Assembly (NCBI GenBank): GCA_964650645.1
Contig: CAZYUH010000001.1
Location: 639,202-703,201, forward strand
Length of the DNA stretch: 64,000 nucleotides
Direction of reading: 5' to 3'
Source: an uncultured Candidatus Saccharibacteria bacterium
GTDB taxonomy: Bacteria; Patescibacteriota; Minisyncoccia; Phycocordibacterales; SBAW01
In this document: positions 1 through 64,000 of the stretch, in pieces
Numbering within the stretch: position 1 is the first letter of the stretch
How the letters are laid out: each line of letters starts with the position of its first letter
The notes under the pieces: model-generated
What the model saw: only the letters and a program-made list of their open reading frames with translations
Databases searched by the model: none
What the model was told of the DNA's origin: nothing
Program-made: the position numbers and the translations under genes

Positions 1-190
1 CAACCGCCGCCGTGGTGCTTGCCGCGCCCTGCCCTTCAGTGAACGGCTGGGGCCATAGGGTCGCCAAAAGCGCGCCAAGAACAATGCCGCACACGAGGAG
101 TCCCGCATAGACGGGCGCGTGGGAGCGGGCCGCGCGCCTGCTGCTGGGGAATCCGAAATCGGGCTTGGATGCGGGGGCGTTTTCCTTCAT
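1..190 (-). CDS. Hypothetical membrane protein, N-terminal part only (gene runs off window start)
   Basis: ATG at 190-188 on minus strand gives MKENAPASKPDFGFPSS...LLVCGIVLGALLATLW with a hydrophobic helix; GC3-rich frame; not in ORF track because truncated. Confidence 0.3.
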   Translation of the reverse strand, partial: MKENAPASKPDFGFPSSRRAARSHAPVYAGLLVCGIVLGALLATLWPQPFTEGQGAASTTAAV

Positions 191-221
191 GGGCTCTTCA
201 GGGACGCTCGGCGTCCTGGCG

Positions 222-1079
222 CTATTTTACATTGCCCGTGCCGCCGCACAAGGCGCCGGCTTCTTCCAGCGCGGCATCGGCCTTCGAGCCCGACACCCCC
301 GCTTCTTCCAGCACGTTGGGAGAGCGCACGAGGTCGCTGCACAGCACCACCTTCCTTTCAAGCAAAAGGGCCTTCTCGCGGCGCCCGAGCGCCGTCAGCG
401 CGGTTACCGGGTAGAGGCCCGCGGCGTCGATGCGGTCGTGGAGCGTCGCGCCGCGCGGCTGTTCCCAGCTTAAGAGCTCGAGCCCGGTGCACGACGCGTA
501 GTGGCTTGCGTGGGACGTGAATTTCGTATTGGTGGCAAGCAAGCCGCGCACGACTGCCGCTTCTTCGCCGCCTTTGGGCTTTTTCGCGCCCCGCCCCGCC
601 CGTATGTCGTCCATGCGCGCCTTCACGTAGAGCGCGGTCTTGAGGTCGGTCTTGAAGCCCGGGCTGTTGTGGAACTTCGCCTCGACGTACATGAGCTCCC
701 CGCCCCTGCTCGCCACGACGTCCACCTCGTGCTCGACGCACGCGCCCGCGATGATGCGCCCCGTCGACGCCTCCCAACCCTCGGCGCGCAGGAGCGCGGC
801 CAGGTAGGTCTCGAAGGGAAAGCCTGAGGGCCCGAAGTCCCATACGGCGCGCTTGAGGCTGTAGCGCGCGGCCAGGCCGCGGCGCCGGTTTCGCAGGCGC
901 GCGAACGCGCGCCGGTAGAGCTCCTGCGTCGTCATGCCGTTGAACAGCTCCCCTTCGAGCTCGCGCGATATCTCGTAGGCGTCGGTGCGGTCGGCGCCAG
1001 CGCGCGCCAGCGAGCCCAGGAGCTTGTGCGCGTCGAACGCCTCGCGCGTGCCGTCGGCTTTGGTGATGAGAACCGCCAT
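222..1079 (-). CDS. ATP-cone domain plus Mrr-like restriction endonuclease domain protein
   Basis: N-terminus MAVLITKADGTREAFDAHKL...TQELYRRAFARL matches ATP-cone (NrdR-like); C-terminal half has Mrr_cat-like core (VVASRGGELMYVEAKFH); start taken at internal Met 17 of the 301-aa ORF. Confidence 0.6.
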   Translation of the reverse strand: MAVLITKADGTREAFDAHKLLGSLARAGADRTDAYEISRELEGELFNGMTTQELYRRAFARLRNRRRGLAARYSLKRAVWDFGPSGFPFETYLAALLRAEGWEASTGRIIAGACVEHEVDVVASRGGELMYVEAKFHNSPGFKTDLKTALYVKARMDDIRAGRGAKKPKGGEEAAVVRGLLATNTKFTSHASHYASCTGLELLSWEQPRGATLHDRIDAAGLYPVTALTALGRREKALLLERKVVLCSDLVRSPNVLEEAGVSGSKADAALEEAGALCGGTGNVK

Positions 1080-1084
1080 TACCC

Positions 1085-2143
1085 TCAGTATACGCGCACT
1101 TCCCGGATGACTCCCCCGCCCAGGCACCTGCCGTGTTTATAAGCGACAAGCGACTGCCCCGGCGGCGCGTAGTGCGGCTCCGTGAGCGTGACGGTTCCCG
1201 CTTGCGCGTCGAGCTCCGCTCCAATGAGCTCCTGGCGGTAGCGGTACCGCGCGAGGCAGGGCCCGTTTTCAACAGGCCCTATCCAGTTGGCGTCGCTCAA
1301 AACCAGCTCCGTGCGCGCGGCGCCGGCCGGGAACCTGCGTTCCGAGACCGTGATGGTGTTCGCGCGCGCGTCCTTGCCTATGACATAGAGGGGCGTGGCG
1401 CTCGGTCCCTGCGCCTTGAGGGAAAAGCCGTGGCGCTGGCCCATGGTGTAGAGCGCCGCGCCTTGGTGCGCGCCGATAACCTCTCCTGCCTCGTTCAGCA
1501 CCGCGCCTGGCGCCGGATGCAGCTCCTTCTTAAGCATGTCGCTAATCGACACGGATCCCAAAAAGCACAGGCCCTGGCTGTCTTTCCGCGCCGCATTCGG
1601 CAGCCCGAGCTTTCGCGCCAGCGCCCGCACCCGCGGCTTCTGCATGCCCCCTACGGGAAAGAGCGTGCGCGCTAGCGCCTCCTGCGGCACGGCCCATAAA
1701 AAGTACGACTGGTCCTTGCCGTGGTCGGCGCCCGCATACAGCAGGCCGTCCTTTGTCTGAGCGTAGTGGCCCGTCGCCACGACGTCGGCGCCCTGCGCGA
1801 GCGCCCACTCGAAAAAAAGCCCGAACTTTATCTCGCGGTTGCATAGCGCGTCGGGGTTGGGCGTGCGCCCCTCGCTGAATTCCCGCATCGACTCGGCGAA
1901 CACGCGCTCGCGGTACTCCCGCGAGAGGTCCACTTCCCTGAACGGAATGCCCAGGTGCGCGGCGGCGCGCATGGCATCGATGCGGTCCTGCCCGGCGGTG
2001 CACGGGTATCCCTCCAGCGATATCCGGATGAACGCGCCGACCACGCGGTACCCCTGCCGCGCAAGAAGGGCCGCGGATACGGCGGAGTCCACCCCGCCCG
2101 AGAGCCCTACATATGCGGTGCGCGCGCCTTTGGTGCCTTGCAT
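1085..2143 (-). CDS. mnmA: tRNA-specific 2-thiouridylase MnmA
   Basis: PP-loop SGGVDSAV, full-length similarity to MnmA/TrmU including C-terminal domain. Confidence 0.9.
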   Translation of the reverse strand: MQGTKGARTAYVGLSGGVDSAVSAALLARQGYRVVGAFIRISLEGYPCTAGQDRIDAMRAAAHLGIPFREVDLSREYRERVFAESMREFSEGRTPNPDALCNREIKFGLFFEWALAQGADVVATGHYAQTKDGLLYAGADHGKDQSYFLWAVPQEALARTLFPVGGMQKPRVRALARKLGLPNAARKDSQGLCFLGSVSISDMLKKELHPAPGAVLNEAGEVIGAHQGAALYTMGQRHGFSLKAQGPSATPLYVIGKDARANTITVSERRFPAGAARTELVLSDANWIGPVENGPCLARYRYRQELIGAELDAQAGTVTLTEPHYAPPGQSLVAYKHGRCLGGGVIREVRVY

Positions 2144-2161
2144 GCCCCTGTTATAGCCCGT

Positions 2162-3211
2162 TTAGAAGTACGGGTCGAGGTACTTCTTCTTGTTGGCCAT
2201 GTGCGCCTCGTAATTCGTCGCGAAGTGGAAGTTGCCGTCGAGGTCCGAGAGGAAGAAGACGTACGAGCTTTCAATCGGGTTGAGCGCAGCGGTTATCGAA
2301 TCGAGGCCCGGGTTGTTTATGGGGCCCGGCGGCAAACCCTTGTACTTGTAGGTGTTGTACGGCGAGTCTATCTTGAGGTCGTCGAGCGTCACCTCGAACG
2401 TATTCTTGTTTATTATGTACGGGAAGACCGCGTCCACCTGCAGCGGCATGCCTATGTCGATGCGGTGCCACAGCACGCCCGCAATCTTCTGCCGGTCGGA
2501 GGTCTTGCTCGCCTCCTTCTCGAGTATCGACGCCATGGTCAGGATCTCGAGCTCGCTGTGGCCCGAGGCTTCTATCTGCTTCTGGAGCTTCGCGATGCGC
2601 GTGTGGTACGCGTTGTTGAAGACCGAGAGTATGGCCTCGGTGCTGTCCGACGGCATGAAGAAGTACGTGTCGGGGAACAGGTAGCCCTCCTTGCTCTCGG
2701 TCGCCTGGAGGAACGCGCGCCGGTCGAAATCAGGCAATTTCTCAAAGAGGATGCGCGCGATGTCGCGGGTGGTGGAGCCTTCGGGCACGAGCACGCGCAC
2801 CGGCGTGGTCTCGAAGGCCCCGGTTACCACGCGCATGGCGACCTGGAGGATGTTCTGCTCGCGCCCGAAGTAGTACACGCCGGCGGGCACGGCGCGGTCA
2901 TTGCCCATGAGCCGCGCCGCCTGCCTGAACGTCCACGCGTTGCGGACGATGCCGCGCGACTCGAATATCTCCCCCACTTCCTTGAGCGTGCTCCCTTCCG
3001 GGACCGTGACGTACGAGCCCGAGGGGAAGTACGAGACCGGCGCGAGCATGAGCGCGTACGCGCCCCACAGCAGGAGCAGCAGGAATCCTGCCGTAACGAG
3101 GATGTGCTCGACGATGCGCAGGCCGCGGTACCAGCTCCAGCCGCGGATGCCCCAATGCATGAACGTCGGGAAATGGAAATGGAGCTTTGCTACGTGGTGG
3201 GGCTTGAGCAT
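2162..3211 (-). CDS. mltG: Endolytic murein transglycosylase MltG (YceG-like)
   Basis: N-terminal TM helix followed by YceG-like domain (LQVDAVFPYI, NTYKYKGLPPGPINNPG motifs). Confidence 0.85.
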   Translation of the reverse strand: MLKPHHVAKLHFHFPTFMHWGIRGWSWYRGLRIVEHILVTAGFLLLLLWGAYALMLAPVSYFPSGSYVTVPEGSTLKEVGEIFESRGIVRNAWTFRQAARLMGNDRAVPAGVYYFGREQNILQVAMRVVTGAFETTPVRVLVPEGSTTRDIARILFEKLPDFDRRAFLQATESKEGYLFPDTYFFMPSDSTEAILSVFNNAYHTRIAKLQKQIEASGHSELEILTMASILEKEASKTSDRQKIAGVLWHRIDIGMPLQVDAVFPYIINKNTFEVTLDDLKIDSPYNTYKYKGLPPGPINNPGLDSITAALNPIESSYVFFLSDLDGNFHFATNYEAHMANKKKYLDPYF

Positions 3212-3220
3212 GCGTGGATA

Positions 3221-4660
3221 TTAAACGGGTAAATTAATGGGCGCGTCGGAGCGGCGCGAAGGCACGCGGTCGAGCGCCGGGGTCTGCACCGCCGAGCTCG
3301 GGAAGTGCCATATCGTCGCGAGCTCTTCGGTGTTGAGGAGCGTCGGAACCTGGTCGTACGGCACGTTGAAGTACGCGCGGTGCTTGTAGCGGAAGAGCAG
3401 GTTGCGGCGCACGCGGTTCTCGCGGATGCCGTTGTAGTCCTGCCACGGGTAGTCGAAGTCGCTGTTGCCGCGCGTGGGCATGATGCCGTTGTAATTCGGC
3501 TGGTTGTATGCGTCGAAGAACTTGACCACGCTGCCTATGTTGGTGCCGTTGAAGCTCCCGTCGTTGCGGCCTATGTACAGGACGCGTATGCCGCACTCGA
3601 AGTACAGCTTGGTAAGCGAGCGCTCTATGGCCTCCACTTGCAGCTTCTCGCCGCCGGAGAGAAGCGTCGAGCCGCGGGCGCCCACCCTCTTCTTCTCCGC
3701 ATCGTCGGTGACGAACGATTGGGCGCGCTTGATAGCCTGCTCGGTTATCTTGCCTATTTTCTTCTTCGCGCCGTCCTTCCACGGGTTGCCGGGCGCCGGG
3801 AACCCGTACCACCAATTGGTGCCGCCGAGGCTGTTGCTCTTGGGGGCCCTCATGATTATCTGCATCCACAAGTGCTCCCCTTGCCCTATCTGGCCCAAAA
3901 ACTCGACCAGGTTCGAGATGGGGTCGACCTGTATCTCGGGCTTGTCGGGGCTCTTGTCGAGCCCGTAGTCTATGTAGGTCTTTATGGGTAGGGCGTCGGC
4001 GTCAGCCGTTTTCTTGAACTCGGCGCCCCACAGCCCGTAGTCCTGCGCGTTGTACGGGATGCTGTCGGCATAATCGGCGACCTCCGTGATGCGCGCTTCG
4101 GGGAACTGCCCGTAGAGCTTCGCTTCGAGGATATTCTTCCAGCCCTTGCGGCAATGGAGGTAGAACTTGACCTGGCCCTCGTGGCTCGCGATTTCGAGCG
4201 TGAATATGGCGCGGGTCTTCCCTTCCCATATGCGCGCGATGAACGTGCTCTCGCCGCCCGAGTTGTACATGGCGGAAAGGAACAGCTCCATCGAAAGCGG
4301 CGACTTGGTCACTTCCGGCGGCAGCTGGATCTCGAGGAGGACGTGCTCCTGCTTGAACCAGAACATGTACTGGATGTAGTGTATCCACGTTATCCAGAAA
4401 AATATGGCGAGCCCCACGGGGAGCCACACCGGCGAGAGCGCGATGACCATGGCGAGCGTGCCTGAAACGGCGGCCGGGTCGGTGCCGCCCGCGACAATGA
4501 GCAGGACCACGAGCGCCGCCGGCATCACGACCAGCGCCTCGAATCCCCAGCCGCCTATCCATTCTTCAACCGCTGCCGCGCCGTCGTGCGTCCAGAACAA
4601 GAACGCCTTCTTGTACCAGGGCTGTTCTGAAAAAGGTACGCCGCCCGCGCCTTGTGCCAT
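3221..4660 (-). CDS. Hypothetical membrane protein (N-terminal TM helices + ~350-aa soluble domain)
   Basis: ORF track 3221..5119 trimmed to the ATG at 4660-4658 (MAQGAGGVPFSEQPWYKK) because the upstream part overlaps a divergent plus-strand gene; no family recognised. Confidence 0.5.
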   Translation of the reverse strand: MAQGAGGVPFSEQPWYKKAFLFWTHDGAAAVEEWIGGWGFEALVVMPAALVVLLIVAGGTDPAAVSGTLAMVIALSPVWLPVGLAIFFWITWIHYIQYMFWFKQEHVLLEIQLPPEVTKSPLSMELFLSAMYNSGGESTFIARIWEGKTRAIFTLEIASHEGQVKFYLHCRKGWKNILEAKLYGQFPEARITEVADYADSIPYNAQDYGLWGAEFKKTADADALPIKTYIDYGLDKSPDKPEIQVDPISNLVEFLGQIGQGEHLWMQIIMRAPKSNSLGGTNWWYGFPAPGNPWKDGAKKKIGKITEQAIKRAQSFVTDDAEKKRVGARGSTLLSGGEKLQVEAIERSLTKLYFECGIRVLYIGRNDGSFNGTNIGSVVKFFDAYNQPNYNGIMPTRGNSDFDYPWQDYNGIRENRVRRNLLFRYKHRAYFNVPYDQVPTLLNTEELATIWHFPSSAVQTPALDRVPSRRSDAPINLPV

Positions 4661-4684
4661 GCTACTATTATACCTGAACATAGC

Positions 4685-5023
4685 ATGGAGCCGAACTCCT
4701 TGAACAATTTCGACACGCTCAACCGCAACGTGGACGCCTTCAATGCCGCCGTGGGCCAGGGATTCTGGGACGTCGTATTCGCTCACCCGACGCTCTACCT
4801 CGGCTACGCGTTCGCGTTCCTGGCCGCGCTCGCCTTCCTGAAGTTCTTCAGGGGGTTCGCCGCGGGCCTGCCCAAGGTGTTCACTATCGACTGGAACGAG
4901 GAGCACCAGGCGCACCACAGGCTGCGCGTGACGCAGGGCTTCTTCATGCTCCTGTACCTCTTCATCGCTTGGGAGCTCGCGCGGTGGGTGCTGGGCGGCC
5001 TGCTTGGGCTGTTCGGATACTAA
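4685..5023 (+). CDS. Small membrane protein (2 predicted TM helices), hypothetical
   Basis: Internal Met of ORF 4652..5023 (MEPNSLNNFDTL...); GC3-rich codons; followed by a rho-independent terminator; divergent from the 3221..4660 gene. Confidence 0.45.
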   Translation: MEPNSLNNFDTLNRNVDAFNAAVGQGFWDVVFAHPTLYLGYAFAFLAALAFLKFFRGFAAGLPKVFTIDWNEEHQAHHRLRVTQGFFMLLYLFIAWELARWVLGGLLGLFGY

Positions 5024-5025
5024 AA

Positions 5026-5050
5026 ATCCCTCCATAAGGGAGGGTTTTCG
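5026..5050 (+). terminator. Rho-independent terminator
   Basis: CCCTCC-ATAA-GGGAGGG hairpin followed by TTTTCGG directly after the TAA at 5021-5023. Confidence 0.6.
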
Positions 5051-5226
5051 GTGCGGAGGAAAGCAAGGTTGGCGGAGTGTCGCGAGGGTGACGGCCCGTA
5101 GCGTATGTAGGCATATCATCTTCGGTCGCTCGGAATCAAAAGCAAAGCTTTTGTTCTCTCGCTCGCTCGATGATAGGAATTTTCCTCAGAAAATATCCGC
5201 ACTCCGGCGGCCTTGCTTTCCGGAGC

Positions 5227-6270
5227 TTATTTTACCAGCGAGAACGCGCCGTCCTTGCCGCGCTTGAAATACTTCTGGTTCTGCAGGTTGACCACTATGG
5301 TGCCCGGCTTCACGTGGCGCTCCTTGAGCACCGCGGCGATTATCTGGTCCTTGGTCATGGGGCCGCTCTTGCGCAGGGCCTCGCGGATGACGTCGCGCAC
5401 GACGCCAGTGGTGTAGCCCCACTCCTTGAGGGCGTACATGCCGCGGCCCACCAAGACGAAGCGGTCGTCCTTTATGAGCTCGTTGTGGGTGGTGGCCACG
5501 TGCGCCGCGCGGTTGAACATCTTCTCGATGAGGTTCGATACCTCGCGGAAATGGAGCGGCGAGCCGTGCTTCTTGACGGCGAGGTACGCGTAGTCGCGCA
5601 CGCCCTTGGTCTTCACGTTGGACGACGATGCCGGACCCCACTCGCCCAGCGGGTTCTTGCCGATGCCCTTGGAAATGGACAGCCAGCGGCGCAAGACCTC
5701 CTCGTTGCGGTGCTTGTCGTTGATGCTCTGGAGCTCCTTGAGGAAGCGGTCTATCATCTCGCCCTCAGGGATGAGGTCCTCGTCGGAGAGGCCGGCGTAG
5801 AGGTCCTTGAGCGCGTTCTCGACCTTCTGGGCGAGCTCGGGGTCCACGTACCAGCAGCGGTTGACCTCGTCGTCCTCCTTGCGGAACTTGAACGGGTCGC
5901 CGAGTACCAAAAGGAAGTAGATATGGTTCTGCATCGACTTGTCCTTGGTCATGAAATTGAGCAGGTCGTCCTCGCAGACGATGCCGCCCAGGCCGTCGAT
6001 GATGCGCTGGAGCTCCTCGAACGCCTCCTGCGCCGCCGCGAAGCCCGGGGACTTCTTGAGGCTCGCCAGCGCGTGGTTCTCTATCTGGCGGACGCGCTCG
6101 CGGGTGATGCCGTAGCGCTTGCCTATGGCCTCGAGCGTGACGCGCTCGGAGGAGGCGCCCAGGCCGAAGCGCGCCTCGAGCACGGTGCGGGAGCGCTCGG
6201 GAAGCGCCTGGAGGAGCTTCTTCACTATCGCCTTGGGCTTGAAGCCCGTTTTGTCCGCGGTAGATGCCAT
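5227..6270 (-). CDS. Putative transcription factor: sigma-70 region-4 HTH plus tandem HARE-HTH-like winged-helix domains
   Basis: N-terminus LEAIGKRYGITRERVRQIENHALASLKK is a sigma-70 region 4 signature; C-terminal DDRFVLVGRGMYALKEWGY and KDGAFSLVK resemble HARE-HTH (RNAP delta N-domain-like) motifs. Confidence 0.55.
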   Translation of the reverse strand: MASTADKTGFKPKAIVKKLLQALPERSRTVLEARFGLGASSERVTLEAIGKRYGITRERVRQIENHALASLKKSPGFAAAQEAFEELQRIIDGLGGIVCEDDLLNFMTKDKSMQNHIYFLLVLGDPFKFRKEDDEVNRCWYVDPELAQKVENALKDLYAGLSDEDLIPEGEMIDRFLKELQSINDKHRNEEVLRRWLSISKGIGKNPLGEWGPASSSNVKTKGVRDYAYLAVKKHGSPLHFREVSNLIEKMFNRAAHVATTHNELIKDDRFVLVGRGMYALKEWGYTTGVVRDVIREALRKSGPMTKDQIIAAVLKERHVKPGTIVVNLQNQKYFKRGKDGAFSLVK

Positions 6271-6288
6271 GGAATGTTTATGTGTTCT

Positions 6289-6317
6289 AATATATCACAG
6301 TCTAATAATGTGGTCAA
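6289..6317 (-). promoter_or_regulatory. Sigma70-like promoter for the 5227..6270 gene
   Basis: Minus strand reads TTGACC-17 nt-TATATT, about 18 nt upstream of the ATG at 6270. Confidence 0.45.
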
Positions 6318-6363
6318 ACCCTGTCAAACTTGAAAAAATGTTGCAAAGCTTGCTTTCGCGCCT

Positions 6364-9195
6364 CTACGCTACCACAAGCGCGGCTATTTTGCCCGGCACG
6401 TAGAGCGCCTTCTTTTCCTCCTTTCCGTCGAGCCATTTGGACGCGGCGGCGCGGGCGGCGGCAAGCGCCTCCGCTTCGGTCGCATCGGGCGCTATGGAGA
6501 TAGTGGCGCGCACTTTGCCGTTCACCTGCACGGCAATAGTGACGCTTTCCTGCGCCAGCTTCGACGCGTCGGCCTCGGGCCACAGTGCTGTGTGCACCGA
6601 GCCCTCGAACCCTGCCGTGCTCCACAGCTCTTCCGTTATATGCGGCGCGAACGGCGCCAAGAGCTTTAAAAACGCCTCCCACTGCCCGCGGCCTATCGCT
6701 TTGGCGCTCTCCGCGGCATTGAGGAATATCATCATCGCGCTCACCGCCGTGTTGAATTTGAACGAGGCGATGTCGCCGCCCACCTTGGCAACGGTCCTAT
6801 GGAGCTCCGCCTCAAGCGCCTCGACCGGCGCGTCCCGCACCAAGCTCTCCAGTTTCCATACGCGCTCTATGAAGCGGCGCGAGCCGGTCAGGTTCTCGGT
6901 GCTCCAGCGGATCGTGTTCTCGAACGGGCCCATGAACATCTCGTAGATGCGGAACGCGTCGGCGCCGTGCTCGGCCACCACGTCGTCCGGGTTTATGACA
7001 TTTCCGTAGCGCTTGCTCATCTTGCGGCCGTCCTCCGCGAGGATGAAGCCCAGGAACTCGAGCCGCGCGAAGGGTTCAATGGTCGAGACCGCGCCAATGT
7101 CGTAGAGGAATTTGTGCCAGAAGCGCGCGTATATGAGGTGGCGCACCGCGTGGTCGCCGCCCACGTACACGTCGACGGGCGCCCAATACTTCTCCTTGTC
7201 GGGCGCCACGAGCGCAGATGCATTATGCGGGTCCATGAAGCGCAGGTAATACCACGAGGAGCCCGCCCATTGCGGCATGGTGTTGGTCTCGCGCCGGGCG
7301 GGACCGCCGCATTCGGGGCACGTCGTATTGACCCACGACTCTATGGCCGCCAAGGGCGATTCGCCGGTGCCGGAGGGCTCGTAGCTCTCGACTTCGGGCA
7401 AAAGGACCGGCAATTGGTCCTCAGGAACGGCTACGGCGCCGTCCTTGGGGCAATGGATGATCGGGATGGGCTCGCCCCAGTAGCGCTGGCGGCTGAAGAC
7501 CCAATCCTTGAGCTTGTAATTGGTCGTCATTTTCCCGCCCACGGCCTCGGTAATCGCGCGCCTGGCTTCCGCACTCTCCATGCCGTCGAATGCGCCGGAA
7601 TTGATGAGGTAGCCCTGCCCGGCAATCGCCTCGTCGCGGTGCAGCAGGCGCCACACGAGCTTTTGGTGCTCAGGGGTGAGGCGCGACGCGACTTCGGCCT
7701 CATCGGCCCATGCGAGCGTGTGGAGCGCCTGCTCGCGTTCGGATATGCTGCCCTGCCCCTCAAGGCCGTCGACTTCGGCGAGGAGAGCCCATGCGTGCGC
7801 GCAGCGGTTCTCGTTCTTGTGCGAGGCGAAATAGCGGGCTGCGGTAATCCAGGGCGCCAATTTTATTATCTTCACGCCCTCCAGCGCGGCTTCTTCCTTA
7901 ATTTCCGCAAGAGCGGCCTGCTCGGGCGTCTGGCCCGGCTCTATGCCGCCCATAATGGCGGTCGTAAGCCCTTCAAGCGAGCCGTGCCAATCCAAAAGGG
8001 CGAATTTGCCGGTGTGCTTGTCGCGCAGGTGGACTATTACCGTGTCGCGCTTCACTTCTTCCAGGCCCGGCTCGGGCGGATTGTCCGCGTCCGCCTCGCA
8101 GGGCACGACGACTTGCCTGACAGGCAGGCCGAACTTCCGGGCGAACTCAAAGTCGCGCTCGTCATGCGCAGGCACGGCCATGATGGCGCCTGTGCCGTAC
8201 TGACCAAGCACGTAATCGGCGATAAATACGGGAATCTCCTCGTTGTTCGCCGGATTGACGGCCTTGATTCCCTTCAATTCCACGCCGGTCTTCTCTTTTG
8301 CCGCGCCGCGCTCAATTTCGGTCTTTTGCTCGGCCGCTTTCGCATAGGAAAGCGCTTCATCCCGGTTTTCCACCCTGTCTGCCAGCTTTTTTACAAGCGG
8401 ATGCTCGGGCGCCAGCACCATGTACGTGGCGCCAAAGAGCGTGTCGGCGCGCGTCGTAAACACGCGCACCTTCTCGTTAGAATCCTTGAGCGCGAAGTCT
8501 ATCTCGGAGCCTTCCGAGCGGCCTATCCAGTTCCTTTGGGCCTCCTTTATGTGCTCGGGCCACTGGAGCTGGTCGAGGTCGGCGAGCATGCGGTCGGCGT
8601 AGTCGGTTATTTTGAGCACCCACTGCGGCAGGCGCTTCTTCTCCACCTTGGTGCCGCACCGCTCGCATTCGTCGCCGTCGAGGTCCTCGTTGGCGAGCCC
8701 CGTCATGCATGACGGGCACCAGTTGATGGGCTCATCGCTCTGGTACGCCAGCCCCTTCTTGAACATCTGCAGGAATATCCATTGCGTCCACTTGTAGAAC
8801 TCCGGATCGGTCGTGTTTATCTCGCGGCTCCAGTCGTAATCGAAGCCGATATTGGCCAATTGCTCCTTGAACGTGGCGATGTTCTTTTGGACCGCCGCGC
8901 GCGGGTGCACCTTGTGCTTTATCGCGAAATTCTCCGCCGGAAGGCCGAACGCGTCCCAGCCCATGGGGTGGAGCACGTTGTGCCCGCGCATGCGCATGTG
9001 GCGGCTGTAGATGTCGGTGGCGATGTAGCCTTTGGGGTGGCCTACGTGGAGCCCTTCGCCCGAGGGGTACGGGAACATGTCGAGCACGAACGTCTTGGGC
9101 TTCTGCGAGCCGTCCTCCGCCCTGTAAATGCCGCTTGCGGCCCAGGCATCCTGCCACTTCTTCTCTACCGTACGGTGGTCGTATGGCCCCTTCAT
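6364..9195 (-). CDS. leuS: Leucine--tRNA ligase
   Basis: HIGH-type motif region (PYPSGEGLHVGHPKGY), KMSKS, full-length class I LeuS similarity; 943 aa. Confidence 0.95.
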   Translation of the reverse strand: MKGPYDHRTVEKKWQDAWAASGIYRAEDGSQKPKTFVLDMFPYPSGEGLHVGHPKGYIATDIYSRHMRMRGHNVLHPMGWDAFGLPAENFAIKHKVHPRAAVQKNIATFKEQLANIGFDYDWSREINTTDPEFYKWTQWIFLQMFKKGLAYQSDEPINWCPSCMTGLANEDLDGDECERCGTKVEKKRLPQWVLKITDYADRMLADLDQLQWPEHIKEAQRNWIGRSEGSEIDFALKDSNEKVRVFTTRADTLFGATYMVLAPEHPLVKKLADRVENRDEALSYAKAAEQKTEIERGAAKEKTGVELKGIKAVNPANNEEIPVFIADYVLGQYGTGAIMAVPAHDERDFEFARKFGLPVRQVVVPCEADADNPPEPGLEEVKRDTVIVHLRDKHTGKFALLDWHGSLEGLTTAIMGGIEPGQTPEQAALAEIKEEAALEGVKIIKLAPWITAARYFASHKNENRCAHAWALLAEVDGLEGQGSISEREQALHTLAWADEAEVASRLTPEHQKLVWRLLHRDEAIAGQGYLINSGAFDGMESAEARRAITEAVGGKMTTNYKLKDWVFSRQRYWGEPIPIIHCPKDGAVAVPEDQLPVLLPEVESYEPSGTGESPLAAIESWVNTTCPECGGPARRETNTMPQWAGSSWYYLRFMDPHNASALVAPDKEKYWAPVDVYVGGDHAVRHLIYARFWHKFLYDIGAVSTIEPFARLEFLGFILAEDGRKMSKRYGNVINPDDVVAEHGADAFRIYEMFMGPFENTIRWSTENLTGSRRFIERVWKLESLVRDAPVEALEAELHRTVAKVGGDIASFKFNTAVSAMMIFLNAAESAKAIGRGQWEAFLKLLAPFAPHITEELWSTAGFEGSVHTALWPEADASKLAQESVTIAVQVNGKVRATISIAPDATEAEALAAARAAASKWLDGKEEKKALYVPGKIAALVVA

Positions 9196-9214
9196 TGCTA
9201 CTCAAAATACCACA

Positions 9215-9258
9215 CGAAGCAAAAAAGAACACCGCCGGCGACAAGCCGGCGGTGTTCT
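9215..9258. terminator. Bidirectional rho-independent terminator
   Basis: GAACACCGCCGGC-GACAA-GCCGGCGGTGTTC perfect 13-bp stem flanked by AAAAAA and TTTTTT. Confidence 0.7.
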
Positions 9259-9268
9259 TTTTTACCAA

Positions 9269-10234
9269 CTAGAAGGGCTGCGGGACCGGCTTCAGTCCCG
9301 TGTTCGCGTTCGGCGGGTAGCGCTCGGGGTCTATCGCGCGCTCAAAGCACGTCTCGCCCGCGTCGTGCGCCCAGTCGCCGTCAAGCGAGCCGAACGCGCG
9401 CGAGGGCATGGGCTCGCCGCGGCCCCAATCGGCGCCGCCGGCCGAGGCAAAGGTCGCGCACAGCGCGAACGACGTGCCCTGGCCCGGGCGGTACGCATAC
9501 GGCTCGCCCGTCTCCGGGTCGCGCGGGCTGCTGTAGCCCGAAATAGGGTCCTCCAAGTCCGCGAGGGACGCGGGCATCCTCTGCTTCTGCTGCCAGTAGT
9601 TCACCACTTCCCACTGGATGCTCATGAGGTCCTGCACGCGCTGGGCGTCGAGGCGCTGCTGCCTGGCTTGGCCCGGCGTGCCGATGATAAGGAAGCCCGC
9701 GAGGATGGAAACGGCGACCAGCGCCGCGACCGCCCAGGTGACCGACTTGGCGTAGCCCGGGTTGCGGGTCCAGTAGCCGCGCAGGTCGGCCATGAAGTGC
9801 AGGAAGCCGGCGCCTGCCACCAAGAGCACGACCAGCACCTTAAGTAGGAACGCCGTAGTGAGCGATTCACCATTGAGGAAGCTGGTCAGTAGGATAATGA
9901 GGTCTATGGCGATAGTCGCGCCCGCGATGAACAGGGTCAGGAACAGCGCCCAGCGGCGCACCCAGATAGTGGCGCGCGAGGGGTCGCGCGCTATCTCCCG
10001 GCGGATAAGCCTCATCAGGAGTAAGCACAAGGGCGCGAGCACGATGAGGCTGGCCATCTCGTAGGCTACGCTGCCCTGGTAGGGGTTGCCGTAGTAGTAC
10101 GCAAGCGCGTCAGGAAAAGCGTAGTTGATGTAGTCGAATATGAGGCCTAAAAACGCCACGACCGCGCCGTAGAGCGCTATCATCGCCCCGGCCCACATGA
10201 AGAAATCCTTCGGCGTTGCTTTTGAGTGCTCCAT
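9269..10234 (-). CDS. DUF5671-like polytopic membrane protein with Pro/Gly-rich C-terminal tail
   Basis: Multiple TM helices; architecture common in CPR genomes; no enzymatic motif. Confidence 0.45.
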   Translation of the reverse strand: MEHSKATPKDFFMWAGAMIALYGAVVAFLGLIFDYINYAFPDALAYYYGNPYQGSVAYEMASLIVLAPLCLLLMRLIRREIARDPSRATIWVRRWALFLTLFIAGATIAIDLIILLTSFLNGESLTTAFLLKVLVVLLVAGAGFLHFMADLRGYWTRNPGYAKSVTWAVAALVAVSILAGFLIIGTPGQARQQRLDAQRVQDLMSIQWEVVNYWQQKQRMPASLADLEDPISGYSSPRDPETGEPYAYRPGQGTSFALCATFASAGGADWGRGEPMPSRAFGSLDGDWAHDAGETCFERAIDPERYPPNANTGLKPVPQPF

Positions 10235-10358
10235 ATATATTTAAAGACGCGCGGTTACTGTTACGCTTACTATAGTACCACCCCTAGATGCCTGGCCCCA
10301 TCCTTTTACATGAAGCGCGCGGCTTGCGCTTTAGAATCCATACTATACTTAAAGGCAT

Positions 10359-13202
10359 ATGAAGATTAGTTATAAATCCGCAGGCATCGCCCTGTTATTA
10401 GCGTTCCCGTTCCTCGGTTCCGCAGCCACTACCAGCGATATCCCCCTTACCTTCAACGACGCCGTGTTCAGCGGCGTTACGAATTCAGGTTCGGTGAATC
10501 TGCCTAACGGCGGGATGCTCTCCAATAAGAGCATCACCGTTGACGGCCCCGCCGCCTCGGTCCTCTGCCAGGGCTCCTGCGTCCTGGAGCGCGTGCGCGT
10601 CGACTCCGCCGAAGCCGTCCGCGTCGGCGGCAGCGGCACGGTAATGATTAACAACTCGTACCTCGAGGCTACCGGCTCGGGCGACGACCACGCGGACACC
10701 ATCCAGGCCTACGCGCCGGGCGACCGCGGCACTATCAGCATCTCCAACACGTCCATAGTCGCGCACAACACCGCCGCGACCGCGGGCCTCTTCGTGGCCG
10801 ACAACTGGACCGGCACCATCAATCTCAACAACGTGGTCTTTAACGGCGGCCCGTTCGGCCTGCGCCTCCACCCCGACACGGGCGGCGACAACATCATATA
10901 CGCCAAGGATGTCTACTTCGTGGGACCCTTCGGCTATAACCCGATCCTCATGAGCGACTACGGCGGCCATAAGAACATCATCAAGCAGTGGGAGAACGTG
11001 CGCCATGCGACGATCGTGAACGGCAAGCTCGTCCCCGGCGATCTCATCCCCTGCCCGGTTTCAAGCTGCGGCAATGAGTCGTCTCCGACCACCCCCACTA
11101 CCCCGACTACGCCCACGACGCCGACTGCTCCGGCTTCGACTAAGTTCTCGACCGGCAGCCGCGTGCAGGTAGTGAACGGCCCGCTCAACGTGCGCACGGC
11201 CGCCACCACGGCCGCCACCCTGCTGGGCTCCCAGACAAACGGTTCCGCCGGCACCGTCGTGGGCGGCCCCACGGCTCAGGGCGGCTACATTTGGTGGAAC
11301 ATCAACTACGACTCGGGCGTCGACGGCTGGAGCGTAGAGAACTACCTTGCGGCCTACACCGCGCCTACGACGCCGACTACTCCCACCACTCCAACGACCC
11401 CCACCACTCCGGAGGTCAAGGATATTGAAAAGCCCACGACGCCGTCCGGCCTTACCGCGACCGCGGATTCCTCTTCCCAGATCAGCCTCTCGTGGGAGGC
11501 GTCCAGCGACGACGTGGGCGTCACCGGCTACGAGGTGTTCCGCAACCGCAGGTATGTCGCCACGGCGGCGGGCACGACCTACGCCGATACGGGACTCTCC
11601 GACTCGACCACCTACAGGTACCAAGTGAGGGCCCTGGATGCCGCGAACAGGCACTCGTCCAAGTCCAAGGCCGCGAAGGCGAGGACCCTTGAGGACGGTT
11701 CGGCTCCCGCGACGCCGACGGAACCGACCGCTCCGACAGCCCCGTCCACGCCCACCTCAAGCACGGGAATCCCCCTCAGCTTCAACGACGCCATGTTCAG
11801 CGGCGCCGAGAATTCGGACGCGGTCAGGCTCTCTAACGGCGGATCCGTGAGCAACAAGAGCATTACCGACACCGGCGATACCGCATCGGTCGTCTGCACG
11901 GGCGCGTGCACCGTCGACCGCGTCCGCATCAGTTCGCGCGAGGGCGTCCGCGTCGGCGGCAGCGGCACCGTCAGCATCAATAATACGTATATGGAGGTCA
12001 ACGGCACCGGCGACGACCATGCGGACGGCATCCAGGCCTACGCGCCGGGCGACCGCGGCACCATAAAGATGCGCAATTCCACTATTGCCATGGGCACCAC
12101 GGCCGTTAACTCCGCGTTCTTCGTCGCAGACAACTGGACCGGCACTATCGACCTCGAGAACGTCGTCATCAAGGGCGGCCTGTACGGGTTCCGCGTCCAC
12201 CCCGACACGGGCGGCGACAACACTATCTCGATGAAGGACGTGTACTTCGTCGGGCCGTTCCAGTACGGCCAGATCCTCATGACCGACGTTGCGGGCCACA
12301 AGAACAACATCGTCAAGTGGGAGAACGTCCGCAATGCGACGATCGTGGACGGCAAGCTCGTCCCCGGCGCGCTTATCCCCTGCCCGGCTTCCAACTGCGG
12401 CAGCACGTCTTCAAGCGAGCCGGAAGACCCTGAGCCGGCCCCGGCGACTCCTGAAGAGCCCGCTCCTTCGCAGCCGTCCGCTCCCGCTCCTTCAAGCGGC
12501 AGCGTCTCCTCGCTCTGGAGCGCCTCCGATACTCCCGTAACCGCAAGCGATCCGGATACGAACGCGGTCGAGCTGGGCATGAAGTTCTCGACCAACGTCG
12601 CGGGCAAGGTAACGGGCGTGCGCTTCTACAAGGGCTCCCAGAACACCGGCACGCACACCGGCAGCCTGTGGTCCTCTTCGGGCAGCCTCCTTGCGACCGG
12701 CACGTTCACTAACGAGAGCGCTTCGGGCTGGCAGACGCTTACCTTCTCGTCTCCCGTCAGCATCTCGGCGAACACGACCTACGTGGTCTCCTACCACACC
12801 AGCGTAGGCAGGTACGCGGGCGACAAGGACTACTTCGGCAGCGCGCGCACCAGCGGCCCCATTACGGCGCCCAGGAACGCGGGCGTGTACAAGTACGGCG
12901 CGGGCGGCTTCCCCACCCAGTCGTACGAATCGAGCAACTACTGGGTAGACGTGCTGTTCGTGCCGGAGGGCGTAGTCGCGGGCGCATCCTACTCTCCGCT
13001 GGCTATCGGCGACACGGTCAAGACCAAGGCGAACCTCAACGTGCGCTCGGCGCCGGGCGGCGCGGTCGTGGGCGTAGCGTCCCTTGGCTCTGCCGGAGTG
13101 GTGCAATCCGCGCCGCAGTCCGCGGGCGGCATCACGTGGCTGCGCGTCACGTACCAGAACGGGCTCAGCGGCTGGAGCTCCGCCGGGTACCTGACCCGCT
13201 AG
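10359..13202 (+). CDS. Large secreted multi-domain surface protein: 2x pectate-lyase-like beta-helix domain, PT-rich linkers, SH3b, fibronectin-III, DUF4082, C-terminal SH3b
   Basis: Signal peptide MKISYKSAGIALLLAFPFLGSAAT; two ~215-aa paralogous domains (IPLTFNDAVFSG... and IPLSFNDAMFSG...); TPTTP repeats; FN3 (ISLSWEASSDDVGVTGYEVFRN); DUF4082 signature (VELGMKFSTNVAGKVTGVRFYKG...NYWVDVLF). Confidence 0.7.
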   Translation: MKISYKSAGIALLLAFPFLGSAATTSDIPLTFNDAVFSGVTNSGSVNLPNGGMLSNKSITVDGPAASVLCQGSCVLERVRVDSAEAVRVGGSGTVMINNSYLEATGSGDDHADTIQAYAPGDRGTISISNTSIVAHNTAATAGLFVADNWTGTINLNNVVFNGGPFGLRLHPDTGGDNIIYAKDVYFVGPFGYNPILMSDYGGHKNIIKQWENVRHATIVNGKLVPGDLIPCPVSSCGNESSPTTPTTPTTPTTPTAPASTKFSTGSRVQVVNGPLNVRTAATTAATLLGSQTNGSAGTVVGGPTAQGGYIWWNINYDSGVDGWSVENYLAAYTAPTTPTTPTTPTTPTTPEVKDIEKPTTPSGLTATADSSSQISLSWEASSDDVGVTGYEVFRNRRYVATAAGTTYADTGLSDSTTYRYQVRALDAANRHSSKSKAAKARTLEDGSAPATPTEPTAPTAPSTPTSSTGIPLSFNDAMFSGAENSDAVRLSNGGSVSNKSITDTGDTASVVCTGACTVDRVRISSREGVRVGGSGTVSINNTYMEVNGTGDDHADGIQAYAPGDRGTIKMRNSTIAMGTTAVNSAFFVADNWTGTIDLENVVIKGGLYGFRVHPDTGGDNTISMKDVYFVGPFQYGQILMTDVAGHKNNIVKWENVRNATIVDGKLVPGALIPCPASNCGSTSSSEPEDPEPAPATPEEPAPSQPSAPAPSSGSVSSLWSASDTPVTASDPDTNAVELGMKFSTNVAGKVTGVRFYKGSQNTGTHTGSLWSSSGSLLATGTFTNESASGWQTLTFSSPVSISANTTYVVSYHTSVGRYAGDKDYFGSARTSGPITAPRNAGVYKYGAGGFPTQSYESSNYWVDVLFVPEGVVAGASYSPLAIGDTVKTKANLNVRSAPGGAVVGVASLGSAGVVQSAPQSAGGITWLRVTYQNGLSGWSSAGYLTR

Positions 13203-13215
13203 ATTCGCCCAACAG

Positions 13216-13245
13216 CAGCAATAAAGGCCCGCCGTACGGCGGGCC
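13216..13245. terminator. Bidirectional terminator between convergent genes
   Basis: AAAGGCCCGCC-GTAC-GGCGGGCCTTT perfect hairpin. Confidence 0.65.
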
Positions 13246-13251
13246 TTTGCA

Positions 13252-13749
13252 TTACCTCAGGGAATGGTGCGTCCAGAGCTCTCCGTGCGCGTCCCTCGCC
13301 TCCTCTAAAAGCGGCGGGTCCGAATCGGGGTGGAGCCTGAATATCCTGTCTCCCGACCTGAACGTGATGGCGTAATGCCACGGGGCTATCTCGGTAACGT
13401 ATTCGAGGCCCAGGTAGGCCTCGCAATCCTCTTTCTTGTCCTTGAACGGAATCGCTATACCGCGCGCGCCCGGGTCGAGCGCGAGCTTGAGCTTGGCCGC
13501 GATGTGCGCGAGGAGCGCAAGCCCCAGGTCGCGCTCCTGGGCGCTCTGCATCGCGCGTATGGTCGCCTGCATCCCCGCTATCGCCCGCGAGGGGTATTCG
13601 GGGAGCGGGCAGAACGGCGCCACCTCGTGCTCGTACTGCGGATGGATAATCTCATCCACCAGCCGGCACACGTGCGCCCCGCCGCTGTAGTACGCGCGGT
13701 TCGCGCACTCCCTGCATGAACGGGTCATCCCGGTAATCCTCTGAACCAT
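13252..13749 (-). CDS. Hypothetical protein with CxxC pair
   Basis: 165-aa ORF; N-terminal SCRECANRAY...CRLV, possible zinc ribbon; no family recognised. Confidence 0.4.
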   Translation of the reverse strand: MVQRITGMTRSCRECANRAYYSGGAHVCRLVDEIIHPQYEHEVAPFCPLPEYPSRAIAGMQATIRAMQSAQERDLGLALLAHIAAKLKLALDPGARGIAIPFKDKKEDCEAYLGLEYVTEIAPWHYAITFRSGDRIFRLHPDSDPPLLEEARDAHGELWTHHSLR

Positions 13750-13791
13750 CCCTGTCTCCTTGTCCGGTCTGGCAGGGACTATAGCACGGCG

Positions 13792-14778
13792 CTAGCCGTG
13801 GAGGAACTCTATCGTATCCCCCTCCTGCACCACGTATTCCTTCCCTTCGGTGCGTATCCAGCCCTTCTCGCGCGCGCCGGCGCGGCTGCCGGCCTCTATG
13901 AGCTTCTGCCAGTTGATGACCTCGGCGCGGATGAACTTGTCCCTGAAATCGCTGTGTATCGCGGCGCCCGCTTCAGGGGCCGTAGAGCCCCTTTTAACCG
14001 TCCAAGCGCGGCTCTCGGCCTCCCCGGTGGTAAAGAAGCTCATGAGCCCCAAAAGCTCGTAGCCCTTGCGTATGAGGTCGTTTATGCCGTCCTCGAACAC
14101 GCCGTACTCCTGGCGGAACGACTGCTTGTCCTCGCCATGCAGGTCCTTCAGCTCGTGTTCTACATTGGCGTCCACCACCACCCACGTCTTGTCGGCCAGG
14201 AACTCCATGAGCCGCTGCCAGCGCGGGTCGGCCTGCATCTCGTCCAGATTATGCCCGCCCGATTCCTTGTTAAGCACGTATAAGACGGGCTTCGCGCTAA
14301 GCAGGCCCGCAAGCGGCTCCTCGCTTGCCCCCTTGCCCTTCTTGGCCTGGCGCTTCTCCTCGCGCTCCTGGTCGGCAAGCGCGAGCTCGGTGTGTATGAG
14401 CTCTATGTCGGCCAGGGGGTCGATACCTTCCTGCGTGTTGGTGATATTGGGGTTCTCGAATATGCGCACCACGTGGGCTATGGCGTCCACCTCGCGGATA
14501 TGCTGCAAAAACTGGTTGCCAAGGCCCTCGCCCTCGCTGGCGCCCTTCACCAGGCCCGCGATGTCCACGAACTCGACCGCCGCAGGCACCTTGCTCTTCG
14601 ATTTGGAGAATTCGGCGAGCCTGTCGAGCCGCTCGTCGGGCACGGCCACCACGCCTACCGACGGGTCTATGGTGGCAAACGGGTAATTTGCGATGAGCAC
14701 GCTCTTTTTCGTGAGTGCATTAAAGAGCGTGGACTTCCCCACGTTGGGCAGGCCGACTATGCCGATACTGAGCGCCAT
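13792..14778 (-). CDS. ychF: Ribosome-binding ATPase YchF (Obg-like ATPase)
   Basis: G1 motif GIVGLPNVGKSTLFNAL, TGS-like C-terminus (YVVQEGDTIEF). Confidence 0.9.
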   Translation of the reverse strand: MALSIGIVGLPNVGKSTLFNALTKKSVLIANYPFATIDPSVGVVAVPDERLDRLAEFSKSKSKVPAAVEFVDIAGLVKGASEGEGLGNQFLQHIREVDAIAHVVRIFENPNITNTQEGIDPLADIELIHTELALADQEREEKRQAKKGKGASEEPLAGLLSAKPVLYVLNKESGGHNLDEMQADPRWQRLMEFLADKTWVVVDANVEHELKDLHGEDKQSFRQEYGVFEDGINDLIRKGYELLGLMSFFTTGEAESRAWTVKRGSTAPEAGAAIHSDFRDKFIRAEVINWQKLIEAGSRAGAREKGWIRTEGKEYVVQEGDTIEFLHG

Positions 14779-14835
14779 TTAGTGGTATGTATACCTCATT
14801 TTGCGGGTTTTGTCCTCTTTATCGCGCGGGCGCGC

Positions 14836-14866
14836 CTCCACGCAAAAAGGCCGAGAAGCGCTCGGC
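14836..14866 (-). terminator. Rho-independent terminator for the small secreted peptide gene
   Basis: Minus strand AAGGCCGAGCGCTTCTCGGCCTTTTTGCG. Confidence 0.6.
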
Positions 14867-14881
14867 CTTGCGTGCGGGGCC

Positions 14882-15127
14882 CTAGAAGCTGAACGGGAAT
14901 CCGTTCGGGAACGACGGGAAATTGATGGTCGGAATGCGGATGTCCGGGATGCGGATAGGCGGGAACTTTATTTCCGGGAAGCGTATCACCGGGAAATGTA
15001 TGGGCGGGATGTTCGGGAACCCGCCGCCTCCGCCGTAGCCGAAGTCGGCGGACGCCGCTGACGGCGCGAGCAGCACGACGGCGAATGCAGCCGAGGCCGC
15101 GTACGTCGCAAGTTTTCTAGTGGTCAT
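14882..15127 (-). CDS. Small secreted peptide with tandem Phe/Pro/Ile repeats (FPxIRxP x7)
   Basis: Signal peptide ...LLAPSAASA then GYGGGGGFP NIPPIHFP VIRFP EIKFP PIRIP DIRIP TINFP SFPNGFPFSF; DNA has ~15-bp cgggaa-containing tandem repeats. Confidence 0.5.
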   Translation of the reverse strand: MTTRKLATYAASAAFAVVLLAPSAASADFGYGGGGGFPNIPPIHFPVIRFPEIKFPPIRIPDIRIPTINFPSFPNGFPFSF

Positions 15128-15203
15128 AATGAAGAAGGTCAGATATCTGATAGTTAAGGCCAGCTCAAATGCCGCAGGTTTCCCGTCCTGCCTTATTTCC
15201 AGG

Positions 15204-16919
15204 CTAATCCGCTACGCGATACAAGTCAACACTGGGGGTGCTGATAACTTTCTCAAGCGCCGCAGAGCCCAAAAAGGGATACGAATAGGGGTCGTCATGG
15301 GCCTCGTCGGGGGTGTATATCACGTACCTGATCCCGAGGCCCGCTAATAATCTCAGTGTTTCGTCCGGATCGGCGTCATTGTCGGTAATGGCCGCCGAAA
15401 GGCGCGCGTACCCGGGGAGGCGCGACTGCTGTCCGCCGTCGCCTACTTCCCCTATTTCGGCACTCGCACCCTGATAAATGGTACAGTCGAAATATGAAGA
15501 TGAGGTGTTGGCCGTTAATAGACGGTTGTTGAAAACCGGCGTGTAGTACAGGTGCCAAGGGAGAAATACCGCCGCACAAGCATCATCCCGCTTCAATGTA
15601 TCGTTCACCGTTGCCCACCCGTCCGGGTACCACACGGGCCGTAATTGGCCCGCCAGGCCGAAGAGCGTGGTGGGCGTATACAAGAGCGGGATGCAGCACA
15701 GCGCGGCCATAGCCAAGCGCGGGCGCTTGAAGCGGCTGGCAATGTAACCTGCGCCCAATCCTCCTACAAGCGCGTACGCGAGCACCAACACGGCGCTCCA
15801 CTTCTGCGTATCCCTGAAGCCGCTCCAGAACGGCACATGATTGAACATCCATGCGTTGGCGTTTTGGAATATGCCCGGCCCGATGCCGGAGGAGAACACG
15901 AGCGCCAGCGCGCCTGCGCCGCACAGCCACAGCACGATAAAGCGGTTGCCCCGCCTGCGCAGGCCCGCGACAACTCCCGCGCACACAACGCCCGCAAGGG
16001 CGATGCCTGACAGCGCCCAGAGCAGGCCGCTCTCTTTAGGCCAGGCAAAGTACGTGATCCAGCGCTCGTGCTCGCCCCAAAAGCCGTACAGCGCCGCTAC
16101 GTTCCCTGCCGTGCCCAGTACCGGGTCGCTGGCGGTATAAAAGGCCCGCACGTCGCCCGCGCCGAAGTCGCTCAGCGCCGTTGCGGGCGCCGCAAAGGCC
16201 GGCACGAGCCAGTACAGGCTCGCAAGCGCAAATAGCAGACCGCAGGCGCATAAGCGGCCCAGGAGCGCCCGCGCCATGCGGTACTCCCCCGCGCACAGCA
16301 TGCGCGTTACGGAGGCCAGCGCGAATACGGCAAGCAGGACGCATCCCATGACCATAATGTGGAGCGAGAACATGCCCATGCATAGGAGCCACGCGCAGGC
16401 GTGCAGGGCGTGCCGCCACGCAAGGGTCCTGTACAGGCGCGTCAGCGAGCACGCGAGGGGGAACAGGAAGGCGTACGCCATGAGCACGCCCCACTGCCCC
16501 GCCAACATCCGCTCGTATACGAACGGGTTAACGGCGAACAGCGCCGATGCGAAATAGCGCCCAGCCCGATGGTCCTCGAACGGATAGAAGCGCAGAGGCA
16601 GGTAAAAAAGCAAATAGAACAGCCCGAACAGGATGCCCTTCTGGATGACCCAGACGGGCATCCAAAAATGCAGGAGGTATATAAGGTACCTGTACGGAAA
16701 CGCCGCCGCCGAAAGCCCCTCGTATGAAGGGAACGCCGCGTGTGGCCCGAAGACCATGTCGAGCGTGAGCACATAGCCCGGTAACAGCATCTGCCAGAGC
16801 ACTACCACGGCGCCCAGCGCCGCGATAAGCGCATGCTTGTAGTACAGCGCCGCAGCGCCTGCGCACGCCTTTAATGCCAGCGCCTTTGCCGCCCACGCGT
16901 TTGCCAATAGCCTTTTCAT
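15204..16919 (-). CDS. Polytopic membrane protein, putative GT-C-fold glycosyltransferase
   Basis: ~12 TM helices followed by ~130-aa C-terminal soluble domain; start taken at MKRLLANAW (ATG 16919-16917), directly abutting a palindromic operator. Confidence 0.45.
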   Translation of the reverse strand: MKRLLANAWAAKALALKACAGAAALYYKHALIAALGAVVVLWQMLLPGYVLTLDMVFGPHAAFPSYEGLSAAAFPYRYLIYLLHFWMPVWVIQKGILFGLFYLLFYLPLRFYPFEDHRAGRYFASALFAVNPFVYERMLAGQWGVLMAYAFLFPLACSLTRLYRTLAWRHALHACAWLLCMGMFSLHIMVMGCVLLAVFALASVTRMLCAGEYRMARALLGRLCACGLLFALASLYWLVPAFAAPATALSDFGAGDVRAFYTASDPVLGTAGNVAALYGFWGEHERWITYFAWPKESGLLWALSGIALAGVVCAGVVAGLRRRGNRFIVLWLCGAGALALVFSSGIGPGIFQNANAWMFNHVPFWSGFRDTQKWSAVLVLAYALVGGLGAGYIASRFKRPRLAMAALCCIPLLYTPTTLFGLAGQLRPVWYPDGWATVNDTLKRDDACAAVFLPWHLYYTPVFNNRLLTANTSSSYFDCTIYQGASAEIGEVGDGGQQSRLPGYARLSAAITDNDADPDETLRLLAGLGIRYVIYTPDEAHDDPYSYPFLGSAALEKVISTPSVDLYRVAD

Positions 16920-17236
16920 TCTAGTTTTTTGCAAAAAGCTAGAATGGCGTGGGCGCGTGGTGTCAGCTTATGGCGCACGTTCACGCTGTCGCTGCGCTTG
17001 GCCACAAGGCCCGCCATGGCCATCTTACGCAGGTGGTCGGACGCGTTCATGTACCCTATCGAGAGCCTCTGGGAGATTTCGTCGATAGACAGCTCGGGCT
17101 CGCGCTTAAGCAGGTCCAGTATGTGCAGCCGGCGGTGGTTCGCAAAGCCCTTTACCACGCGCTCAAGCCTCCGGTACTGCGCCCCTCCCTTTTGCCCCGC
17201 TTTTCCCTCTGTTTTGCGGCCCCTCGTTTGCATCAT
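16916..17236 (-). CDS. ArsR/SmtB-family HTH transcriptional regulator
   Basis: HRRLHILDLLKREPELSIDEISQRLSIGYMNASDHLRKMAMAGLV is a typical ArsR wHTH; 106 aa. Confidence 0.7.
   Translation of the reverse strand: MMQTRGRKTEGKAGQKGGAQYRRLERVVKGFANHRRLHILDLLKREPELSIDEISQRLSIGYMNASDHLRKMAMAGLVAKRSDSVNVRHKLTPRAHAILAFCKKLE
16922..16945. promoter_or_regulatory. Palindromic operator copy 1 (TAGTTTTTTGCAAAAAGCTAGAAT), overlaps arsR 3' end and the start of the downstream membrane-protein gene
   Basis: 24-bp exact repeat of the element at 17258-17281; core TTTTTGCAAAAA is a perfect palindrome flanked by CTAG..CTAG. Confidence 0.55.
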
Positions 17237-17257
17237 GCGGATATACTATACAGTTTT

Positions 17258-17281
17258 TAGTTTTTTGCAAAAAGCTAGAAT
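17258..17281. promoter_or_regulatory. Palindromic operator copy 2, overlapping the -35 region of the arsR promoter
   Basis: Identical 24-mer; on the minus strand it is followed by TATAGT 8 nt before the arsR ATG. Confidence 0.55.
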
Positions 17282-17379
17282 AAACCGGGAGGATGGAATG
17301 GATTGGGAGGGTGGTCGGGAAGGCTGGGCGCGCCAGGACATGCCAGTGCGCGCGTACTTGGGCGCCCTTGTTACCCTGC

Positions 17380-17748
17380 TCAGTCGCCGGCTTCGGTTCC
17401 CTTTTCGCGCCAGAGCTCTATGAGCTGGAGGGCCACCGTCATGCACAGGAAGAAGAACGCGAACACGGCCATGTACTCGGCAAACGCGTCCTGGTTAAGC
17501 GCGAGCAGGATTGGGCATGTTACCAGGCACAAAATGGCCAGTACGCCCACGATGCGGTTGTCCAGCCGGTACAGCGCGAACGAGAAGAACATGGCCCACA
17601 GCAAGCTCGAAATGACATCGGTCGCGTAGCCAATACCAATGAACGCGGCCACGATGAACGCCGCCTTCCATTTGCGCGCGGTTATATCGCTCCAGGCTTC
17701 CTTCAGCTCCTTTGTAAACTGCCTCCATACGATGCGTAGCGTGTGCAT
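17380..17748 (-). CDS. Small membrane protein, hypothetical
   Basis: 122 aa, 3 predicted TM helices. Confidence 0.4.
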   Translation of the reverse strand: MHTLRIVWRQFTKELKEAWSDITARKWKAAFIVAAFIGIGYATDVISSLLWAMFFSFALYRLDNRIVGVLAILCLVTCPILLALNQDAFAEYMAVFAFFFLCMTVALQLIELWREKGTEAGD

Positions 17749-17751
17749 ATA

Positions 17752-20595
17752 TTAGTGTGCGCGTGAGCGATACTTGCGGCGGACATGCCCTACCCCGGCG
17801 TAGCCCAGGTAGCCCAGACACCCGGCCAGCGTCAGCCCCGATACAATGAGCCCGAGGTAAAACCAGCGCTGGGGCCAGAATTCTATCACCATTTCAATGT
17901 CATAGCTCCCGCCGGGGTTTTGGGTACAGCCCGCCAGTTTTTGGACTTCGCACAGCTCTGTCGTGTCTACGTACCACCCGTTTAGGAAGCCATTGAGCTT
18001 GTAATGGTACTCGTCTCCTACCCTGTCGGGCTTGGCAAACGGCCACCAGCTATCCAATCGCCCTTGCACTTTGGCATTGTTGAGCTCTAAGTACCACTTG
18101 TCGTGATAACTCTCGCTCATGCCCAGGAAGAACGGCGTTGTTGCACCCCTTATGTACACCAGCTTCTTGGTCGGGCTTATAAGATCAAAGGTGGTGGATG
18201 CGGGTTGCACAAGCTGAGCATCCGGCTCGCTTACTAGATAATAAGAGCTGGATATATCCGGAATCTCGACAAGTTTGAAATTATCGTAACGGTTGATATT
18301 ATTAGTTTTTACGTCCGTCTCTTTTGCATATACATACAAACTGAGAGTTGTAGCCCCTGCAGGGACTTTTATGGTACGGGTTAAAGTATGCCAGGCAGTA
18401 TCGGTTAGCGGCAGATTCTCACTATCAGATGTCTTAACTGGGTCGTTAAAGCCAATGTAATAGGAAGCGGATTTTGCATTAGAACTTTGATAGTCGAAGC
18501 TCAATAAATATGTGCTAGTTGCATTAATAGGGAGTTCTATAGAGATGCAAGCAGTATGTCGAGTTGCCTCAAGTTGTAGAGATTGAACGCCGTCTGTCTT
18601 GTTATGGGCATCCAATTTCATTCCTAAAATAGGCTTTTGGTCATAATTATGACAATCCCCAACTGCTTGCTGCCAAAAACCTCTCTCAAAAGACCCATTG
18701 GTAATTAAATTTTTAAATGTGTAATTTTTATTTGTATAAGTAAATTGGTTATCGATACCATTTAATAAAGTAGTGCTCGAATATATGGGTTCATTATCAA
18801 TAGATAGTTTGTCGAAATTATTTAATGCGTAAAGTATATTTTTATTGGCAGAGTATATGGTTGTAGTAGCAGTAATACTCGAACTTGCGGTTGATATATT
18901 TTGAAAATTGACATTCTCAAATAACTGGTCAACATATGTTGCTGAAGAGGTGGCATTAGCTTTATTGAATAAGTAGAAATAAAAACCATTATGCAGTTGA
19001 TTGTTAACAAAATTATACTTTTCATCTAGATTATTTTTAGATTCAAAAGAATACAAATAATCAAATGTAAATATATTTCGTATCGATCTTATGTTTTTAA
19101 AAATAAACAAATTTGGATCTAGATACATATTGTTGACACGTGTCCAGTTACTATCTTTTGTGAGAGCGTTTATCTGATTCTCTGATACAGGAGTTGATAT
19201 ACAGGTTATTACGTAACCGGCACTATTTAGCAACGATAACGCATCTTGAATATTATCTTCTGATATATGTTTAACTTCTATATCTTTTGAAAGAAAATGC
19301 TGATTTAAAGTAAAAAATTTTATTTGATCAAGTTCATTACATATGCCGCCATCAACCCAAATAACCATGCTGTGGTTAGGTATATTGTTTAGTGATTGAA
19401 CTAGATCAGTATCAGGTAATTTGGGTATAAGTAATTTATTATAAATTTCAGTAAGCATGAATCCACACCAACCAAAAATTATTATAGTAAGAAAAGATAA
19501 TGATATAAATTTCAACGTTCTTGACATTCTCGAAATTCCCAAACCTAGAATTATTACTGCAAGTATGGGGATATATAATTGCCACTTAAGAGGTGATCTA
19601 AAGGCCCATCCACCCGGAAGATTATTTAGAATTGATAATATTATGTTTGAACCAAAGTTATTTAATGCCAACCAATATAAAAGTAGTAATATTCCTAGAA
19701 ATAATCTTGAAAAGAAACCTTCTATATTTTTATTATTAGAGTAAAAAAATGCAATTATAAGTAAAATCTGAAAAGAAAAACCAAAAATAACAAAAATAAT
19801 CTTATACCCTGAATTATAGTAATCATAATCAGTGAGAACATCTCTAGACCAAGTAAATGTATTAACCAAACTACCCGAGTTTGCAAACCCAATAAATGAA
19901 TCAGTATTTGAAGAGTTTGCATTTATCGTAGATACTATGGAAGCTTTATTTAAAGCTTGTGTTGAATAAATGCTCAATATAAGAAAGGCACTCAACATTC
20001 CACAAATTACTAATGCTTTTATGGCACTTATTATTAGTTCTTTTCTAAAAGGATTGCTGTAGAGCCGTGTTACAAAGAAAATTGTCGCTATAAAAGTATT
20101 TACGATGAAAGTAAACGGATGAATTAATGAAACGATTAATCCAAAATAAGCTAAAATAAAGTAACGAGGGCTTTTTGTCTGAATATATTTTTTTAAAAGT
20201 ATTATTACAAAAGGCAACATTGAGGCGCCTAAAATTAATCCTATTTTCGAAATATTTGCTAGAAATATCGGGTTAATAACATAAAATAAACTCAACAAAA
20301 AACGTGTATGAATATCTATTTTTTTAAAAAAAGATAATGCAAAATATGCAGAACATGCCGCAATCACAAGCGCTAGAAATAAGTATAAATAAGATACACC
20401 AAGGTTTCCAAGAATTGGATAAAATATAAGCAAAAAAAGCCTTATTGGTAGTCGAAAAACGCCATCCAAATTAATAGCTCCATTTTGGGAAGACCAAAGA
20501 TAGAATGTTTTTAGAAAATATATCCATGCTTCAAATGGAAACCCAAAATCACCGTTAGCTAGAAATCCTAAATTAAATATATTACCGAAGTACAT
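17752..20595 (-). CDS. Large polytopic membrane protein (YfhO/GT-C-like N-terminal 13 TM region + ~450-aa extracytoplasmic domain + C-terminal TM anchor), mosaic composition
   Basis: 947 aa; N-terminal 2/3 encoded by AT-rich DNA, C-terminal third by GC-rich DNA; C-terminal domain looks like a carbohydrate-binding/jelly-roll domain. Confidence 0.5.
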   Translation of the reverse strand: MYFGNIFNLGFLANGDFGFPFEAWIYFLKTFYLWSSQNGAINLDGVFRLPIRLFLLIFYPILGNLGVSYLYLFLALVIAACSAYFALSFFKKIDIHTRFLLSLFYVINPIFLANISKIGLILGASMLPFVIILLKKYIQTKSPRYFILAYFGLIVSLIHPFTFIVNTFIATIFFVTRLYSNPFRKELIISAIKALVICGMLSAFLILSIYSTQALNKASIVSTINANSSNTDSFIGFANSGSLVNTFTWSRDVLTDYDYYNSGYKIIFVIFGFSFQILLIIAFFYSNNKNIEGFFSRLFLGILLLLYWLALNNFGSNIILSILNNLPGGWAFRSPLKWQLYIPILAVIILGLGISRMSRTLKFISLSFLTIIIFGWCGFMLTEIYNKLLIPKLPDTDLVQSLNNIPNHSMVIWVDGGICNELDQIKFFTLNQHFLSKDIEVKHISEDNIQDALSLLNSAGYVITCISTPVSENQINALTKDSNWTRVNNMYLDPNLFIFKNIRSIRNIFTFDYLYSFESKNNLDEKYNFVNNQLHNGFYFYLFNKANATSSATYVDQLFENVNFQNISTASSSITATTTIYSANKNILYALNNFDKLSIDNEPIYSSTTLLNGIDNQFTYTNKNYTFKNLITNGSFERGFWQQAVGDCHNYDQKPILGMKLDAHNKTDGVQSLQLEATRHTACISIELPINATSTYLLSFDYQSSNAKSASYYIGFNDPVKTSDSENLPLTDTAWHTLTRTIKVPAGATTLSLYVYAKETDVKTNNINRYDNFKLVEIPDISSSYYLVSEPDAQLVQPASTTFDLISPTKKLVYIRGATTPFFLGMSESYHDKWYLELNNAKVQGRLDSWWPFAKPDRVGDEYHYKLNGFLNGWYVDTTELCEVQKLAGCTQNPGGSYDIEMVIEFWPQRWFYLGLIVSGLTLAGCLGYLGYAGVGHVRRKYRSRAH

Positions 20596-20597
20596 AC

Positions 20598-21665
20598 CTA
20601 TTTATTGTTAAAAGATATGAGGTTCTGAATATAAATTTTAGATATATCTAGGATCGCCTCATCCTTTTGACCCAGAGATTTCAAAAGCTGTGTACATTTA
20701 TTATCATAAGAAATAGGGATATATTTGACACCACTTAAGGCAGCTAGGAGCATCCCATGATACTGAGGCAAGATACAAACAAGACTTTCCTTATTGTTTC
20801 GTAAAAATAAATAAAAACTAATTGGATTGCCGCTAAAATTTTTTATTATAATTCGATCAGTATTTAATAAGTTTGCGTGTAATTTTTGGAACTCAAGCAC
20901 ATCTGAATACATACTATTTTTAAAACTTGGATGCAGAGCTAGAAGTAAAAAATTATCAGTGCTTTTATATTGAATAAACTTTTCAATTACTGCAACGTAA
21001 TTAGAAATTTCAGTTGTACTATTACCTCGATAACTAACAATATAATTAATTTGTTTAGGATCTATTGGAAACAGTGATTTAGCCTCGACCTTATAAGCTT
21101 CGAGGTTCAAATTATTTAACAAAAAGGCAATATCTTGAGTTAGAACAACTTTCCGTTTAAAACCTAAACCAGAAAATGAATAGTATGTTTCTTCATCTCT
21201 TGCATAAATTTTATTTGACGCAAGTCCAGAAATAAATGCACCGAAGTGGCCAATCATTCCTGTCGACTTATAATATCCAACGCCAATAAGATACACTTCT
21301 TTTCTAAGCACGAATCGCGCTGCAAGTAATAAAAAGGAAAGTATTAAAACTTTTAAATTGAAATCCAGCCCCCAGAGTCCACCTCCTCCGATTATAGTTC
21401 TTTTGCTTACAAATAAAGCCTTTAGGACTCCCATTATCGAAGGCTTAATCAAACGAGCTTCTTCAAACGAATGGTGAGAATCGGAATAAATTTCACTATT
21501 TAAATAAATAAATTGTGTATTTTTTATATTTCTTGATTTGAAATAATTTAGCAAAACTTCTAGAATTAGCTCATCTCCCATATTTCCACCACCATAAAAA
21601 CCAAACAAAAAAGAATTGGAAAAATCAAGCTTATCTAATTCTAATTTTAATTTTCTTGTTTCCAT
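20598..21665 (-). CDS. Polysaccharide pyruvyl transferase family protein
   Basis: FYGGGNMGDELILEVLL ... IIGGGGLW motifs typical of PF04230 (CsaB/WcaK-like). Confidence 0.7.
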   Translation of the reverse strand: METRKLKLELDKLDFSNSFLFGFYGGGNMGDELILEVLLNYFKSRNIKNTQFIYLNSEIYSDSHHSFEEARLIKPSIMGVLKALFVSKRTIIGGGGLWGLDFNLKVLILSFLLLAARFVLRKEVYLIGVGYYKSTGMIGHFGAFISGLASNKIYARDEETYYSFSGLGFKRKVVLTQDIAFLLNNLNLEAYKVEAKSLFPIDPKQINYIVSYRGNSTTEISNYVAVIEKFIQYKSTDNFLLLALHPSFKNSMYSDVLEFQKLHANLLNTDRIIIKNFSGNPISFYLFLRNNKESLVCILPQYHGMLLAALSGVKYIPISYDNKCTQLLKSLGQKDEAILDISKIYIQNLISFNNK

Positions 21666-21666
21666 A

Positions 21667-22518
21667 TTAACAACTTACTCTTGCCCACAGTTTCGTTTTT
21701 TTTATAAAATTAAAAAAATAATTTTTTTGTTCCGCATTAATAAAACTGTCTAGTAAAAAAGAAAGCAAAGTATATGCATACATTCCAATCTTGTTGGGCG
21801 GCGAGTATTTTCTTAAATACTCCATCCGTGACTGAAACATTAATTTTGTTTTGATTTTAAAATACTGATCCGTACTATTTTTATGTTTTCTGTATTTATA
21901 TAAATATTCAGGCAAATTGGCTCCTTGTTTACCAGCCATTATAAATCTTAAAAACATATCTACATCTTCAATGTAATCTTTGTCATCACGATACGCTCCG
22001 ATTTCAAGAACATCACTTTTTCTAAACATTATTGTTGGATGAAGAAAAGGGTAATGAAAAAAATATAACTTAGATATAACATGTGGTTCAATTGGAAACT
22101 CAATGGAAGCAAGCTCTATATTGCTTTCATTAATAATAATCGCAAAAGTGCCAACAAGGGATAAGGCAGGATTCTTGGATAAATATAGATATTGTTTTTC
22201 GAGTCTGTCAGGTGTCGAGATATCGTCCCCATCCATACGCGCAATTATTTCACCCCTAGCTATACTTAGCCCTTTATTTAAATTTTTTGCGATTCCTATA
22301 CGTTCAGTATTTTTTATATATATAATTCGCGGGTCAAATAAATAACGTTTTATAATTTTTTCAGACTCATCAGTGGATGCATCATCAATAATAATGAATT
22401 CAAAATCAGAGTACGATTGATTCAAAATACTTTCAATTGATTCACGTAAAAAAGCCTCGGCATTTCTAAAAGGCATTACTACAGATATTTTAGGTTGTTT
22501 AGTCATATGATTTTGCAA
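21667..22518 (-). CDS. Glycosyltransferase family 2
   Basis: ISVVMPFRN...IIIDDASTDES...MDGDDIS (DxD) GT-A signature; true start may be the Met at 22506. Confidence 0.75.
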   Translation of the reverse strand: MQNHMTKQPKISVVMPFRNAEAFLRESIESILNQSYSDFEFIIIDDASTDESEKIIKRYLFDPRIIYIKNTERIGIAKNLNKGLSIARGEIIARMDGDDISTPDRLEKQYLYLSKNPALSLVGTFAIIINESNIELASIEFPIEPHVISKLYFFHYPFLHPTIMFRKSDVLEIGAYRDDKDYIEDVDMFLRFIMAGKQGANLPEYLYKYRKHKNSTDQYFKIKTKLMFQSRMEYLRKYSPPNKIGMYAYTLLSFLLDSFINAEQKNYFFNFIKKTKLWARVSC

Positions 22519-23326
22519 CTAGTATACCTATTCCACCAACTCCAAACTCACAAGTTTTCATAAAAAGCATGCCGACTCCAATGAAAAGATTTTTAAAAAG
22601 TTTAATCGGGCGCGAGAAGAAAAGGATGTAACGGTTAAAAATCCCCGCCGTTCTCTTGCTGGAATTGATAGCACCTTTGGAGTGGCAGAGATACGCCTTT
22701 GCCTGCTTGGCGTAATAATACTTTTTCTTAAGGGTTTTGCCGAGACTTATCTTCCCTTCGTTGTGATAAATTGCGTCGCTGATTCGCGCGATCTTCCCTA
22801 GCGCCTCTGCCCTGTCAGACAAGTCCCAGTCTTCGCCGGAAATCAGGGCTTCGTTATATCCCCCGACCTTATCAAAAGTTGCCTTGCTAAAGAATCGAGC
22901 GGCTTCAATGGCGTCTACCCCGACATAAAAGCTCCGCTCAAGCTTTTTGCACTGCGCCCAGAACCCCTCGCCAAACGACTCTTCGGGGATGATAATACCC
23001 GCCGCGTCCGCGCTTGAGGCCATTACCCGCACGCAGCTTCCGATAACGCTCTTGGAAACCACCATGTCGCTGTCAATAAACACGACATGCTCCCCTGACG
23101 CCTGCGCCGCGCCAAAATTGCGCTGTGCGCTGCGCTCTGGGCCTTTGGTGAATACCTTGTCCGTAAAGCGCCGCGCGATTGCCTGGGTGTCGTCGGCACT
23201 GCTGTTGTCTACCACGATTAGCTCGATGTTCTTGTATGACTGCTCCTTAATCGAGCGCAAGCACGCCTCTAAAAACTCCGCAGAGTTCTTTGTGGGCACG
23301 ATGACTGATACGAGCGGGTTAGGCAT
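22499..23326 (-). CDS. Glycosyltransferase family 2
   Basis: VSVIVPTKNSAEFL...LIVVDNSSADDT...IDSDM; start at MPNPLVSV (internal Met of ORF 22499..23398); overlaps downstream GT2 by 20 nt. Confidence 0.75.
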   Translation of the reverse strand: MPNPLVSVIVPTKNSAEFLEACLRSIKEQSYKNIELIVVDNSSADDTQAIARRFTDKVFTKGPERSAQRNFGAAQASGEHVVFIDSDMVVSKSVIGSCVRVMASSADAAGIIIPEESFGEGFWAQCKKLERSFYVGVDAIEAARFFSKATFDKVGGYNEALISGEDWDLSDRAEALGKIARISDAIYHNEGKISLGKTLKKKYYYAKQAKAYLCHSKGAINSSKRTAGIFNRYILFFSRPIKLFKNLFIGVGMLFMKTCEFGVGGIGILVAKSYD

Positions 23327-24425
23327 GGGCAAGAATGTCTTTGAACTGCGCGTAGCTTTTCTCGAAAGTAATGCCCTTGCTCCACTCCCAGGCGGCATGG
23401 CGCATGTGCTCGTAGCGCGGCTGGTCTTGTAGGAGCGCGGCCATGGACTCTGCCAGCGCCTCGGGGGTGTTTTTGGCGGTTACAAGCCCCGTGACGCCGT
23501 TTTGCACGCTGTCGCGCAGGCCGTCGCAATTATACACAACCGCCGGGGTGCCCTGGCTGTTTGCTTCGGTCACGACAAGCCCCCACCCTTCCTTGACTGA
23601 CGCGACCGGCAAGATATGCGACTTTTGGAGCAATTCTACTTTTTTATCTCCGCTTACCTTCCCCAGGCACTCGATGCTGTCTTTGTAGGGCGATTGCTGT
23701 ATGTGCCGGGCGACGCGCGCGGCGTATGCGCCGTCGCCTGCGCCCGCGATAATGAGCCTTGCAGTAGGCACCGAGCGCTTGAGCATCTCGAAGGCCCGCA
23801 CGATATGCGCGGTGCGCTTCATGGGCCGTATCGCGCCCAGCGCGAGGATGGTCGGGTGGGGATACTTTTGTATGCTAAGGCTTGCGACCGGCGTGAGCTC
23901 TATCCCTTCGCTTATGATGCTGATGTGCTCGGGCTTAAAGCCGTGGCGCATGAGGTCTTTTTTGGTGCTTTCTGATACGGTAACGACTTCCTGCCCGCCG
24001 AGCGCCAGCACGCGCAGGTAGAGGGGCTCCAGCAGGTAGCCAACAAGCGACGCCGGAGCCCATAGCTGATAGAACCATATTTCCCTGCATAATTGATGAA
24101 CGAACAGAATAACCCTTTGTTTTGCGTATAGTTTGGCGAAAAACGGGATGGTGTTTACCTCGTCTATGACGACATCGGGCCAGCCCTGCAGGTGCTTTTT
24201 GTAGTAGCGGTACGCCCGCCAGTACACGCTGTAGCGCCCGCCGAGCCTGATTATAGTGAAGCCGTTGCGCTCTTCCCTTTCAGCGCTGCCCTCGAATCCG
24301 CCCACTATGAAGCGCACCTCGTGGCTGTCTTTGGCAAGGCGCTTTGCCAGCTCCTCGTTGACCACCTCGGCGCCGCCCGCCAGTGGATGGCGCATGTCTT
24401 TCCATGTCAGCCAGAGTATCTTCAT
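23319..24425 (-). CDS. Glycosyltransferase family 4 (GT-B)
   Basis: MKILWLTW...GGAEV N-terminus and C-terminal EGWGLVVTEANSQGTPAVV motif; ATGA overlap with upstream gene at 24422-24425. Confidence 0.75.
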   Translation of the reverse strand: MKILWLTWKDMRHPLAGGAEVVNEELAKRLAKDSHEVRFIVGGFEGSAEREERNGFTIIRLGGRYSVYWRAYRYYKKHLQGWPDVVIDEVNTIPFFAKLYAKQRVILFVHQLCREIWFYQLWAPASLVGYLLEPLYLRVLALGGQEVVTVSESTKKDLMRHGFKPEHISIISEGIELTPVASLSIQKYPHPTILALGAIRPMKRTAHIVRAFEMLKRSVPTARLIIAGAGDGAYAARVARHIQQSPYKDSIECLGKVSGDKKVELLQKSHILPVASVKEGWGLVVTEANSQGTPAVVYNCDGLRDSVQNGVTGLVTAKNTPEALAESMAALLQDQPRYEHMRHAAWEWSKGITFEKSYAQFKDILAHA

Positions 24426-25372
24426 GAGTCGCGCTTGATGGTGCGGCGCACGATGTAGAGCGGCCGGGCGGCCACCTCGGTGCGTATAGAGCCCACGTAG
24501 AGGCCTATGATGCCCTGCGCGGCGAGCACGATGCCCACCAAGAATACGATGAGCACCGCGAGCTGGGCCGAGCCCGAAACGTGCCAATTGAGCGCGTCGT
24601 TGAGCATGTACCGCTCGACCAGTATGACCGCCCCAAGGACGCCGCTGAGCGCGCTTATGGTAACGCCCAGGTACCCGGCAAGCCTAAGCGGCAGGAGCGT
24701 GTGCGACAGCAGGGAGCTTATGGCGAGGCGCACCAGCTTTATGGCGGAGTACTGCGCCTGGCCGCGCGCGCGGGCGGGCGCCACGAACGGCACCGACGCG
24801 CGTCGGAAGCCCAGCCAGTTGATGAGCGAGCGCGTCATGCGCTCGCGCTCGTGGAAGGCGCAGTAGGCCCGCACCACCGCGCGGTCGAGCAGGCGGAAAT
24901 CGGTGTCGCCGTGGCTGAAGTCGGTGTCCGATATGCGCGCCATAAGGCGGTAAAACAGCAAGGAGCCCCACTTCTTTATGAAGCCCTCGCCCGTGTTGCC
25001 CGTGCGGGTGCCCACGACGACCTCGGCGCCCTTTTCCCACTCGCGCACCATGCCCGGGATGAGCTGCGGCGGATGCTGGAGGTCGGCGTCCATGAGGATG
25101 ACCGCGTCGCCTTTTGCGGCGCACAGCCCGGCGGTGGTGGCCATTTCCTTGCCGAAGTTGCGGCTGAACTCGATGCAGGACACCGCGGGGTCGCTCTGCA
25201 CGAGGCGCTCTATGGCGGCCACCGTGGCATCGGTACTGCCGTCGTCTATAAAGATGACGGAGCGGGCGTAGCCCGCGAGCTCTTTCTCCCACACGGCGCA
25301 CAGCGCGGCGTGCACCAGCGGGACGTTCTCTTCTTCGTTATGGACGGGTATTAGTACGGTGAGTGCCTTCAT
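24422..25372 (-). CDS. Polyprenol-phosphate glycosyltransferase (GT2, GtrB/ArnC/DPM1-like) with two C-terminal TM helices
   Basis: LTVLIPVHNEEENV...FIDDGSTDAT...MDADLQHPP; C-terminal hydrophobic pair. Confidence 0.75.
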   Translation of the reverse strand: MKALTVLIPVHNEEENVPLVHAALCAVWEKELAGYARSVIFIDDGSTDATVAAIERLVQSDPAVSCIEFSRNFGKEMATTAGLCAAKGDAVILMDADLQHPPQLIPGMVREWEKGAEVVVGTRTGNTGEGFIKKWGSLLFYRLMARISDTDFSHGDTDFRLLDRAVVRAYCAFHERERMTRSLINWLGFRRASVPFVAPARARGQAQYSAIKLVRLAISSLLSHTLLPLRLAGYLGVTISALSGVLGAVILVERYMLNDALNWHVSGSAQLAVLIVFLVGIVLAAQGIIGLYVGSIRTEVAARPLYIVRRTIKRDS

Positions 25373-26682
25373 GTCAGTGCGGCGGGCGCTGGAGCGGGAG
25401 CCGTGCGGCAAAACAGCAGGTAATTGAGCGCCATGAGCGCCAGGAGCAGCGCCGAGGACGCCGCGAGCATGCCCGTGACGGCCCCGAGCGTCGCGTGATT
25501 GAGCGCGATGAGCCCGACTTCCGCGGCGATGCCCGCCGCGAGGAAGTACAGGAAGGAAGTATTGCGCGCCGCAACGAAATAATTGATGAAGGCGGTCGAG
25601 AGCGCTATGCAGCCCATGGCAATCCCGAACAGTCCCAGGTGCGGGGCCACCCCCAGGTAGCGCGCCCCGAAGAGCGCCGAGAGCACGAGCCCGGGTACCA
25701 GCGAGAACAGCCCGACTGCGGCGGCAGAGGCGGCAAGGATAGCCGCGAGCGAGAGGCCCAAAATGCGCCGCCCGCCGCCCTTTGCGCCCGCCTCGGCGGC
25801 CGACGCCAGCGGGAGCAGGACGGTGATGAACGCGCCCACGCCGTAGACGAGGATCTTGCCGATGGTCGAGAGCGCGCCGTACTCGCCAGCCGCCTCGGCA
25901 GAGAGGTAGTGCTTGGCCAGCAGTACGTCAATGTTGGAAAGGAGCGCCATGAGGAGCGTGGTGGCGAGAATGGTCATGAACAGGGCCTTAAGCGGGCCGA
26001 GCGCGAAGGGCTCCGCCTGCGGCGCGGCGTGCCTTTTGAATATCTTGCGCGTCGCCAGGTAGCCGTAGCCCCACGAGGCAAGCGAGGCCGCCACCAGCCC
26101 CAGCATGACGCCCGCAACCGAGAACCCGGCGTACACGAGCGCCACCGAGAGCGCGAGCTTTAATACGGCGCTGAGCGCGTTCTGCTTGGCGAGCAGGAAG
26201 AACTCCTGCAGCCCCTGCAGGGTGCCCGACTGGAGCGAGCTTGCGAGCGCGACCGGGATGAGCAGGCTGAATATGATGAGCGGGACGACTTCGAGCCGCA
26301 GGAAGCCCGCGAGCGCGGGCACGAGGCACACGAACGCCGCCCACAGCGCGAGCGAGGCGGCAAGCGCGTTCTTCCTTAGGTGCACGAACAGCGCGCGCAC
26401 CGCGCCCGGGCCTTCCGCCCCGCGAAAGGCGGCCTCGCGGGTCATGAGCATGGTAAGCGCCGTTGCCGGCACCGAAACAATAAGCATGAGGCTGAAGAGC
26501 GCGGTCACCTCGCCGAACTCTGCCACGCCCAGCATGCGGCTTATGACGATGGTGAAGACGTAGTTGAGCGCGTTAACCACGAACGAGCCCGCGAAGATTA
26601 CCGAGCTTGAGAAGAAGAACCCGGTATCGGCATAGTGCCGCGCAAGCGCAAGGAGCCTCGCCTTTGAAGGGTTCGCGCCCAT
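25369..26682 (-). CDS. Polysaccharide flippase (Wzx / MOP superfamily)
   Basis: 437 aa, ~12-14 TM helices, position at head of glycosyltransferase cluster. Confidence 0.65.
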   Translation of the reverse strand: MGANPSKARLLALARHYADTGFFFSSSVIFAGSFVVNALNYVFTIVISRMLGVAEFGEVTALFSLMLIVSVPATALTMLMTREAAFRGAEGPGAVRALFVHLRKNALAASLALWAAFVCLVPALAGFLRLEVVPLIIFSLLIPVALASSLQSGTLQGLQEFFLLAKQNALSAVLKLALSVALVYAGFSVAGVMLGLVAASLASWGYGYLATRKIFKRHAAPQAEPFALGPLKALFMTILATTLLMALLSNIDVLLAKHYLSAEAAGEYGALSTIGKILVYGVGAFITVLLPLASAAEAGAKGGGRRILGLSLAAILAASAAAVGLFSLVPGLVLSALFGARYLGVAPHLGLFGIAMGCIALSTAFINYFVAARNTSFLYFLAAGIAAEVGLIALNHATLGAVTGMLAASSALLLALMALNYLLFCRTAPAPAPAALT

Positions 26683-26812
26683 GTGGGGCTAATTTTCGCA
26701 CAGGTTGGCCTGTTGTGCCATGCCCCGCCCGGGCGGCAGATACGGGCCCTTCCGTGCGAAAGGGCCCGCGCAAGATGCGCGCCGAGGCGTCAGGAAACGG
26801 CCTGAAATAAGG

Positions 26813-27427
26813 CTATTCCCCGAGCTTGCCGAGCCAAGCGGCCTTGCGGCGCCACTCGTTCTTCTTCCATTCGGGGGCCTGGTCGGTGGGGCCCATGTGC
26901 GAGAGGCGCACCTTGAACCCCGCAAACCAGAGGATGGCGCGCTTTATCTCGTTGGTGTAGTCGCCGAACGCGAGCCTGACGAGGTACGGATGCGTGCCCG
27001 ACACGACGATGACGCGGGCGGTCTTGCCCTTGAGCCGCTTGTACCAGCCCGTGGCGGGCGTCCCCTGCGCGGTCTTCCTCATGTTGAATGCGAAGCCCGG
27101 CAGCCACACGCGGTCGAAGAGCCCCTTGAGGAGCGCGGGCATGGAGGACCACCACAGCGGGTACACGATGAGGAAATGGTCGCACCAGCGGACGTTCTCC
27201 TGGAACTTCAAGAGGTCGGGCTCGAGCGCCTGTATTTCCTTGTAGCCCTTGTGGAGGATGGGGTCGAACCTCACCTCGCCGAGGTTCATGCGGCGCACCT
27301 CGTGGCCGGCTTCCTTGGCAGCCGTCTCGTACAGGAGTGCGAGCTCGCCCGAGAGCGTGTGCGACGTGTCGGGGTGGCCCAGAAGTATGAATATCTTCTT
27401 GTGCGGATGGTCTGAAAAGAATCCCAT
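26813..27427 (-). CDS. NAD(P)H-dependent quinone oxidoreductase (flavodoxin-like fold, NQO1/MdaB-type)
   Basis: KIFILLGHPDTSHTLSGELALLYE...LIVYPLWWSSMPALLKGLFDRV matches Flavodoxin_2 family. Confidence 0.7.
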   Translation of the reverse strand: MGFFSDHPHKKIFILLGHPDTSHTLSGELALLYETAAKEAGHEVRRMNLGEVRFDPILHKGYKEIQALEPDLLKFQENVRWCDHFLIVYPLWWSSMPALLKGLFDRVWLPGFAFNMRKTAQGTPATGWYKRLKGKTARVIVVSGTHPYLVRLAFGDYTNEIKRAILWFAGFKVRLSHMGPTDQAPEWKKNEWRRKAAWLGKLGE

Positions 27428-27452
27428 GTCTCTTTATTATCAGTATATACCG

Positions 27453-28478
27453 TTATTCCTCGCCCATCTTCACGACCGGCCCGCGCCTGGACGACTGAAT
27501 GTCCTCGGGACGCTTGGGCATGACATGCAGGGCCGGCAGATCGGCCGCGTCGAGGTTCGGCATGGGCACGGACGATTTTTCCGGGGATTCGGGCACCAGC
27601 TCGACTGGCGCGGCGGGCTTTTGCGGTTGCGCCGGGGGCGGCGTTGCGGGAGCCGGCGCAGGGTGCGGCTTCGGGGGCTGGGGTGCGGATTCGGGTGCAG
27701 GCAGATTCAGCTCGGCTACCATAGGCAAAAGGCTGTGGTTGGGGTGGATGTCTACCCTTGATAGGGGTACAGGCATTTTTTGCGAGGGTACAGGTACCCC
27801 CGGAAGGGGCACAGGCGTATTTTTCTGCGCCGCAGGAGCCGGCGGCACTGCGGGCGCGGGCGTTGGCGCCGCGGGAGGAAAGGGGTTCGGCGACAGGTGC
27901 GCCGGCACGGGCCTGAGGCCCGCAAGCGCAGGAACCGACGCGGGCCAGGCGGCCGCCTTCCCTGCGGGCGCGTCGTGGCGGCGCATTATCCACACGAACG
28001 CGGCCCACACGGCCCCGAAGGCGGCCAGCCACCCGGAATAGATCCCGAACAGGAGCCCCCACCCCACGGCGGGCGCCATGGCGTGGACTATGAAGAGCGC
28101 GTACCAGTTGGCGCCCTCGAAGCCTTCGACCGCGTCGCGCTTTATGCCGGTAACGTCAAGCTCGACGAAATGGAAGGCCGCGAGGAGCGCGATGAGCAGC
28201 CACTTGAAGAGGAACGCGGGCGCCGCGAGCACTCCCGGCGTCCCGCTCTGGAAGTGCACGAGTATGGCCGCGCCGCCCGAGACGATGATGGCCGCAAGCG
28301 CGACGGCCCGTATGGAGCGCGCGGCGCGCACGAAGCCGAATACCGTCTCGCTCTTGTGCGCGTGCAGGGAAAGCAGGTGGCCGACCAGCGTGACGGTAAG
28401 CGCCCCTACCCCCGCGATAATGCCCCACTCTTGCGTTAAAGACGCCAAAAGCGATAGGAGTTCCCCCGCCAATACCAT
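27453..28478 (-). CDS. Membrane protein with Pro/Ala-rich C-terminal tail, hypothetical
   Basis: N-terminal 6 TM helices then PAPAVPPAPAAQ...PPKPHPAPAPATPPPAQPQKP. Confidence 0.4.
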   Translation of the reverse strand: MVLAGELLSLLASLTQEWGIIAGVGALTVTLVGHLLSLHAHKSETVFGFVRAARSIRAVALAAIIVSGGAAILVHFQSGTPGVLAAPAFLFKWLLIALLAAFHFVELDVTGIKRDAVEGFEGANWYALFIVHAMAPAVGWGLLFGIYSGWLAAFGAVWAAFVWIMRRHDAPAGKAAAWPASVPALAGLRPVPAHLSPNPFPPAAPTPAPAVPPAPAAQKNTPVPLPGVPVPSQKMPVPLSRVDIHPNHSLLPMVAELNLPAPESAPQPPKPHPAPAPATPPPAQPQKPAAPVELVPESPEKSSVPMPNLDAADLPALHVMPKRPEDIQSSRRGPVVKMGEE

Positions 28479-28479
28479 G

Positions 28480-28721
28480 CCCTTAGCGTAGCATGGGTTT
28501 TAGGCAGGTTGCCCGCCGGCCCGGCATTGCTGCGGCCGTCCACCAGTACGAAAAAACCTGCCTCAAGGCAGTCTTTCGTGTCTTTGTGGTCACAGATACT
28601 CCAGTCGCCGCCGCGACCGGATTTCCGCGCCCCCGACTCGCTCCCGCGCCTGCTGGCGCGGGGCCCGCTCCGTCTTCCACAAACGCGAAAGTGCATGCCC
28701 CGGCATGCACTTCTCGTCGCT
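28480..28721. repeat. tRNA-linked hairpin-array element, locus D (partial family member)
   Basis: Contains the family motifs ccgtccaccagtacgaaaaaacctgcctcaaggcag and ttgtggtcac plus nested hairpins (gcatgccccggcatgc); lies immediately 3' of tRNA-Ala(GGC). Confidence 0.5.
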
Positions 28722-28723
28722 TG

Positions 28724-28796
28724 TGGACCCTACCGGGATCGAACCGGTCACCTCTTCCATGCCATGGAAGCGCTCTACCAAATGAGCTAAGGGCCC
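28724..28796 (-). tRNA. tRNA-Ala (anticodon GGC)
   Basis: Minus strand GGGCCCTTAGCTCATTTGGTAGAGCGCTTCCATGGCATGGAAGAGGTGACCGGTTCGATCCCGGTAGGGTCCA; G3:U70, anticodon loop AT-GGC-AT; CCA not encoded. Confidence 0.85.
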
Positions 28797-28829
28797 AAGA
28801 CCTCTACTGTAGCAAATAGAAGAGGATTT

Positions 28830-29066
28830 TTAAAGAATCACCGTCGCGCCCTCGAAGCGGATTTCCAGCACGCCTCCGTCTATGGGAAACACCTTCGGCT
28901 CCTCGCCGGGCGCCAGGCGCACGCGCAGATCGCCTTTCTTGAGCGTCGTGATGAGCGGCTCGTGGTGCGTCAGCACGGTCATGTCGCCGGCGGCGCCGGG
29001 CGCGTTCAGGCTGTACGCATCGCCCTCGAAGAGGGTCTCGTTTACTTTCGCGATTATCAGGCGCAT
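28830..29066 (-). CDS. atpC: ATP synthase F1 epsilon subunit (short form)
   Basis: 78 aa beta-sandwich part only; position after atpD. Confidence 0.8.
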   Translation of the reverse strand: MRLIIAKVNETLFEGDAYSLNAPGAAGDMTVLTHHEPLITTLKKGDLRVRLAPGEEPKVFPIDGGVLEIRFEGATVIL

Positions 29067-29071
29067 GGGTC

Positions 29072-31374
<2,303 letters not shown>

Positions 31375-31388
<14 letters not shown>

Positions 31389-32928
31389 GGGTTTTCTTGA
31401 ACGAGTCGAGCTGCAGCTTGAGCTCCTCCTCGGTCTGCGAGGCGATATCGCGCGACTTCGCGATGCTCGCGAGCACCTCGGGACGCTCTGCGTCGAGGTA
31501 CGCGAGGAACTTCTCCTCGAACTCGGGAACCTTGTCGAGCGGGACGGAGGCGAGGTAGCCGTTGACGGACGCGTATATGGCGACCGCCTGGCGCTCGAAC
31601 GGGAGCGGCCGGCCGTTCTTCTGGCGCAGGGTCGCCATCATGCGCTGGCCGGCGTCGATGCGCCGCTTGGTGTCCTGGTCGAGGTCCTGCGAGAACTGCA
31701 TGAAGGCCTCGAGCTCGCGGAACTGCGCCAGCTCGAGCTTGATGCGGCCCGATACCTTCTTCATGGCCTTGGTCTGCGCGGCGGAGCCCACGCGCGACAC
31801 CGAGTTGCCGGCGTTTATGGCCGGGCGGACGCCCTTGTTGAAGAGGTCCGTTTCGAGGAATATCTGGCCGTCGGTGATGGAAATGACGTTGGTCGGCACG
31901 TAGGCGGAGATGTCGTTCTCCTGCGTCTCGATGATGGGGAGCGCGGTGAGCGAGCCGCCGCCGAGCCTGTCGGAGAGCTTCGCGGCGCGCTCAAGCAGGC
32001 GCGAGTGCAGGTAGAAGATGTCGCCCGGGTACGCCTCGCGGCCCGGCGGGCGGCGCAGGAGGAGCGAGAGCTGGCGGTACGCCACCGCGTGCTTGGAAAG
32101 ATCGTCGTACACGACGAGCGCGTCCTTCCCTTTCTGCATGAAATGCTCGCCTATCGCCGCGCCCGCGAAGGGCGCCAGGTACTGCATGGCGGCCGGCGCC
32201 GAGGCGCCCGCGTCTACGATTATGGTGTAGCCGAGCGCGCCGCGCTCGCGCAGGCGCTGGACGAGGCGCGAAGTCTTCGATTCCTTCTGGCCGATGGATA
32301 CGTAGATGCAGACGGGACGGGTCTCTTCGGGCTCGCTCTTCTGGTTGAGGATGGCGTCTATCGCGAGCGTCGTCTTGCCGGTGCCGCGGTCGCCAATGAT
32401 GAGCTCGCGCTGGCCGCGGCCTATCGGAATCATGGAGTCGACGGCCTTGGTGCCGGTGTGCAGCGGCACGTTGACCGACTGGCGGTCGATGACGCCGTAG
32501 GCCTCGCGCTCTATAGGGCCGCGCGAGGAAGCCTTGACGGGGCCCTGGCCGTCGAGCGGCTCGCCCAGGGGCGAGACGACGCGGCCCAGAAGCTCCTCGC
32601 CCACCGGCAAAGACAGCATCTCGCCGGTGGCGTACACGTCCATTCCCTCGCGCACCAAGCCCGTGTCGCCCAAAATGATGACGCGCGCGGACTCCTCCTC
32701 GAGGTTGAGCACCACGCCGTACACCTTGGCCTTCGAGCTAACGGCGCCCTGGAGCGACTTGCCGTGGGCGTCGTCGAACCGGACCATTTCCGACATGCGC
32801 ACGCCCGGAAGGCCCTCGACTTGCGCCACGCCGTCGCCGACGCGGATTACGGAGCCGGCATCGCCCTGGCGCGGCGACGGCTCGAACTTCTCCAGCTTCT
32901 CCTTGAACTGTCCTATGAATTCGTTCAT
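31375..32928 (-). CDS. atpA: ATP synthase F1 alpha subunit
   Basis: Walker A GDRGTGKT, full-length AtpA similarity. Confidence 0.95.
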
Positions 32929-33485
32929 GCGGTGAGTGTCCGATAGAGCTCTAGCAATATGCGCGTCTGGGCCTGGTGCGGGCTTTCCTCTTTATGCTGG
33001 GCGGTCTTGGCGTCGCGCTCGACGAGCCTCTCGTACTCGGCGATGATGCGTGGCAGGGACTTCTCCATGCCGAGCACGATGAGCTTGGCGACATCCTCGC
33101 GCGTTTCCGCGACGGCCTTCGCCTTCTCCTCGCGCGCCTGCGCCTCCGCCTGCGCGATGATGAACTCGGCGCGCTTGCCGGCCTCGTCTACCAGCTCGCG
33201 CTCGCGCTCGGCCGCGCGGGCGCGGGCGCGCGCGAGCAGCTCATCGACCTCCTGCGCCGCCTTGGCGAGCATGGCCTCGCGCTCGCCCTCCACTTCGCGG
33301 CGCACGCGCGCGGCCTCCTCGGCGTCCTCCACCCCCTGCTGGACCTTCAGCCTGCGCTCCTCGAGCATGCCCGTGAGCGGCCCGTACAAAAAGTAGTACA
33401 GGACGGCCAGAAGCACCCCGAAGTTGACCAGGTTTATGACAAGCAGTCGCCAGTCGATACCAAAGGCTGAAAACAGTTGTCCCAT
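32925..33485 (-). CDS. atpF: ATP synthase Fo b subunit
   Basis: N-terminal TM helix then long charged coiled-coil (AEEAARVRREVEGEREAMLAKAAQEVDELLARARARAAE). Confidence 0.7.
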   Translation of the reverse strand: MGQLFSAFGIDWRLLVINLVNFGVLLAVLYYFLYGPLTGMLEERRLKVQQGVEDAEEAARVRREVEGEREAMLAKAAQEVDELLARARARAAERERELVDEAGKRAEFIIAQAEAQAREEKAKAVAETREDVAKLIVLGMEKSLPRIIAEYERLVERDAKTAQHKEESPHQAQTRILLELYRTLTA

Positions 33486-33503
33486 AGGAGGGGCGGAAAG
33501 CGG

Positions 33504-33731
33504 TTAAACGAAGCGGATAATAAACGACACGACCAGGGCCAATATGCCGAGCGCCTCGGTAAAGACGATGCCCAGGATCATGTTGGACGATATCTTGTCG
33601 GACGCGTCAGGATTGCGGCCGAGTGCGTCCATGGCGCGGCTCGCGATGATGCCGATGCCGATGCTGGGCCCGAGTACGCCGATAGCTGCTGCTATGGCCA
33701 TAGCGATAAGACGTGCGGATTCAAGTTCCAT
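33504..33731 (-). CDS. atpE: ATP synthase Fo c subunit
   Basis: 75-aa hairpin proteolipid with GPSIGIGI and conserved carboxylate helix. Confidence 0.8.
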   Translation of the reverse strand: MELESARLIAMAIAAAIGVLGPSIGIGIIASRAMDALGRNPDASDKISSNMILGIVFTEALGILALVVSFIIRFV

Positions 33732-33804
33732 GCTAAAAAATTTAACGATTAATGCCCGTTTGCGCCCACTATACCACCCATGCGCCCGTTTGGCACGCTA
33801 CGGC

Positions 33805-34605
33805 CTAGTGCGCGCGGGCGGGCGCGTGCTCCAAGGCGTGCTCGCCGTGCGGCATGGCGACCGCCAGCTTGATGAACACGAGGGTTAGCATGGCGAAGAC
33901 CGCCGCCTGCACGAAGCCCACGAAGAGCTCGAAGACCATGAGCGGCACGGGCGCGATGTAGGGCATGAAGAGCGCGACGACCGACAGGAGCACCTCGCCG
34001 GCGAAGATGTTGCCGAAGAGGCGGAACGAGAACGAGATGAAGCGCGAGAGCTCGGACACGAACTCGACGAGCCCGACGAAGAACTTGAGCGGCGACTTGA
34101 GGTTGAAGAACTTCCCCGCGTAGCGCCATACGCCGAGCGCCAAAATGCCCGCGATTTGCGTGGAAAGCACCGCGACGATGGACAGCGCGAGCGTGGCGTT
34201 GAGGTCCGTGTTGACGGCGTGGAAGAGCGGGATGAACTCGTCGCCGTGGTGGATGCCCACGCTGCCGAAGAAAGGCAGGAAGTCGAAGAGGTTGGAGGTG
34301 AAGATGAAGAGGAAGATGGTCACGATGAGCGGGAAATACTGCACCGCCAGCTTGCGGCTGCCCAGCGTCTGCTCCATGAAATCGAGGACGAAATCGAACA
34401 GCATTTCGAACACGTTCTGGAGGCCGCGCGGCACCATCTGCGGCTTGCGCCCCACTATGAAGGCGACAACGCCCAGCACCACGACGACCATCCACGCGGC
34501 CATGAGCGTATTGGGAATGGGAATGCCCCATAGGGTAAAGAGGCGTTCCGAGGCGAACGAGATATGCAGGCCCTCTTCCATAGTTGCGCTTATTTTAGCA
34601 CGCAT
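33805..34605 (-). CDS. atpB: ATP synthase Fo a subunit
   Basis: 5-6 TM helices, conserved Arg region (LSELSRFISFSFRLFGNIFAGE). Confidence 0.8.
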   Translation of the reverse strand: MRAKISATMEEGLHISFASERLFTLWGIPIPNTLMAAWMVVVVLGVVAFIVGRKPQMVPRGLQNVFEMLFDFVLDFMEQTLGSRKLAVQYFPLIVTIFLFIFTSNLFDFLPFFGSVGIHHGDEFIPLFHAVNTDLNATLALSIVAVLSTQIAGILALGVWRYAGKFFNLKSPLKFFVGLVEFVSELSRFISFSFRLFGNIFAGEVLLSVVALFMPYIAPVPLMVFELFVGFVQAAVFAMLTLVFIKLAVAMPHGEHALEHAPARAH

Positions 34606-34620
34606 TCGCGGAAAAAATAA

Positions 34621-34646
34621 GGGGCCGGCAGCGTTCGCTGCCGGCC
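34621..34646 (-). terminator. Rho-independent terminator
   Basis: GGGCCGGCAGCG-TTC-GCTGCCGGCCC perfect 12-bp stem, followed on the minus strand by CTTATTTTTTCC. Confidence 0.65.
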
Positions 34647-34659
34647 CTTCCCCTTTCCG

Positions 34660-35007
34660 CTACCTCGCGCCGCTCCCTTCTTCCAGCGCACGCGAATGCT
34701 CCAGGAATTCCTCCCACTCGCGCGTCAGGAGCGCCCATCCGCCCACTGCCGGCTCGCGCTCATCGCTTAGCTGGACCTTCTTCACATCCCAGAACACGAT
34801 CTTGGTCCCTTCCCGGGGCGCATCGTGCGGCTTGGCCTTCGAGAGCGCAGGCGGCTGTTTCGGCCCTTTGGAAAAATCCGCCTCGTGGTACTGGTTTACG
34901 TGGAAGAAGTAACGCTTGCCATTATCGCCGATGCAGAAGCCGAACTCTTTTTTAGGATTGAAGCTCGTGACATAAGCGGAATTGAACGTTTCAAACACGG
35001 AACCCAT
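34660..35007 (-). CDS. Cold-shock-domain-like protein
   Basis: MGSVFETFNSAYVTSFNPKKEFGFCIGDNGKRYFFHVNQ resembles the CspA RNP1 region (GFGFI); start uncertain, alternative Met at 35097. Confidence 0.4.
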   Translation of the reverse strand: MGSVFETFNSAYVTSFNPKKEFGFCIGDNGKRYFFHVNQYHEADFSKGPKQPPALSKAKPHDAPREGTKIVFWDVKKVQLSDEREPAVGGWALLTREWEEFLEHSRALEEGSGAR

Positions 35008-35235
35008 ACACTCAACACCCTTGTGTGCGAATACCCCGCCTGGACGATCCTTTGAGCCCGGCACTGCGCCAAGCGCCGGCGGTACTCTGCCGCTCATTAC
35101 ACACGAATAATTATAAAGCGTCAATTTGCGCGAAAAGCGGCGTATACTTAAGTGCGGTAAGCGGGGCCGTGCCGTGTCGTCTTCACTGTAGGCAGTACAT
35201 GGACGCATTAGCAATCAAGAATATAACACAATATT

Positions 35236-35790
35236 ATGCCATTTATAGCAATAGCCATCGCGGCAGTGCTCGCCATAGGCGGCGGCGCATCCGTGGCGGC
35301 AAACAGCAGCCTCCCGGGCGATGCGCTGTACGGGTTCAAGATCGGCGTGAACGAGAAGGTGGAGAGCGCCCTCTCGTTCTCCGATGAGGCCCGCGCCGAG
35401 GAGAACCTGGAAGCCATAGCGGAGCGCCGCTCCGAGGCCGAGAAGCTCAGGGCTGAGGGCAAGCTCGACGCGAAGGCAGAGGCGAGCCTTAACGCCAACA
35501 TCGACGCGCACGCCGCGGCGTTCGCCAACGCGCTCGCGAAGGTGAAGGCGAACGGCAGCGCCCAAGCGGTCGCGAACCTCGAAGCGAAGCTCCAGGCGGC
35601 GCTCGACGCGGCGGTCTCCGCCAATGCATCCGCAGGCGCGAACGCCAATGCGAACATGAACTCCAATTCGCAGGGTTCCGCGACCGGCACCGCCAACTCG
35701 TCCAGCGCATCAAGCCAGGACGATGACGGCACCCCCGACCAGGGCCACGGCGACGCGGAGTCGCACGGCGGCATCAAGGTCGACCTCTAA
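35236..35790 (+). CDS. Secreted DUF5667-like protein with Ala/Asn-rich low-complexity region
   Basis: Signal/TM N-terminus then SLPGDALYGFKIGVNEK motif typical of DUF5667. Confidence 0.5.
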   Translation: MPFIAIAIAAVLAIGGGASVAANSSLPGDALYGFKIGVNEKVESALSFSDEARAEENLEAIAERRSEAEKLRAEGKLDAKAEASLNANIDAHAAAFANALAKVKANGSAQAVANLEAKLQAALDAAVSANASAGANANANMNSNSQGSATGTANSSSASSQDDDGTPDQGHGDAESHGGIKVDL

Positions 35791-35817
35791 TAATTTGCCG
35801 CAATAAGCGCTATGGCG

Positions 35818-35845
35818 AAAGCCGCCCGCACGGGCGGCTTTGTCA
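35818..35845 (+). terminator. Rho-independent terminator (probably bidirectional with uppS)
   Basis: GCCGCCCG-CAC-GGGCGGC followed by TTTGTC. Confidence 0.55.
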
Positions 35846-36523
35846 TGTGCCCATGCGCCGCTCACGCGCGGCGTACTCCTCCAGCACCGCCTCCAGGTCC
35901 TTTTTTGAAAAATCGGGCCAGAGCTTGTCTAAAAAGAACAGCTCGCTGTAGGCGCCCTGCCACAGGAGGAAGTTCGACAGCCGCTTCTCTCCGCCCGTGC
36001 GAATGATAATGTCAGGGTCCGGCATCTGCGCGCTCCAGAAACGCGCGCGCAATGAGTCCTCGGTTATCTCCTTCCCTTCGGCGGCGAGCGCGCGGGCCGC
36101 CTCGGCTATCTCGGCGCGCCCGCCGTAGGACAGGCAGCACCAGAGCGTCATCTGCGTGTTATGCGCGGTCGCGCGCTCGGCATCAGCCATTCCCTTTTGA
36201 AGCTCGTCGCCGAAGCGCTCCCGCTGGCCGGCGAACCTGATTCGGATACCCTCGCCGCCCATGTCAGCCGCGTGCTTCTGCATGTTTTCCCTGAACAGCT
36301 CCAGCAGGTAGGCGATTTCGGCCGGCTCGCGGCTCCAGTTCTCCGTCGAGAGCATGAATGCGGCAAGATGGCGGATGCCGAGATCCCGCGCATCAAGGGC
36401 CGCCTGGCGCAGCGTATCCTGCAGGCCGGCGCGGTGCCCTTCGAGCGAGGGCAGGCCTTTCTCCTTCGCCCAGCGGCGGTTGCCGTCGAGTATGATGCCC
36501 ACGCATGCCGGTATACGCTCCAT
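35843..36523 (-). CDS. uppS: Ditrans,polycis-undecaprenyl-diphosphate synthase
   Basis: GIILDGNRRWAKEKGL, ENWSR, RTGGEKRLSNFLLWQ motifs. Confidence 0.85.
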   Translation of the reverse strand: MERIPACVGIILDGNRRWAKEKGLPSLEGHRAGLQDTLRQAALDARDLGIRHLAAFMLSTENWSREPAEIAYLLELFRENMQKHAADMGGEGIRIRFAGQRERFGDELQKGMADAERATAHNTQMTLWCCLSYGGRAEIAEAARALAAEGKEITEDSLRARFWSAQMPDPDIIIRTGGEKRLSNFLLWQGAYSELFFLDKLWPDFSKKDLEAVLEEYAARERRMGT

Positions 36524-36537
36524 ACGCGGATATAACG

Positions 36538-36810
36538 CTACCAGGCTATGCGGAAGTCACCGTACGCCTGCCCGGGCTCGCGCCACGAGGCGTCTACCGC
36601 GTCGACACGCGACAGGAAGGAGCCTTTGCGCAGGCGCGCGAGCAGGGCTTCAAGCTTATCCTGCGGCCCCTGGGCCAGCACCTCGACCGTGCCGTCTTTC
36701 AGGTTCTTGGCATACCCCGCAAGCCCGAGGCGGCGCGCGTTGCGCGCAACAAAGTCGCGGTACATGACCATTTGCACCCTTCCGCGCACGATGCAGTGCA
36801 GTTCCTTCAT
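36538..36810 (-). CDS. acyP: Acylphosphatase
   Basis: 90 aa; IVRGRVQMVMYRDFV...GYAKNLKDGTVEV matches the acylphosphatase fold signature. Confidence 0.75.
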   Translation of the reverse strand: MKELHCIVRGRVQMVMYRDFVARNARRLGLAGYAKNLKDGTVEVLAQGPQDKLEALLARLRKGSFLSRVDAVDASWREPGQAYGDFRIAW

Positions 36811-36825
36811 ACTGGGACAGTATAG

Positions 36826-37103
36826 CGCAATGCCTTGCAGGGTGGCATTGCTCCGGCCGTCCAGTTTTGTCGTATGTGGTCACAAGTTCGTTTGCGCCGT
36901 CGCGCAAACGCCTCGCGACCCCGGCTCGCCGTCCCGCAAGTGCGGGACATGGCTGCGCCTTCCACTTTGTGGTCAGGGATATTTTCAGCGCCGTCGCGCT
37001 GAAAATTCCACGACCCTGGCTCGGCTGTTTTGCCTGCTGGCAAAACATGCCTCCGCCTTCCACCAGTACGAAAAAATCTGCCTCAAGGCAGATTATTTTC
37101 GTC
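36826..37103. repeat. tRNA-linked hairpin-array element, locus A
   Basis: Series of perfect tetraloop hairpins (GTTTGCGC-CGTC-GCGCAAAC; GTCCCGC-AAGT-GCGGGAC; TTTTCAGCGC-CGTC-GCGCTGAAAA; GTTTTGCC-TGCT-GGCAAAAC) separated by ccactttgtggtca-type flanks, ending in terminator ctgcctcaaggcag+T-tract abutting the tRNA 3' end. Confidence 0.6.
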
Positions 37104-37177
37104 TGGTGGACCCTGCGAGAATCGAACTCGCGCCTGTGCAATGCGAATGCACCGTTTTACCACTTAACTAAGGGCCC
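37104..37177 (-). tRNA. tRNA-Ala (anticodon CGC), CCA encoded
   Basis: Minus strand GGGCCCTTAGTTAAGTGGTAAAACGGTGCATTCGCATTGCACAGGCGCGAGTTCGATTCTCGCAGGGTCCACCA; G3:U70; D-arm atypical. Confidence 0.7.
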
Positions 37178-37178
37178 C

Positions 37179-37267
37179 GGTCGGGATGCCGAGAATCGAA
37201 CTTGCCTCCGGATACACGCACCCGGCGGCAGACCGGATACGCACCCTGCCATATTCGTTCGGAAGCT
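37179..37267 (-). pseudogene. tRNA-like fragment: duplicated tRNA-Pro 3' end (23-bp exact copy of T-arm/acceptor) plus degenerate body
   Basis: ggtcgggatgccgagaatcgaac at 37179-37201 is identical to 37269-37291; no complementary 5' acceptor strand and the T-stem is broken. Confidence 0.35.
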
Positions 37268-37341
37268 TGGTCGGGATGCCGAGAATCGAACTCGGATTAT
37301 ACGCACCCGAAGCGTACGTAATACCATTATACCACATCCCG
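37268..37341 (-). tRNA. tRNA-Pro (anticodon CGG), CCA encoded
   Basis: Minus strand CGGGATGTGGTATAATGGTATTACGTACGCTTCGGGTGCGTATAATCCGAGTTCGATTCTCGGCATCCCGACCA. Confidence 0.75.
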
Positions 37342-37482
37342 ACCAAGCTTCCGACCGGGGCGTACGGCGCCAAGCTACCGCACCCCGATGTGCGAGAACC
37401 TACAAAATATAGCGCAAAAAATGACTTTGCGCACTTGCGCAGGCAAGAAAAAAACCGCCGGCCAAAAGGCCGGCGGCTGTGT

Positions 37483-38361
37483 TCACGCCCCCGCGCGCTC
37501 GACGATGTCCTCGATGAAGCGCGGGAGGGCGAACGCCGCACACTGGACCCGCGGGGTCCAGTACTTGGTCTTGAACCTGCCCGCGAGCGTGTAGCGCCCG
37601 TCGAGCATGTCGGCCGACACCGCCGGAATGAACCGGTCGCTCGCCCACCCTATCGCCATGTGCCCGCCGACGTACGTCGGAATGGCGGCGACATAGCATC
37701 CGGAATGCCCGAACAGGCGGCTGAAATGCCCGAGCGACGACGCCAGCTCCTTCTCCTGGAAGAAGGGAACCCCGTTCTGGGTTACGAGGATGCCGCCGCG
37801 CTTAAGGGCGCGCAGGCACGCTCCGTAGAACTCAAAGGAAAACAGCACCTCGCCCGGCCCCTGCGGATCGGTCGAGTCGACGAGTATGACGTCGAATTCC
37901 TCCGAGTGCGCTTTCGACAAGTACTCCATGCCGTCCATGATGACCGGCTCGAAGCGCGGGTCCGCGAACGCCGGCCCGGCGAACTCCGGGAAGTGCTCCC
38001 GTGAGAATTCGACGACGCGCCGGTCAATTTCGACCTGCACGATGCGCCGCACGTTGCGATGCCTGATTGCCTCCTTGGCGATGCCGCAGTCGCCGCCGCC
38101 GATAATGAGCACGTCCGTCGGATTGTCGTGCGCCATGAGCGGCACATGGGACATCATTTCGTGGTAGACGAACTCGTCGCCCGAAGTTACCTGCACCGCG
38201 CCGTCGAGCATGAGCATCTTGCCGTAGTGCGGATGCTCGAACAGGGCAAGGTGCTGGTGCCCGGTATGCTCTTCGTGAAGCATCCGAAACGCCTTGTAGA
38301 ACGTCTGCACGCCCTTGTCGTTGTGCAGGGTTTCGCTTATCCAGTCGCACTGTCCGCTCAC
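37483..38361 (-). CDS. speE: Polyamine aminopropyltransferase (spermidine synthase)
   Basis: VLIIGGGDCGIAKEAIRH...VDSTDPQGP motifs; GTG start. Confidence 0.85.
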   Translation of the reverse strand: MSGQCDWISETLHNDKGVQTFYKAFRMLHEEHTGHQHLALFEHPHYGKMLMLDGAVQVTSGDEFVYHEMMSHVPLMAHDNPTDVLIIGGGDCGIAKEAIRHRNVRRIVQVEIDRRVVEFSREHFPEFAGPAFADPRFEPVIMDGMEYLSKAHSEEFDVILVDSTDPQGPGEVLFSFEFYGACLRALKRGGILVTQNGVPFFQEKELASSLGHFSRLFGHSGCYVAAIPTYVGGHMAIGWASDRFIPAVSADMLDGRYTLAGRFKTKYWTPRVQCAAFALPRFIEDIVERAGA

Positions 38362-38394
38362 TCGTCTCTCCTTTTGTATGGGCTCTGGAATAGG

Positions 38395-38616
38395 AATACT
38401 TTATTTTTTAAGGATTGTCAAGATTTATTTTGCCGTCCCGCCAGTGCGGGACATGGCTGCGCCCTGCACATGTTATTTGTGGTCAGGGATATTTTCAGCG
38501 CCGTCGCGCTGAAAATTCCACGACCCTGGCTCGGCTGTTTTACCTGCTGGCAAAACATGCCTCCGCCCTGCACATGTACGAAAAAACACCCAGCAGTGGG
38601 TGTTTGTTTCGTCATG
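38395..38616. repeat. tRNA-linked hairpin-array element, locus B (shares ~130 nt near-identical block with locus A)
   Basis: ccgtcccgccagtgcgggacatggctgcgcc...tttgtggtcagggatattttcagcgccgtcgcgctgaaaattccacgaccctggctcggctgtttt(a/g)cctgctggcaaaacatgcctccgcc; differs from locus A by 2 substitutions. Confidence 0.6.
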
Positions 38617-38690
38617 TGCACCCTTCAGGATTCGAACCTGAGGCCTCACCCGTGTGAAGGGTGCGCTCTAACCAACTGAGCTAAGGGTGC
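38617..38690 (-). tRNA. tRNA-Val (anticodon CAC)
   Basis: Minus strand GCACCCTTAGCTCAGTTGGTTAGAGCGCACCCTTCACACGGGTGAGGCCTCAGGTTCGAATCCTGAAGGGTGCA. Confidence 0.8.
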
Positions 38691-38768
38691 GTCCGTTCAT
38701 GATACGCAAAAGGCGGCAAAAGAAAAAGCGCCGGCCCAGGGGGCCGGCGCTTCGGCGGCGCGAGGGGG

Positions 38769-39134
38769 CTACACGCCCTTGCCGCGCAGCTGCTCGCTTA
38801 TGACGGCGCGCGACGCCTTGAACGCATCCCGCAGTATGGGGATGCAGGCCTCGGGAGCGGTGTTGCCGCACATGAACACGTCGAGCGCGGCAAAGCCGCT
38901 CTCGGGCCAGGTATGGATGGAGATATGGCTCTCCGCCAGGACCGCAACGCCCGATATCCCGCCGTTCTCCTCGAACTCGTGCGTGTGGATATGCAGGAGC
39001 GTCGCGCCGGACGCCTCAACGCACCGGCGGAACGCCTCTTCTATAAGCGCGCTGTCGCGCAGGCTGGCCGGGTCCGCGCCGTGCAGGTCCAGGAGGATAT
39101 GGGCCCCCGCGCACCGCACGCCGTCGCGCACCAT
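38769..39134 (-). CDS. speH: S-adenosylmethionine decarboxylase proenzyme (SpeH-type, class 1A)
   Basis: ESHISIHTWPE self-processing motif; start chosen at MVRDGVRCAGAHILLDLHG (ORF track starts at 39200). Confidence 0.75.
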   Translation of the reverse strand: MVRDGVRCAGAHILLDLHGADPASLRDSALIEEAFRRCVEASGATLLHIHTHEFEENGGISGVAVLAESHISIHTWPESGFAALDVFMCGNTAPEACIPILRDAFKASRAVISEQLRGKGV

Positions 39135-39312
39135 GTAGTACTCCCTGCGCTCTTCGTTTAGAGGCAAAGAGGATGAGGCCAGTGCTCCCACATGCATCAT
39201 GCGTTCCTTTTCTGGTTGCTGGTGAACGAACTACTTATAATAGTATACAACTTAAATCAAAAAATCGCAATATGCCCTGCGGAGCGCCGTTGGCGTCTGG
39301 TACCATAGGCCC

Positions 39313-39840
39313 ATGGGTCCCGCATCGCTCCCCGGCACCATAGTGCTCGCAATCGCCGCGCTGGCGGTGTTCCTCTGCTACCTTGTCGTTTTAAAGTACT
39401 CGGAGCCGGACAACTTCCGGCGCACGCGGCTTTCGATGACCGCGTTCTTCTTCTTCATCGTCGCCACGCTCAGCCTGTCGTTCTGGAAGTACGCGCTCGC
39501 GACGCTCCCCTACGCCGCCCCCGCGTTCGCCGCCGGGCTGTGCCTGGGCTACCTGGTGGGCGTGCGCGGCGCCGAGGAAAGGCTCAGGAAGGAGGGGCGC
39601 GCTCACTACCGCGAGCACTTCGCCCACGTGCACGCGCGAGGGCTTGCAGAGCTGTCGTGGTGGACTTTCGTCAACTTCTACACCATAGGGGGCGCCTTGG
39701 TGCTCATAAACCTCGTGGGCTTCAGCACTGTGCTGGTGCCGAGCGAAGGCTTGGCTATAGCCACCAGCGCGGTGGGCGCGCTCCTGTTAGGAAGCATTGC
39801 GCCCTATCTCATGCACCTGTGGAGCCTCAGCCGGCGCTAG
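39313..39840 (+). CDS. Membrane protein, hypothetical (5 TM helices)
   Basis: 175 aa; GC3-rich; divergent from speH. Confidence 0.4.
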   Translation: MGPASLPGTIVLAIAALAVFLCYLVVLKYSEPDNFRRTRLSMTAFFFFIVATLSLSFWKYALATLPYAAPAFAAGLCLGYLVGVRGAEERLRKEGRAHYREHFAHVHARGLAELSWWTFVNFYTIGGALVLINLVGFSTVLVPSEGLAIATSAVGALLLGSIAPYLMHLWSLSRR

Positions 39841-39858
39841 CGCGCCCGTTCTGCGCGA

Positions 39859-40218
39859 TCAGTCGTTGGATTGCTGAGGCGTTATGACGCCGCCGATGAA
39901 CGGGACTTGCGGCCCGTGCTTCATGTGCGAGAGGTCGTGCATGACCCAGAGCGTCCCGCCCGCGACGATGCACACCACCAAAAGCGCGAAGCACAGCGCC
40001 ACCAGGTTGAAGCGGGGGCGCTCCTCCTCGTCCATGTGCAGGAAGAACGAAAGCTGGACGCAGAGCTGGATAAGCGCGAACAGCACGAACGCCGCGTACA
40101 GCATCGCGGGCGAAAGGGGCGCGCTTCCCTCGTCGCGCATCCACAACGCCACTAAAGGCAGTACGGTGAGCGCCACCGAAAGCACGAACCCTGTTGCGTA
40201 TGCGGCGAGCTTTTTCAT
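39859..40218 (-). CDS. cyoD: Cytochrome o ubiquinol oxidase subunit IV
   Basis: 119 aa from [12 protein letters not shown], 3 TM helices; last gene of cyo operon; ATGA overlap with cyoC. Confidence 0.7.
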   Translation of the reverse strand: MKKLAAYATGFVLSVALTVLPLVALWMRDEGSAPLSPAMLYAAFVLFALIQLCVQLSFFLHMDEEERPRFNLVALCFALLVVCIVAGGTLWVMHDLSHMKHGPQVPFIGGVITPQQSND

Positions 40219-40790
40219 ACGGAGCCGAAGAGGTAGACGAAGGTGAATATGAATATCCAGATGATGTCGAGGAAGTGCCAGAAGAGCCCGAGGCACGCGA
40301 GCTTGCGCACTGTCCCCTCCTGAAGGCCCCGCAGGGCGACGTGCGCCATGGCGACAAGCATCCACACGCTCCCCGCCGCCACGTGCAGGCCGTGCGTTCC
40401 CAGAAGCGCGAAGAAAGAAGAGAGGAAGGCGCTGCGGTCGGGGCCGTGGCCCTCGGCAATGAGCTTGGCGAACTCGGCGGACTCCATGCCGAGGAACCCG
40501 AGTCCGAGGCACAGCGTCGCCGCGAGCGCCAGGAGCGTAAGGCCTTTTCTGCCCGCATGCGCGGCCAAAAGCGCCAGCCCCATCGCGAAGCTCGACGTTA
40601 GGAGGAGCATCGTCTCGGCGAGCGCGTACGGCAGGTCGACGATGTCTCCCAGCGAGGGGGCGCCGAAGGTCTCCGCGCGCAGGACCGCGAAGGTCGCGAA
40701 CAGCGCCGCGAACAGCACGCAGTCGCTCATGAGGTACACCCAGAAGCCGAACGTGGCCTTGTCAGTCATGTGCGCGTCGTGCCGTGTCAT
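40215..40790 (-). CDS. cyoC: Cytochrome o ubiquinol oxidase subunit III
   Basis: [27 protein letters not shown] matches the CyoC N-terminal region; ATGA overlap with cyoB stop. Confidence 0.85.
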
Positions 40791-42703
40791 ATGCGTATGC
40801 GGTGCTCTATGCGGGTACTGAATGAGCGCGCGGCGAGGCAGGCGATGATTCCGGCGAGCGAGAGCGCCGCGAGCCACCACATGTGCCACACCATCCCGAA
40901 GCCCAGCGCCCCGGCGCATACCGCTATCGCGAGCCCCATGGGCGTCGGCGCCGGCATCTCTATCTCCCTATGCGGCTCGGGCACCGTCATGCCGCCCTTG
41001 TCCTTCTTGAACTCCCAGTACGGGTCGCGCGCATGCACGAGGGGGATGGAGTCGAAGTTGTGCGCGGGCGGCGGGCTTGATACGGACCATTCGAGCGTGC
41101 GGCCGTCCTTCCACGGATCGTTGCCGGCCGGGTTCTTCTTGCGGTCGCGGACGCTCACGTACAGCTGCACGGCCTGCATGAGCACGCCAACCACGGTAAT
41201 GGACAGCCCGATGCCCGCCACGATAAGCAGCGGCTGCCAGGCGGGCTCGACGACGCTGAGCCTGCGCGTCGCGCCCATGAGGCCGAGCAGATACAGCGGC
41301 ACGAACGTCACGAAGAACCCGACCAGCCAGCACCAGAAGGCGCGCCTTCCCCACTTCTCGTCGAGCATGAAGCCGAAGAGCTTGGGGAACCAGTACGAGA
41401 ACGCCGCCAAGTACCCGAAGAGCACGCCGCCTATTATCATGTTGTGGAAGTGCGCCACCAAAAACAGCGAGTTGTGGAACTGGAAGTCTATGCCCGGTAT
41501 GGCAAGCAAAACGCCGGTCATGCCGCCGAGAATGAACGTGGAGAGGAACCCCATGAACCACAGCATCGGGGTCTTGAACGTGATGCGGCCCCGGAACATC
41601 GTGAAGAGCCAGTTGAACACCTTCACGCCGGTGGGGATGGAGATAACCATGGTCATGATGCCGAAGAAGGCGTTGACGTTCGCGCCCGCGCCCATGGTGA
41701 AGAAGTGGTGCACCCACACGATGAACGAGAGGAAGGTGATGGCCATGGTCGCCAGCACCATGGAGGTGTAGCCGAAGAGCCGCTTGCGGGCGAACACCGG
41801 CACCAGCTCCGAGAACACGCCGAACGCCGGCAGGATGAGTATGTAGACCTCGGGGTGCCCCCACGCCCATATGAGGTTGACGTAGAGCATCGCGTTGCCG
41901 CCCAGGTCGGTCGTGAAGAAGTGCATTCCGAATATGCGGTCGAGCGAGAGGAGCGCGAGCGTGGCGGTGAGTATCGGGAACGCGAATATGACGAGGATCA
42001 TCGAGGCGAGCGTCGTCCAGGCGAACACGGGCATGCGCATGAGCGTCATGCCGGGCGCGCGCATTTTGAGAATAGTCACCAGGAAGTTCACGGCCGCCAG
42101 GAGCGTGCCCGCGCCCGCTATCTGGAGCGCCCATATGTAGTAGTCGACGCCCACCCCGGGACTGAACTGGAGCTCCGAGAGCGGCGGGTACGCCAGCCAC
42201 CCGGTAGCGGCGAACTCGCCCACCACCAAAGACAGGTTGATGAGCATCGCGGCGGCGGCCGTGAGCCAGAACGACACCGAGTTGAGGAACGGGAACGCCA
42301 CGTCGCGCGCGCCGATGAGGAGCGGTATCGCCAGGTTGATGAGCGCGAACATGAACGGCATGGCGACGAAGAAGATCATGATGACGCCGTGCGCGGTGAA
42401 TATCTGCGCGAAATGGTCGGGGCTCAGGTAGCCCTCGCTGCCGGGCACCGAGACGGCCTGCTGGGCGCGCATCATGATAGCGTCGGCAAGCCCGCGCAGG
42501 CCCATGACGGCGGCAAGGATGAAATACATGACCGCGATTCTCTTGTGGTCGACGGTCGTGAGCCACTCGCGGTAGAGCCACTTCCAGCGCTTGAAGTACG
42601 TAATCGCCGCGACGACGGCCGCTCCCCCGAGCACCACCATGAGCTGGGGCACCGTCTCTACCGGGCCGTGCAGGAAATCCTTTAGCGTGAGTATGCCGAA
42701 CAT
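40787..42703 (-). CDS. cyoB: Cytochrome o ubiquinol oxidase subunit I
   Basis: Near-collinear with E. coli CyoB ([25 protein letters not shown], heme-copper His ligands). Confidence 0.95.
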
Positions 42704-42705
42704 GG

Positions 42706-43548
42706 TTAATGGTGGTGCTCCTTCATGCCCGCGTCCATAGCATGGGCATTCTGCCCGCCCGCGTGCATGCGCGCGTCCATAAACTGCATCATAACAGCAT
42801 TAAACAGATCGGGCTCTACCGCGGCGAACGACGCCTCCGGCGCCGACGCGCCCGGCTTGGCAAGCTCCTTGTACGCGCTAAACGAGAGCGTGCTCGACGC
42901 GGCCCTCGTGCGGGCGACCCAGTCATCGAACTCCGCCTCGGGGACGGCGCGCGCGGCGAACTTCATCGAAGAGAAGCCGTCGCCGCTGTAGTTGGCCGAA
43001 ACGCCCGCGTACGTGCCGGGCTCGTTTGCCACCAAATTGAGCTCGGTGGCCATGCCGGTCATGGCGTATATCTGGCCGCCCAGCTGGGGTATCCAGAACG
43101 AGTTCATCGGCGCGTCCGCGGTAATGCTGAACTCAACCGGCCTGTCGACCGGCATCATGACGTAGTTCACCGTCGCCACCTCCTGCTCCGGATAAATGAA
43201 GAGCCATTTCCAGTCGAGCGCGACGACCTGCACTTGGAGCGCCGGGCCGCCCTCGAGCGCGCGGGTCGGGTCGAGCCGGTGCGTACTGCCCCACGTGAGC
43301 GCGCCCAGGACGAGTATTATTTCAAGCGGTATCACCCACCACACCAGTTCTTCGAGCCTGCCGTGCTCCCACTCGGGCGTGTATTCCGCCTTCTTGTTGG
43401 AAGCGCGGTACCTGTACGCGAAGAAGAACAGGAGGAAGTAGACCGGCACCGCCACTATGAGCATGAACTCGACCGCGTGGATCATGAGCGCGCGCTCGGC
43501 CACGCCGATGGCGCCCTTGGGATCGAGGACGGTGAACAGGCTCCACAT
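42706..43548 (-). CDS. cyoA: Cytochrome o ubiquinol oxidase subunit II
   Basis: LDPKG...[18 protein letters not shown]...[10 protein letters not shown] matches CyoA; lacks the CuA ligands as expected for quinol oxidases. Confidence 0.85.
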
Positions 43549-43627
43549 GGGTACATAATACCCTTGAATTTGAGCATTTCCCGGGGCTATTTATCAGACC
43601 ACAAATGTTTTATTAAGGAATTACTTT

Positions 43628-44068
43628 CTATTGCTCTTCGGGGCTTCTTGGCGCCTTACCTGTAAATATATAAGCTAACGCAACGCCAGCCAGCGGGATT
43701 GCACCCGCAATCAAACCTGCGCCGTCCTTTCCTTGCGCAATCAAATTAGCACCTTGCCATATACCAAAAAGTACAATAACCACAGCGGCAATTTGACCTG
43801 AAAGTCTATTAAAGCCATCGAACCACAGCAATCGACTCTCCATCCTCTGTCTGTGATTAGATTGGCCTACTGCCATTTCAACTATTGTTCTCCCACACCC
43901 AGGAGAAACTCTATCGTACTCGGCAAGCATCTCAGGAGGAGGTAAGGGGCCTTGGAAAATATTTCCAACTACCCTGGGGGCATGAGAAGGTATTGGCTGC
44001 CCTTCAACTGAAACCCGGTCGTCTTTTTTAGAGACGTCCTTATTTGCCCCGCTGGTGTCCTTCGCCAT
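43628..44068 (-). CDS. DUF2335-family membrane protein
   Basis: PPPEMLAEYDRVSPGCGRTIVEMAVGQSNHRQRMESR then two TM helices; encoded in a locally AT-rich islet. Confidence 0.55.
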   Translation of the reverse strand: MAKDTSGANKDVSKKDDRVSVEGQPIPSHAPRVVGNIFQGPLPPPEMLAEYDRVSPGCGRTIVEMAVGQSNHRQRMESRLLWFDGFNRLSGQIAAVVIVLFGIWQGANLIAQGKDGAGLIAGAIPLAGVALAYIFTGKAPRSPEEQ

Positions 44069-44384
44069 AACACTTCATCATATTAATAAGATCATCGCCA
44101 ACAGTTTGCCAGTCATTAAGAATAGCTAAAGTGTCTATGATATCGTCATCCTCCTTACCATACAGCTCGAAGTTATCCGATACTGGTCTGAAATTGAGGA
44201 GACTTCCGACCCCTTCTCTAAAAGAGGGTGCTTGATTTACAAAACGAAAGGTGCCCTCAAACCCAAATTTTCGGTCTGAGCTAACCTTAGCGTTATGGCG
44301 ACACCATACCACATCGTGGCTGCTAAACGCCGAAAAAACGCGGTTCTGCCCTCGTTGCATGAGGCCAATCATCCCATTCATCAC
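44040..44384 (-). CDS. Hypothetical protein (114 aa), 29-nt overlap with the downstream DUF2335 gene
   Basis: ORF in AT-rich islet; no recognised family; overlap suggests translational coupling. Confidence 0.35.
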   Translation of the reverse strand: MMNGMIGLMQRGQNRVFSAFSSHDVVWCRHNAKVSSDRKFGFEGTFRFVNQAPSFREGVGSLLNFRPVSDNFELYGKEDDDIIDTLAILNDWQTVGDDLINMMKCYGEGHQRGK

Positions 44385-44544
44385 ATTAAGTATAACTGAA
44401 GCACAAGCGGAAGTATACCCACAGGAAGAGCTTAAGAAATCGGAGTCAGGCCCCTCAAAATATCGAAAAAATGGTTCCTGGACGTATGAAGCAGTCCACC
44501 AAAGCGGATTTTAGATCGGTGGATCAGGGATTGGGCCATGCTTG

Positions 44545-45969
44545 TTAGAAAGCCAGTTTTACGACTTCCGAGTAAGCAAACAAAACGAGCCTGCTTGTAC
44601 CGCTGACGGAATAAGACGCGAGCATTCCCAGCATAAGAAGGAGCGACAGCATCTGCGAGGCGATGACGCCGCTGAACTTGTGCAGGAGATGCGCATGCCG
44701 GTAATCATCAGGCTTGTCCTGCCTGGCGAACAAGACGGCAAACCTGCGGTACGCAAAGACCGCGAAAGCCGTTATGCGGCCTACGAAATTGAAAATCCCG
44801 TATAGGGGGAATGCGAGCACGACCCAGTACGGCTCCTTCCTTTTCAGGGCAAGGTACGGGATGGACTCCAGGAAGACATACGTCGCGTATATCACAAGGG
44901 CTATGGCGGGATTGAAAATAAGCACGGGGAGCGCTACCACCCTCAGCGGATCAGTCAGGGTTACGAGCACAGCATTGTAAAAGGCATCGTATTTCAGCGT
45001 CCAGGGAATATTCTTCCTGATCAGGAGTCTTAGATAGTTCAGGAAGTTGCTGTACATGCCCGGGTTCCATCCGTACACCCTCTGCTTAAATAGGGACGGC
45101 AGGGTGTCGGGCACCTCGGTCTCCACGAGGGAATCCACGATCACCACCCCCCTGTTGTCCGCGGCAAGATGGATAAGCAGGGTGCGCTGCAGGTCTTCAC
45201 CGCAGAATTCGCCGGTATGGATCTCTATCTGGCGCTTGAGCTCCCCCGTCTTGAACAGGCCGATTGCGCCGGATATGTTCTGGACGGTGGCCCTTGCGTT
45301 ATGGAACACCTTCCCGATATCCATGCTCTTCCTGTACTCATGCGCCTGGATGAGCGTCACCCAATTGGTTGTCTTCGGAAGGACCCTGAAAGCGATCCCG
45401 CCGTATACCTCTCCCAGCGGATCGGTCGGGAAGGTCGCGCTGCCGATCAGGACGTCATCGTCCATGATCAGGCAGTACGGCGTGGCTACCTCCGCCAAGG
45501 CGACGTTTATCGCGGACACCTTGCCGATCGGCTCCTTGCTTTCGATAAGGCGCACACCCTCGTACCGGCGCACCAGACCGCACGTATCGTCCGTGGATCC
45601 GTTCGACGAAACGATTATCTGCTCCGGATTGAACCGCCTGAGCAGGCCATCGAGCGTGGCGGGAAGCACGCCCGCTCCGTTATAGGTCGGTATAACGATA
45701 GTTATCTTTTCCAGCTCCTCTTTTCCCGTATAAAAATCATCCCTCAGGAAGGTCTCGAGCGCCATCTTGAACGCGTCCACGCAGAACAGGGGCACAAGCA
45801 CGAACAGGGCCGAATACCCGAAGCGCAGGCTCTCGAATCCATTGGCGATAAACACCCCGTATGAAACGACCCACGCAAAAAGACCGAGCAGGGTAAGCTG
45901 TATTACAACCCGCTCGTTTATATAGCCCTGGAGGCCTGCATGGATGAATTCTCTGGACCGTTTAAGCAT
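44545..45969 (-). CDS. Membrane-embedded processive family-2 glycosyltransferase (cellulose/PNAG/hyaluronan-synthase-like)
   Basis: 2 N-terminal TM, IVIPTYNG, MDDDVL (DxD), QRVYGW (QxxRW variant), 4 C-terminal TM; start moved to second Met (45969) because a TTGACA-16-TAAAAT promoter overlaps the first ATG at 45999. Confidence 0.65.
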   Translation of the reverse strand: MLKRSREFIHAGLQGYINERVVIQLTLLGLFAWVVSYGVFIANGFESLRFGYSALFVLVPLFCVDAFKMALETFLRDDFYTGKEELEKITIVIPTYNGAGVLPATLDGLLRRFNPEQIIVSSNGSTDDTCGLVRRYEGVRLIESKEPIGKVSAINVALAEVATPYCLIMDDDVLIGSATFPTDPLGEVYGGIAFRVLPKTTNWVTLIQAHEYRKSMDIGKVFHNARATVQNISGAIGLFKTGELKRQIEIHTGEFCGEDLQRTLLIHLAADNRGVVIVDSLVETEVPDTLPSLFKQRVYGWNPGMYSNFLNYLRLLIRKNIPWTLKYDAFYNAVLVTLTDPLRVVALPVLIFNPAIALVIYATYVFLESIPYLALKRKEPYWVVLAFPLYGIFNFVGRITAFAVFAYRRFAVLFARQDKPDDYRHAHLLHKFSGVIASQMLSLLLMLGMLASYSVSGTSRLVLFAYSEVVKLAF

Positions 45970-46023
45970 TGATTCGCCCTCTACTGAAGAGGGGCGCATT
46001 TTAACTTATTTTTATAAATTGTC

Positions 46024-46051
46024 AACACAAAAGAAATCCGCCGAAGCGGAT
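46024..46051 (-). terminator. Rho-independent terminator for the upstream hypothetical gene
   Basis: Minus strand AATCCGC-TTCG-GCGGATT followed by TCTTTTGTG. Confidence 0.5.
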
Positions 46052-46081
46052 TCCCGTTCGGCGGATGCTGCTGGACGCGCC

Positions 46082-46450
46082 CTAGTGCCAAAAGAGAATT
46101 ACCTCCACATCGTTCGGCAGCTGGTGGATATAGGCCATGGCGGCCCTGTTCACGAAGTTCGTGTCGCTGGTAACGCGCACTTTCTTAAGGTCTTTCGCGT
46201 ACGCCCACGCCATTTCCCCCGCCGCGTCTTCGCGCTCGAAGACCACATCGCCCTCGACGTCTACAGCACCCACTCCCAAGCCCTCCGGGAGCGGGTAGGG
46301 CTCGAACGCGGGCTTCATTGCCATTTCGCCGTGCCGCTCCCTGAAGCCGGGAATCTGCCTGAAAATGTGCTCATCCCACGTAAGCATGAGATGGGTCTGC
46401 GAATACAGCTTCCTCCTTGCGGTCGCAAGGCTCTCGCCGAAGTCCGGAAT
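46082..46450 (-). CDS. Hypothetical protein
   Basis: C-terminal ~120 aa of ORF 46082..46756; upstream part of that ORF runs through the hairpin-array repeat and is discounted; exact start unresolved (ATG at 46387 or non-ATG). Confidence 0.35.
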   Translation of the reverse strand: MPDFGESLATARRKLYSQTHLMLTWDEHIFRQIPGFRERHGEMAMKPAFEPYPLPEGLGVGAVDVEGDVVFEREDAAGEMAWAYAKDLKKVRVTSDTNFVNRAAMAYIHQLPNDVEVILFWH

Positions 46451-46555
46451 GAGCGGTATCAGCTCCAGTGTCAGTATGCCCACGCTTGGTCCTTTCCAGT
46501 TGAAATAGCTGCTGGGTGGGATAATGGGGCTTAATTTTGCGGGTGTCAATGCGGA

Positions 46556-46892
46556 CGCGCGCCTATCTGGATATACAGCCGTCCACTTTATGGTCACAAG
46601 TTCGTTTGCGCCGCCACGCAAACGCCGCGTCCACCTAGCGCCTGCCGCAAAGCGGCATCGGCGCTTGCCTCCGGCACCGGATGAAAGGCAAAGCAGTTTG
46701 CCTTTCATCCCCGCCTCGCGGTTTTGCAAGTGCAAAACATCGCTGCGGCCGTCCACTTTGTGGTCACAAGTCGAATTTTTTCGTCAAAAAATTCGCTCGC
46801 GACCCCGGCTCGCCGTCCCGCCAGTGCGGGACATGGCTGCGCCTTCCACAAAACCAGAAAACCTGCCTCAAGGCAGGTATTTCTGTGTTTTG
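46556..46892. repeat. tRNA-linked hairpin-array element, locus C (longest copy)
   Basis: Two ccgtccacttt(g/a)tggtcacaag units each followed by a hairpin, plus a GGATGAAAGGCAAA-GCAG-TTTGCCTTTCATCC perfect 14-bp stem, a gtttgcgccgccacgcaaac hairpin and a GAATTTTTT-CGTC-AAAAAATTC hairpin; shares cgcgaccccggctcgccgtcccgccagtgcgggacatggctgcgccttccac with locus A; terminal cctgcctcaaggcagg+T-tract. Confidence 0.6.
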
Positions 46893-46965
46893 TGGACCCT
46901 ACCGGGATCGAACCGGTCACCTCCTCATTGCAAATGAGGCGCTCTACCAGATGAGCTAAGGGCCC
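46893..46965 (-). tRNA. tRNA-Ala (anticodon TGC)
   Basis: Minus strand GGGCCCTTAGCTCATCTGGTAGAGCGCCTCATTTGCAATGAGGAGGTGACCGGTTCGATCCCGGTAGGGTCCA; G3:U70. Confidence 0.85.
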
Positions 46966-47083
46966 TCGGAAGACACAATACCCTATTTGCCACCTTTTTG
47001 CACCACGCCTTCATTGTTCCTTTAGGGTCGCCTGCTACACTTCCCCTTTAGGGACGGCGCAAACGGGCAGGGAGAATAGCAGC

Positions 47084-47170
47084 ATGACGATATGCAGCAG
47101 CAGGATGTGCGTGCTCGCCGCCTATTGCGCGATAGCCTTCTTGGGAGCTATCGTGCTGGGCGTAGTATAA
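47084..47170 (+). CDS. Candidate 28-aa hydrophobic Cys-containing small protein (MTICSSRMCVLAAYCAIAFLGAIVLGVV)
   Basis: GGAG 9 nt upstream of the ATG, single TM helix, followed directly by a bidirectional terminator; below the ORF-track size cutoff. Confidence 0.25.
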   Translation: MTICSSRMCVLAAYCAIAFLGAIVLGVV

Positions 47171-47184
47171 AAAGAGACTTACAG

Positions 47185-47213
47185 CGGCCGCCGTCATGGG
47201 CGGTCGTTTTGTT
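47185..47213. terminator. Bidirectional terminator (small ORF / phhB)
   Basis: CGGCCGCC-GTCATG-GGCGGTCG hairpin (1 mismatch) then TTTTGTT. Confidence 0.5.
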
Positions 47214-47217
47214 CCGC

Positions 47218-47559
47218 CTACTTTTGAAGCTCGTCTATTTTCGCCGCCAAAATGAAATCGTTCTCGCTCAGGCCGCCTATCGCGTGGGTGCTCAGCTCGA
47301 CGCCCAAGGTGCTGTAGGACACGCTGAGATCCGGGTGGTGCTGCTCCTCTTCGGCAAGCGCCGCTATCTTATTGACGAACGCCATCGTCTCGACGAAGTC
47401 GCGGAAGGCGTACGTGTTGGCGAGGATGCGCCCGCCGTCTATGAGCATCCACGAGGGGCTCAGCTGCTTGAGCAGCTCCCTTGCCGCCTCAGCGGAGAGC
47501 GGCGGGACGCCGCCCTCGCAGGGCGCGCATTTCCTCTTAGCGAGCTTTTCGTCCGGCAT
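47218..47559 (-). CDS. phhB: Pterin-4-alpha-carbinolamine dehydratase
   Basis: CxxC...W...FxDF...EEEQHHPD...STH...GLSENDFILAAKID matches PCD/DCoH family. Confidence 0.8.
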   Translation of the reverse strand: MPDEKLAKRKCAPCEGGVPPLSAEAARELLKQLSPSWMLIDGGRILANTYAFRDFVETMAFVNKIAALAEEEQHHPDLSVSYSTLGVELSTHAIGGLSENDFILAAKIDELQK

Positions 47560-48517
47560 GCGCCAATGCTACCACATGGTCCAAAAATGCGGATAATGAC
47601 GTCCCGACAGCCTTGAGCGCCCGGGGAAGGAGCGACTCCCCTATGAGCCCCGGCAGGGTGTTCACCTCCAAGAAAAAGATGCCGCGCTTCGAGACGATGA
47701 AGTCCGAGCGCGAGTAATGCGAAAGGCCCAGGCCTTCGTGCACCGCGCGGGCGACGCGCTCGAGCTCGGCCTTCTGCTCTTCGGAAAAGCGGCTGGGCAC
47801 ATGCTCCCTGGTCTGGCCGCCGTATTTCGCCTCGTACGTGAAGAACGGATGGTGCGCCGGCGGCACTATCTCGACCGGCATCAGCGCGTACGCGCGCTCA
47901 TTGCGGAAGTCGTCGAGCACGCCTACGGTCGCCTCGCGCCCGGCGATGTATTCTTCCACGAGCACTTTGGGCGAATGCGCAGCGGCGTCGCGCAGGGCGT
48001 GCTCCAGCCCGTGGTACGTATGCGCGACATGCGTCCCGACCGACGAGCCGCCCGATACGGGCTTTATAACCGCCGGATGCGGGAACGTGCGGAAAATTTT
48101 GCGCGCGAGCTCCTCGATTTCGCCCTCGCGGGCAGGCTCGAGCACGATGCCGTGCGGCACCTTAACGCCGAGCTTCCTCGCGGCCTCCTTCGCGTGCTGC
48201 TTATTGAACGCGATGGCCGAGGAGAACGCGTCCGAGCCCGTGTAGGGCACGCCGAGCGAGTCGAGCTGGCGCTGGATGCGGCCGTCCTCGCCGTATTCGC
48301 CGTGCAGGGCGTTGAAGGCCACGTCGACGCCCTTGAGCGCGCGCTCGGGGCTCTGCGCCACGCCGTGCATGTGCCACTCGCCCGCGCGGTCTATGAAGAT
48401 GTCGCGCGGCTCGTACTTCTCGCGGTCGAGCGCCTCAAGCACCGAGGCGCCCGTCCTGAGCGACACCTCGTACTCGCGGCTGGGACCCCCGCGCAGGACG
48501 CCGACGACCTTTCTCAT
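47537..48517 (-). CDS. ddl: D-alanine--D-alanine ligase
   Basis: ATP-grasp; VGVLRGGPSREYEVSL, EVNTLPGL motifs. Confidence 0.9.
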   Translation of the reverse strand: MRKVVGVLRGGPSREYEVSLRTGASVLEALDREKYEPRDIFIDRAGEWHMHGVAQSPERALKGVDVAFNALHGEYGEDGRIQRQLDSLGVPYTGSDAFSSAIAFNKQHAKEAARKLGVKVPHGIVLEPAREGEIEELARKIFRTFPHPAVIKPVSGGSSVGTHVAHTYHGLEHALRDAAAHSPKVLVEEYIAGREATVGVLDDFRNERAYALMPVEIVPPAHHPFFTYEAKYGGQTREHVPSRFSEEQKAELERVARAVHEGLGLSHYSRSDFIVSKRGIFFLEVNTLPGLIGESLLPRALKAVGTSLSAFLDHVVALAHAGRKAR

Positions 48518-48593
48518 GCTTTCCAGTATAGCGTATTTTTGCTACCGTAATACGCGGAACCACACCCAGCACACAAACAGGAGCACACGCGCG

Positions 48594-48899
48594 ATGCCCG
48601 ACCCGAAAGAATGCGACGACGCGGCCCGGCGGTATTTCGAGCAGATGACGCCGGAGCGGCACAGAGAGGCGTACGCGCAGCTCTTCCATACCTACCTCGA
48701 TAATTTCGAGGACGGCCGCGTCCGGCGGGTCGAGGAAGGCCGCGACCAAATGTCGTGCCTCCTCACGTTCGGCAAGATATCCGACGCCGACAGGCGCGCC
48801 ATAGAGGCGAAGACCTACCGCCTCCGGGCGGAACTCCGAAGCATGAAGAGCGGGCCCGGCGCGGCCAGCGAAGAACAGCTCCCCACCACCCTGCATTAG
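48594..48899 (+). CDS. Hypothetical protein (101 aa)
   Basis: Internal Met of ORF 48276..48899 (upstream part is antisense to ddl); GC3-rich. Confidence 0.4.
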   Translation: MPDPKECDDAARRYFEQMTPERHREAYAQLFHTYLDNFEDGRVRRVEEGRDQMSCLLTFGKISDADRRAIEAKTYRLRAELRSMKSGPGAASEEQLPTTLH

Positions 48900-48909
48900 C
48901 GCAGGCGCC

Positions 48910-48927
48910 GCCGGCCCAAGGGCCGGC
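48910..48927. terminator. Bidirectional terminator hairpin
   Basis: GCCGGCCC-AA-GGGCCGGC between convergent genes. Confidence 0.5.
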
Positions 48928-48933
48928 GTTCTG

Positions 48934-50271
48934 CTATCCGAGCAGGCTCTTGCGCGTCTTCTTCCGATTGAACGAAATAGCAAAGCGGTGCGCCTCGGCG
49001 TTGGCAAGGAGTATGTCGCGCTCGCGGTCCTTTATTGCGTCGCGGTCGCCTGCGATGCTGCGCGGTCGGTGCTTCTCGTCCTTCACCACCCCGACGACCG
49101 GAATCTTCACGCCGTAGCGCGCCAGCACGCGCTCGGCGGCGTTCATCTGCGCCTTGTGGCCGTCCACCACGATAAGCTTCGGCATCGGCCACTCGTCGTG
49201 CCCCAGCCGGCGCGACAGCACTTCGCGCAAAGACCCCGGATCATCCCCTCCTTTCGCCTCTTTTATATTGAATTTGCGGTATTCCAACTTGTTTGCCAGG
49301 CCGCCCTCGACGACGGTCATGACGCCAACGTGGCCCGTGCCGGCCAGATGCGCGATATCGTACGCCTCGATGCGGCTCGCCTGCGCCGGATTGCTCCCCC
49401 GGTACTCCTCTTTTATGAGCGACACGTCCTGTATGTGCGTCAATCCGAACAGCTGCTCGCGCAGGCGCGCGGCTTCCTCGAACCGCTCTTCCTTTGCGGC
49501 CGCCTTCATCTGCCGCTCCATCGAGGCGACAAGCTGCTTTTTTTTGCCCTGGAACAGGAGCGCTATGTGGCGCACGATGCGGCGGTACTCGGCCTTCCCC
49601 ATCGCGCCCGAGCACACGCCCGGGCACAAGCCAATGGACGCGTCGAAGCACGGCTTGCACGCCTTCCCGCGCTTTTCCTGCTCCTCGCACGGAGCGCATT
49701 TCGTGCGGTACGGGAAAATCTTGCGGATGAGCTTCATCGCCTGCCCAAGCTGCATCCCGTGCGGGAACGGCCCGAACACATGGCTGTACTCCGGCGCAGG
49801 GAAAGAGCTTTCTGAGGAGCTCCGCAGGCGACCGCCGAGGATTTGGCGATTTTCCCCGGAAAATCGCGCACCCGAAGAAAGCTGCTTTCCCTGCGCCAGC
49901 TCCTTACCCCTGACAACGAGCACGCGAGGATAGTCCTCCTTCGTTATCACGACGTGGTTGAAGCTCTTATCGTCCTTGAGGTCGGTGTTGTAATCGGGCC
50001 GGTGCGTGCGTATGAGCGACGCCTCCAAGAGGAGCGCTTCCAGCACCGAATCGGTCTCGCGGAAGTCGATGCTTTGCGCCTTATCGAGCATCTCGACCAA
50101 CAGCGGCCCGCGGGTATCCATGAGGTCTTTCGCGAAGTAGCTGCGCACGCGGTCGCGCAGGCTCGTGGCCTTGCCGATGTACAGGAGCTTCTTGTTCTTC
50201 CCCAAGAAGAAGTACACGCCCGGCGCATCGGGAAGCTTGGACTTTTTTTTATTGAATTGCTCCAGGTGCAT
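48934..50271 (-). CDS. uvrC: Excinuclease ABC subunit C, short form lacking C-terminal (HhH)2 domain
   Basis: GIY-YIG N-terminus (GVYFFLGKNKKLLYIGKA), UvrBC-like and RNase-H-like endonuclease domains; 445 aa from MHLEQF. Confidence 0.8.
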   Translation of the reverse strand: MHLEQFNKKKSKLPDAPGVYFFLGKNKKLLYIGKATSLRDRVRSYFAKDLMDTRGPLLVEMLDKAQSIDFRETDSVLEALLLEASLIRTHRPDYNTDLKDDKSFNHVVITKEDYPRVLVVRGKELAQGKQLSSGARFSGENRQILGGRLRSSSESSFPAPEYSHVFGPFPHGMQLGQAMKLIRKIFPYRTKCAPCEEQEKRGKACKPCFDASIGLCPGVCSGAMGKAEYRRIVRHIALLFQGKKKQLVASMERQMKAAAKEERFEEAARLREQLFGLTHIQDVSLIKEEYRGSNPAQASRIEAYDIAHLAGTGHVGVMTVVEGGLANKLEYRKFNIKEAKGGDDPGSLREVLSRRLGHDEWPMPKLIVVDGHKAQMNAAERVLARYGVKIPVVGVVKDEKHRPRSIAGDRDAIKDRERDILLANAEAHRFAISFNRKKTRKSLLG

Positions 50272-50336
50272 GTTGACAACAGTATACCACGATGTTATAA
50301 AAAGCACAGTACAGTAGTGCGTAAAAGGAGTACGGG

Positions 50337-50666
50337 ATGAAGATTGTCAGTACGTACTTGGAAATTGATTTCAAGGACGAAGTGCTTGAGTCGCTCCCGA
50401 GAACGACGAGAATAGACGGCATCGAGGTGCTGAAAAGGGTGAGGGCGTCGCTCGGCTTGAAGATACGGAAGACGGCCGAGCGTAAAAGCCGGGAACTGCT
50501 CGAAAATAATCCTGACACAATCTCAATCGAGCATGCGGTCGAGTACGTGAACAAGACCGCCCTGACCTACGATAACGTGATAGCGATGCTCATCTTCCTG
50601 CTGCAGCAAGGGAAAGTGGCCGCAGCCTACGCCGGGCCCTTGCCGGTGTTCCAGCGCATCGACTGA
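50337..50666 (+). CDS. Hypothetical protein (109 aa)
   Basis: GC-typical codon usage, own terminator downstream. Confidence 0.4.
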   Translation: MKIVSTYLEIDFKDEVLESLPRTTRIDGIEVLKRVRASLGLKIRKTAERKSRELLENNPDTISIEHAVEYVNKTALTYDNVIAMLIFLLQQGKVAAAYAGPLPVFQRID

Positions 50667-50668
50667 AT

Positions 50669-50696
50669 GCCCCGCCTCGAAAGAGGCGGGTTTTCC
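50669..50696 (+). terminator. Rho-independent terminator
   Basis: GCCCCGCCTC-GAAA-GAGGCGGG followed by TTTTCC. Confidence 0.6.
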
Positions 50697-53330
<2,634 letters not shown>

Positions 53331-53461
53331 CATGCGGGTAGTGCGATACACAACTCCTATACAGACGCGACAAGACCCACGGATGATCCGGGGGTAAGCC
53401 TATGTGTATGCATGCGTACTATACCACAAAGCGCCCGATTAAGGCAGGCGGAAAAATAAAA

Positions 53462-53505
53462 GGCCCTCGCTGCGACCGTCTCAAAAAGGGACGGGAGCGA
53501 GGGCC
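53462..53505 (-). terminator. Rho-independent terminator between uvrB and uvrA
   Basis: GGCCCTCGCT...AGCGAGGGCC 10-bp stem followed on the minus strand by TTTTATTTTT. Confidence 0.65.
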
Positions 53506-53674
53506 TTCGTCGTGCCGCCGCGGATTGGAAACGCGCGGCACGGATTCGAAGACTCGGAATTTCTCAAAAAGAACGGGGCGGACGCCGAGGCCGGGTGGGG
53601 GCCCTTCCTCCACGAATGGGGGCGGCTTCTGCAGAAGCCATGTTCGTTGGAGGATGCCCCGACGTCCATATATA

Positions 53675-53703
53675 ATAATACACCCTTTAGATACACATGT
53701 CAA
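53675..53703 (-). promoter_or_regulatory. Consensus-like sigma70 promoter (TTGACA-17-TATTAT) 28 nt downstream of the uvrB stop
   Basis: Minus strand TTGACAtgtgtatctaaagggtgTATTAT; points toward the terminator at 53505-53462 and uvrA. Confidence 0.45.
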
Positions 53704-53730
53704 CTGCACGCTCCCGCCCCGCAAAAACGC

Positions 53731-55836
53731 TTATGCCTTGCGCTTTTTCGCCTTCTCTTTGGAGTCGCGCTGCGCGCGCTTTACCTTTCCCGCGTCCGCG
53801 CCGCGCAGGGCCGAGCGCTTGGGCGGCGCGCCGTTCGTAATAGCATACATCTCGTCGCGCAGTATGGCCGCGGTCTCGAAGTCGAGGTTCTGCACCGCGT
53901 CGGCCATGGCCGCGCGCTTTTCCGCGATGAATTTCTTCGGGTCCTTCTCGTACAGGCTCTTGTCCACGTCCAAGAGCTGCTGGACCGCGCGGCCGTGCTC
54001 GGAGCGCAACTCCTCGGTAATGTCCCTTATCGCCTTCTTGATGGTGGTAGGCGTGATGCCGTGCTCCTTGTTGTAGGCCATCTGTATGGCGCGGCGGCGG
54101 GCGGTCTCGCCCATCGCCTTCTTCAGCGACTCGGTCTCCTGGTCGGCGTACAGGATGACGCGGCCGCCCACGTTGCGCGCGGCGCGGCCGATGGTCTGTA
54201 TGAGCGAGGTTTCGGAGCGCAGGAAGCCCTCCTTGTCGGCGTCGAGTATCGCCACCAGCTCGACCTCGGGCAAATCGAGACCTTCGCGCAGGAGGTTGAC
54301 GCCCACCAGCACGTCGTACTCGCCTTTCCTGAGGTCGGTCAGTATCGTGATGCGGTCGAGCGTCTCGATGTCGGAATGGAGGTACGCCGCCTTGTAGCCG
54401 CGCTCTTTCAGGTATTCGGACAAATCCTCGGCCATCTTCTTGGTGAGCGTCGTTATGAGCACGCGCGCGCCGCGGTCTATGACGGCCGTCGCTTCTTCCA
54501 GCACGTCCTGCACCTGGCCCTTGGCGCCGGCCGTGCCGGTCACGGGACGCACGATAATGTCCGGATCGACAAGGCCGGTGGGGCGGATGATCTGCTCGAC
54601 GATGTTCCTGCCCGACTTTTCCCGCTCGTACGCCCCAGGCGTCGCCGACGTGTAAATGACCTGCCCCACGCGCTCCTCGAACTCCTCGAACTTGAGCGGG
54701 CGGTTGTCTATGGCTGACGGAAGGCGGAAGCCGTAGTCTATGAGGTTGACCTTGCGGGCGCGGTCGCCCTCGTACATGCCGCCAATCTGCGAGACGGTCA
54801 CGTGGCTCTCGTCTATTATGGTGAGGAAGTCCGGCGTGCCGTCCGGCTTGTGCGGGAAGTACGCCAGCAGCGAGTAAGGCGGCTCGCCGGGCTTGCGGCC
54901 GTCGAAGTGGCGCGAGTAGTTCTCGATGCCGTTGCAGTAGCCCATCTCGCGGATGCGCGCCAAATCGTAGTTCGTGCGGCGCTTGAGCCGCTCGGCCTCG
55001 AGCGTCTTGCCGGCGGCCTCGAGCCTGGCCAGCTGCTCCTTCAGCTCGTTCCTTATCTTCTCTATCGCGCGCAGGCGCTCGTCCTCGGGCGTCACGTAGT
55101 GCTTAGCCGGGAACAGGAACAGCGACGCGCCCGAGCTTACCTGCGCGCGCGTCGTTGCGTCTATGACGCGCACATCGCCGATTTTCTCGCCCGCAAAGTC
55201 CACCTTGTATATGACGCGCTCGCCTGTCGGCATTATCTCTACGCTGTTTCCCAGGGCGCGGAACTTGCCCGGCTCCAAATCGGCGGTCGTGCGCTCGAAG
55301 TAGATGTCGATGAGCTCGCGGATGAGCTCGGCGCGGCTCTTTGTGAGCCCCGCGCCGATTTCCAAATGCACCTTGCGGTACTCTTCAGGCGAGCCGAGCG
55401 CGTAAATGCACGACACTGACGCGACGATGATGACGTCCTTGCGCGTAAGCAGGGCCTGGGTCGAGGCGTGGCGCAGGCGGTCAATTTCCTGGTTTATCTG
55501 CGCCTCCTTCTCTATATACGTGTCGGAGGTCGGGATGTAGGCCTCCGGCTGGTAGTAGTCGTAATAGGATACGAAGTAGTGCACCGCCGCGTCGGGAAAT
55601 AAGTCGCGATACTCCTGCGCCAACTGGGCGGCCAGCGTCTTGTTGTGGGCTATAACCAGGGTCGGCTTGCCTATTTGCGCGATAACGTTAGCGCCGGTGA
55701 ACGTCTTGCCCGAGCCGGTAACGCCCAGAAGGGTCTGGTGGCGCTCGCCGGCCTTGATGCCCTTAACGAGCGCTTCTATGGCGCGGGGCTGGTCGCCAGC
55801 CGGGGCGTGGGCAGATTTAATGGTGAAAGTCGCCAT
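53731..55836 (-). CDS. uvrB: Excinuclease ABC subunit B
   Basis: [17 protein letters not shown] Walker A, helicase motifs, C-terminal UVR domain. Confidence 0.95.
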
Positions 55837-55865
55837 GCACGCCTACTATAGCAAACGTAAAAGAA

Positions 55866-55892
55866 AAAGACCGCCTTTTTTAAGGGCGGCCA
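55866..55892 (-). terminator. Rho-independent terminator for tgt
   Basis: Minus strand GCCGCCCTTAAAAAAGGCGGTC then TTTTTCTTTT. Confidence 0.5.
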
Positions 55893-55954
55893 CGCTCCTC
55901 AATTACCTTGCATGGTTGGGACACCAGTAACATCAGATGCGCCCAGCTAGTATA

Positions 55955-57175
<1,221 letters not shown>

Positions 57176-57237
57176 TCAAGCCCACTATACAAGAAAACGG
57201 CCCGCGCGCGAGGCGCAGGCCGCTTCGCGCCCGGCCG

Positions 57238-57723
57238 TTACTGCTGGGGCGCGGGCGTAATGGAGACGAGTGATATCTCGAAGGTGAGCGTCGAGTTGCC
57301 GGGAATGGGGCCGTAATCGTTGGGGCCGTAGGCCAGCGACGGCGGAATGGTGATGACGCGCGCGCCGCCCGCCTGCATGCCGACAACGCCCTGCTCGAAC
57401 CCCGGGATGATCTGCCCGGCGCCCAGCGTGAACGTAAGGGGCTCCTTGCCTTCCGAGCTGTCGAACACGGTGCCGTCTGCGAGCCTGCCGGTGTAGTTGA
57501 CCGACACCGTGTCGCCCGCCTTCGCGGCCTCGCCGGTGCCCGCCGACTTCTCCTCGATGGAAATCTGCCCGCCGTCCTGCGGCGCCGCCTGGGCGCCCTG
57601 CTTGCCCGCCACGTTCTCGTCTATGGTGGAGGAACTGAACGGCACGCCGAGTATGAAGAATATGCCGACTACCAGCAGGGTTACCGTTACCGCGATGCCC
57701 GTATACAACGTTGATTTAGCCAT
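57238..57723 (-). CDS. FKBP-type peptidyl-prolyl cis-trans isomerase, membrane-anchored
   Basis: N-terminal TM helix; GDTVSVNYTGRLADGTVFDSS...IPGFEQGVVGMQAGG FKBP core. Confidence 0.8.
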   Translation of the reverse strand: MAKSTLYTGIAVTVTLLVVGIFFILGVPFSSSTIDENVAGKQGAQAAPQDGGQISIEEKSAGTGEAAKAGDTVSVNYTGRLADGTVFDSSEGKEPLTFTLGAGQIIPGFEQGVVGMQAGGARVITIPPSLAYGPNDYGPIPGNSTLTFEISLVSITPAPQQ

Positions 57724-57777
57724 ACCCCAAGCGTACTCCCCCGCCAGCGCGCGGGCAAGAACGCCGTGGGGATACCG

Positions 57778-58905
57778 CTACAGGGAAGGTTCGGCGATGG
57801 GCGCCTCCCGGGGAGGGGTCGCGCGCTCGGTGGAGATGCCGCCGGCTATGTCGCCCGGCGAAAAATTCGCCACGCTCGCGCTCTGCGATGCGCCGGGAAG
57901 GAGCGTTGCGTTCGCCGCGATGAACGTCAGCGCAATGAGCGCGACCGCGAGCCCCGGCAGGAGAAGATCGGTCGGCTGTACCTGGATGCGCACGAAGAAC
58001 GTAAGCGCTATGACGAGCGCGAGCAGCGCCGCGACGCCAGCCAGCACCCACGGGGCGCCGGATCCGAGCGCGTCGGCTATGCGCTCCGCGCGCTCGGCGG
58101 TCGAATCTGCGGGGGCGGAATGCGGTTGGAGCCGGGGTTCAGGAGCCGCATCAGGCTGAGCCTGCACGGGCGCGGGCGCGGGCGGCTCTTCCGCTGCCGC
58201 AAGCGTCTGCGTTTCCGCTCCCGCCACCGCTGAAGGGGCAGGCGCCGGAGCCTCGCTTGCCGGCGTTTCAGGCGCCGCGCCGCTTGCGTCAGCCGCTTGC
58301 GCCTCGCTTGGCTCGGGCGATGCCGCGGCAGCCCGAGCCGGCGAGCCGAAGTACTGCACGACGAACGTGGCCGGGCCGCCCTTATACGTGCCTTCCGCGA
58401 TTCCGACGCCGATTTCGCGGTACTGCGGCTTTACAATGTTGGCGCGGTGCGCGGGCGACGCCATCCATGCGTCCACCACGTCCTTCGAGTCTTCGAAGCG
58501 CACGGCGAGATTCTCGCCCGCGTACGCGTACTCGTAGCCCGCGCGCTCCAGCCACTCCCACGGCTCCTCGCCGCCGGGTCCCACGTGGCTGAAATAACCC
58601 TTCGCGGCCATATCCTCGGCTTTCGCCTGGGCCGCCGCATCCAAAGCGTCGTTCTCGACAAGCGCGCCGCCGCCCCCTTCGCTAGCGCGCGCTTCCTCTG
58701 TGTAAAGAATGACGTCGCTCCTAAGCACCGCCGCTAGGAATACGTCGGGACCCGGCGCGAGCGTATGGCCCAGGATGACGCCCTCGCTCGCGAGCGCGAG
58801 CGCCAGGAAGGCCATGAGCCACCCGCGGCGCAGGATATGCGGCCGGTGCGTGTTCCCGCGCCACGGAAAAAGATGGTTTTTAACGGACCTCCACAGCCTC
58901 ATCAC
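57778..58905 (-). CDS. CAP (SCP/PR-1-like) domain protein with N- and C-terminal TM segments and Ala/Pro-rich linker
   Basis: AAAQAKAEDMAAKGYFSHV...AGENLAVRFEDSKDVVDAWMASPAHRANI matches CAP/YkwD-like domain. Confidence 0.55.
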   Translation of the reverse strand: MMRLWRSVKNHLFPWRGNTHRPHILRRGWLMAFLALALASEGVILGHTLAPGPDVFLAAVLRSDVILYTEEARASEGGGGALVENDALDAAAQAKAEDMAAKGYFSHVGPGGEEPWEWLERAGYEYAYAGENLAVRFEDSKDVVDAWMASPAHRANIVKPQYREIGVGIAEGTYKGGPATFVVQYFGSPARAAAASPEPSEAQAADASGAAPETPASEAPAPAPSAVAGAETQTLAAAEEPPAPAPVQAQPDAAPEPRLQPHSAPADSTAERAERIADALGSGAPWVLAGVAALLALVIALTFFVRIQVQPTDLLLPGLAVALIALTFIAANATLLPGASQSASVANFSPGDIAGGISTERATPPREAPIAEPSL

Positions 58906-59411
58906 CTCCTATCATATACGACAAAAGCCCGGGAAGGGCTTTTTGCGAACGCAGAGGAGTGAATTGCGCATCAAAAAGGCGCGTATCGATATTTCCAGTG
59001 CCGCCGCTTCGCGCCACAAGAGAAAGAACTTGACATTTTTTATAAAATTGCCGTATATTCCATACTTGGTATGCAGTTTTTCGTTCCTGCCTCATCCTAT
59101 ACAGACTGCCAACCCGCGAGGTAAAGCTAATGGAAGAACCCACTCTGCCCAGGGGGGCCGGAAGAGTATCCCCTTCGAGCGAGCTTGCGTGGCCGAAAAA
59201 GCGATCTCTCGACGACAGGCTGTTCTCCAGAACAGAGCACCTGCGCCAGAAGCCCCCTTCAGGGCGCGATCCGCAGGAAGTGCGGCATTCCTCAGGAGTA
59301 GACGCAACACGCGCGGATTCCTGACAAGGAGCCGTGCGCGAAGACGGCGGCGCCAGGTATGGTGCCGCCTTTTCTTATGCGTTCTTCGCTCGCAGCGCGC
59401 GGAAAGCTTCT

Positions 59412-59942
59412 TTAGGAAAACCAGGAAAAGAAGCCGGCAACAAGACTGCGCAGGGAATTCAATATAAGCGCCGCTATTCCCGTCCCCTCCTGGCCTGGCG
59501 CAGGCTCGCTTGGGGCTGGCGGCTCCGCGAACTCCGCCTGCGCGCTCGCGCTCGCTTTGTCATTATCCCCGTCACGGACCGCGTCGGCCTCGGCGGGAAT
59601 GACCTTTTTTACGACAGGCGCGGCGCCCTGCTTCGTTTCAATAACCGTTTCCTTCGGCGTGGACTGCACCGACACGCTCACGTCGCCTGAAGCCGAATCG
59701 TAAGACTCCTCGTGCACGGCGCCGTTCGCGTTGGTCTTTATGTAGACGCTTGAAGTCGAGGTGCCGTGCGCGTTGGTTGTCGAGACCGAAGCGGACGCGC
59801 CGCCCGTCCTTACGACGCCGCCCGGACCGGCCGTATTGCCGCCCGTGTTGGAGCTGGCGCTGGTATGGCTGTATATTTCGGCGCGTGCCATGGCGGGAAT
59901 AAAGGCTACAAGCGCGAGACTGATAAGGAGTGCGTACGGCAT
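59412..59942 (-). CDS. Secreted Ser/Thr/Ala-rich protein, hypothetical
   Basis: Signal peptide MPYALLISLALVAFIPAMARA; no family. Confidence 0.4.
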   Translation of the reverse strand: MPYALLISLALVAFIPAMARAEIYSHTSASSNTGGNTAGPGGVVRTGGASASVSTTNAHGTSTSSVYIKTNANGAVHEESYDSASGDVSVSVQSTPKETVIETKQGAAPVVKKVIPAEADAVRDGDNDKASASAQAEFAEPPAPSEPAPGQEGTGIAALILNSLRSLVAGFFSWFS

Positions 59943-59975
59943 ACGGCTACTGTAGCACGCGGCATCTGTAGATTC

Positions 59976-62822
59976 TTAGAGCGTGGGTGCCACGGGCTCG
60001 GTGCAGGCAAGGTCGCGGATCTTGCGTATGGTCATGCCGGCAACCGTGCCCGTGGGGCGCGTCAGGCCCAGCGGCGCCAGGATGTCGGCGGCATACCTGC
60101 TTTGGAACGCGCTCACGGCTGCGAAGGTCTGCGGCCCGAAGAAGTTCGTGCCCGGAAGCGACGCGCCCTGGGTGTTGAGGAACCGCTGGAGCTTGGCGAC
60201 CTCGGGGCTCACCATGCCGCGGTAGAGGTTCTGCGTGACCGCGAGCGAGCAGTCGGTCGCGGCGCCCAGCACCGCGCCGCCCGTTCCTATATTGACCGTA
60301 CCCATCCCGAAGGCGGGCAGCATGGGCTCGCCGCTGCCCTGCCTGAACTTTGCGCCCGTAACAGTCGCGAAGTTGCGGTACGTTCCCGCCGTGCTTGAGG
60401 CTGCGAACTCGACCGAGTACGTGAGCGTTATCTGGTCGCCGGAAGCGAGGTCCTGGAGGTCCCACGAGCGGTGGTACATGATACCGCCCTCGGGAGTGAA
60501 GAGCGTATCGGCGAGCGTAGCGCCGTACAAGGGCCCTGCGTCCTTTGCGTTGGTCACGACCACTTTGTAGTCGACCACCTTGGGCGTCGTCGTGCTGATG
60601 CGCACCACCGTCTTCTCGACCGTGACGCGCGGCTCGTCGTTGGAGCTTGCGGGCACCGGCGGCGTGTTGTCGGGCTTGGCGACCGTCTTGGGGCGGGAAT
60701 CGCCGCCGCCTCCGCCGCCTCCCCCGCCGCCGCGACTGCCGCCGGACGAGGGCGGATTGACGACGTCGAGCAGGGCGACCGTGAACGACGCCTGGGCGCT
60801 GGAGGTATCGCCGTCGCTGAGCGCCGACACCGAGATGGGCACGGGCACGGACGTGCCCTGCGGGATGGAGCCCACGCGCGCCGTGTAGGTGAAGGTGCGC
60901 GACTCGCCGCGGCCCACGGTCGGAATATGCCACTCGCGGCCCTCGTCCGTGCGCACGCCGTCGGTATCGGTAAAGCTCAGCTGGTTATGGTCGAAGCCGG
61001 CCTTGAGCGTGATGTCGTCGGCGTCGCGGTCGCCGTTGTTAGTGATGGTGAAATCGTACGCGACGTCCGTGCCTGGGGTGACCGTGGCCGCCGTCGTCCT
61101 CGCCTCGAGCTCGAGGTCGGACCGGCCGAACGTGATGTCGCCGTTCCATTCGCCCAGCACGTTGAAGAGCGCGAATATCCAGTTGCGGCCGACGATGTTG
61201 GTGTTGATGAGATTGATGACGTTCGCGACGGCGTACGCGTCGCCTGTTATGACGTGCGCGACGCCATCCTCGGTGTAGGCATTGTTGTGTCCCGTATTCG
61301 CGGTGACGTCCACGTTGTTCTCTACCGCAGCCGCATTGGTCGAGGATGCGACGAAGGTCGATGAATTGAAGCAGTTGTTGACCGGCTCATCCTCGGGGTG
61401 GTCCGAACGGGGCTCCTTGCAGTTGGCACCTGCCGCGCCCTCGGGGTTCTGCGCGCCGCTCTGGTCGCCTACCGGCACATTATCCTCATCCACCTCCTCG
61501 TTAGTAACGAGCACCAGGGTCGAGGTCGAGGTGATGCCGTCGCGGGTGGCGGCATCGTACACGCGCTTAACATGCAGCGCGCCGGGCAAGCTCTTGACGT
61601 CGCCCCTCCACTCGCCCGCAACGCGGAACATGAAGAGCGCCGACGTGCCGCCCACGTAGTTGTTGTTGGCGTTGGTGTAGGTGGTGGCCTTGCTGTAGGC
61701 GTCGCCGGTCGAGACGATGCCGCTTCCCTCGCCCGTAGTCGAAGCGGTGTTAGAGCCGGTATCCGCGCCCGCGGTCGTGGTGCCGGTCAGCGCGAGCTGA
61801 TTCTCGTTGTAGACGCTGTAGGAGCTTGAATTCATCTCCGGCGCCGAGCCCTCGTGCGCGAAGAGCCGCCTGAAGAAGTCGTCGCCCGGCAGGGTGATGT
61901 CGCCGTTGAGGTCGCCGAAGCTGTTGAACGCCGCCAGGAGATAGCTTGAGTTGACTATATTGGTGTTGACCAGGTTGACCACGTTGGCGGCCGCGTACGC
62001 GTCGCCCGACGTTACGGACGCGTCGCCGGTATCGGTCGTGGAGGCCGTGTTGCCGCCCGCGTCGGCGCGGACGATGACGCTGTTGGTGACCGTCGCGGTG
62101 TTGCCGCTGAGCACGTTGATGTTGCTGGAGGTCGGGCAGGTCAGGAGCGTGCACTGCGCCTCGCCCGTCTCCTCGTTGACCGTCGGGGAATTGCCCGCCT
62201 GGCCCTCGAAGAAGTAGCCGAGGTCGTAATCGCGCAGGTCGAGCCCGGCCGGGAACAGCTGGTTGAGGAACAGCAGGAGGCCCTGCGAGTTGAATATGTT
62301 GGTGTTGATGAGGTTGAGCACGTTAGCGAACGCGAAGGCGCCGCCGGTCACGATAGTAGCCGTGCCCTGCCCGCCATCGGCGACGTTGGCGCCGGTAGAG
62401 GCGGTCGATGTGGAGAAATTGTTCACGAGCGCCTCGTTGGTCGAGGTTGCGGTGAATCCGGATGAGTTGAGGCAGCCGCCGTTCTCTGCCACCTGCTCGG
62501 CCGAGCAGGCGCTGTCGACATTGCTCGCGTCGTTCTTGTTGACGGAGTTCTCCACGGACGTGGAGGCGCTGGCGGCGCCCGTATCTATCGTGCCGCCCAC
62601 GTCGTGCTGGCCGCCCGTGCCGTCGCTCGAGGTGGTCGCGACGACCTGGCCCGCGTTGGCGCCAGGCGCGCCGTCGGTCGAGGTGGCGTTCTCGTTATCG
62701 GCGCGCACGGGCGCGGCGAGCGCAAGCGTCGCGGCGACAAGCAGGAGCGCCGCGAAAGAGCTGACAAGTACGGATCGCCTGAATGGTAGGTACGTCATGT
62801 AGGAATTAAAGTAAGCTGTCAA
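59976..62822 (-). CDS. Large secreted surface protein: four ~60-aa 'TGDAY...VNL(I/V)NTNI' repeats, DUF11-like domain, poly-Gly tract, C-terminal peptidoglycan-binding (PG_binding_1) domain
   Basis: Signal peptide; repeats at four positions; GGSRGGGGGGGGGGD run; C-terminus VAKLQRFLNTQGASLPGTNFFGPQTFAAVSAFQ matches PGBD. Confidence 0.6.
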   Translation of the reverse strand: MTAYFNSYMTYLPFRRSVLVSSFAALLLVAATLALAAPVRADNENATSTDGAPGANAGQVVATTSSDGTGGQHDVGGTIDTGAASASTSVENSVNKNDASNVDSACSAEQVAENGGCLNSSGFTATSTNEALVNNFSTSTASTGANVADGGQGTATIVTGGAFAFANVLNLINTNIFNSQGLLLFLNQLFPAGLDLRDYDLGYFFEGQAGNSPTVNEETGEAQCTLLTCPTSSNINVLSGNTATVTNSVIVRADAGGNTASTTDTGDASVTSGDAYAAANVVNLVNTNIVNSSYLLAAFNSFGDLNGDITLPGDDFFRRLFAHEGSAPEMNSSSYSVYNENQLALTGTTTAGADTGSNTASTTGEGSGIVSTGDAYSKATTYTNANNNYVGGTSALFMFRVAGEWRGDVKSLPGALHVKRVYDAATRDGITSTSTLVLVTNEEVDEDNVPVGDQSGAQNPEGAAGANCKEPRSDHPEDEPVNNCFNSSTFVASSTNAAAVENNVDVTANTGHNNAYTEDGVAHVITGDAYAVANVINLINTNIVGRNWIFALFNVLGEWNGDITFGRSDLELEARTTAATVTPGTDVAYDFTITNNGDRDADDITLKAGFDHNQLSFTDTDGVRTDEGREWHIPTVGRGESRTFTYTARVGSIPQGTSVPVPISVSALSDGDTSSAQASFTVALLDVVNPPSSGGSRGGGGGGGGGGDSRPKTVAKPDNTPPVPASSNDEPRVTVEKTVVRISTTTPKVVDYKVVVTNAKDAGPLYGATLADTLFTPEGGIMYHRSWDLQDLASGDQITLTYSVEFAASSTAGTYRNFATVTGAKFRQGSGEPMLPAFGMGTVNIGTGGAVLGAATDCSLAVTQNLYRGMVSPEVAKLQRFLNTQGASLPGTNFFGPQTFAAVSAFQSRYAADILAPLGLTRPTGTVAGMTIRKIRDLACTEPVAPTL

Positions 62823-62913
62823 CCCTCTCTGGGACCTTCTTTGCGGCTCAGTTGTACCGCAAAGCAGGCCTCATGAGAAGGGGGGAGCCTTGCTCCCCTT
62901 CTTCTCGAAGGAA

Positions 62914-63600
62914 CTAGATGCGAACGCGGAGGAAGTTCGTGTTGAGCACGTTGACCGCGCCGGAGCGGGAGGTCGAGTCGCCGGTGCGTACCGTGCCGCC
63001 CAAGCCGCCTGCGCCGCCATGGCCGCCTGCGCCGCCGGAGCCGGAGGTCGAGTCGCCCTGGTTGCCGGTCTTGTTGGCCGTGCCGGAGTTGCCGCCGTTG
63101 TCGCCCGAGCCGCCAGTGGAGCCGGCCGCCGCGTTGAGGCCGGTCGACGCGAGAGCGTTCGTGGTCTCATCGATGTCGCCGGTATTCTTCTGGCTCGCGG
63201 TTGCCGACGAGCTATTGAGGCCGCCGCGGATGCTTACGCGGGTGTCGTTGCTGTTGGCCTGGTTGACCGCGCCAGCCTCGGACATCGCAGCGCCCGTCTC
63301 TACCAAGCCGCCTTCGCCGCCGTTGCCGCCGTTGCCGCCAGAGCCGGCATTGCCGCTCTTGGCGTTGCCGTTGTCGCCGCCCTGGGAAGCATTGCCGGAG
63401 TTGCCGCCGTTGCTGCCGTTGCCGCCGGTCGAACCGTCCGCGAAGTTGAGGCCGGTGTTCGATACGGCGTTAGTGTTGCTCGTAACCGTGCCCGAGTTCG
63501 TGTTGCTGATCTTGATCGAGCTGCTATTGACCGCTGCGAAGGCAGGGGTCGCGGTTGCGAGCATGCCGAGCGCAGTAAGTGCTGCAAGAGTCTTTTTCAT
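62914..63600 (-). CDS. Secreted Gly/Asn/Ser-rich protein with two copies of the same 'NTN' repeat motif as the adjacent large protein
   Basis: Signal peptide MKKTLAALTALGMLATATPAFA; AVNQANSNDTRV and AVNVLNTNFLRV motifs after G/N/S-rich stretches. Confidence 0.5.
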   Translation of the reverse strand: MKKTLAALTALGMLATATPAFAAVNSSSIKISNTNSGTVTSNTNAVSNTGLNFADGSTGGNGSNGGNSGNASQGGDNGNAKSGNAGSGGNGGNGGEGGLVETGAAMSEAGAVNQANSNDTRVSIRGGLNSSSATASQKNTGDIDETTNALASTGLNAAAGSTGGSGDNGGNSGTANKTGNQGDSTSGSGGAGGHGGAGGLGGTVRTGDSTSRSGAVNVLNTNFLRVRI

Positions 63601-64000
63601 ATAATTCTTTACAGATTAATTAATGCTTGTAAACCCGGCTTCCTGCTCCCGTACGGCAAGCATGATGCGCGGGGCATCGACCTTGCGCGCGGACTGCGCG
63701 ATCCTGGTGATCGTGAAGCCCACGGCACAACCTGCACTATGTTGACGGTTGTGCCCTGAACTCCACATGAACTTTATGAACTCTTTAGACAAGAACTTCG
63801 GGAACAAAAAACGCGAAGCCCGCATGCGCGAGTTTCGCTTGATTACACGCTCGTTGGAGAGAGTGACGGCATATATTCCTGCCGCTGGTTTCCCTGCGTG
63901 GCAAATTGTATGAATCCGCCACGCACATGAATTATCCTATCCCCTTCATTAAGGGTCAATGAAGAAAAGCCTGTATTGCGCACTGGAGCATATCTCGCGT

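Follow-up and report, generated by a model that had tools for sequence, protein, structure and literature searches.

The spacer between uvrB and uvrA in the window, which is the whole stretch of 64,000 nucleotides analysed here, probably carries an independently transcribed, structured and non-coding small RNA (sRNA) gene of about 215 nt, which would act by base pairing as far as a mechanism can be proposed. Three options had been raised for this segment in the first-pass annotation: an independent sRNA, a uvrA leader with conditional termination, and a long uvrB 3′ UTR with a fortuitous promoter-like sequence. The first option is favoured by promoter, hairpins and terminator that are kept in at least 14 relatives, by compensatory changes and by the lack of any conserved ORF. 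On this reading, the unit represents a new sRNA family, restricted to one lineage and familiar in kind; nothing about it is mechanistically surprising. It would provide a covariation-supported sRNA family with defined predicted ends in a GC-rich Paceibacterota lineage. A full-text literature search found no report of regulatory RNAs or sRNAs in Patescibacteria, Parcubacteria or the candidate phyla radiation.

The gene order on the minus strand of this GC-rich candidate-phyla-radiation window is tgt (57175-55955), uvrB (55836-53731; NCBIfam, 966 bits), a 379-nt spacer, uvrA (53351/53333-50697; 1226 bits) and uvrC. The start codon of uvrA is more likely ATG 53333 than GTG 53351. The closest named UvrB homologues, among the matches listed, show 79-88% identity and are annotated as Candidatus Adlerbacteria or Paceibacterota. 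The ATG of uvrB (55836) is located 8 nt past a TATAGT -10 box (55850-55845) and no Shine-Dalgarno sequence is present there (window 55834-55850, minus strand); uvrB in the window appears to be leaderless. Its stop codon (53733-53731, minus strand) is followed after 27 nt by the -35 hexamer of the unit.

A promoter and a terminator bracketing about 215 nt on the minus strand had been claimed, and both were found in place. All features of the unit described below lie on this strand. The promoter, TTGACA-17-TATTAT at 53703-53675, matches the consensus at 11 of 12 positions. It is composed of a perfect -35 hexamer TTGACA (53698..53703), a 17-nt spacer ending in AGGGTG and the -10 hexamer TATTAT (53675..53680). 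In a 2-kb scan, two promoter-like sites were observed against 0.4 expected, and a perfect TTGACA combined with a TAnnnT -10 occurs at only four sites on both strands of the whole 64-kb window. Transcription is predicted to start at about 53667-53669, and the predicted RNA extends from 53667 to about 53452. The MFE of the predicted 219-nt transcript is -105 kcal/mol (z = -6.3), and none of 200 shuffled sequences was as stable. Without the terminator, the fold z-scores are only -0.8 to -4.9 across members.

The predicted transcript opens with H1, an 88-nt 5′ hairpin in the MFE fold (53580..53667). Its closing stem of 12 bp is formed by GGACGUCGGGGC (53667-53656) and GCCUCGGCGUCC (53591-53580). 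The perfect 16-nt palindrome described earlier at 53624-53639 is present (GGCTTCTGCAGAAGCC) and makes up the apical sub-hairpin of H1 (GGCUUCUGCAGAAGCC). It is not kept in relatives, and the interior of H1 is variable. Two C-runs in H1 (53593..53623) have a predicted unpaired probability of 0.99-1.00. The first is GCCCCCAUU (53623-53615), and the second is the loop of GGG-CCCCCA-CCC (53604-53593). H1 is followed by a single-stranded linker, GCCCCGUUCUUUUUG (53565..53579), with the conserved core GYUCUU at 53574-53568, and by a conserved unpaired motif, UUCGAAUCC (53542..53550), just ahead of H2. H2 is a GC-rich hairpin in the predicted fold, CGUGCCGCGCG...GCGGCACG (53511..53542). The unit ends with the intrinsic terminator H3 (53452..53507), in which a hairpin with the arms AAGGCCCUCGCU...AGCGAGGGCCUU (53507-53460) is followed by UUUUAUUUUU, read as TTTTATTTTT at 53461-52. 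The strong terminator proposed at 53505-53450 was thus placed correctly within 2 nt. A simple terminator scanner missed H3 because its loop limit is 3-8 nt.

Loci of relatives were collected by exact-protein look-ups of UvrB homologues and by UvrB scans of genome and metagenome contigs. Close relatives are under-sampled in these scans and all family counts are lower bounds. Conservation in related genomes, which the first-pass annotation had put forward as a check, was seen in the layout of the unit: at least 14 distinct copies were found downstream of uvrB in relatives, several of them closely related. The members with UvrB at least 84% identical are the window itself (identical to L081), L083, L085, L086, L087, L088, L089 (identical to L092), L093, L171, L173 and L082. 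The last is cut off by the end of its contig and comprises only the promoter and the 5′ portion of H1. Three more distant lineages (L158, L106 and L114) also have the unit. A blastn search of the spacer against relatives gave almost no similarity, and only the uvrA leader aligned. The family was recognised by its structure, read by eye, and by descriptor searches. A descriptor search without the promoter requirement returned coding-region background only, apart from the known members.

The common order is a perfect TTGACA promoter, H1, a GYUCUU linker that is often followed by UUCGAAYC, H2 and the terminator H3. The -35 hexamer is a perfect TTGACA in all 13 full-length members. The distance from the promoter to H1 is 4-7 nt in 11 of them, 10 nt in L106 and 19 nt in L171. 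In L082, L083, L087, L088, L089, L093 and L171, the spacer likewise ends in RGGKG ahead of TATAnT. G[UC]UCUU follows H1 in 10 of the 13 full-length members; L114 has GAUCUU, and the exceptions are L158 and L171. The motif UUCGAAUCC is also present in L087, L088, L093 and L171, and related forms, UCGAAUC / UUGAAUCC, were found in L106 and L114. A GC hairpin with a U-tract terminator lies at the 3′ end of every full-length member. A C-run of at least four was found in all ten full-length members analysed (within H1 in eight), with a predicted unpaired probability of 0.3-1.0, and the G-runs of the members analysed are always paired.

The stems of the unit show covariation. The closing stem of H1 was examined in an independent MAFFT alignment of seven sequences including distant members. 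Standard pairs are formed in all 70 cells, and compensatory double changes are found in 5 of the 10 pairs. None of 500 shuffles reached the covariation score, and in slid controls 35-55% of cells were paired. MAFFT alignments of whole units were out of register between stem types; hence, a three-sequence seed and a covariance-model alignment were used. In this model-fitted alignment of seven full units, a kind of alignment that leans towards structure, 97% of cells are paired, and compensatory changes occur at 20 of 29 pairs; none of 500 shuffles scored as high. In the same model-fitted alignment, 97% of the H3 cells are paired, with compensatory changes in 9 of 11 pairs. The outer helix of H2 is 100% paired, with two of five pairs compensatory (alignments A5 and A9). 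The covariance model was trained on the window, L173 and L086 only. Among untrained members it gave 57 bits for L093 (E 3e-11), 46 for L088 and 44 for L087, followed by 24 bits for L089 (E 0.002), 21 for L085 and 21 for L158. The model found no second copy of the unit in the window.

A second model built on H1 only (R2) gave 38-66 bits on the sense strand and 19-29 bits on the antisense strand. Because of these much lower reverse-strand scores and the G-U pairs, the structure was assigned to the strand that would be transcribed from the promoter. The R2 search did not add any new true member. One match, in L125, was rejected, as it sits within the tgt coding sequence.

The members differ in their modules. 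The unit size is 165-338 nt among ten measured close-clade units. L158 consists of H1 and the terminator only. L106 and L114 share a 3′ domain that differs from that of the window; its motif, GGCUAGAGACUGA...CAGUCUGACAAA (L106 680-740 and L114 1555-1600), is absent from the RNA of the window. An insertion of two hairpins between the linker and H2 was found in L083 and L088, and in these two lineages only. This module of about 130 nt is 78% identical between them (L083 6238-6368 versus L088 7246-7372), and it suggests a modular gain or loss of RNA domains. H1 is also heterogeneous, with two hairpins in L088 and L093 and a different form in L171; the homology of the whole H1 is therefore not certain. 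The unit is absent between uvrB and uvrA in L090 and L174 (UvrB 81% identity). As these are close relatives, the unit is either dispensable or located elsewhere in them. From its occurrence, the RNA family appears to be specific to a Paceibacterota/Adlerbacteria-like clade of the candidate phyla radiation, and the alignments portray it as fast-evolving in sequence and modular, with its architecture kept.

Known RNA families do not account for the unit. Scans with Rfam 15 at gathering score, covering the whole window and five relatives, gave nothing at the unit. E-value scans also gave nothing, at E up to 10 for 551 nt around the unit and at E up to 5 for six relatives' loci. An Rfam scan of the segment had been suggested in the first-pass annotation, and no Rfam riboswitch matched. 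The 6C family (RF01066) did not match the window segment or six relatives, either at gathering score or at permissive E-values. ARAGORN found tRNAs elsewhere only and none at the unit. The housekeeping RNAs (SRP, 6S, RNase P and tmRNA) were rejected by the lack of an Rfam or ARAGORN match and by the missing unit at the locus in close relatives. Inspection by eye also ruled out SRP RNA, with neither a GGAA tetraloop nor the AGCA loop motif, and 6S RNA, the ends of which do not pair. A T-arm reading of UUCGAAUCC was dropped for want of a flanking stem. A retron or MITE was rejected on account of the single copy in the window and of the G-U pairs, which make the structure strand-specific.

For the sRNA gene, the following course of events can be proposed. 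A near-consensus sigma-70 promoter, placed directly behind uvrB, would drive the sRNA, which is probably highly transcribed, as judged from its promoter sequence. The transcript would open directly with the long stable H1 displaying the C-rich loops, continue through the single-stranded pyrimidine linker (GYUCUU, UUCGAAYC) and H2, and end at H3. The 5′-terminal hairpin and the terminator may confer stability. The exposed C-runs and the pyrimidine linker could then pair with G-rich or Shine-Dalgarno regions of mRNAs, with no chaperone involved; in particular, the GYUCUU linker could pair with an AAGGAG-type Shine-Dalgarno sequence via G-U wobbles. By analogy with 6C and RsaE/RoxS, such chaperone-free action in trans by base pairing is a tentative proposal, possible rather than likely.

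The RsaE/RoxS sRNAs of Firmicutes use unpaired C-rich or pyrimidine motifs for pairing with Shine-Dalgarno sequences, have their own promoter and an intrinsic terminator, and are chaperone-independent. The present RNA has similar predicted unpaired C-rich and pyrimidine motifs, a promoter and a terminator. However, there is no similarity to RsaE/RoxS in sequence or by covariance model, and the size and architecture differ. The second system, 6C of Actinobacteria (RF01066; B11/6C of M. tuberculosis, cgb_03605 of C. glutamicum), is also a stand-alone sRNA in GC-rich genomes. Both have a strong promoter of the housekeeping type, hairpins of high stability and loops with unpaired C-runs; for the present RNA, these features are predicted. 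Neither Hfq nor ProQ is involved when the C-rich loops of 6C bind G-rich mRNA sites (PMC6486639). The transcription of 6C is strong and its stability high, and it has been linked to the SOS response (PMC5014011). The present RNA is located inside a nucleotide-excision-repair locus. The SOS-like control raised in the first-pass annotation would have this analogy to 6C as its one support. On the other hand, Rfam gives no match for it, its length of 165-340 nt is about double that of 6C, and it occurs in a different phylum. Its architecture is one long multi-branched 5′ hairpin followed by the linker, H2 and the terminator, in contrast to the two simple C-loop hairpins of 6C. Each of the two hairpin loops of 6C carries a run of about six C; in the unit, all full-length members analysed have predicted unpaired C-runs of 4-7, which belong to a single large hairpin, in its internal or apical loops, and differ in number and position. 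That the unit is a counterpart of 6C in the candidate phyla radiation, namely an abundant, chaperone-independent C-loop sRNA which would tune DNA-damage response or replication genes with no recognisable LexA box here, is doubtful on this analogy. If it were true, few if any regulatory sRNAs would have been defined in Patescibacteria before this one. The family may also serve as a test case for metatranscriptome end-mapping and for whether C-rich-loop, chaperone-free regulation reaches beyond Actinobacteria and Firmicutes. In practical terms, it matters only modestly as long as no target or phenotype emerges.

An RNA that binds or sequesters a protein, or forms part of an RNP, is an unlikely explanation but a real alternative. 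In such a case the conserved stable architecture and the exposed C-rich loops would provide the binding sites, for example for a KH-type poly(C)-binding protein. The rapid drift of the sequence, while the shape, the C-runs and the short unpaired motifs are kept, would agree with it, and so would the high abundance suggested by the perfect promoter. No target complementarity was found in the duplex scan, which is also in its favour. The scan compared the sRNA with tiles of the window by RNAduplex, a weak method that ignores intramolecular structure; the uvrA leader showed no enrichment and ranked about 4100 of 5112, which lends no support to a pairing between the sRNA and uvrA. However, a repeated binding motif as in CsrB or 6S is lacking, no conserved partner gene adjoins the unit, and 6S, SRP, Y RNA and the other Rfam families do not match. 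In addition, its absence from the locus in close relatives would be unusual for a housekeeping RNP.

The position of the unit directly behind uvrB raises the question of its relation to the uvrB mRNA. In the window, from the uvrB stop (53731) to the unit, and in most members, no terminator lies in between. Therefore, uvrB transcripts probably run into the unit and end at H3, and H3 probably also terminates the uvrB mRNA. This part of the long 3′ UTR option stands. The fortuitous promoter that went with it was rejected: a perfect TTGACA is found in every full-length member, even where the unit is located behind other genes, namely a Cu-oxidase gene in L086 and a 71-aa ORF in L171. A structured 3′ UTR and terminator that stabilises or terminates the uvrB mRNA, with a secondary or non-functional promoter, is therefore improbable as an account of the whole unit. 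It would leave unexplained why the TTGACA and a TAnnnT box are kept at a fixed distance from H1 in 13 of 13 full-length members, and why the promoter is retained even behind a terminator-like hairpin (L106). H1, the linker and H2 are likewise not needed by a mere terminator. If H3 ends the uvrB mRNA, the sRNA would resemble a 3′-UTR-type sRNA with its own promoter. DapZ and MicL of enterobacteria are of this type, and the present unit is similarly placed directly 3′ of a coding gene with no intervening terminator and with its own promoter. In contrast to them, its promoter is in intergenic DNA past the stop codon rather than inside the CDS, it has no Hfq context, and its identity is kept behind different upstream genes (L086 and L171).

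An ORF of 61-63 aa encoding two membrane helices (MNK..HLYRA..GYRHW) is located downstream of uvrB in many Paceibacterota, in convergent orientation. It was found on the minus strand in L085 (6597-6785), L087 (7348-7539), L105 (4255-4434) and L140 (4243-4428), and it is also present in 13 other loci. At several loci, one bidirectional terminator serves both the ORF and the sRNA. No Pfam family matches the ORF, and tblastn did not find it in the window. As this ORF directly follows the terminator in L085-L089, L093 and L173 and is separated from it by about 240 nt in L114, the RNA could be conceived as an antisense or antitoxin-like partner of this hydrophobic ORF in a type I toxin-antitoxin-like pair. 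This is very improbable. Neither the window nor the examined L083, L171 and L158 loci contain the ORF, yet all of these have the RNA (the L106 contig ends about 400 nt beyond the unit in this survey), and the ORF occurs without the RNA in seven distinct loci, for example L105 and L140. The overlap would be limited to the terminator hairpin, and no Pfam toxin family is matched. Because the ORF is missing from the window and is found without the RNA, the two are regarded as independent.

The unit is upstream of uvrA on the same strand, and its terminator ends about 100-120 nt before the start codon, as would be the case for a uvrA leader with conditional termination by a riboswitch or an attenuator. 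Nevertheless, this option is highly improbable. uvrA has its own extended -10 promoter, TGGTATAGT (53426-53418, minus strand), and its own conserved leader, both of which sit downstream of the terminator of the unit. The leader (within 53346-53426, minus strand) consists of ACACAUAG, the hairpin ACCCCCGGAUCAUCCGUGGGU (53395-53375) and UUGUGUAU. Moreover, the unit is uncoupled from uvrA in several relatives. It is followed by an antisense ORF and a Cu-oxidase gene in L083, other genes separate it from uvrA in L093, and in L173 it has no uvrA downstream. In most relatives, uvrA and its leader are present but the unit is missing. Neither an antiterminator alternative nor a riboswitch match in Rfam was found. 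Because the unit occurs apart from uvrA in these three loci and behind other genes in L086 and L171, it is not an attenuator of uvrA, nor is it a passive tail of uvrB. The annotation of the uvrB-uvrA spacer can be corrected in this respect: it is neither an attenuator nor junk here.

The regulation of uvrA is better sought in its own leader hairpin, which is far more widespread than the sRNA unit. About 45 distinct Patescibacteria loci, among them a Saccharibacteria locus, have this hairpin upstream of uvrA, and the sRNA unit is missing from most of them. It is kept in 38 of 39 distinct aligned loci, those without the unit included. RNAalifold on 39 sequences gave seven pairs, four of them compensatory, and G-U pairs on the sense strand. 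The consensus is an extended -10, ACACAUAG and a hairpin ACCCCYNGG-(AGCAN)-CCNRGGGG, often with a distal UUGUGUA able to pair with ACACA. Examples elsewhere are L090 7060-7090, L143 1890-1930 and L007. The leader matches nothing in Rfam, occurs only once in the window and is a candidate for a cis-regulatory RNA or an operator of uvrA.

The segment had been described as free of ORFs, which was wrong: a 62-codon frame runs from ATG 53669 to TGA 53481, and the same frame is listed as a 71-aa GTG ORF (53481..53696). The non-coding conclusion stands because this ORF is not conserved. A small protein gene in the form of a leaderless 62-codon ORF is scarcely credible, as, against an ATG 5 nt after the -10, a uvrB in the window that also looks leaderless and long open frames in L085 and L087, the start codon is missing in L088, L089, L093, L173, L158, L106 and L114, the frames end early, after 9-11 codons, in L083 and L086, and the peptides are unrelated and rich in R, S and P, as expected of a GC-rich structured sequence.

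Several minor observations concern the surroundings of the unit. The gap between uvrB and uvrA is 2 to about 2800 nt long in L083-L174, and its contents vary: a multicopper-oxidase gene with an antisense ORF, a cytidylyltransferase-like ORF and several small ORFs were seen. The uvrB-uvrA junction thus looks like an insertion hot spot in the clade. In the wider Paceibacterota, this gap is mostly filled by assorted small genes and not by the unit. Another structured element was found 3′ of uvrB behind a TTGACA promoter in two loci (L133 4231-4370 and L143 1440-1560). Its promoter spacer (..AAAGGGTATATAAT) is like that of the window, its closing stem is CCCAGAUA/UAUCUGGG, and it is followed by a small membrane ORF with no terminator. 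This element may be a diverged relative of the sRNA or an unrelated leader. Finally, a 109-aa ATG ORF is located antisense between uvrA and uvrC in the window (50337-50666, plus strand).

Follow-up and report, generated by a model that had tools for sequence, protein, structure and literature searches.

Patescibacteria account for a large share of bacterial diversity, and those in cultivation live attached to other cells; to our knowledge, almost nothing is known of their surface proteins beyond type IV pili. In the window (the whole stretch of 64,000 nucleotides analysed here), two adjacent genes encode proteins with a common repeat, which raises the question of what these proteins are and what they might build. 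The open reading frames of the two (the large and small proteins, 948 and 228 aa) lie where the original prediction had placed them (Table 1). Because the secreted proteins of this locus share the repeat, one of them is apparently tied to the wall, and a conserved RNA hairpin lies between the genes, the products probably form a structure on the surface of an ultra-small bacterium (Patescibacteria/CPR).

Table 1. Features of the locus, in positions of the window; residue numbers are those of the protein concerned.
Feature	Residues	Position	Strand	Basis or remark
CAP/YkwD-like membrane protein		57778..58905	-	Pfam CAP, E 3e-17
Third (mini) gene, 176 aa		59412..59942	-	signal peptide, one unit (SASSNTGGNTAGPGGVVRTGGASASVSTTN), S/T/A/P-rich stretch, C-terminal helix
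Large gene, 948 aa		59976..62822	-	TTG 62822 as listed start; ATG 62798 alternative
PG_binding_1	872-940	60003..60209	-	Pfam match 872-910 and helical model
Ig-like (DUF11-type) domain 2	733-846	60285..60626	-	second Pfam DUF11 stretch; beta-sandwich strands in model
Run of 10 Gly codons	698-707	60702..60731	-	inside disordered linker 694-726
DUF11/Ig-like domain 1	569-681	60780..61118	-	Pfam PF01345, E 4.3e-11
N-terminal repeat domain	66-565	61128..62627	-	all-beta, confident models
Repeat unit	485-564	61131-61370	-	unit profile
Repeat unit	330-410	61593-61835	-	unit profile
Repeat unit	231-310	61893-62132	-	unit profile
Repeat unit	118-195	62238-62471	-	unit profile
Half unit	66-103	62514-62627	-
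Two-hairpin RNA motif		62823..62898	-	between small and large genes; fold z, covariation
RNA hairpin 2		62823-62881	-	invariant outer stem, CCUUCUC (62875-62881) with GAGAGGG (62823-62829); covarying inner stem
RNA hairpin 1		62882-62898	-	GGGGAGC-AAG-GCUCCCC
Small gene, 228 aa		62914..63600	-	Sec signal peptide (MKKTLAALTALGMLATATPAFA, then A; by eye), then two repeat units
Gly-rich insert 2 (small protein)	~159-201	62998..63126	-	end GGAGGHGGAGGLGG; TRF, family alignment, insert length
Gly-rich insert 1 (small protein)	~55-97	63310..63438	-	GGX-type triplets between TGxNxA and (G)GLVxTG

A beta-strand repeat in three secreted proteins

The large protein consists, in order, of a signal peptide, a predicted beta-solenoid repeat domain, a DUF11 domain, a glycine linker, a second Ig-like domain and PG_binding_1. 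Four repeats of about 60 aa had been proposed for it; the count of four full units (E 1e-20 to 1e-29 with the unit profile) stands, but the unit is about 80 aa long rather than 60 because the profile spans the four stretches listed in Table 1, and an N-terminal half unit had been overlooked. Copies of the TGDAY/NTNI core are seen at residues 160-177 (there TGGAF...NTNIF), 272-289 and 526-543, with a degenerate copy at 372-389.

The unit HMM matches the small protein (E 6.6e-8), and the large and small proteins are paralogous through the shared repeat, as the original prediction held (hhalign probability 97%, E 9.2e-11); the alignment places the small protein on residues 66-177, at the N-terminal tip of the large one. 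The 176-aa (mini) protein is probably a third paralog with a single unit, a reading moderately supported by sequence comparison of its family with the small family (hhalign 92.5%, E 4.8e-7, signal peptides included) and with the half unit of the large protein (probability 40%, E 2.9e-4). It aligns to residues 64-96 of the large protein and ends in an aromatic amphipathic helix (...LVAGFFSWFS; family alignment A7). All three products begin with a hydrophobic, signal-peptide-like leader (read by eye), and theirs are the only unit-bearing open reading frames that the unit HMM finds in the window.

This repeat is undescribed, and its family is large and unannotated: clustering at 50% identity leaves at least 3,783 clusters, and the species-level genomes with members number at least 172. 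The architecture of four units is shared by 88 of 121 family members and by thousands of proteins in databases, and chance is thereby excluded. None of the 58 homologues of the small gene is named; the small family consists of proteins of ~225-240 aa with the ending ...NxLNTxxxRVRx (family alignment A5). Where relatives of the large protein carry a public annotation, it is 'uncharacterized repeat protein (TIGR01451 family)', a label that applies to the Ig-like spacers only and leaves the N-terminal 500 residues and the small and mini proteins uncovered.

The models make it probable that the all-beta unit stacks into a beta-solenoid-like domain. The structures closest to the repeat-domain model are all beta-solenoids (the Toastrack-type beta-helix 4qrk, RTX, the CsgA curli fibril, RmAFP and RsaA), and the best-ranked Foldseek match, the FapC amyloid, is not significant. 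The right-handed beta-helix of the Toastrack families ('putative adhesin', e.g. PDB 4QRK) is a comparison system for this domain; DUF4097, DUF2807 and DUF2154 gave no match at E<=1 in the cassette proteins and none in 62 family members. Tandem nonapeptides GGxGxDxUx of the RTX beta-roll (HemolysinCabind) were not found. The resemblance to curli CsgA/CsgB and Pseudomonas FapC/FapB does not go beyond fold class: the cassette repeat is four times longer than the curlin repeat, with modelled strands of 20 residues, and Pfam Curlin_rpt has no match at E<=1 in the cassette proteins or in 62 + 27 family members. Secretion genes of the outer-membrane CsgG/FapF type were not seen, nor are they expected in a monoderm.

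Wall anchor, spacers and glycine-rich sequences

PG_binding_1 is predicted, from sequence and model, to be the non-covalent peptidoglycan anchor of the large protein. Its presence at the C-terminus, claimed in the original prediction, is marginal by Pfam score (PF01471, 23.5 bits versus a cut-off of 23.0, residues 872-910) and is backed by a modelled three-helix bundle (873-884, 897-914 and 929-940, pLDDT 85-93) and by homologues, the best of which scores E 4.2e-9; the C-terminus is kept in close relatives. Members of the large family are predicted to be cell-anchored throughout, by PG_binding_1 in the clade of the window, and 91 of 232 have a hydrophobic, transmembrane-like C-terminal tail.

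The C-terminal half of the large protein is a true member of the DUF11/TIGR01451 surface proteins (PF01345, E 4e-11; 43.6 bits versus a cut-off of 24.6), with two matching stretches of which that at residues 569-681 is the better; gathering-score matches are also present in 30 of 62 family members. The full-length model matches tandem Ig/FnIII proteins in Foldseek (RbmA, transglutaminase, integrin). These two Ig-like domains had not figured in the original prediction.

Between the Ig-like domains lies a stretch (pLDDT <50 across residues 694-726) for which a run of 12 Gly had been reported; ten are consecutive (GGC GGC GGG GGA GGC GGC GGA GGC GGC GGC), and 12 are found only within 15 residues. 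The numbers of Gly at this position in different species are 5, 7, 10, 11, 11, 13, 16, 16 and 17. The tract, in frame and built of mixed codons, is a linker that is longer in some species than in others, and not the phase-variation site that it had been suggested to be.

The G/N/S-rich stretches of the small protein had been described as low complexity, a description at odds with their family alignment, in which Gly columns are invariant and the insert length is 38-42 aa in 76 members (44% Gly). Insert 1 has a period of 9 nt (3 aa) in 13.8 copies at 63307-63427 (TRF). Polyglycine-II (PGII) sandwiches are known from the PE_PGRS proteins of M. tuberculosis, the snow-flea antifreeze protein (sfAFP) and the phage gp38 adhesin tips. 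For PE_PGRS proteins, GGA/GGN triplets have been modelled as building blocks of such sandwiches, whose sequence signature is runs of 3-5 GGX triplets with conserved Gly (PMC10216338). The inserts contain runs of this kind (GGN GGN GGE GG; GGA GGH GGA GGL GG) with conserved Gly and length, but judging from sequence each is just ~40 residues and set within a beta unit, unlike the sandwich proteins. Judged by this pattern, the conserved GGX-rich inserts probably fold into an ordered glycine-rich surface, possibly with polyglycine-II helices. One member of the small family has a weak match to the Obg glycine-rich domain (E 0.009).

Gene order and intercistronic RNA

The three genes constitute a probable surface cassette that is widespread in Patescibacteria, chiefly of the Paceibacteria/Parcubacteria type. 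In 67 of 71 related loci (94%) the large gene is preceded, on its own strand, by a gene of the small family, so that the pair does co-occur in related genomes as had been anticipated; the order small-large-mini is maintained in loci L001 and L006. The 176-aa secreted protein, likewise placed in the module by the original prediction, keeps its place, its gene being next to that of the large protein in at least 33 of 78 loci. The CAP protein does not: its gene neighbours the cassette in only 20 of 81 loci and lies ~500 nt away beyond a GC-rich hairpin and has an AT-rich upstream region and an AGGAGG ribosome-binding site of its own. It is a separate transcription unit and a loose neighbour rather than a core part.

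Between the small and large genes is an RNA motif that is conserved, covarying, specific to the cassette and absent from Rfam. Its fold z is -3.8, and its two-hairpin architecture is alike in eight relatives. Seven of 16 consensus pairs have compensatory changes in a MAFFT alignment; in the comparison with slid controls 14 of 16 do, and 95.4% of cells are paired (controls, at most 63%). The covariance model matches 47 times on the same strand across 1.03 Mb and only once within the window, and at least 15 of the 19 matches of a blind pattern scan are flanked by unit-bearing genes. In a search of the window with Rfam 15 the only matches were tRNAs; under permissive thresholds the best match to the motif had E 0.15 (20 bits versus a gathering score of 79).

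The motif probably sets the ratio of the small protein to the products of the downstream genes. It resembles hairpins that mask ribosome-binding sites and intercistronic stems of operons, since a purine-rich, SD-like GAGAGGG is paired in a long stem with a pyrimidine, anti-SD-like CCUUCUC directly upstream of a gene and the motif separates a presumably abundant first cistron from later ones. It differs from known hairpins in the invariance of its outer-stem sequence across distant genera and in the second conserved hairpin that abuts it. GAGAGGG precedes the ATG of the next gene by 2-8 nt in about one third of instances, but in the clade of the window the first ATG is 20-27 nt past it, too distant for simple masking, which therefore may not apply there. 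The RNA may mask the ribosome-binding site (GAGAGGG:CCUUCUC), serve as a stem for processing or stabilisation, or do both.

Possible roles of the cassette

Our tentative preference, held with somewhat less than even confidence, is that the cassette encodes a stalk, anchored to the wall, with a beta-solenoid tip that the secreted paralogs bind or on which they are nucleated. The large protein would be the stalk, holding the wall through PG_binding_1, with the Ig-like domains and the flexible poly-Gly linker as spacers; because the anchor is C-terminal, the 4.5-unit N-terminal domain would be furthest from it. The two-unit and one-unit secreted proteins would dock onto the tip, or polymerise from it, via the shared unit. 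The stretch DGTGG..GGTIxTGDAxA of the tip is among the best conserved of the large family. The anchored paralog would then serve as the base or nucleator of a surface fibre or coat, and the small paralog would be its abundant subunit; by analogy with the life of cultivated Patescibacteria, the fibre or coat may serve attachment.

The same logic of anchored and secreted paralogs may be seen in the long and short chaplins, CsgB/CsgA and TapA/TasA. Streptomyces chaplins comprise long forms with a wall anchor (ChpA-C) and short secreted forms (ChpD-H) that are thought to assemble on them. Like the cassette proteins they are paralogs with one small beta-rich domain, present in several copies in a long form with a C-terminal wall anchor, and both occur in monoderm organisms. 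The likeness is one of architecture, however, and does not extend to sequence (the Pfam chaplin model does not match the cassette proteins at E<=1), and amyloid is only putative in the cassette. Its unit is ~80 aa versus ~40 in chaplins and it has Ig-like spacers, and the anchor is a non-covalent PG_binding_1 or a transmembrane tail instead of a sortase signal; only 5 of 232 relatives have LPXTG-like strings.

It is possible, though we think it doubtful, that the three are independent binding proteins, which would present one ligand-binding beta-helix module in wall-bound, free and membrane-associated formats to a glycan, a host wall polymer or a metal, co-regulated and without mutual assembly. 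This would leave unexplained why it is the N-terminal tip of the large protein in particular that the small and mini proteins resemble, why the gene pair lies on one strand in 94% of loci, and why a dedicated RNA lies between the cistrons; moreover, the unit shows neither a conserved pocket nor an acidic motif, many copies having G, N, A or E in place of the Asp of TGDA.

That the small protein forms a two-dimensional lattice with the large protein as wall-anchoring adaptor is decidedly unlikely. The likeness to RsaA is a generic beta-roll similarity, a protein of 228 aa with ~40% Gly-rich inserts is unusually small for a lattice former, and the locus has no known S-layer anchoring domain (no SLH match in Pfam). 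Still less probable is a system of secreted beta-helix enzymes, for instance a polysaccharide lyase or hydrolase with envelope polymers of the host or of the cell itself as substrate: enzyme matches are the weakest of those listed, no Pfam catalytic family matches the cassette proteins at E<=1, and the unit has no invariant acidic or basic residues, its only invariant columns being Gly and its other well-conserved positions Asn, Ala and Thr. A contingency locus in which slipped-strand mispairing at (GGC/GGA)n switches or tunes the large protein is scarcely credible, for although the Gly number varies from 5 to 17 between species and TRF reports a period-3 tract (60701-60744), slippage cannot switch the gene off because the 30-nt GGC/GGG/GGA mix is a multiple of 3 nt, its longest perfect run, (GGC)3, is far under tracts known for high-rate slippage, it lies in a disordered inter-domain linker, and runs of at least 5 Gly occur in just 15 of 232 family members.

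The stalk with its secreted paralogs has a more far-reaching form, which we regard as unlikely: an as yet unseen, Patescibacteria-specific filament or sheath in which two-unit subunits polymerise on the anchored beta-solenoid template through stacking of their solenoids, every subunit carries a small PGII sandwich for contact with the host cell, and the RNA fixes the subunit-to-anchor ratio.

The family can now be described by a clear domain model, a conserved order of three genes, anchoring to wall or membrane, and a structured RNA that is specific to the cassette and a candidate for a new Rfam entry. Should the GGX inserts fold as polyglycine-II helices, bacterial surface proteins would gain a rare fold; and the filament, if it exists, would represent a bacterial surface fibre of a new class and a candidate organelle for host attachment in the largely uncultivated Paceibacteria.

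A repeat unit shared by the large, small and, probably, mini proteins

The large protein (948 aa) and the small protein (228 aa), whose open reading frames are located where the original prediction had placed them, share an all-beta unit with a TGDAY/NTNI core. A unit HMM identifies four copies of approximately 80 aa in the large protein (E 1e-20 to 1e-29), and profile comparison adds an N-terminal half unit; the large-family consensus is NxAxVxNxVxVxAxTGxNxA-(x7)-IxTGDAxAxANVxNxVNTNIxxSxYxxxxxNxFGDWxGDIxLP, with four units in 88 of 121 relatives and five in 20. The small protein possesses two units, each split between TGxNxA and TGDA by a Gly-rich insert of ~40 aa. Profile-profile comparison of the small and large families (97% probability, E 9.2e-11) bears out the paralogy that had been proposed, and places small residues 84-224 on large residues 66-177, the N-terminal tip of the large protein. 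The product of a third gene, the 176-aa mini protein, probably has one unit (SASSNTGGNTAGPGGVVRTGGASASVSTTN) and is related by hhalign to the small family (92.5%, E 5e-7, signal peptides included in the alignment) and, with weaker support, to the large family, where the match is located on the tip half unit. The 64-kb window contains no further unit-bearing ORFs.

The repeat is as novel as had been predicted. Neither Pfam nor NCBIfam has a match over the N-terminal 565 residues of the large protein or over the small protein, individual scans of 62 large-family and 27 small-family members found no known family in the repeat regions, and literature searches of CPR papers turned up no description of the family. 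Neither the whole-protein profile nor those for the unit and the small family matched any PDB sequence; hits to cyclodextrin glucanotransferase (E 0.018), picornavirus VP4 and the Gly-Ser linkers of nanobody fusions were judged compositional or due to chance. A fold search of the PDB with the full-length model returned only tandem Ig/FnIII proteins, which correspond to the DUF11 part and are uninformative about the repeat. With the N-terminal domain modelled alone, the structural neighbours were 4qrk (score 7.0), a Toastrack-type right-handed beta-helix (10.1101/2020.09.24.301986), RTX block V (6.2), the CsgA curli fibril (6.0), SufB and SufD (5.9 and 5.5), the Rhagium antifreeze protein (5.3) and RsaA (5.2). 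We conclude that the repeat domain probably belongs to the beta-solenoid fold class, outside any described family.

The large protein also has two Ig-like DUF11 domains (Pfam E 4e-11, and visible in the structure model), which the original prediction lacked, and a C-terminal PG_binding_1 domain that scores marginally (23.5 bits, cut-off 23.0) and is backed by the structure model and by homologues; the predicted wall anchoring stands. Among 232 large-family members, 91 have a hydrophobic transmembrane-like tail at the C-terminus and the others have none; the window's clade has the PG-binding domain instead. Because the cell anchor is C-terminal, the N-terminal repeat domain is at the far end of the protein. 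In some large-family proteins (related loci L007 and L008), the PG-binding domain is followed by a tail rich in Pro and Ala, whose ending, ...GWFSSLKSLLGGF, is similar to the aromatic, amphipathic end of mini-family proteins (...LVAGFFSWFS, encoded at window 59412-59480); judging by sequence, this common ending may be a membrane- or wall-association motif. Cysteine pairs (C106/C117, C224/C229, C468/C484) are situated just ahead of units 1, 2 and 4 of the large protein, C224 and C229 being invariant among close relatives, and are probably disulfide-closed loops capping each unit.

The inserts of the small protein are 38-42 aa long in 76 distinct members and 44% Gly, with invariant Gly columns and a triplet (GGX) register, which in sequence terms is the signature of an ordered element. 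Polyglycine-II sandwiches are built from GGA/GGN triplets (PMC10216338), and the GGX register makes candidate polyglycine-II elements of the inserts.

Gene linkage and genomic setting

The three genes form a cassette, in which the small and large genes are tightly linked: in 67 of the 71 related loci with enough upstream sequence, the large gene is preceded on its own strand by a small-family ORF, confirming the expected co-occurrence. Large and mini-family genes are immediate neighbours in at least 33 of 78 loci, with the mini gene downstream in 23 and upstream in 10; this count is a lower bound, obtained with a fixed HMM built on 14 mini genes next to large ones, since jackhmmer searches starting from the 176-aa protein had strayed into the large family. 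Some genomes contain two full cassettes (L009/L012, L011/L016).

The association is looser for CAP-domain proteins, which are neighbours in 20 of 81 loci, and for S8 subtilases, in 14 of the 81. Between the cassette and the window's CAP gene lie a GC-rich hairpin and some 450 nt, and the CAP gene is preceded by an AT-rich region of its own and an AGGAGG ribosome-binding site; it is therefore treated as a separate unit. Of the neighbours that the original prediction had joined into one surface module, the 176-aa protein belongs to the cassette and the CAP protein does not. The hairpin (GGCGGCACCATACCTGGCGCCGCC, minus strand), ~40 nt past the stop of the mini gene and without a following T-run, may be the end of the cassette transcript, in an organism with terminators lacking U-tails. 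A sigma-70-like site at 63604-63633 was rejected as a normal promoter of the small gene, as it ends 3 nt before the ATG. In these 14 loci the subtilisin-like S8 peptidase gene directly follows the cassette, and its product could be a maturation protease for the cassette proteins; the window has no such gene next to the cassette.

The window (60-68% G+C) also encodes UvrB, tRNA-guanine transglycosylase (TGT) and an FKBP isomerase near the cassette. The closest locus, L006, is 63% identical and syntenic, its small, large and mini genes being followed by a gene for an additional SpaA_4 protein and then by those for CAP, FKBP and TGT. In a Kaiserbacteria contig (L002), the small gene is set among other large secreted proteins, which combine SpaA-like prealbumin-fold domains and runs of poly-Gly with repeats of a Cys-rich module, 'CSDGIDNDGDGxID', and a C-terminal PG-binding domain like that of the large family, which suggests a larger surface-protein island exchanging modules. 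Elsewhere in the window, three genes of ~30-34% G+C (genome, 62%) encode proteins of 947 aa (a polytopic membrane protein), 355 aa and 283 aa. The last of these resembles, by eye, a family-2 glycosyltransferase, and the adjoining ORFs of normal G+C also resemble glycosyltransferases by eye; the region has the appearance of a surface-glycan island gained by horizontal transfer.

An exhaustive search of cluster representatives with the unit profile found 3,783 at E<=1e-3, of which 1,523 reached E<=1e-30, and most have 4-6 units in 700-1,200 aa; the same profile retrieved just 7 short fragments from a word-indexed database of 5.8 billion proteins. A pattern-limited genome scan based on a 13-sequence alignment located relatives in 172 species-level genomes. 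All named relatives are from Patescibacteria/CPR genomes (Kaiser-, Adler-, Taylor-, Nomura-, Zambryski- and Sungbacteria, 'Paceibacterota' and 'Parcubacteria group'), and their public names, where any exist, are 'hypothetical protein' or 'TIGR01451 repeat protein'.

Locations of the cassette genes, repeat units, RNA motifs and neighbouring features (L numbers denote related loci from other genomes)
Feature	Location	Strand	Detail
Small gene	window 62914-63600	-	228 aa
Large gene	window 59976-62822	-	948 aa
Mini gene	window 59412-59942	-	176 aa
CAP gene	window 57778-58905	-	
Half unit	large protein 66-103		profile comparison
Unit 1	large protein 118-195		unit HMM
Unit 2	large protein 231-310		unit HMM
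Unit 3	large protein 330-410		unit HMM
Unit 4	large protein 485-564		unit HMM
Cys-pair segment	window 62468-62507		residues 106-117
Cys-pair segment	window 62136-62153		residues 224-229
Cys-pair segment	window 61371-61421		residues 468-484
RNA motif	window 62823-62898	-	two hairpins
RNA motif	L001 7880-7979		
RNA motif	L002 8793-8913 and 13179-13287		
RNA motif	L005 5919-6014		
RNA motif	L006 5900-5997		
GC-rich hairpin	window 59346-59369	-	
S8 peptidase genes	L001 10970-12319; L060 8901-10802; 12 further loci		
Secreted-protein genes	L002 2952-7183, 10179-16687		
Low-G+C genes	window 17752-22518	-	three genes

A structured RNA motif specific to the cassette

The fold of the 91-nt spacer that separates the small and large genes is much more stable than those of its shuffles (z -3.8), and its two-hairpin design recurs in eight relatives picked by position only. 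A G+C-rich hairpin 1 of variable sequence is followed directly by CCUUCUCAUGAG (abutting it in 28 of 32 parsed instances), a variable inner hairpin and CUCAGAGAGGG; the outer stem CCUUCUC:GAGAGGG is invariant and the inner stem covaries. RNAalifold on a MAFFT alignment of 28 instances gave 16 pairs, 7 with compensatory changes; in the model-fitted alignment, 95.4% of cells pair (slid controls, <=63%) and 14 of 16 pairs have compensatory changes. The covariance model has exactly one match in the window (62809-62915, minus strand) and 47 gene-strand matches in 1.03 Mb of related loci, where the sole opposite-strand match is weak (E 0.004) and lies at the motif site of L001. A blind exact-pattern scan of metagenome contigs yielded 19 matches, at least 15 of them flanked by a same-strand unit-bearing gene, and about 40 loci have the motif besides those tabulated. 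Two-copy loci (L002, L029, L031, L033, L053) have one motif ahead of each gene that follows the small gene. The motif, to which no family in Rfam 15 corresponds, is specific to the cassette gene family.

GAGAGGG stands 2-8 nt ahead of the next gene's ATG in about one third of the instances, where, from its sequence, it would be a ribosome-binding site masked by the anti-SD-like CCUUCUC. Since the first ATG in the window's clade is 20-27 nt beyond GAGAGGG, the motif may instead serve there in processing, in stabilisation or in protein binding. A mini-ORF at a conserved AUG inside the motif was discounted, its length (8 codons in the window, 6 in L006, 22 in L005) and sequence, read by eye, not being conserved between loci.

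Possible assembly and function

In the reading that we tentatively place first, at somewhat short of an even chance as a whole, the secreted paralogs would attach to the tip of the anchored large protein or polymerise from it, the RNA motif would hold the cistrons downstream at a low level compared with the small gene, and the resulting structure would serve attachment. Such assembly of secreted paralogs on an anchored one would be akin to that of long and short chaplins, CsgB/CsgA and TapA/TasA. Next, and rather unlikely, the proteins would be independent adhesins; an S-layer-type coat ranks below this, and an enzyme system lower still. Last comes a contingency locus, in keeping with the phase variation originally predicted at the Gly tract of the large protein. 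This prediction failed: the run (10 Gly, 60702-60731) is in frame and imperfect, with mixed codons, so that on/off switching is impossible. The run belongs to a linker that joins the two Ig-like domains and is modelled with pLDDT below 50; with 5-17 Gly at the corresponding position in relatives, it is a flexible tether of evolvable length.

The cassette is a real, well-conserved, unannotated surface-protein cassette of Patescibacteria, in which the RNA motif and the GGX inserts are two additional leads.
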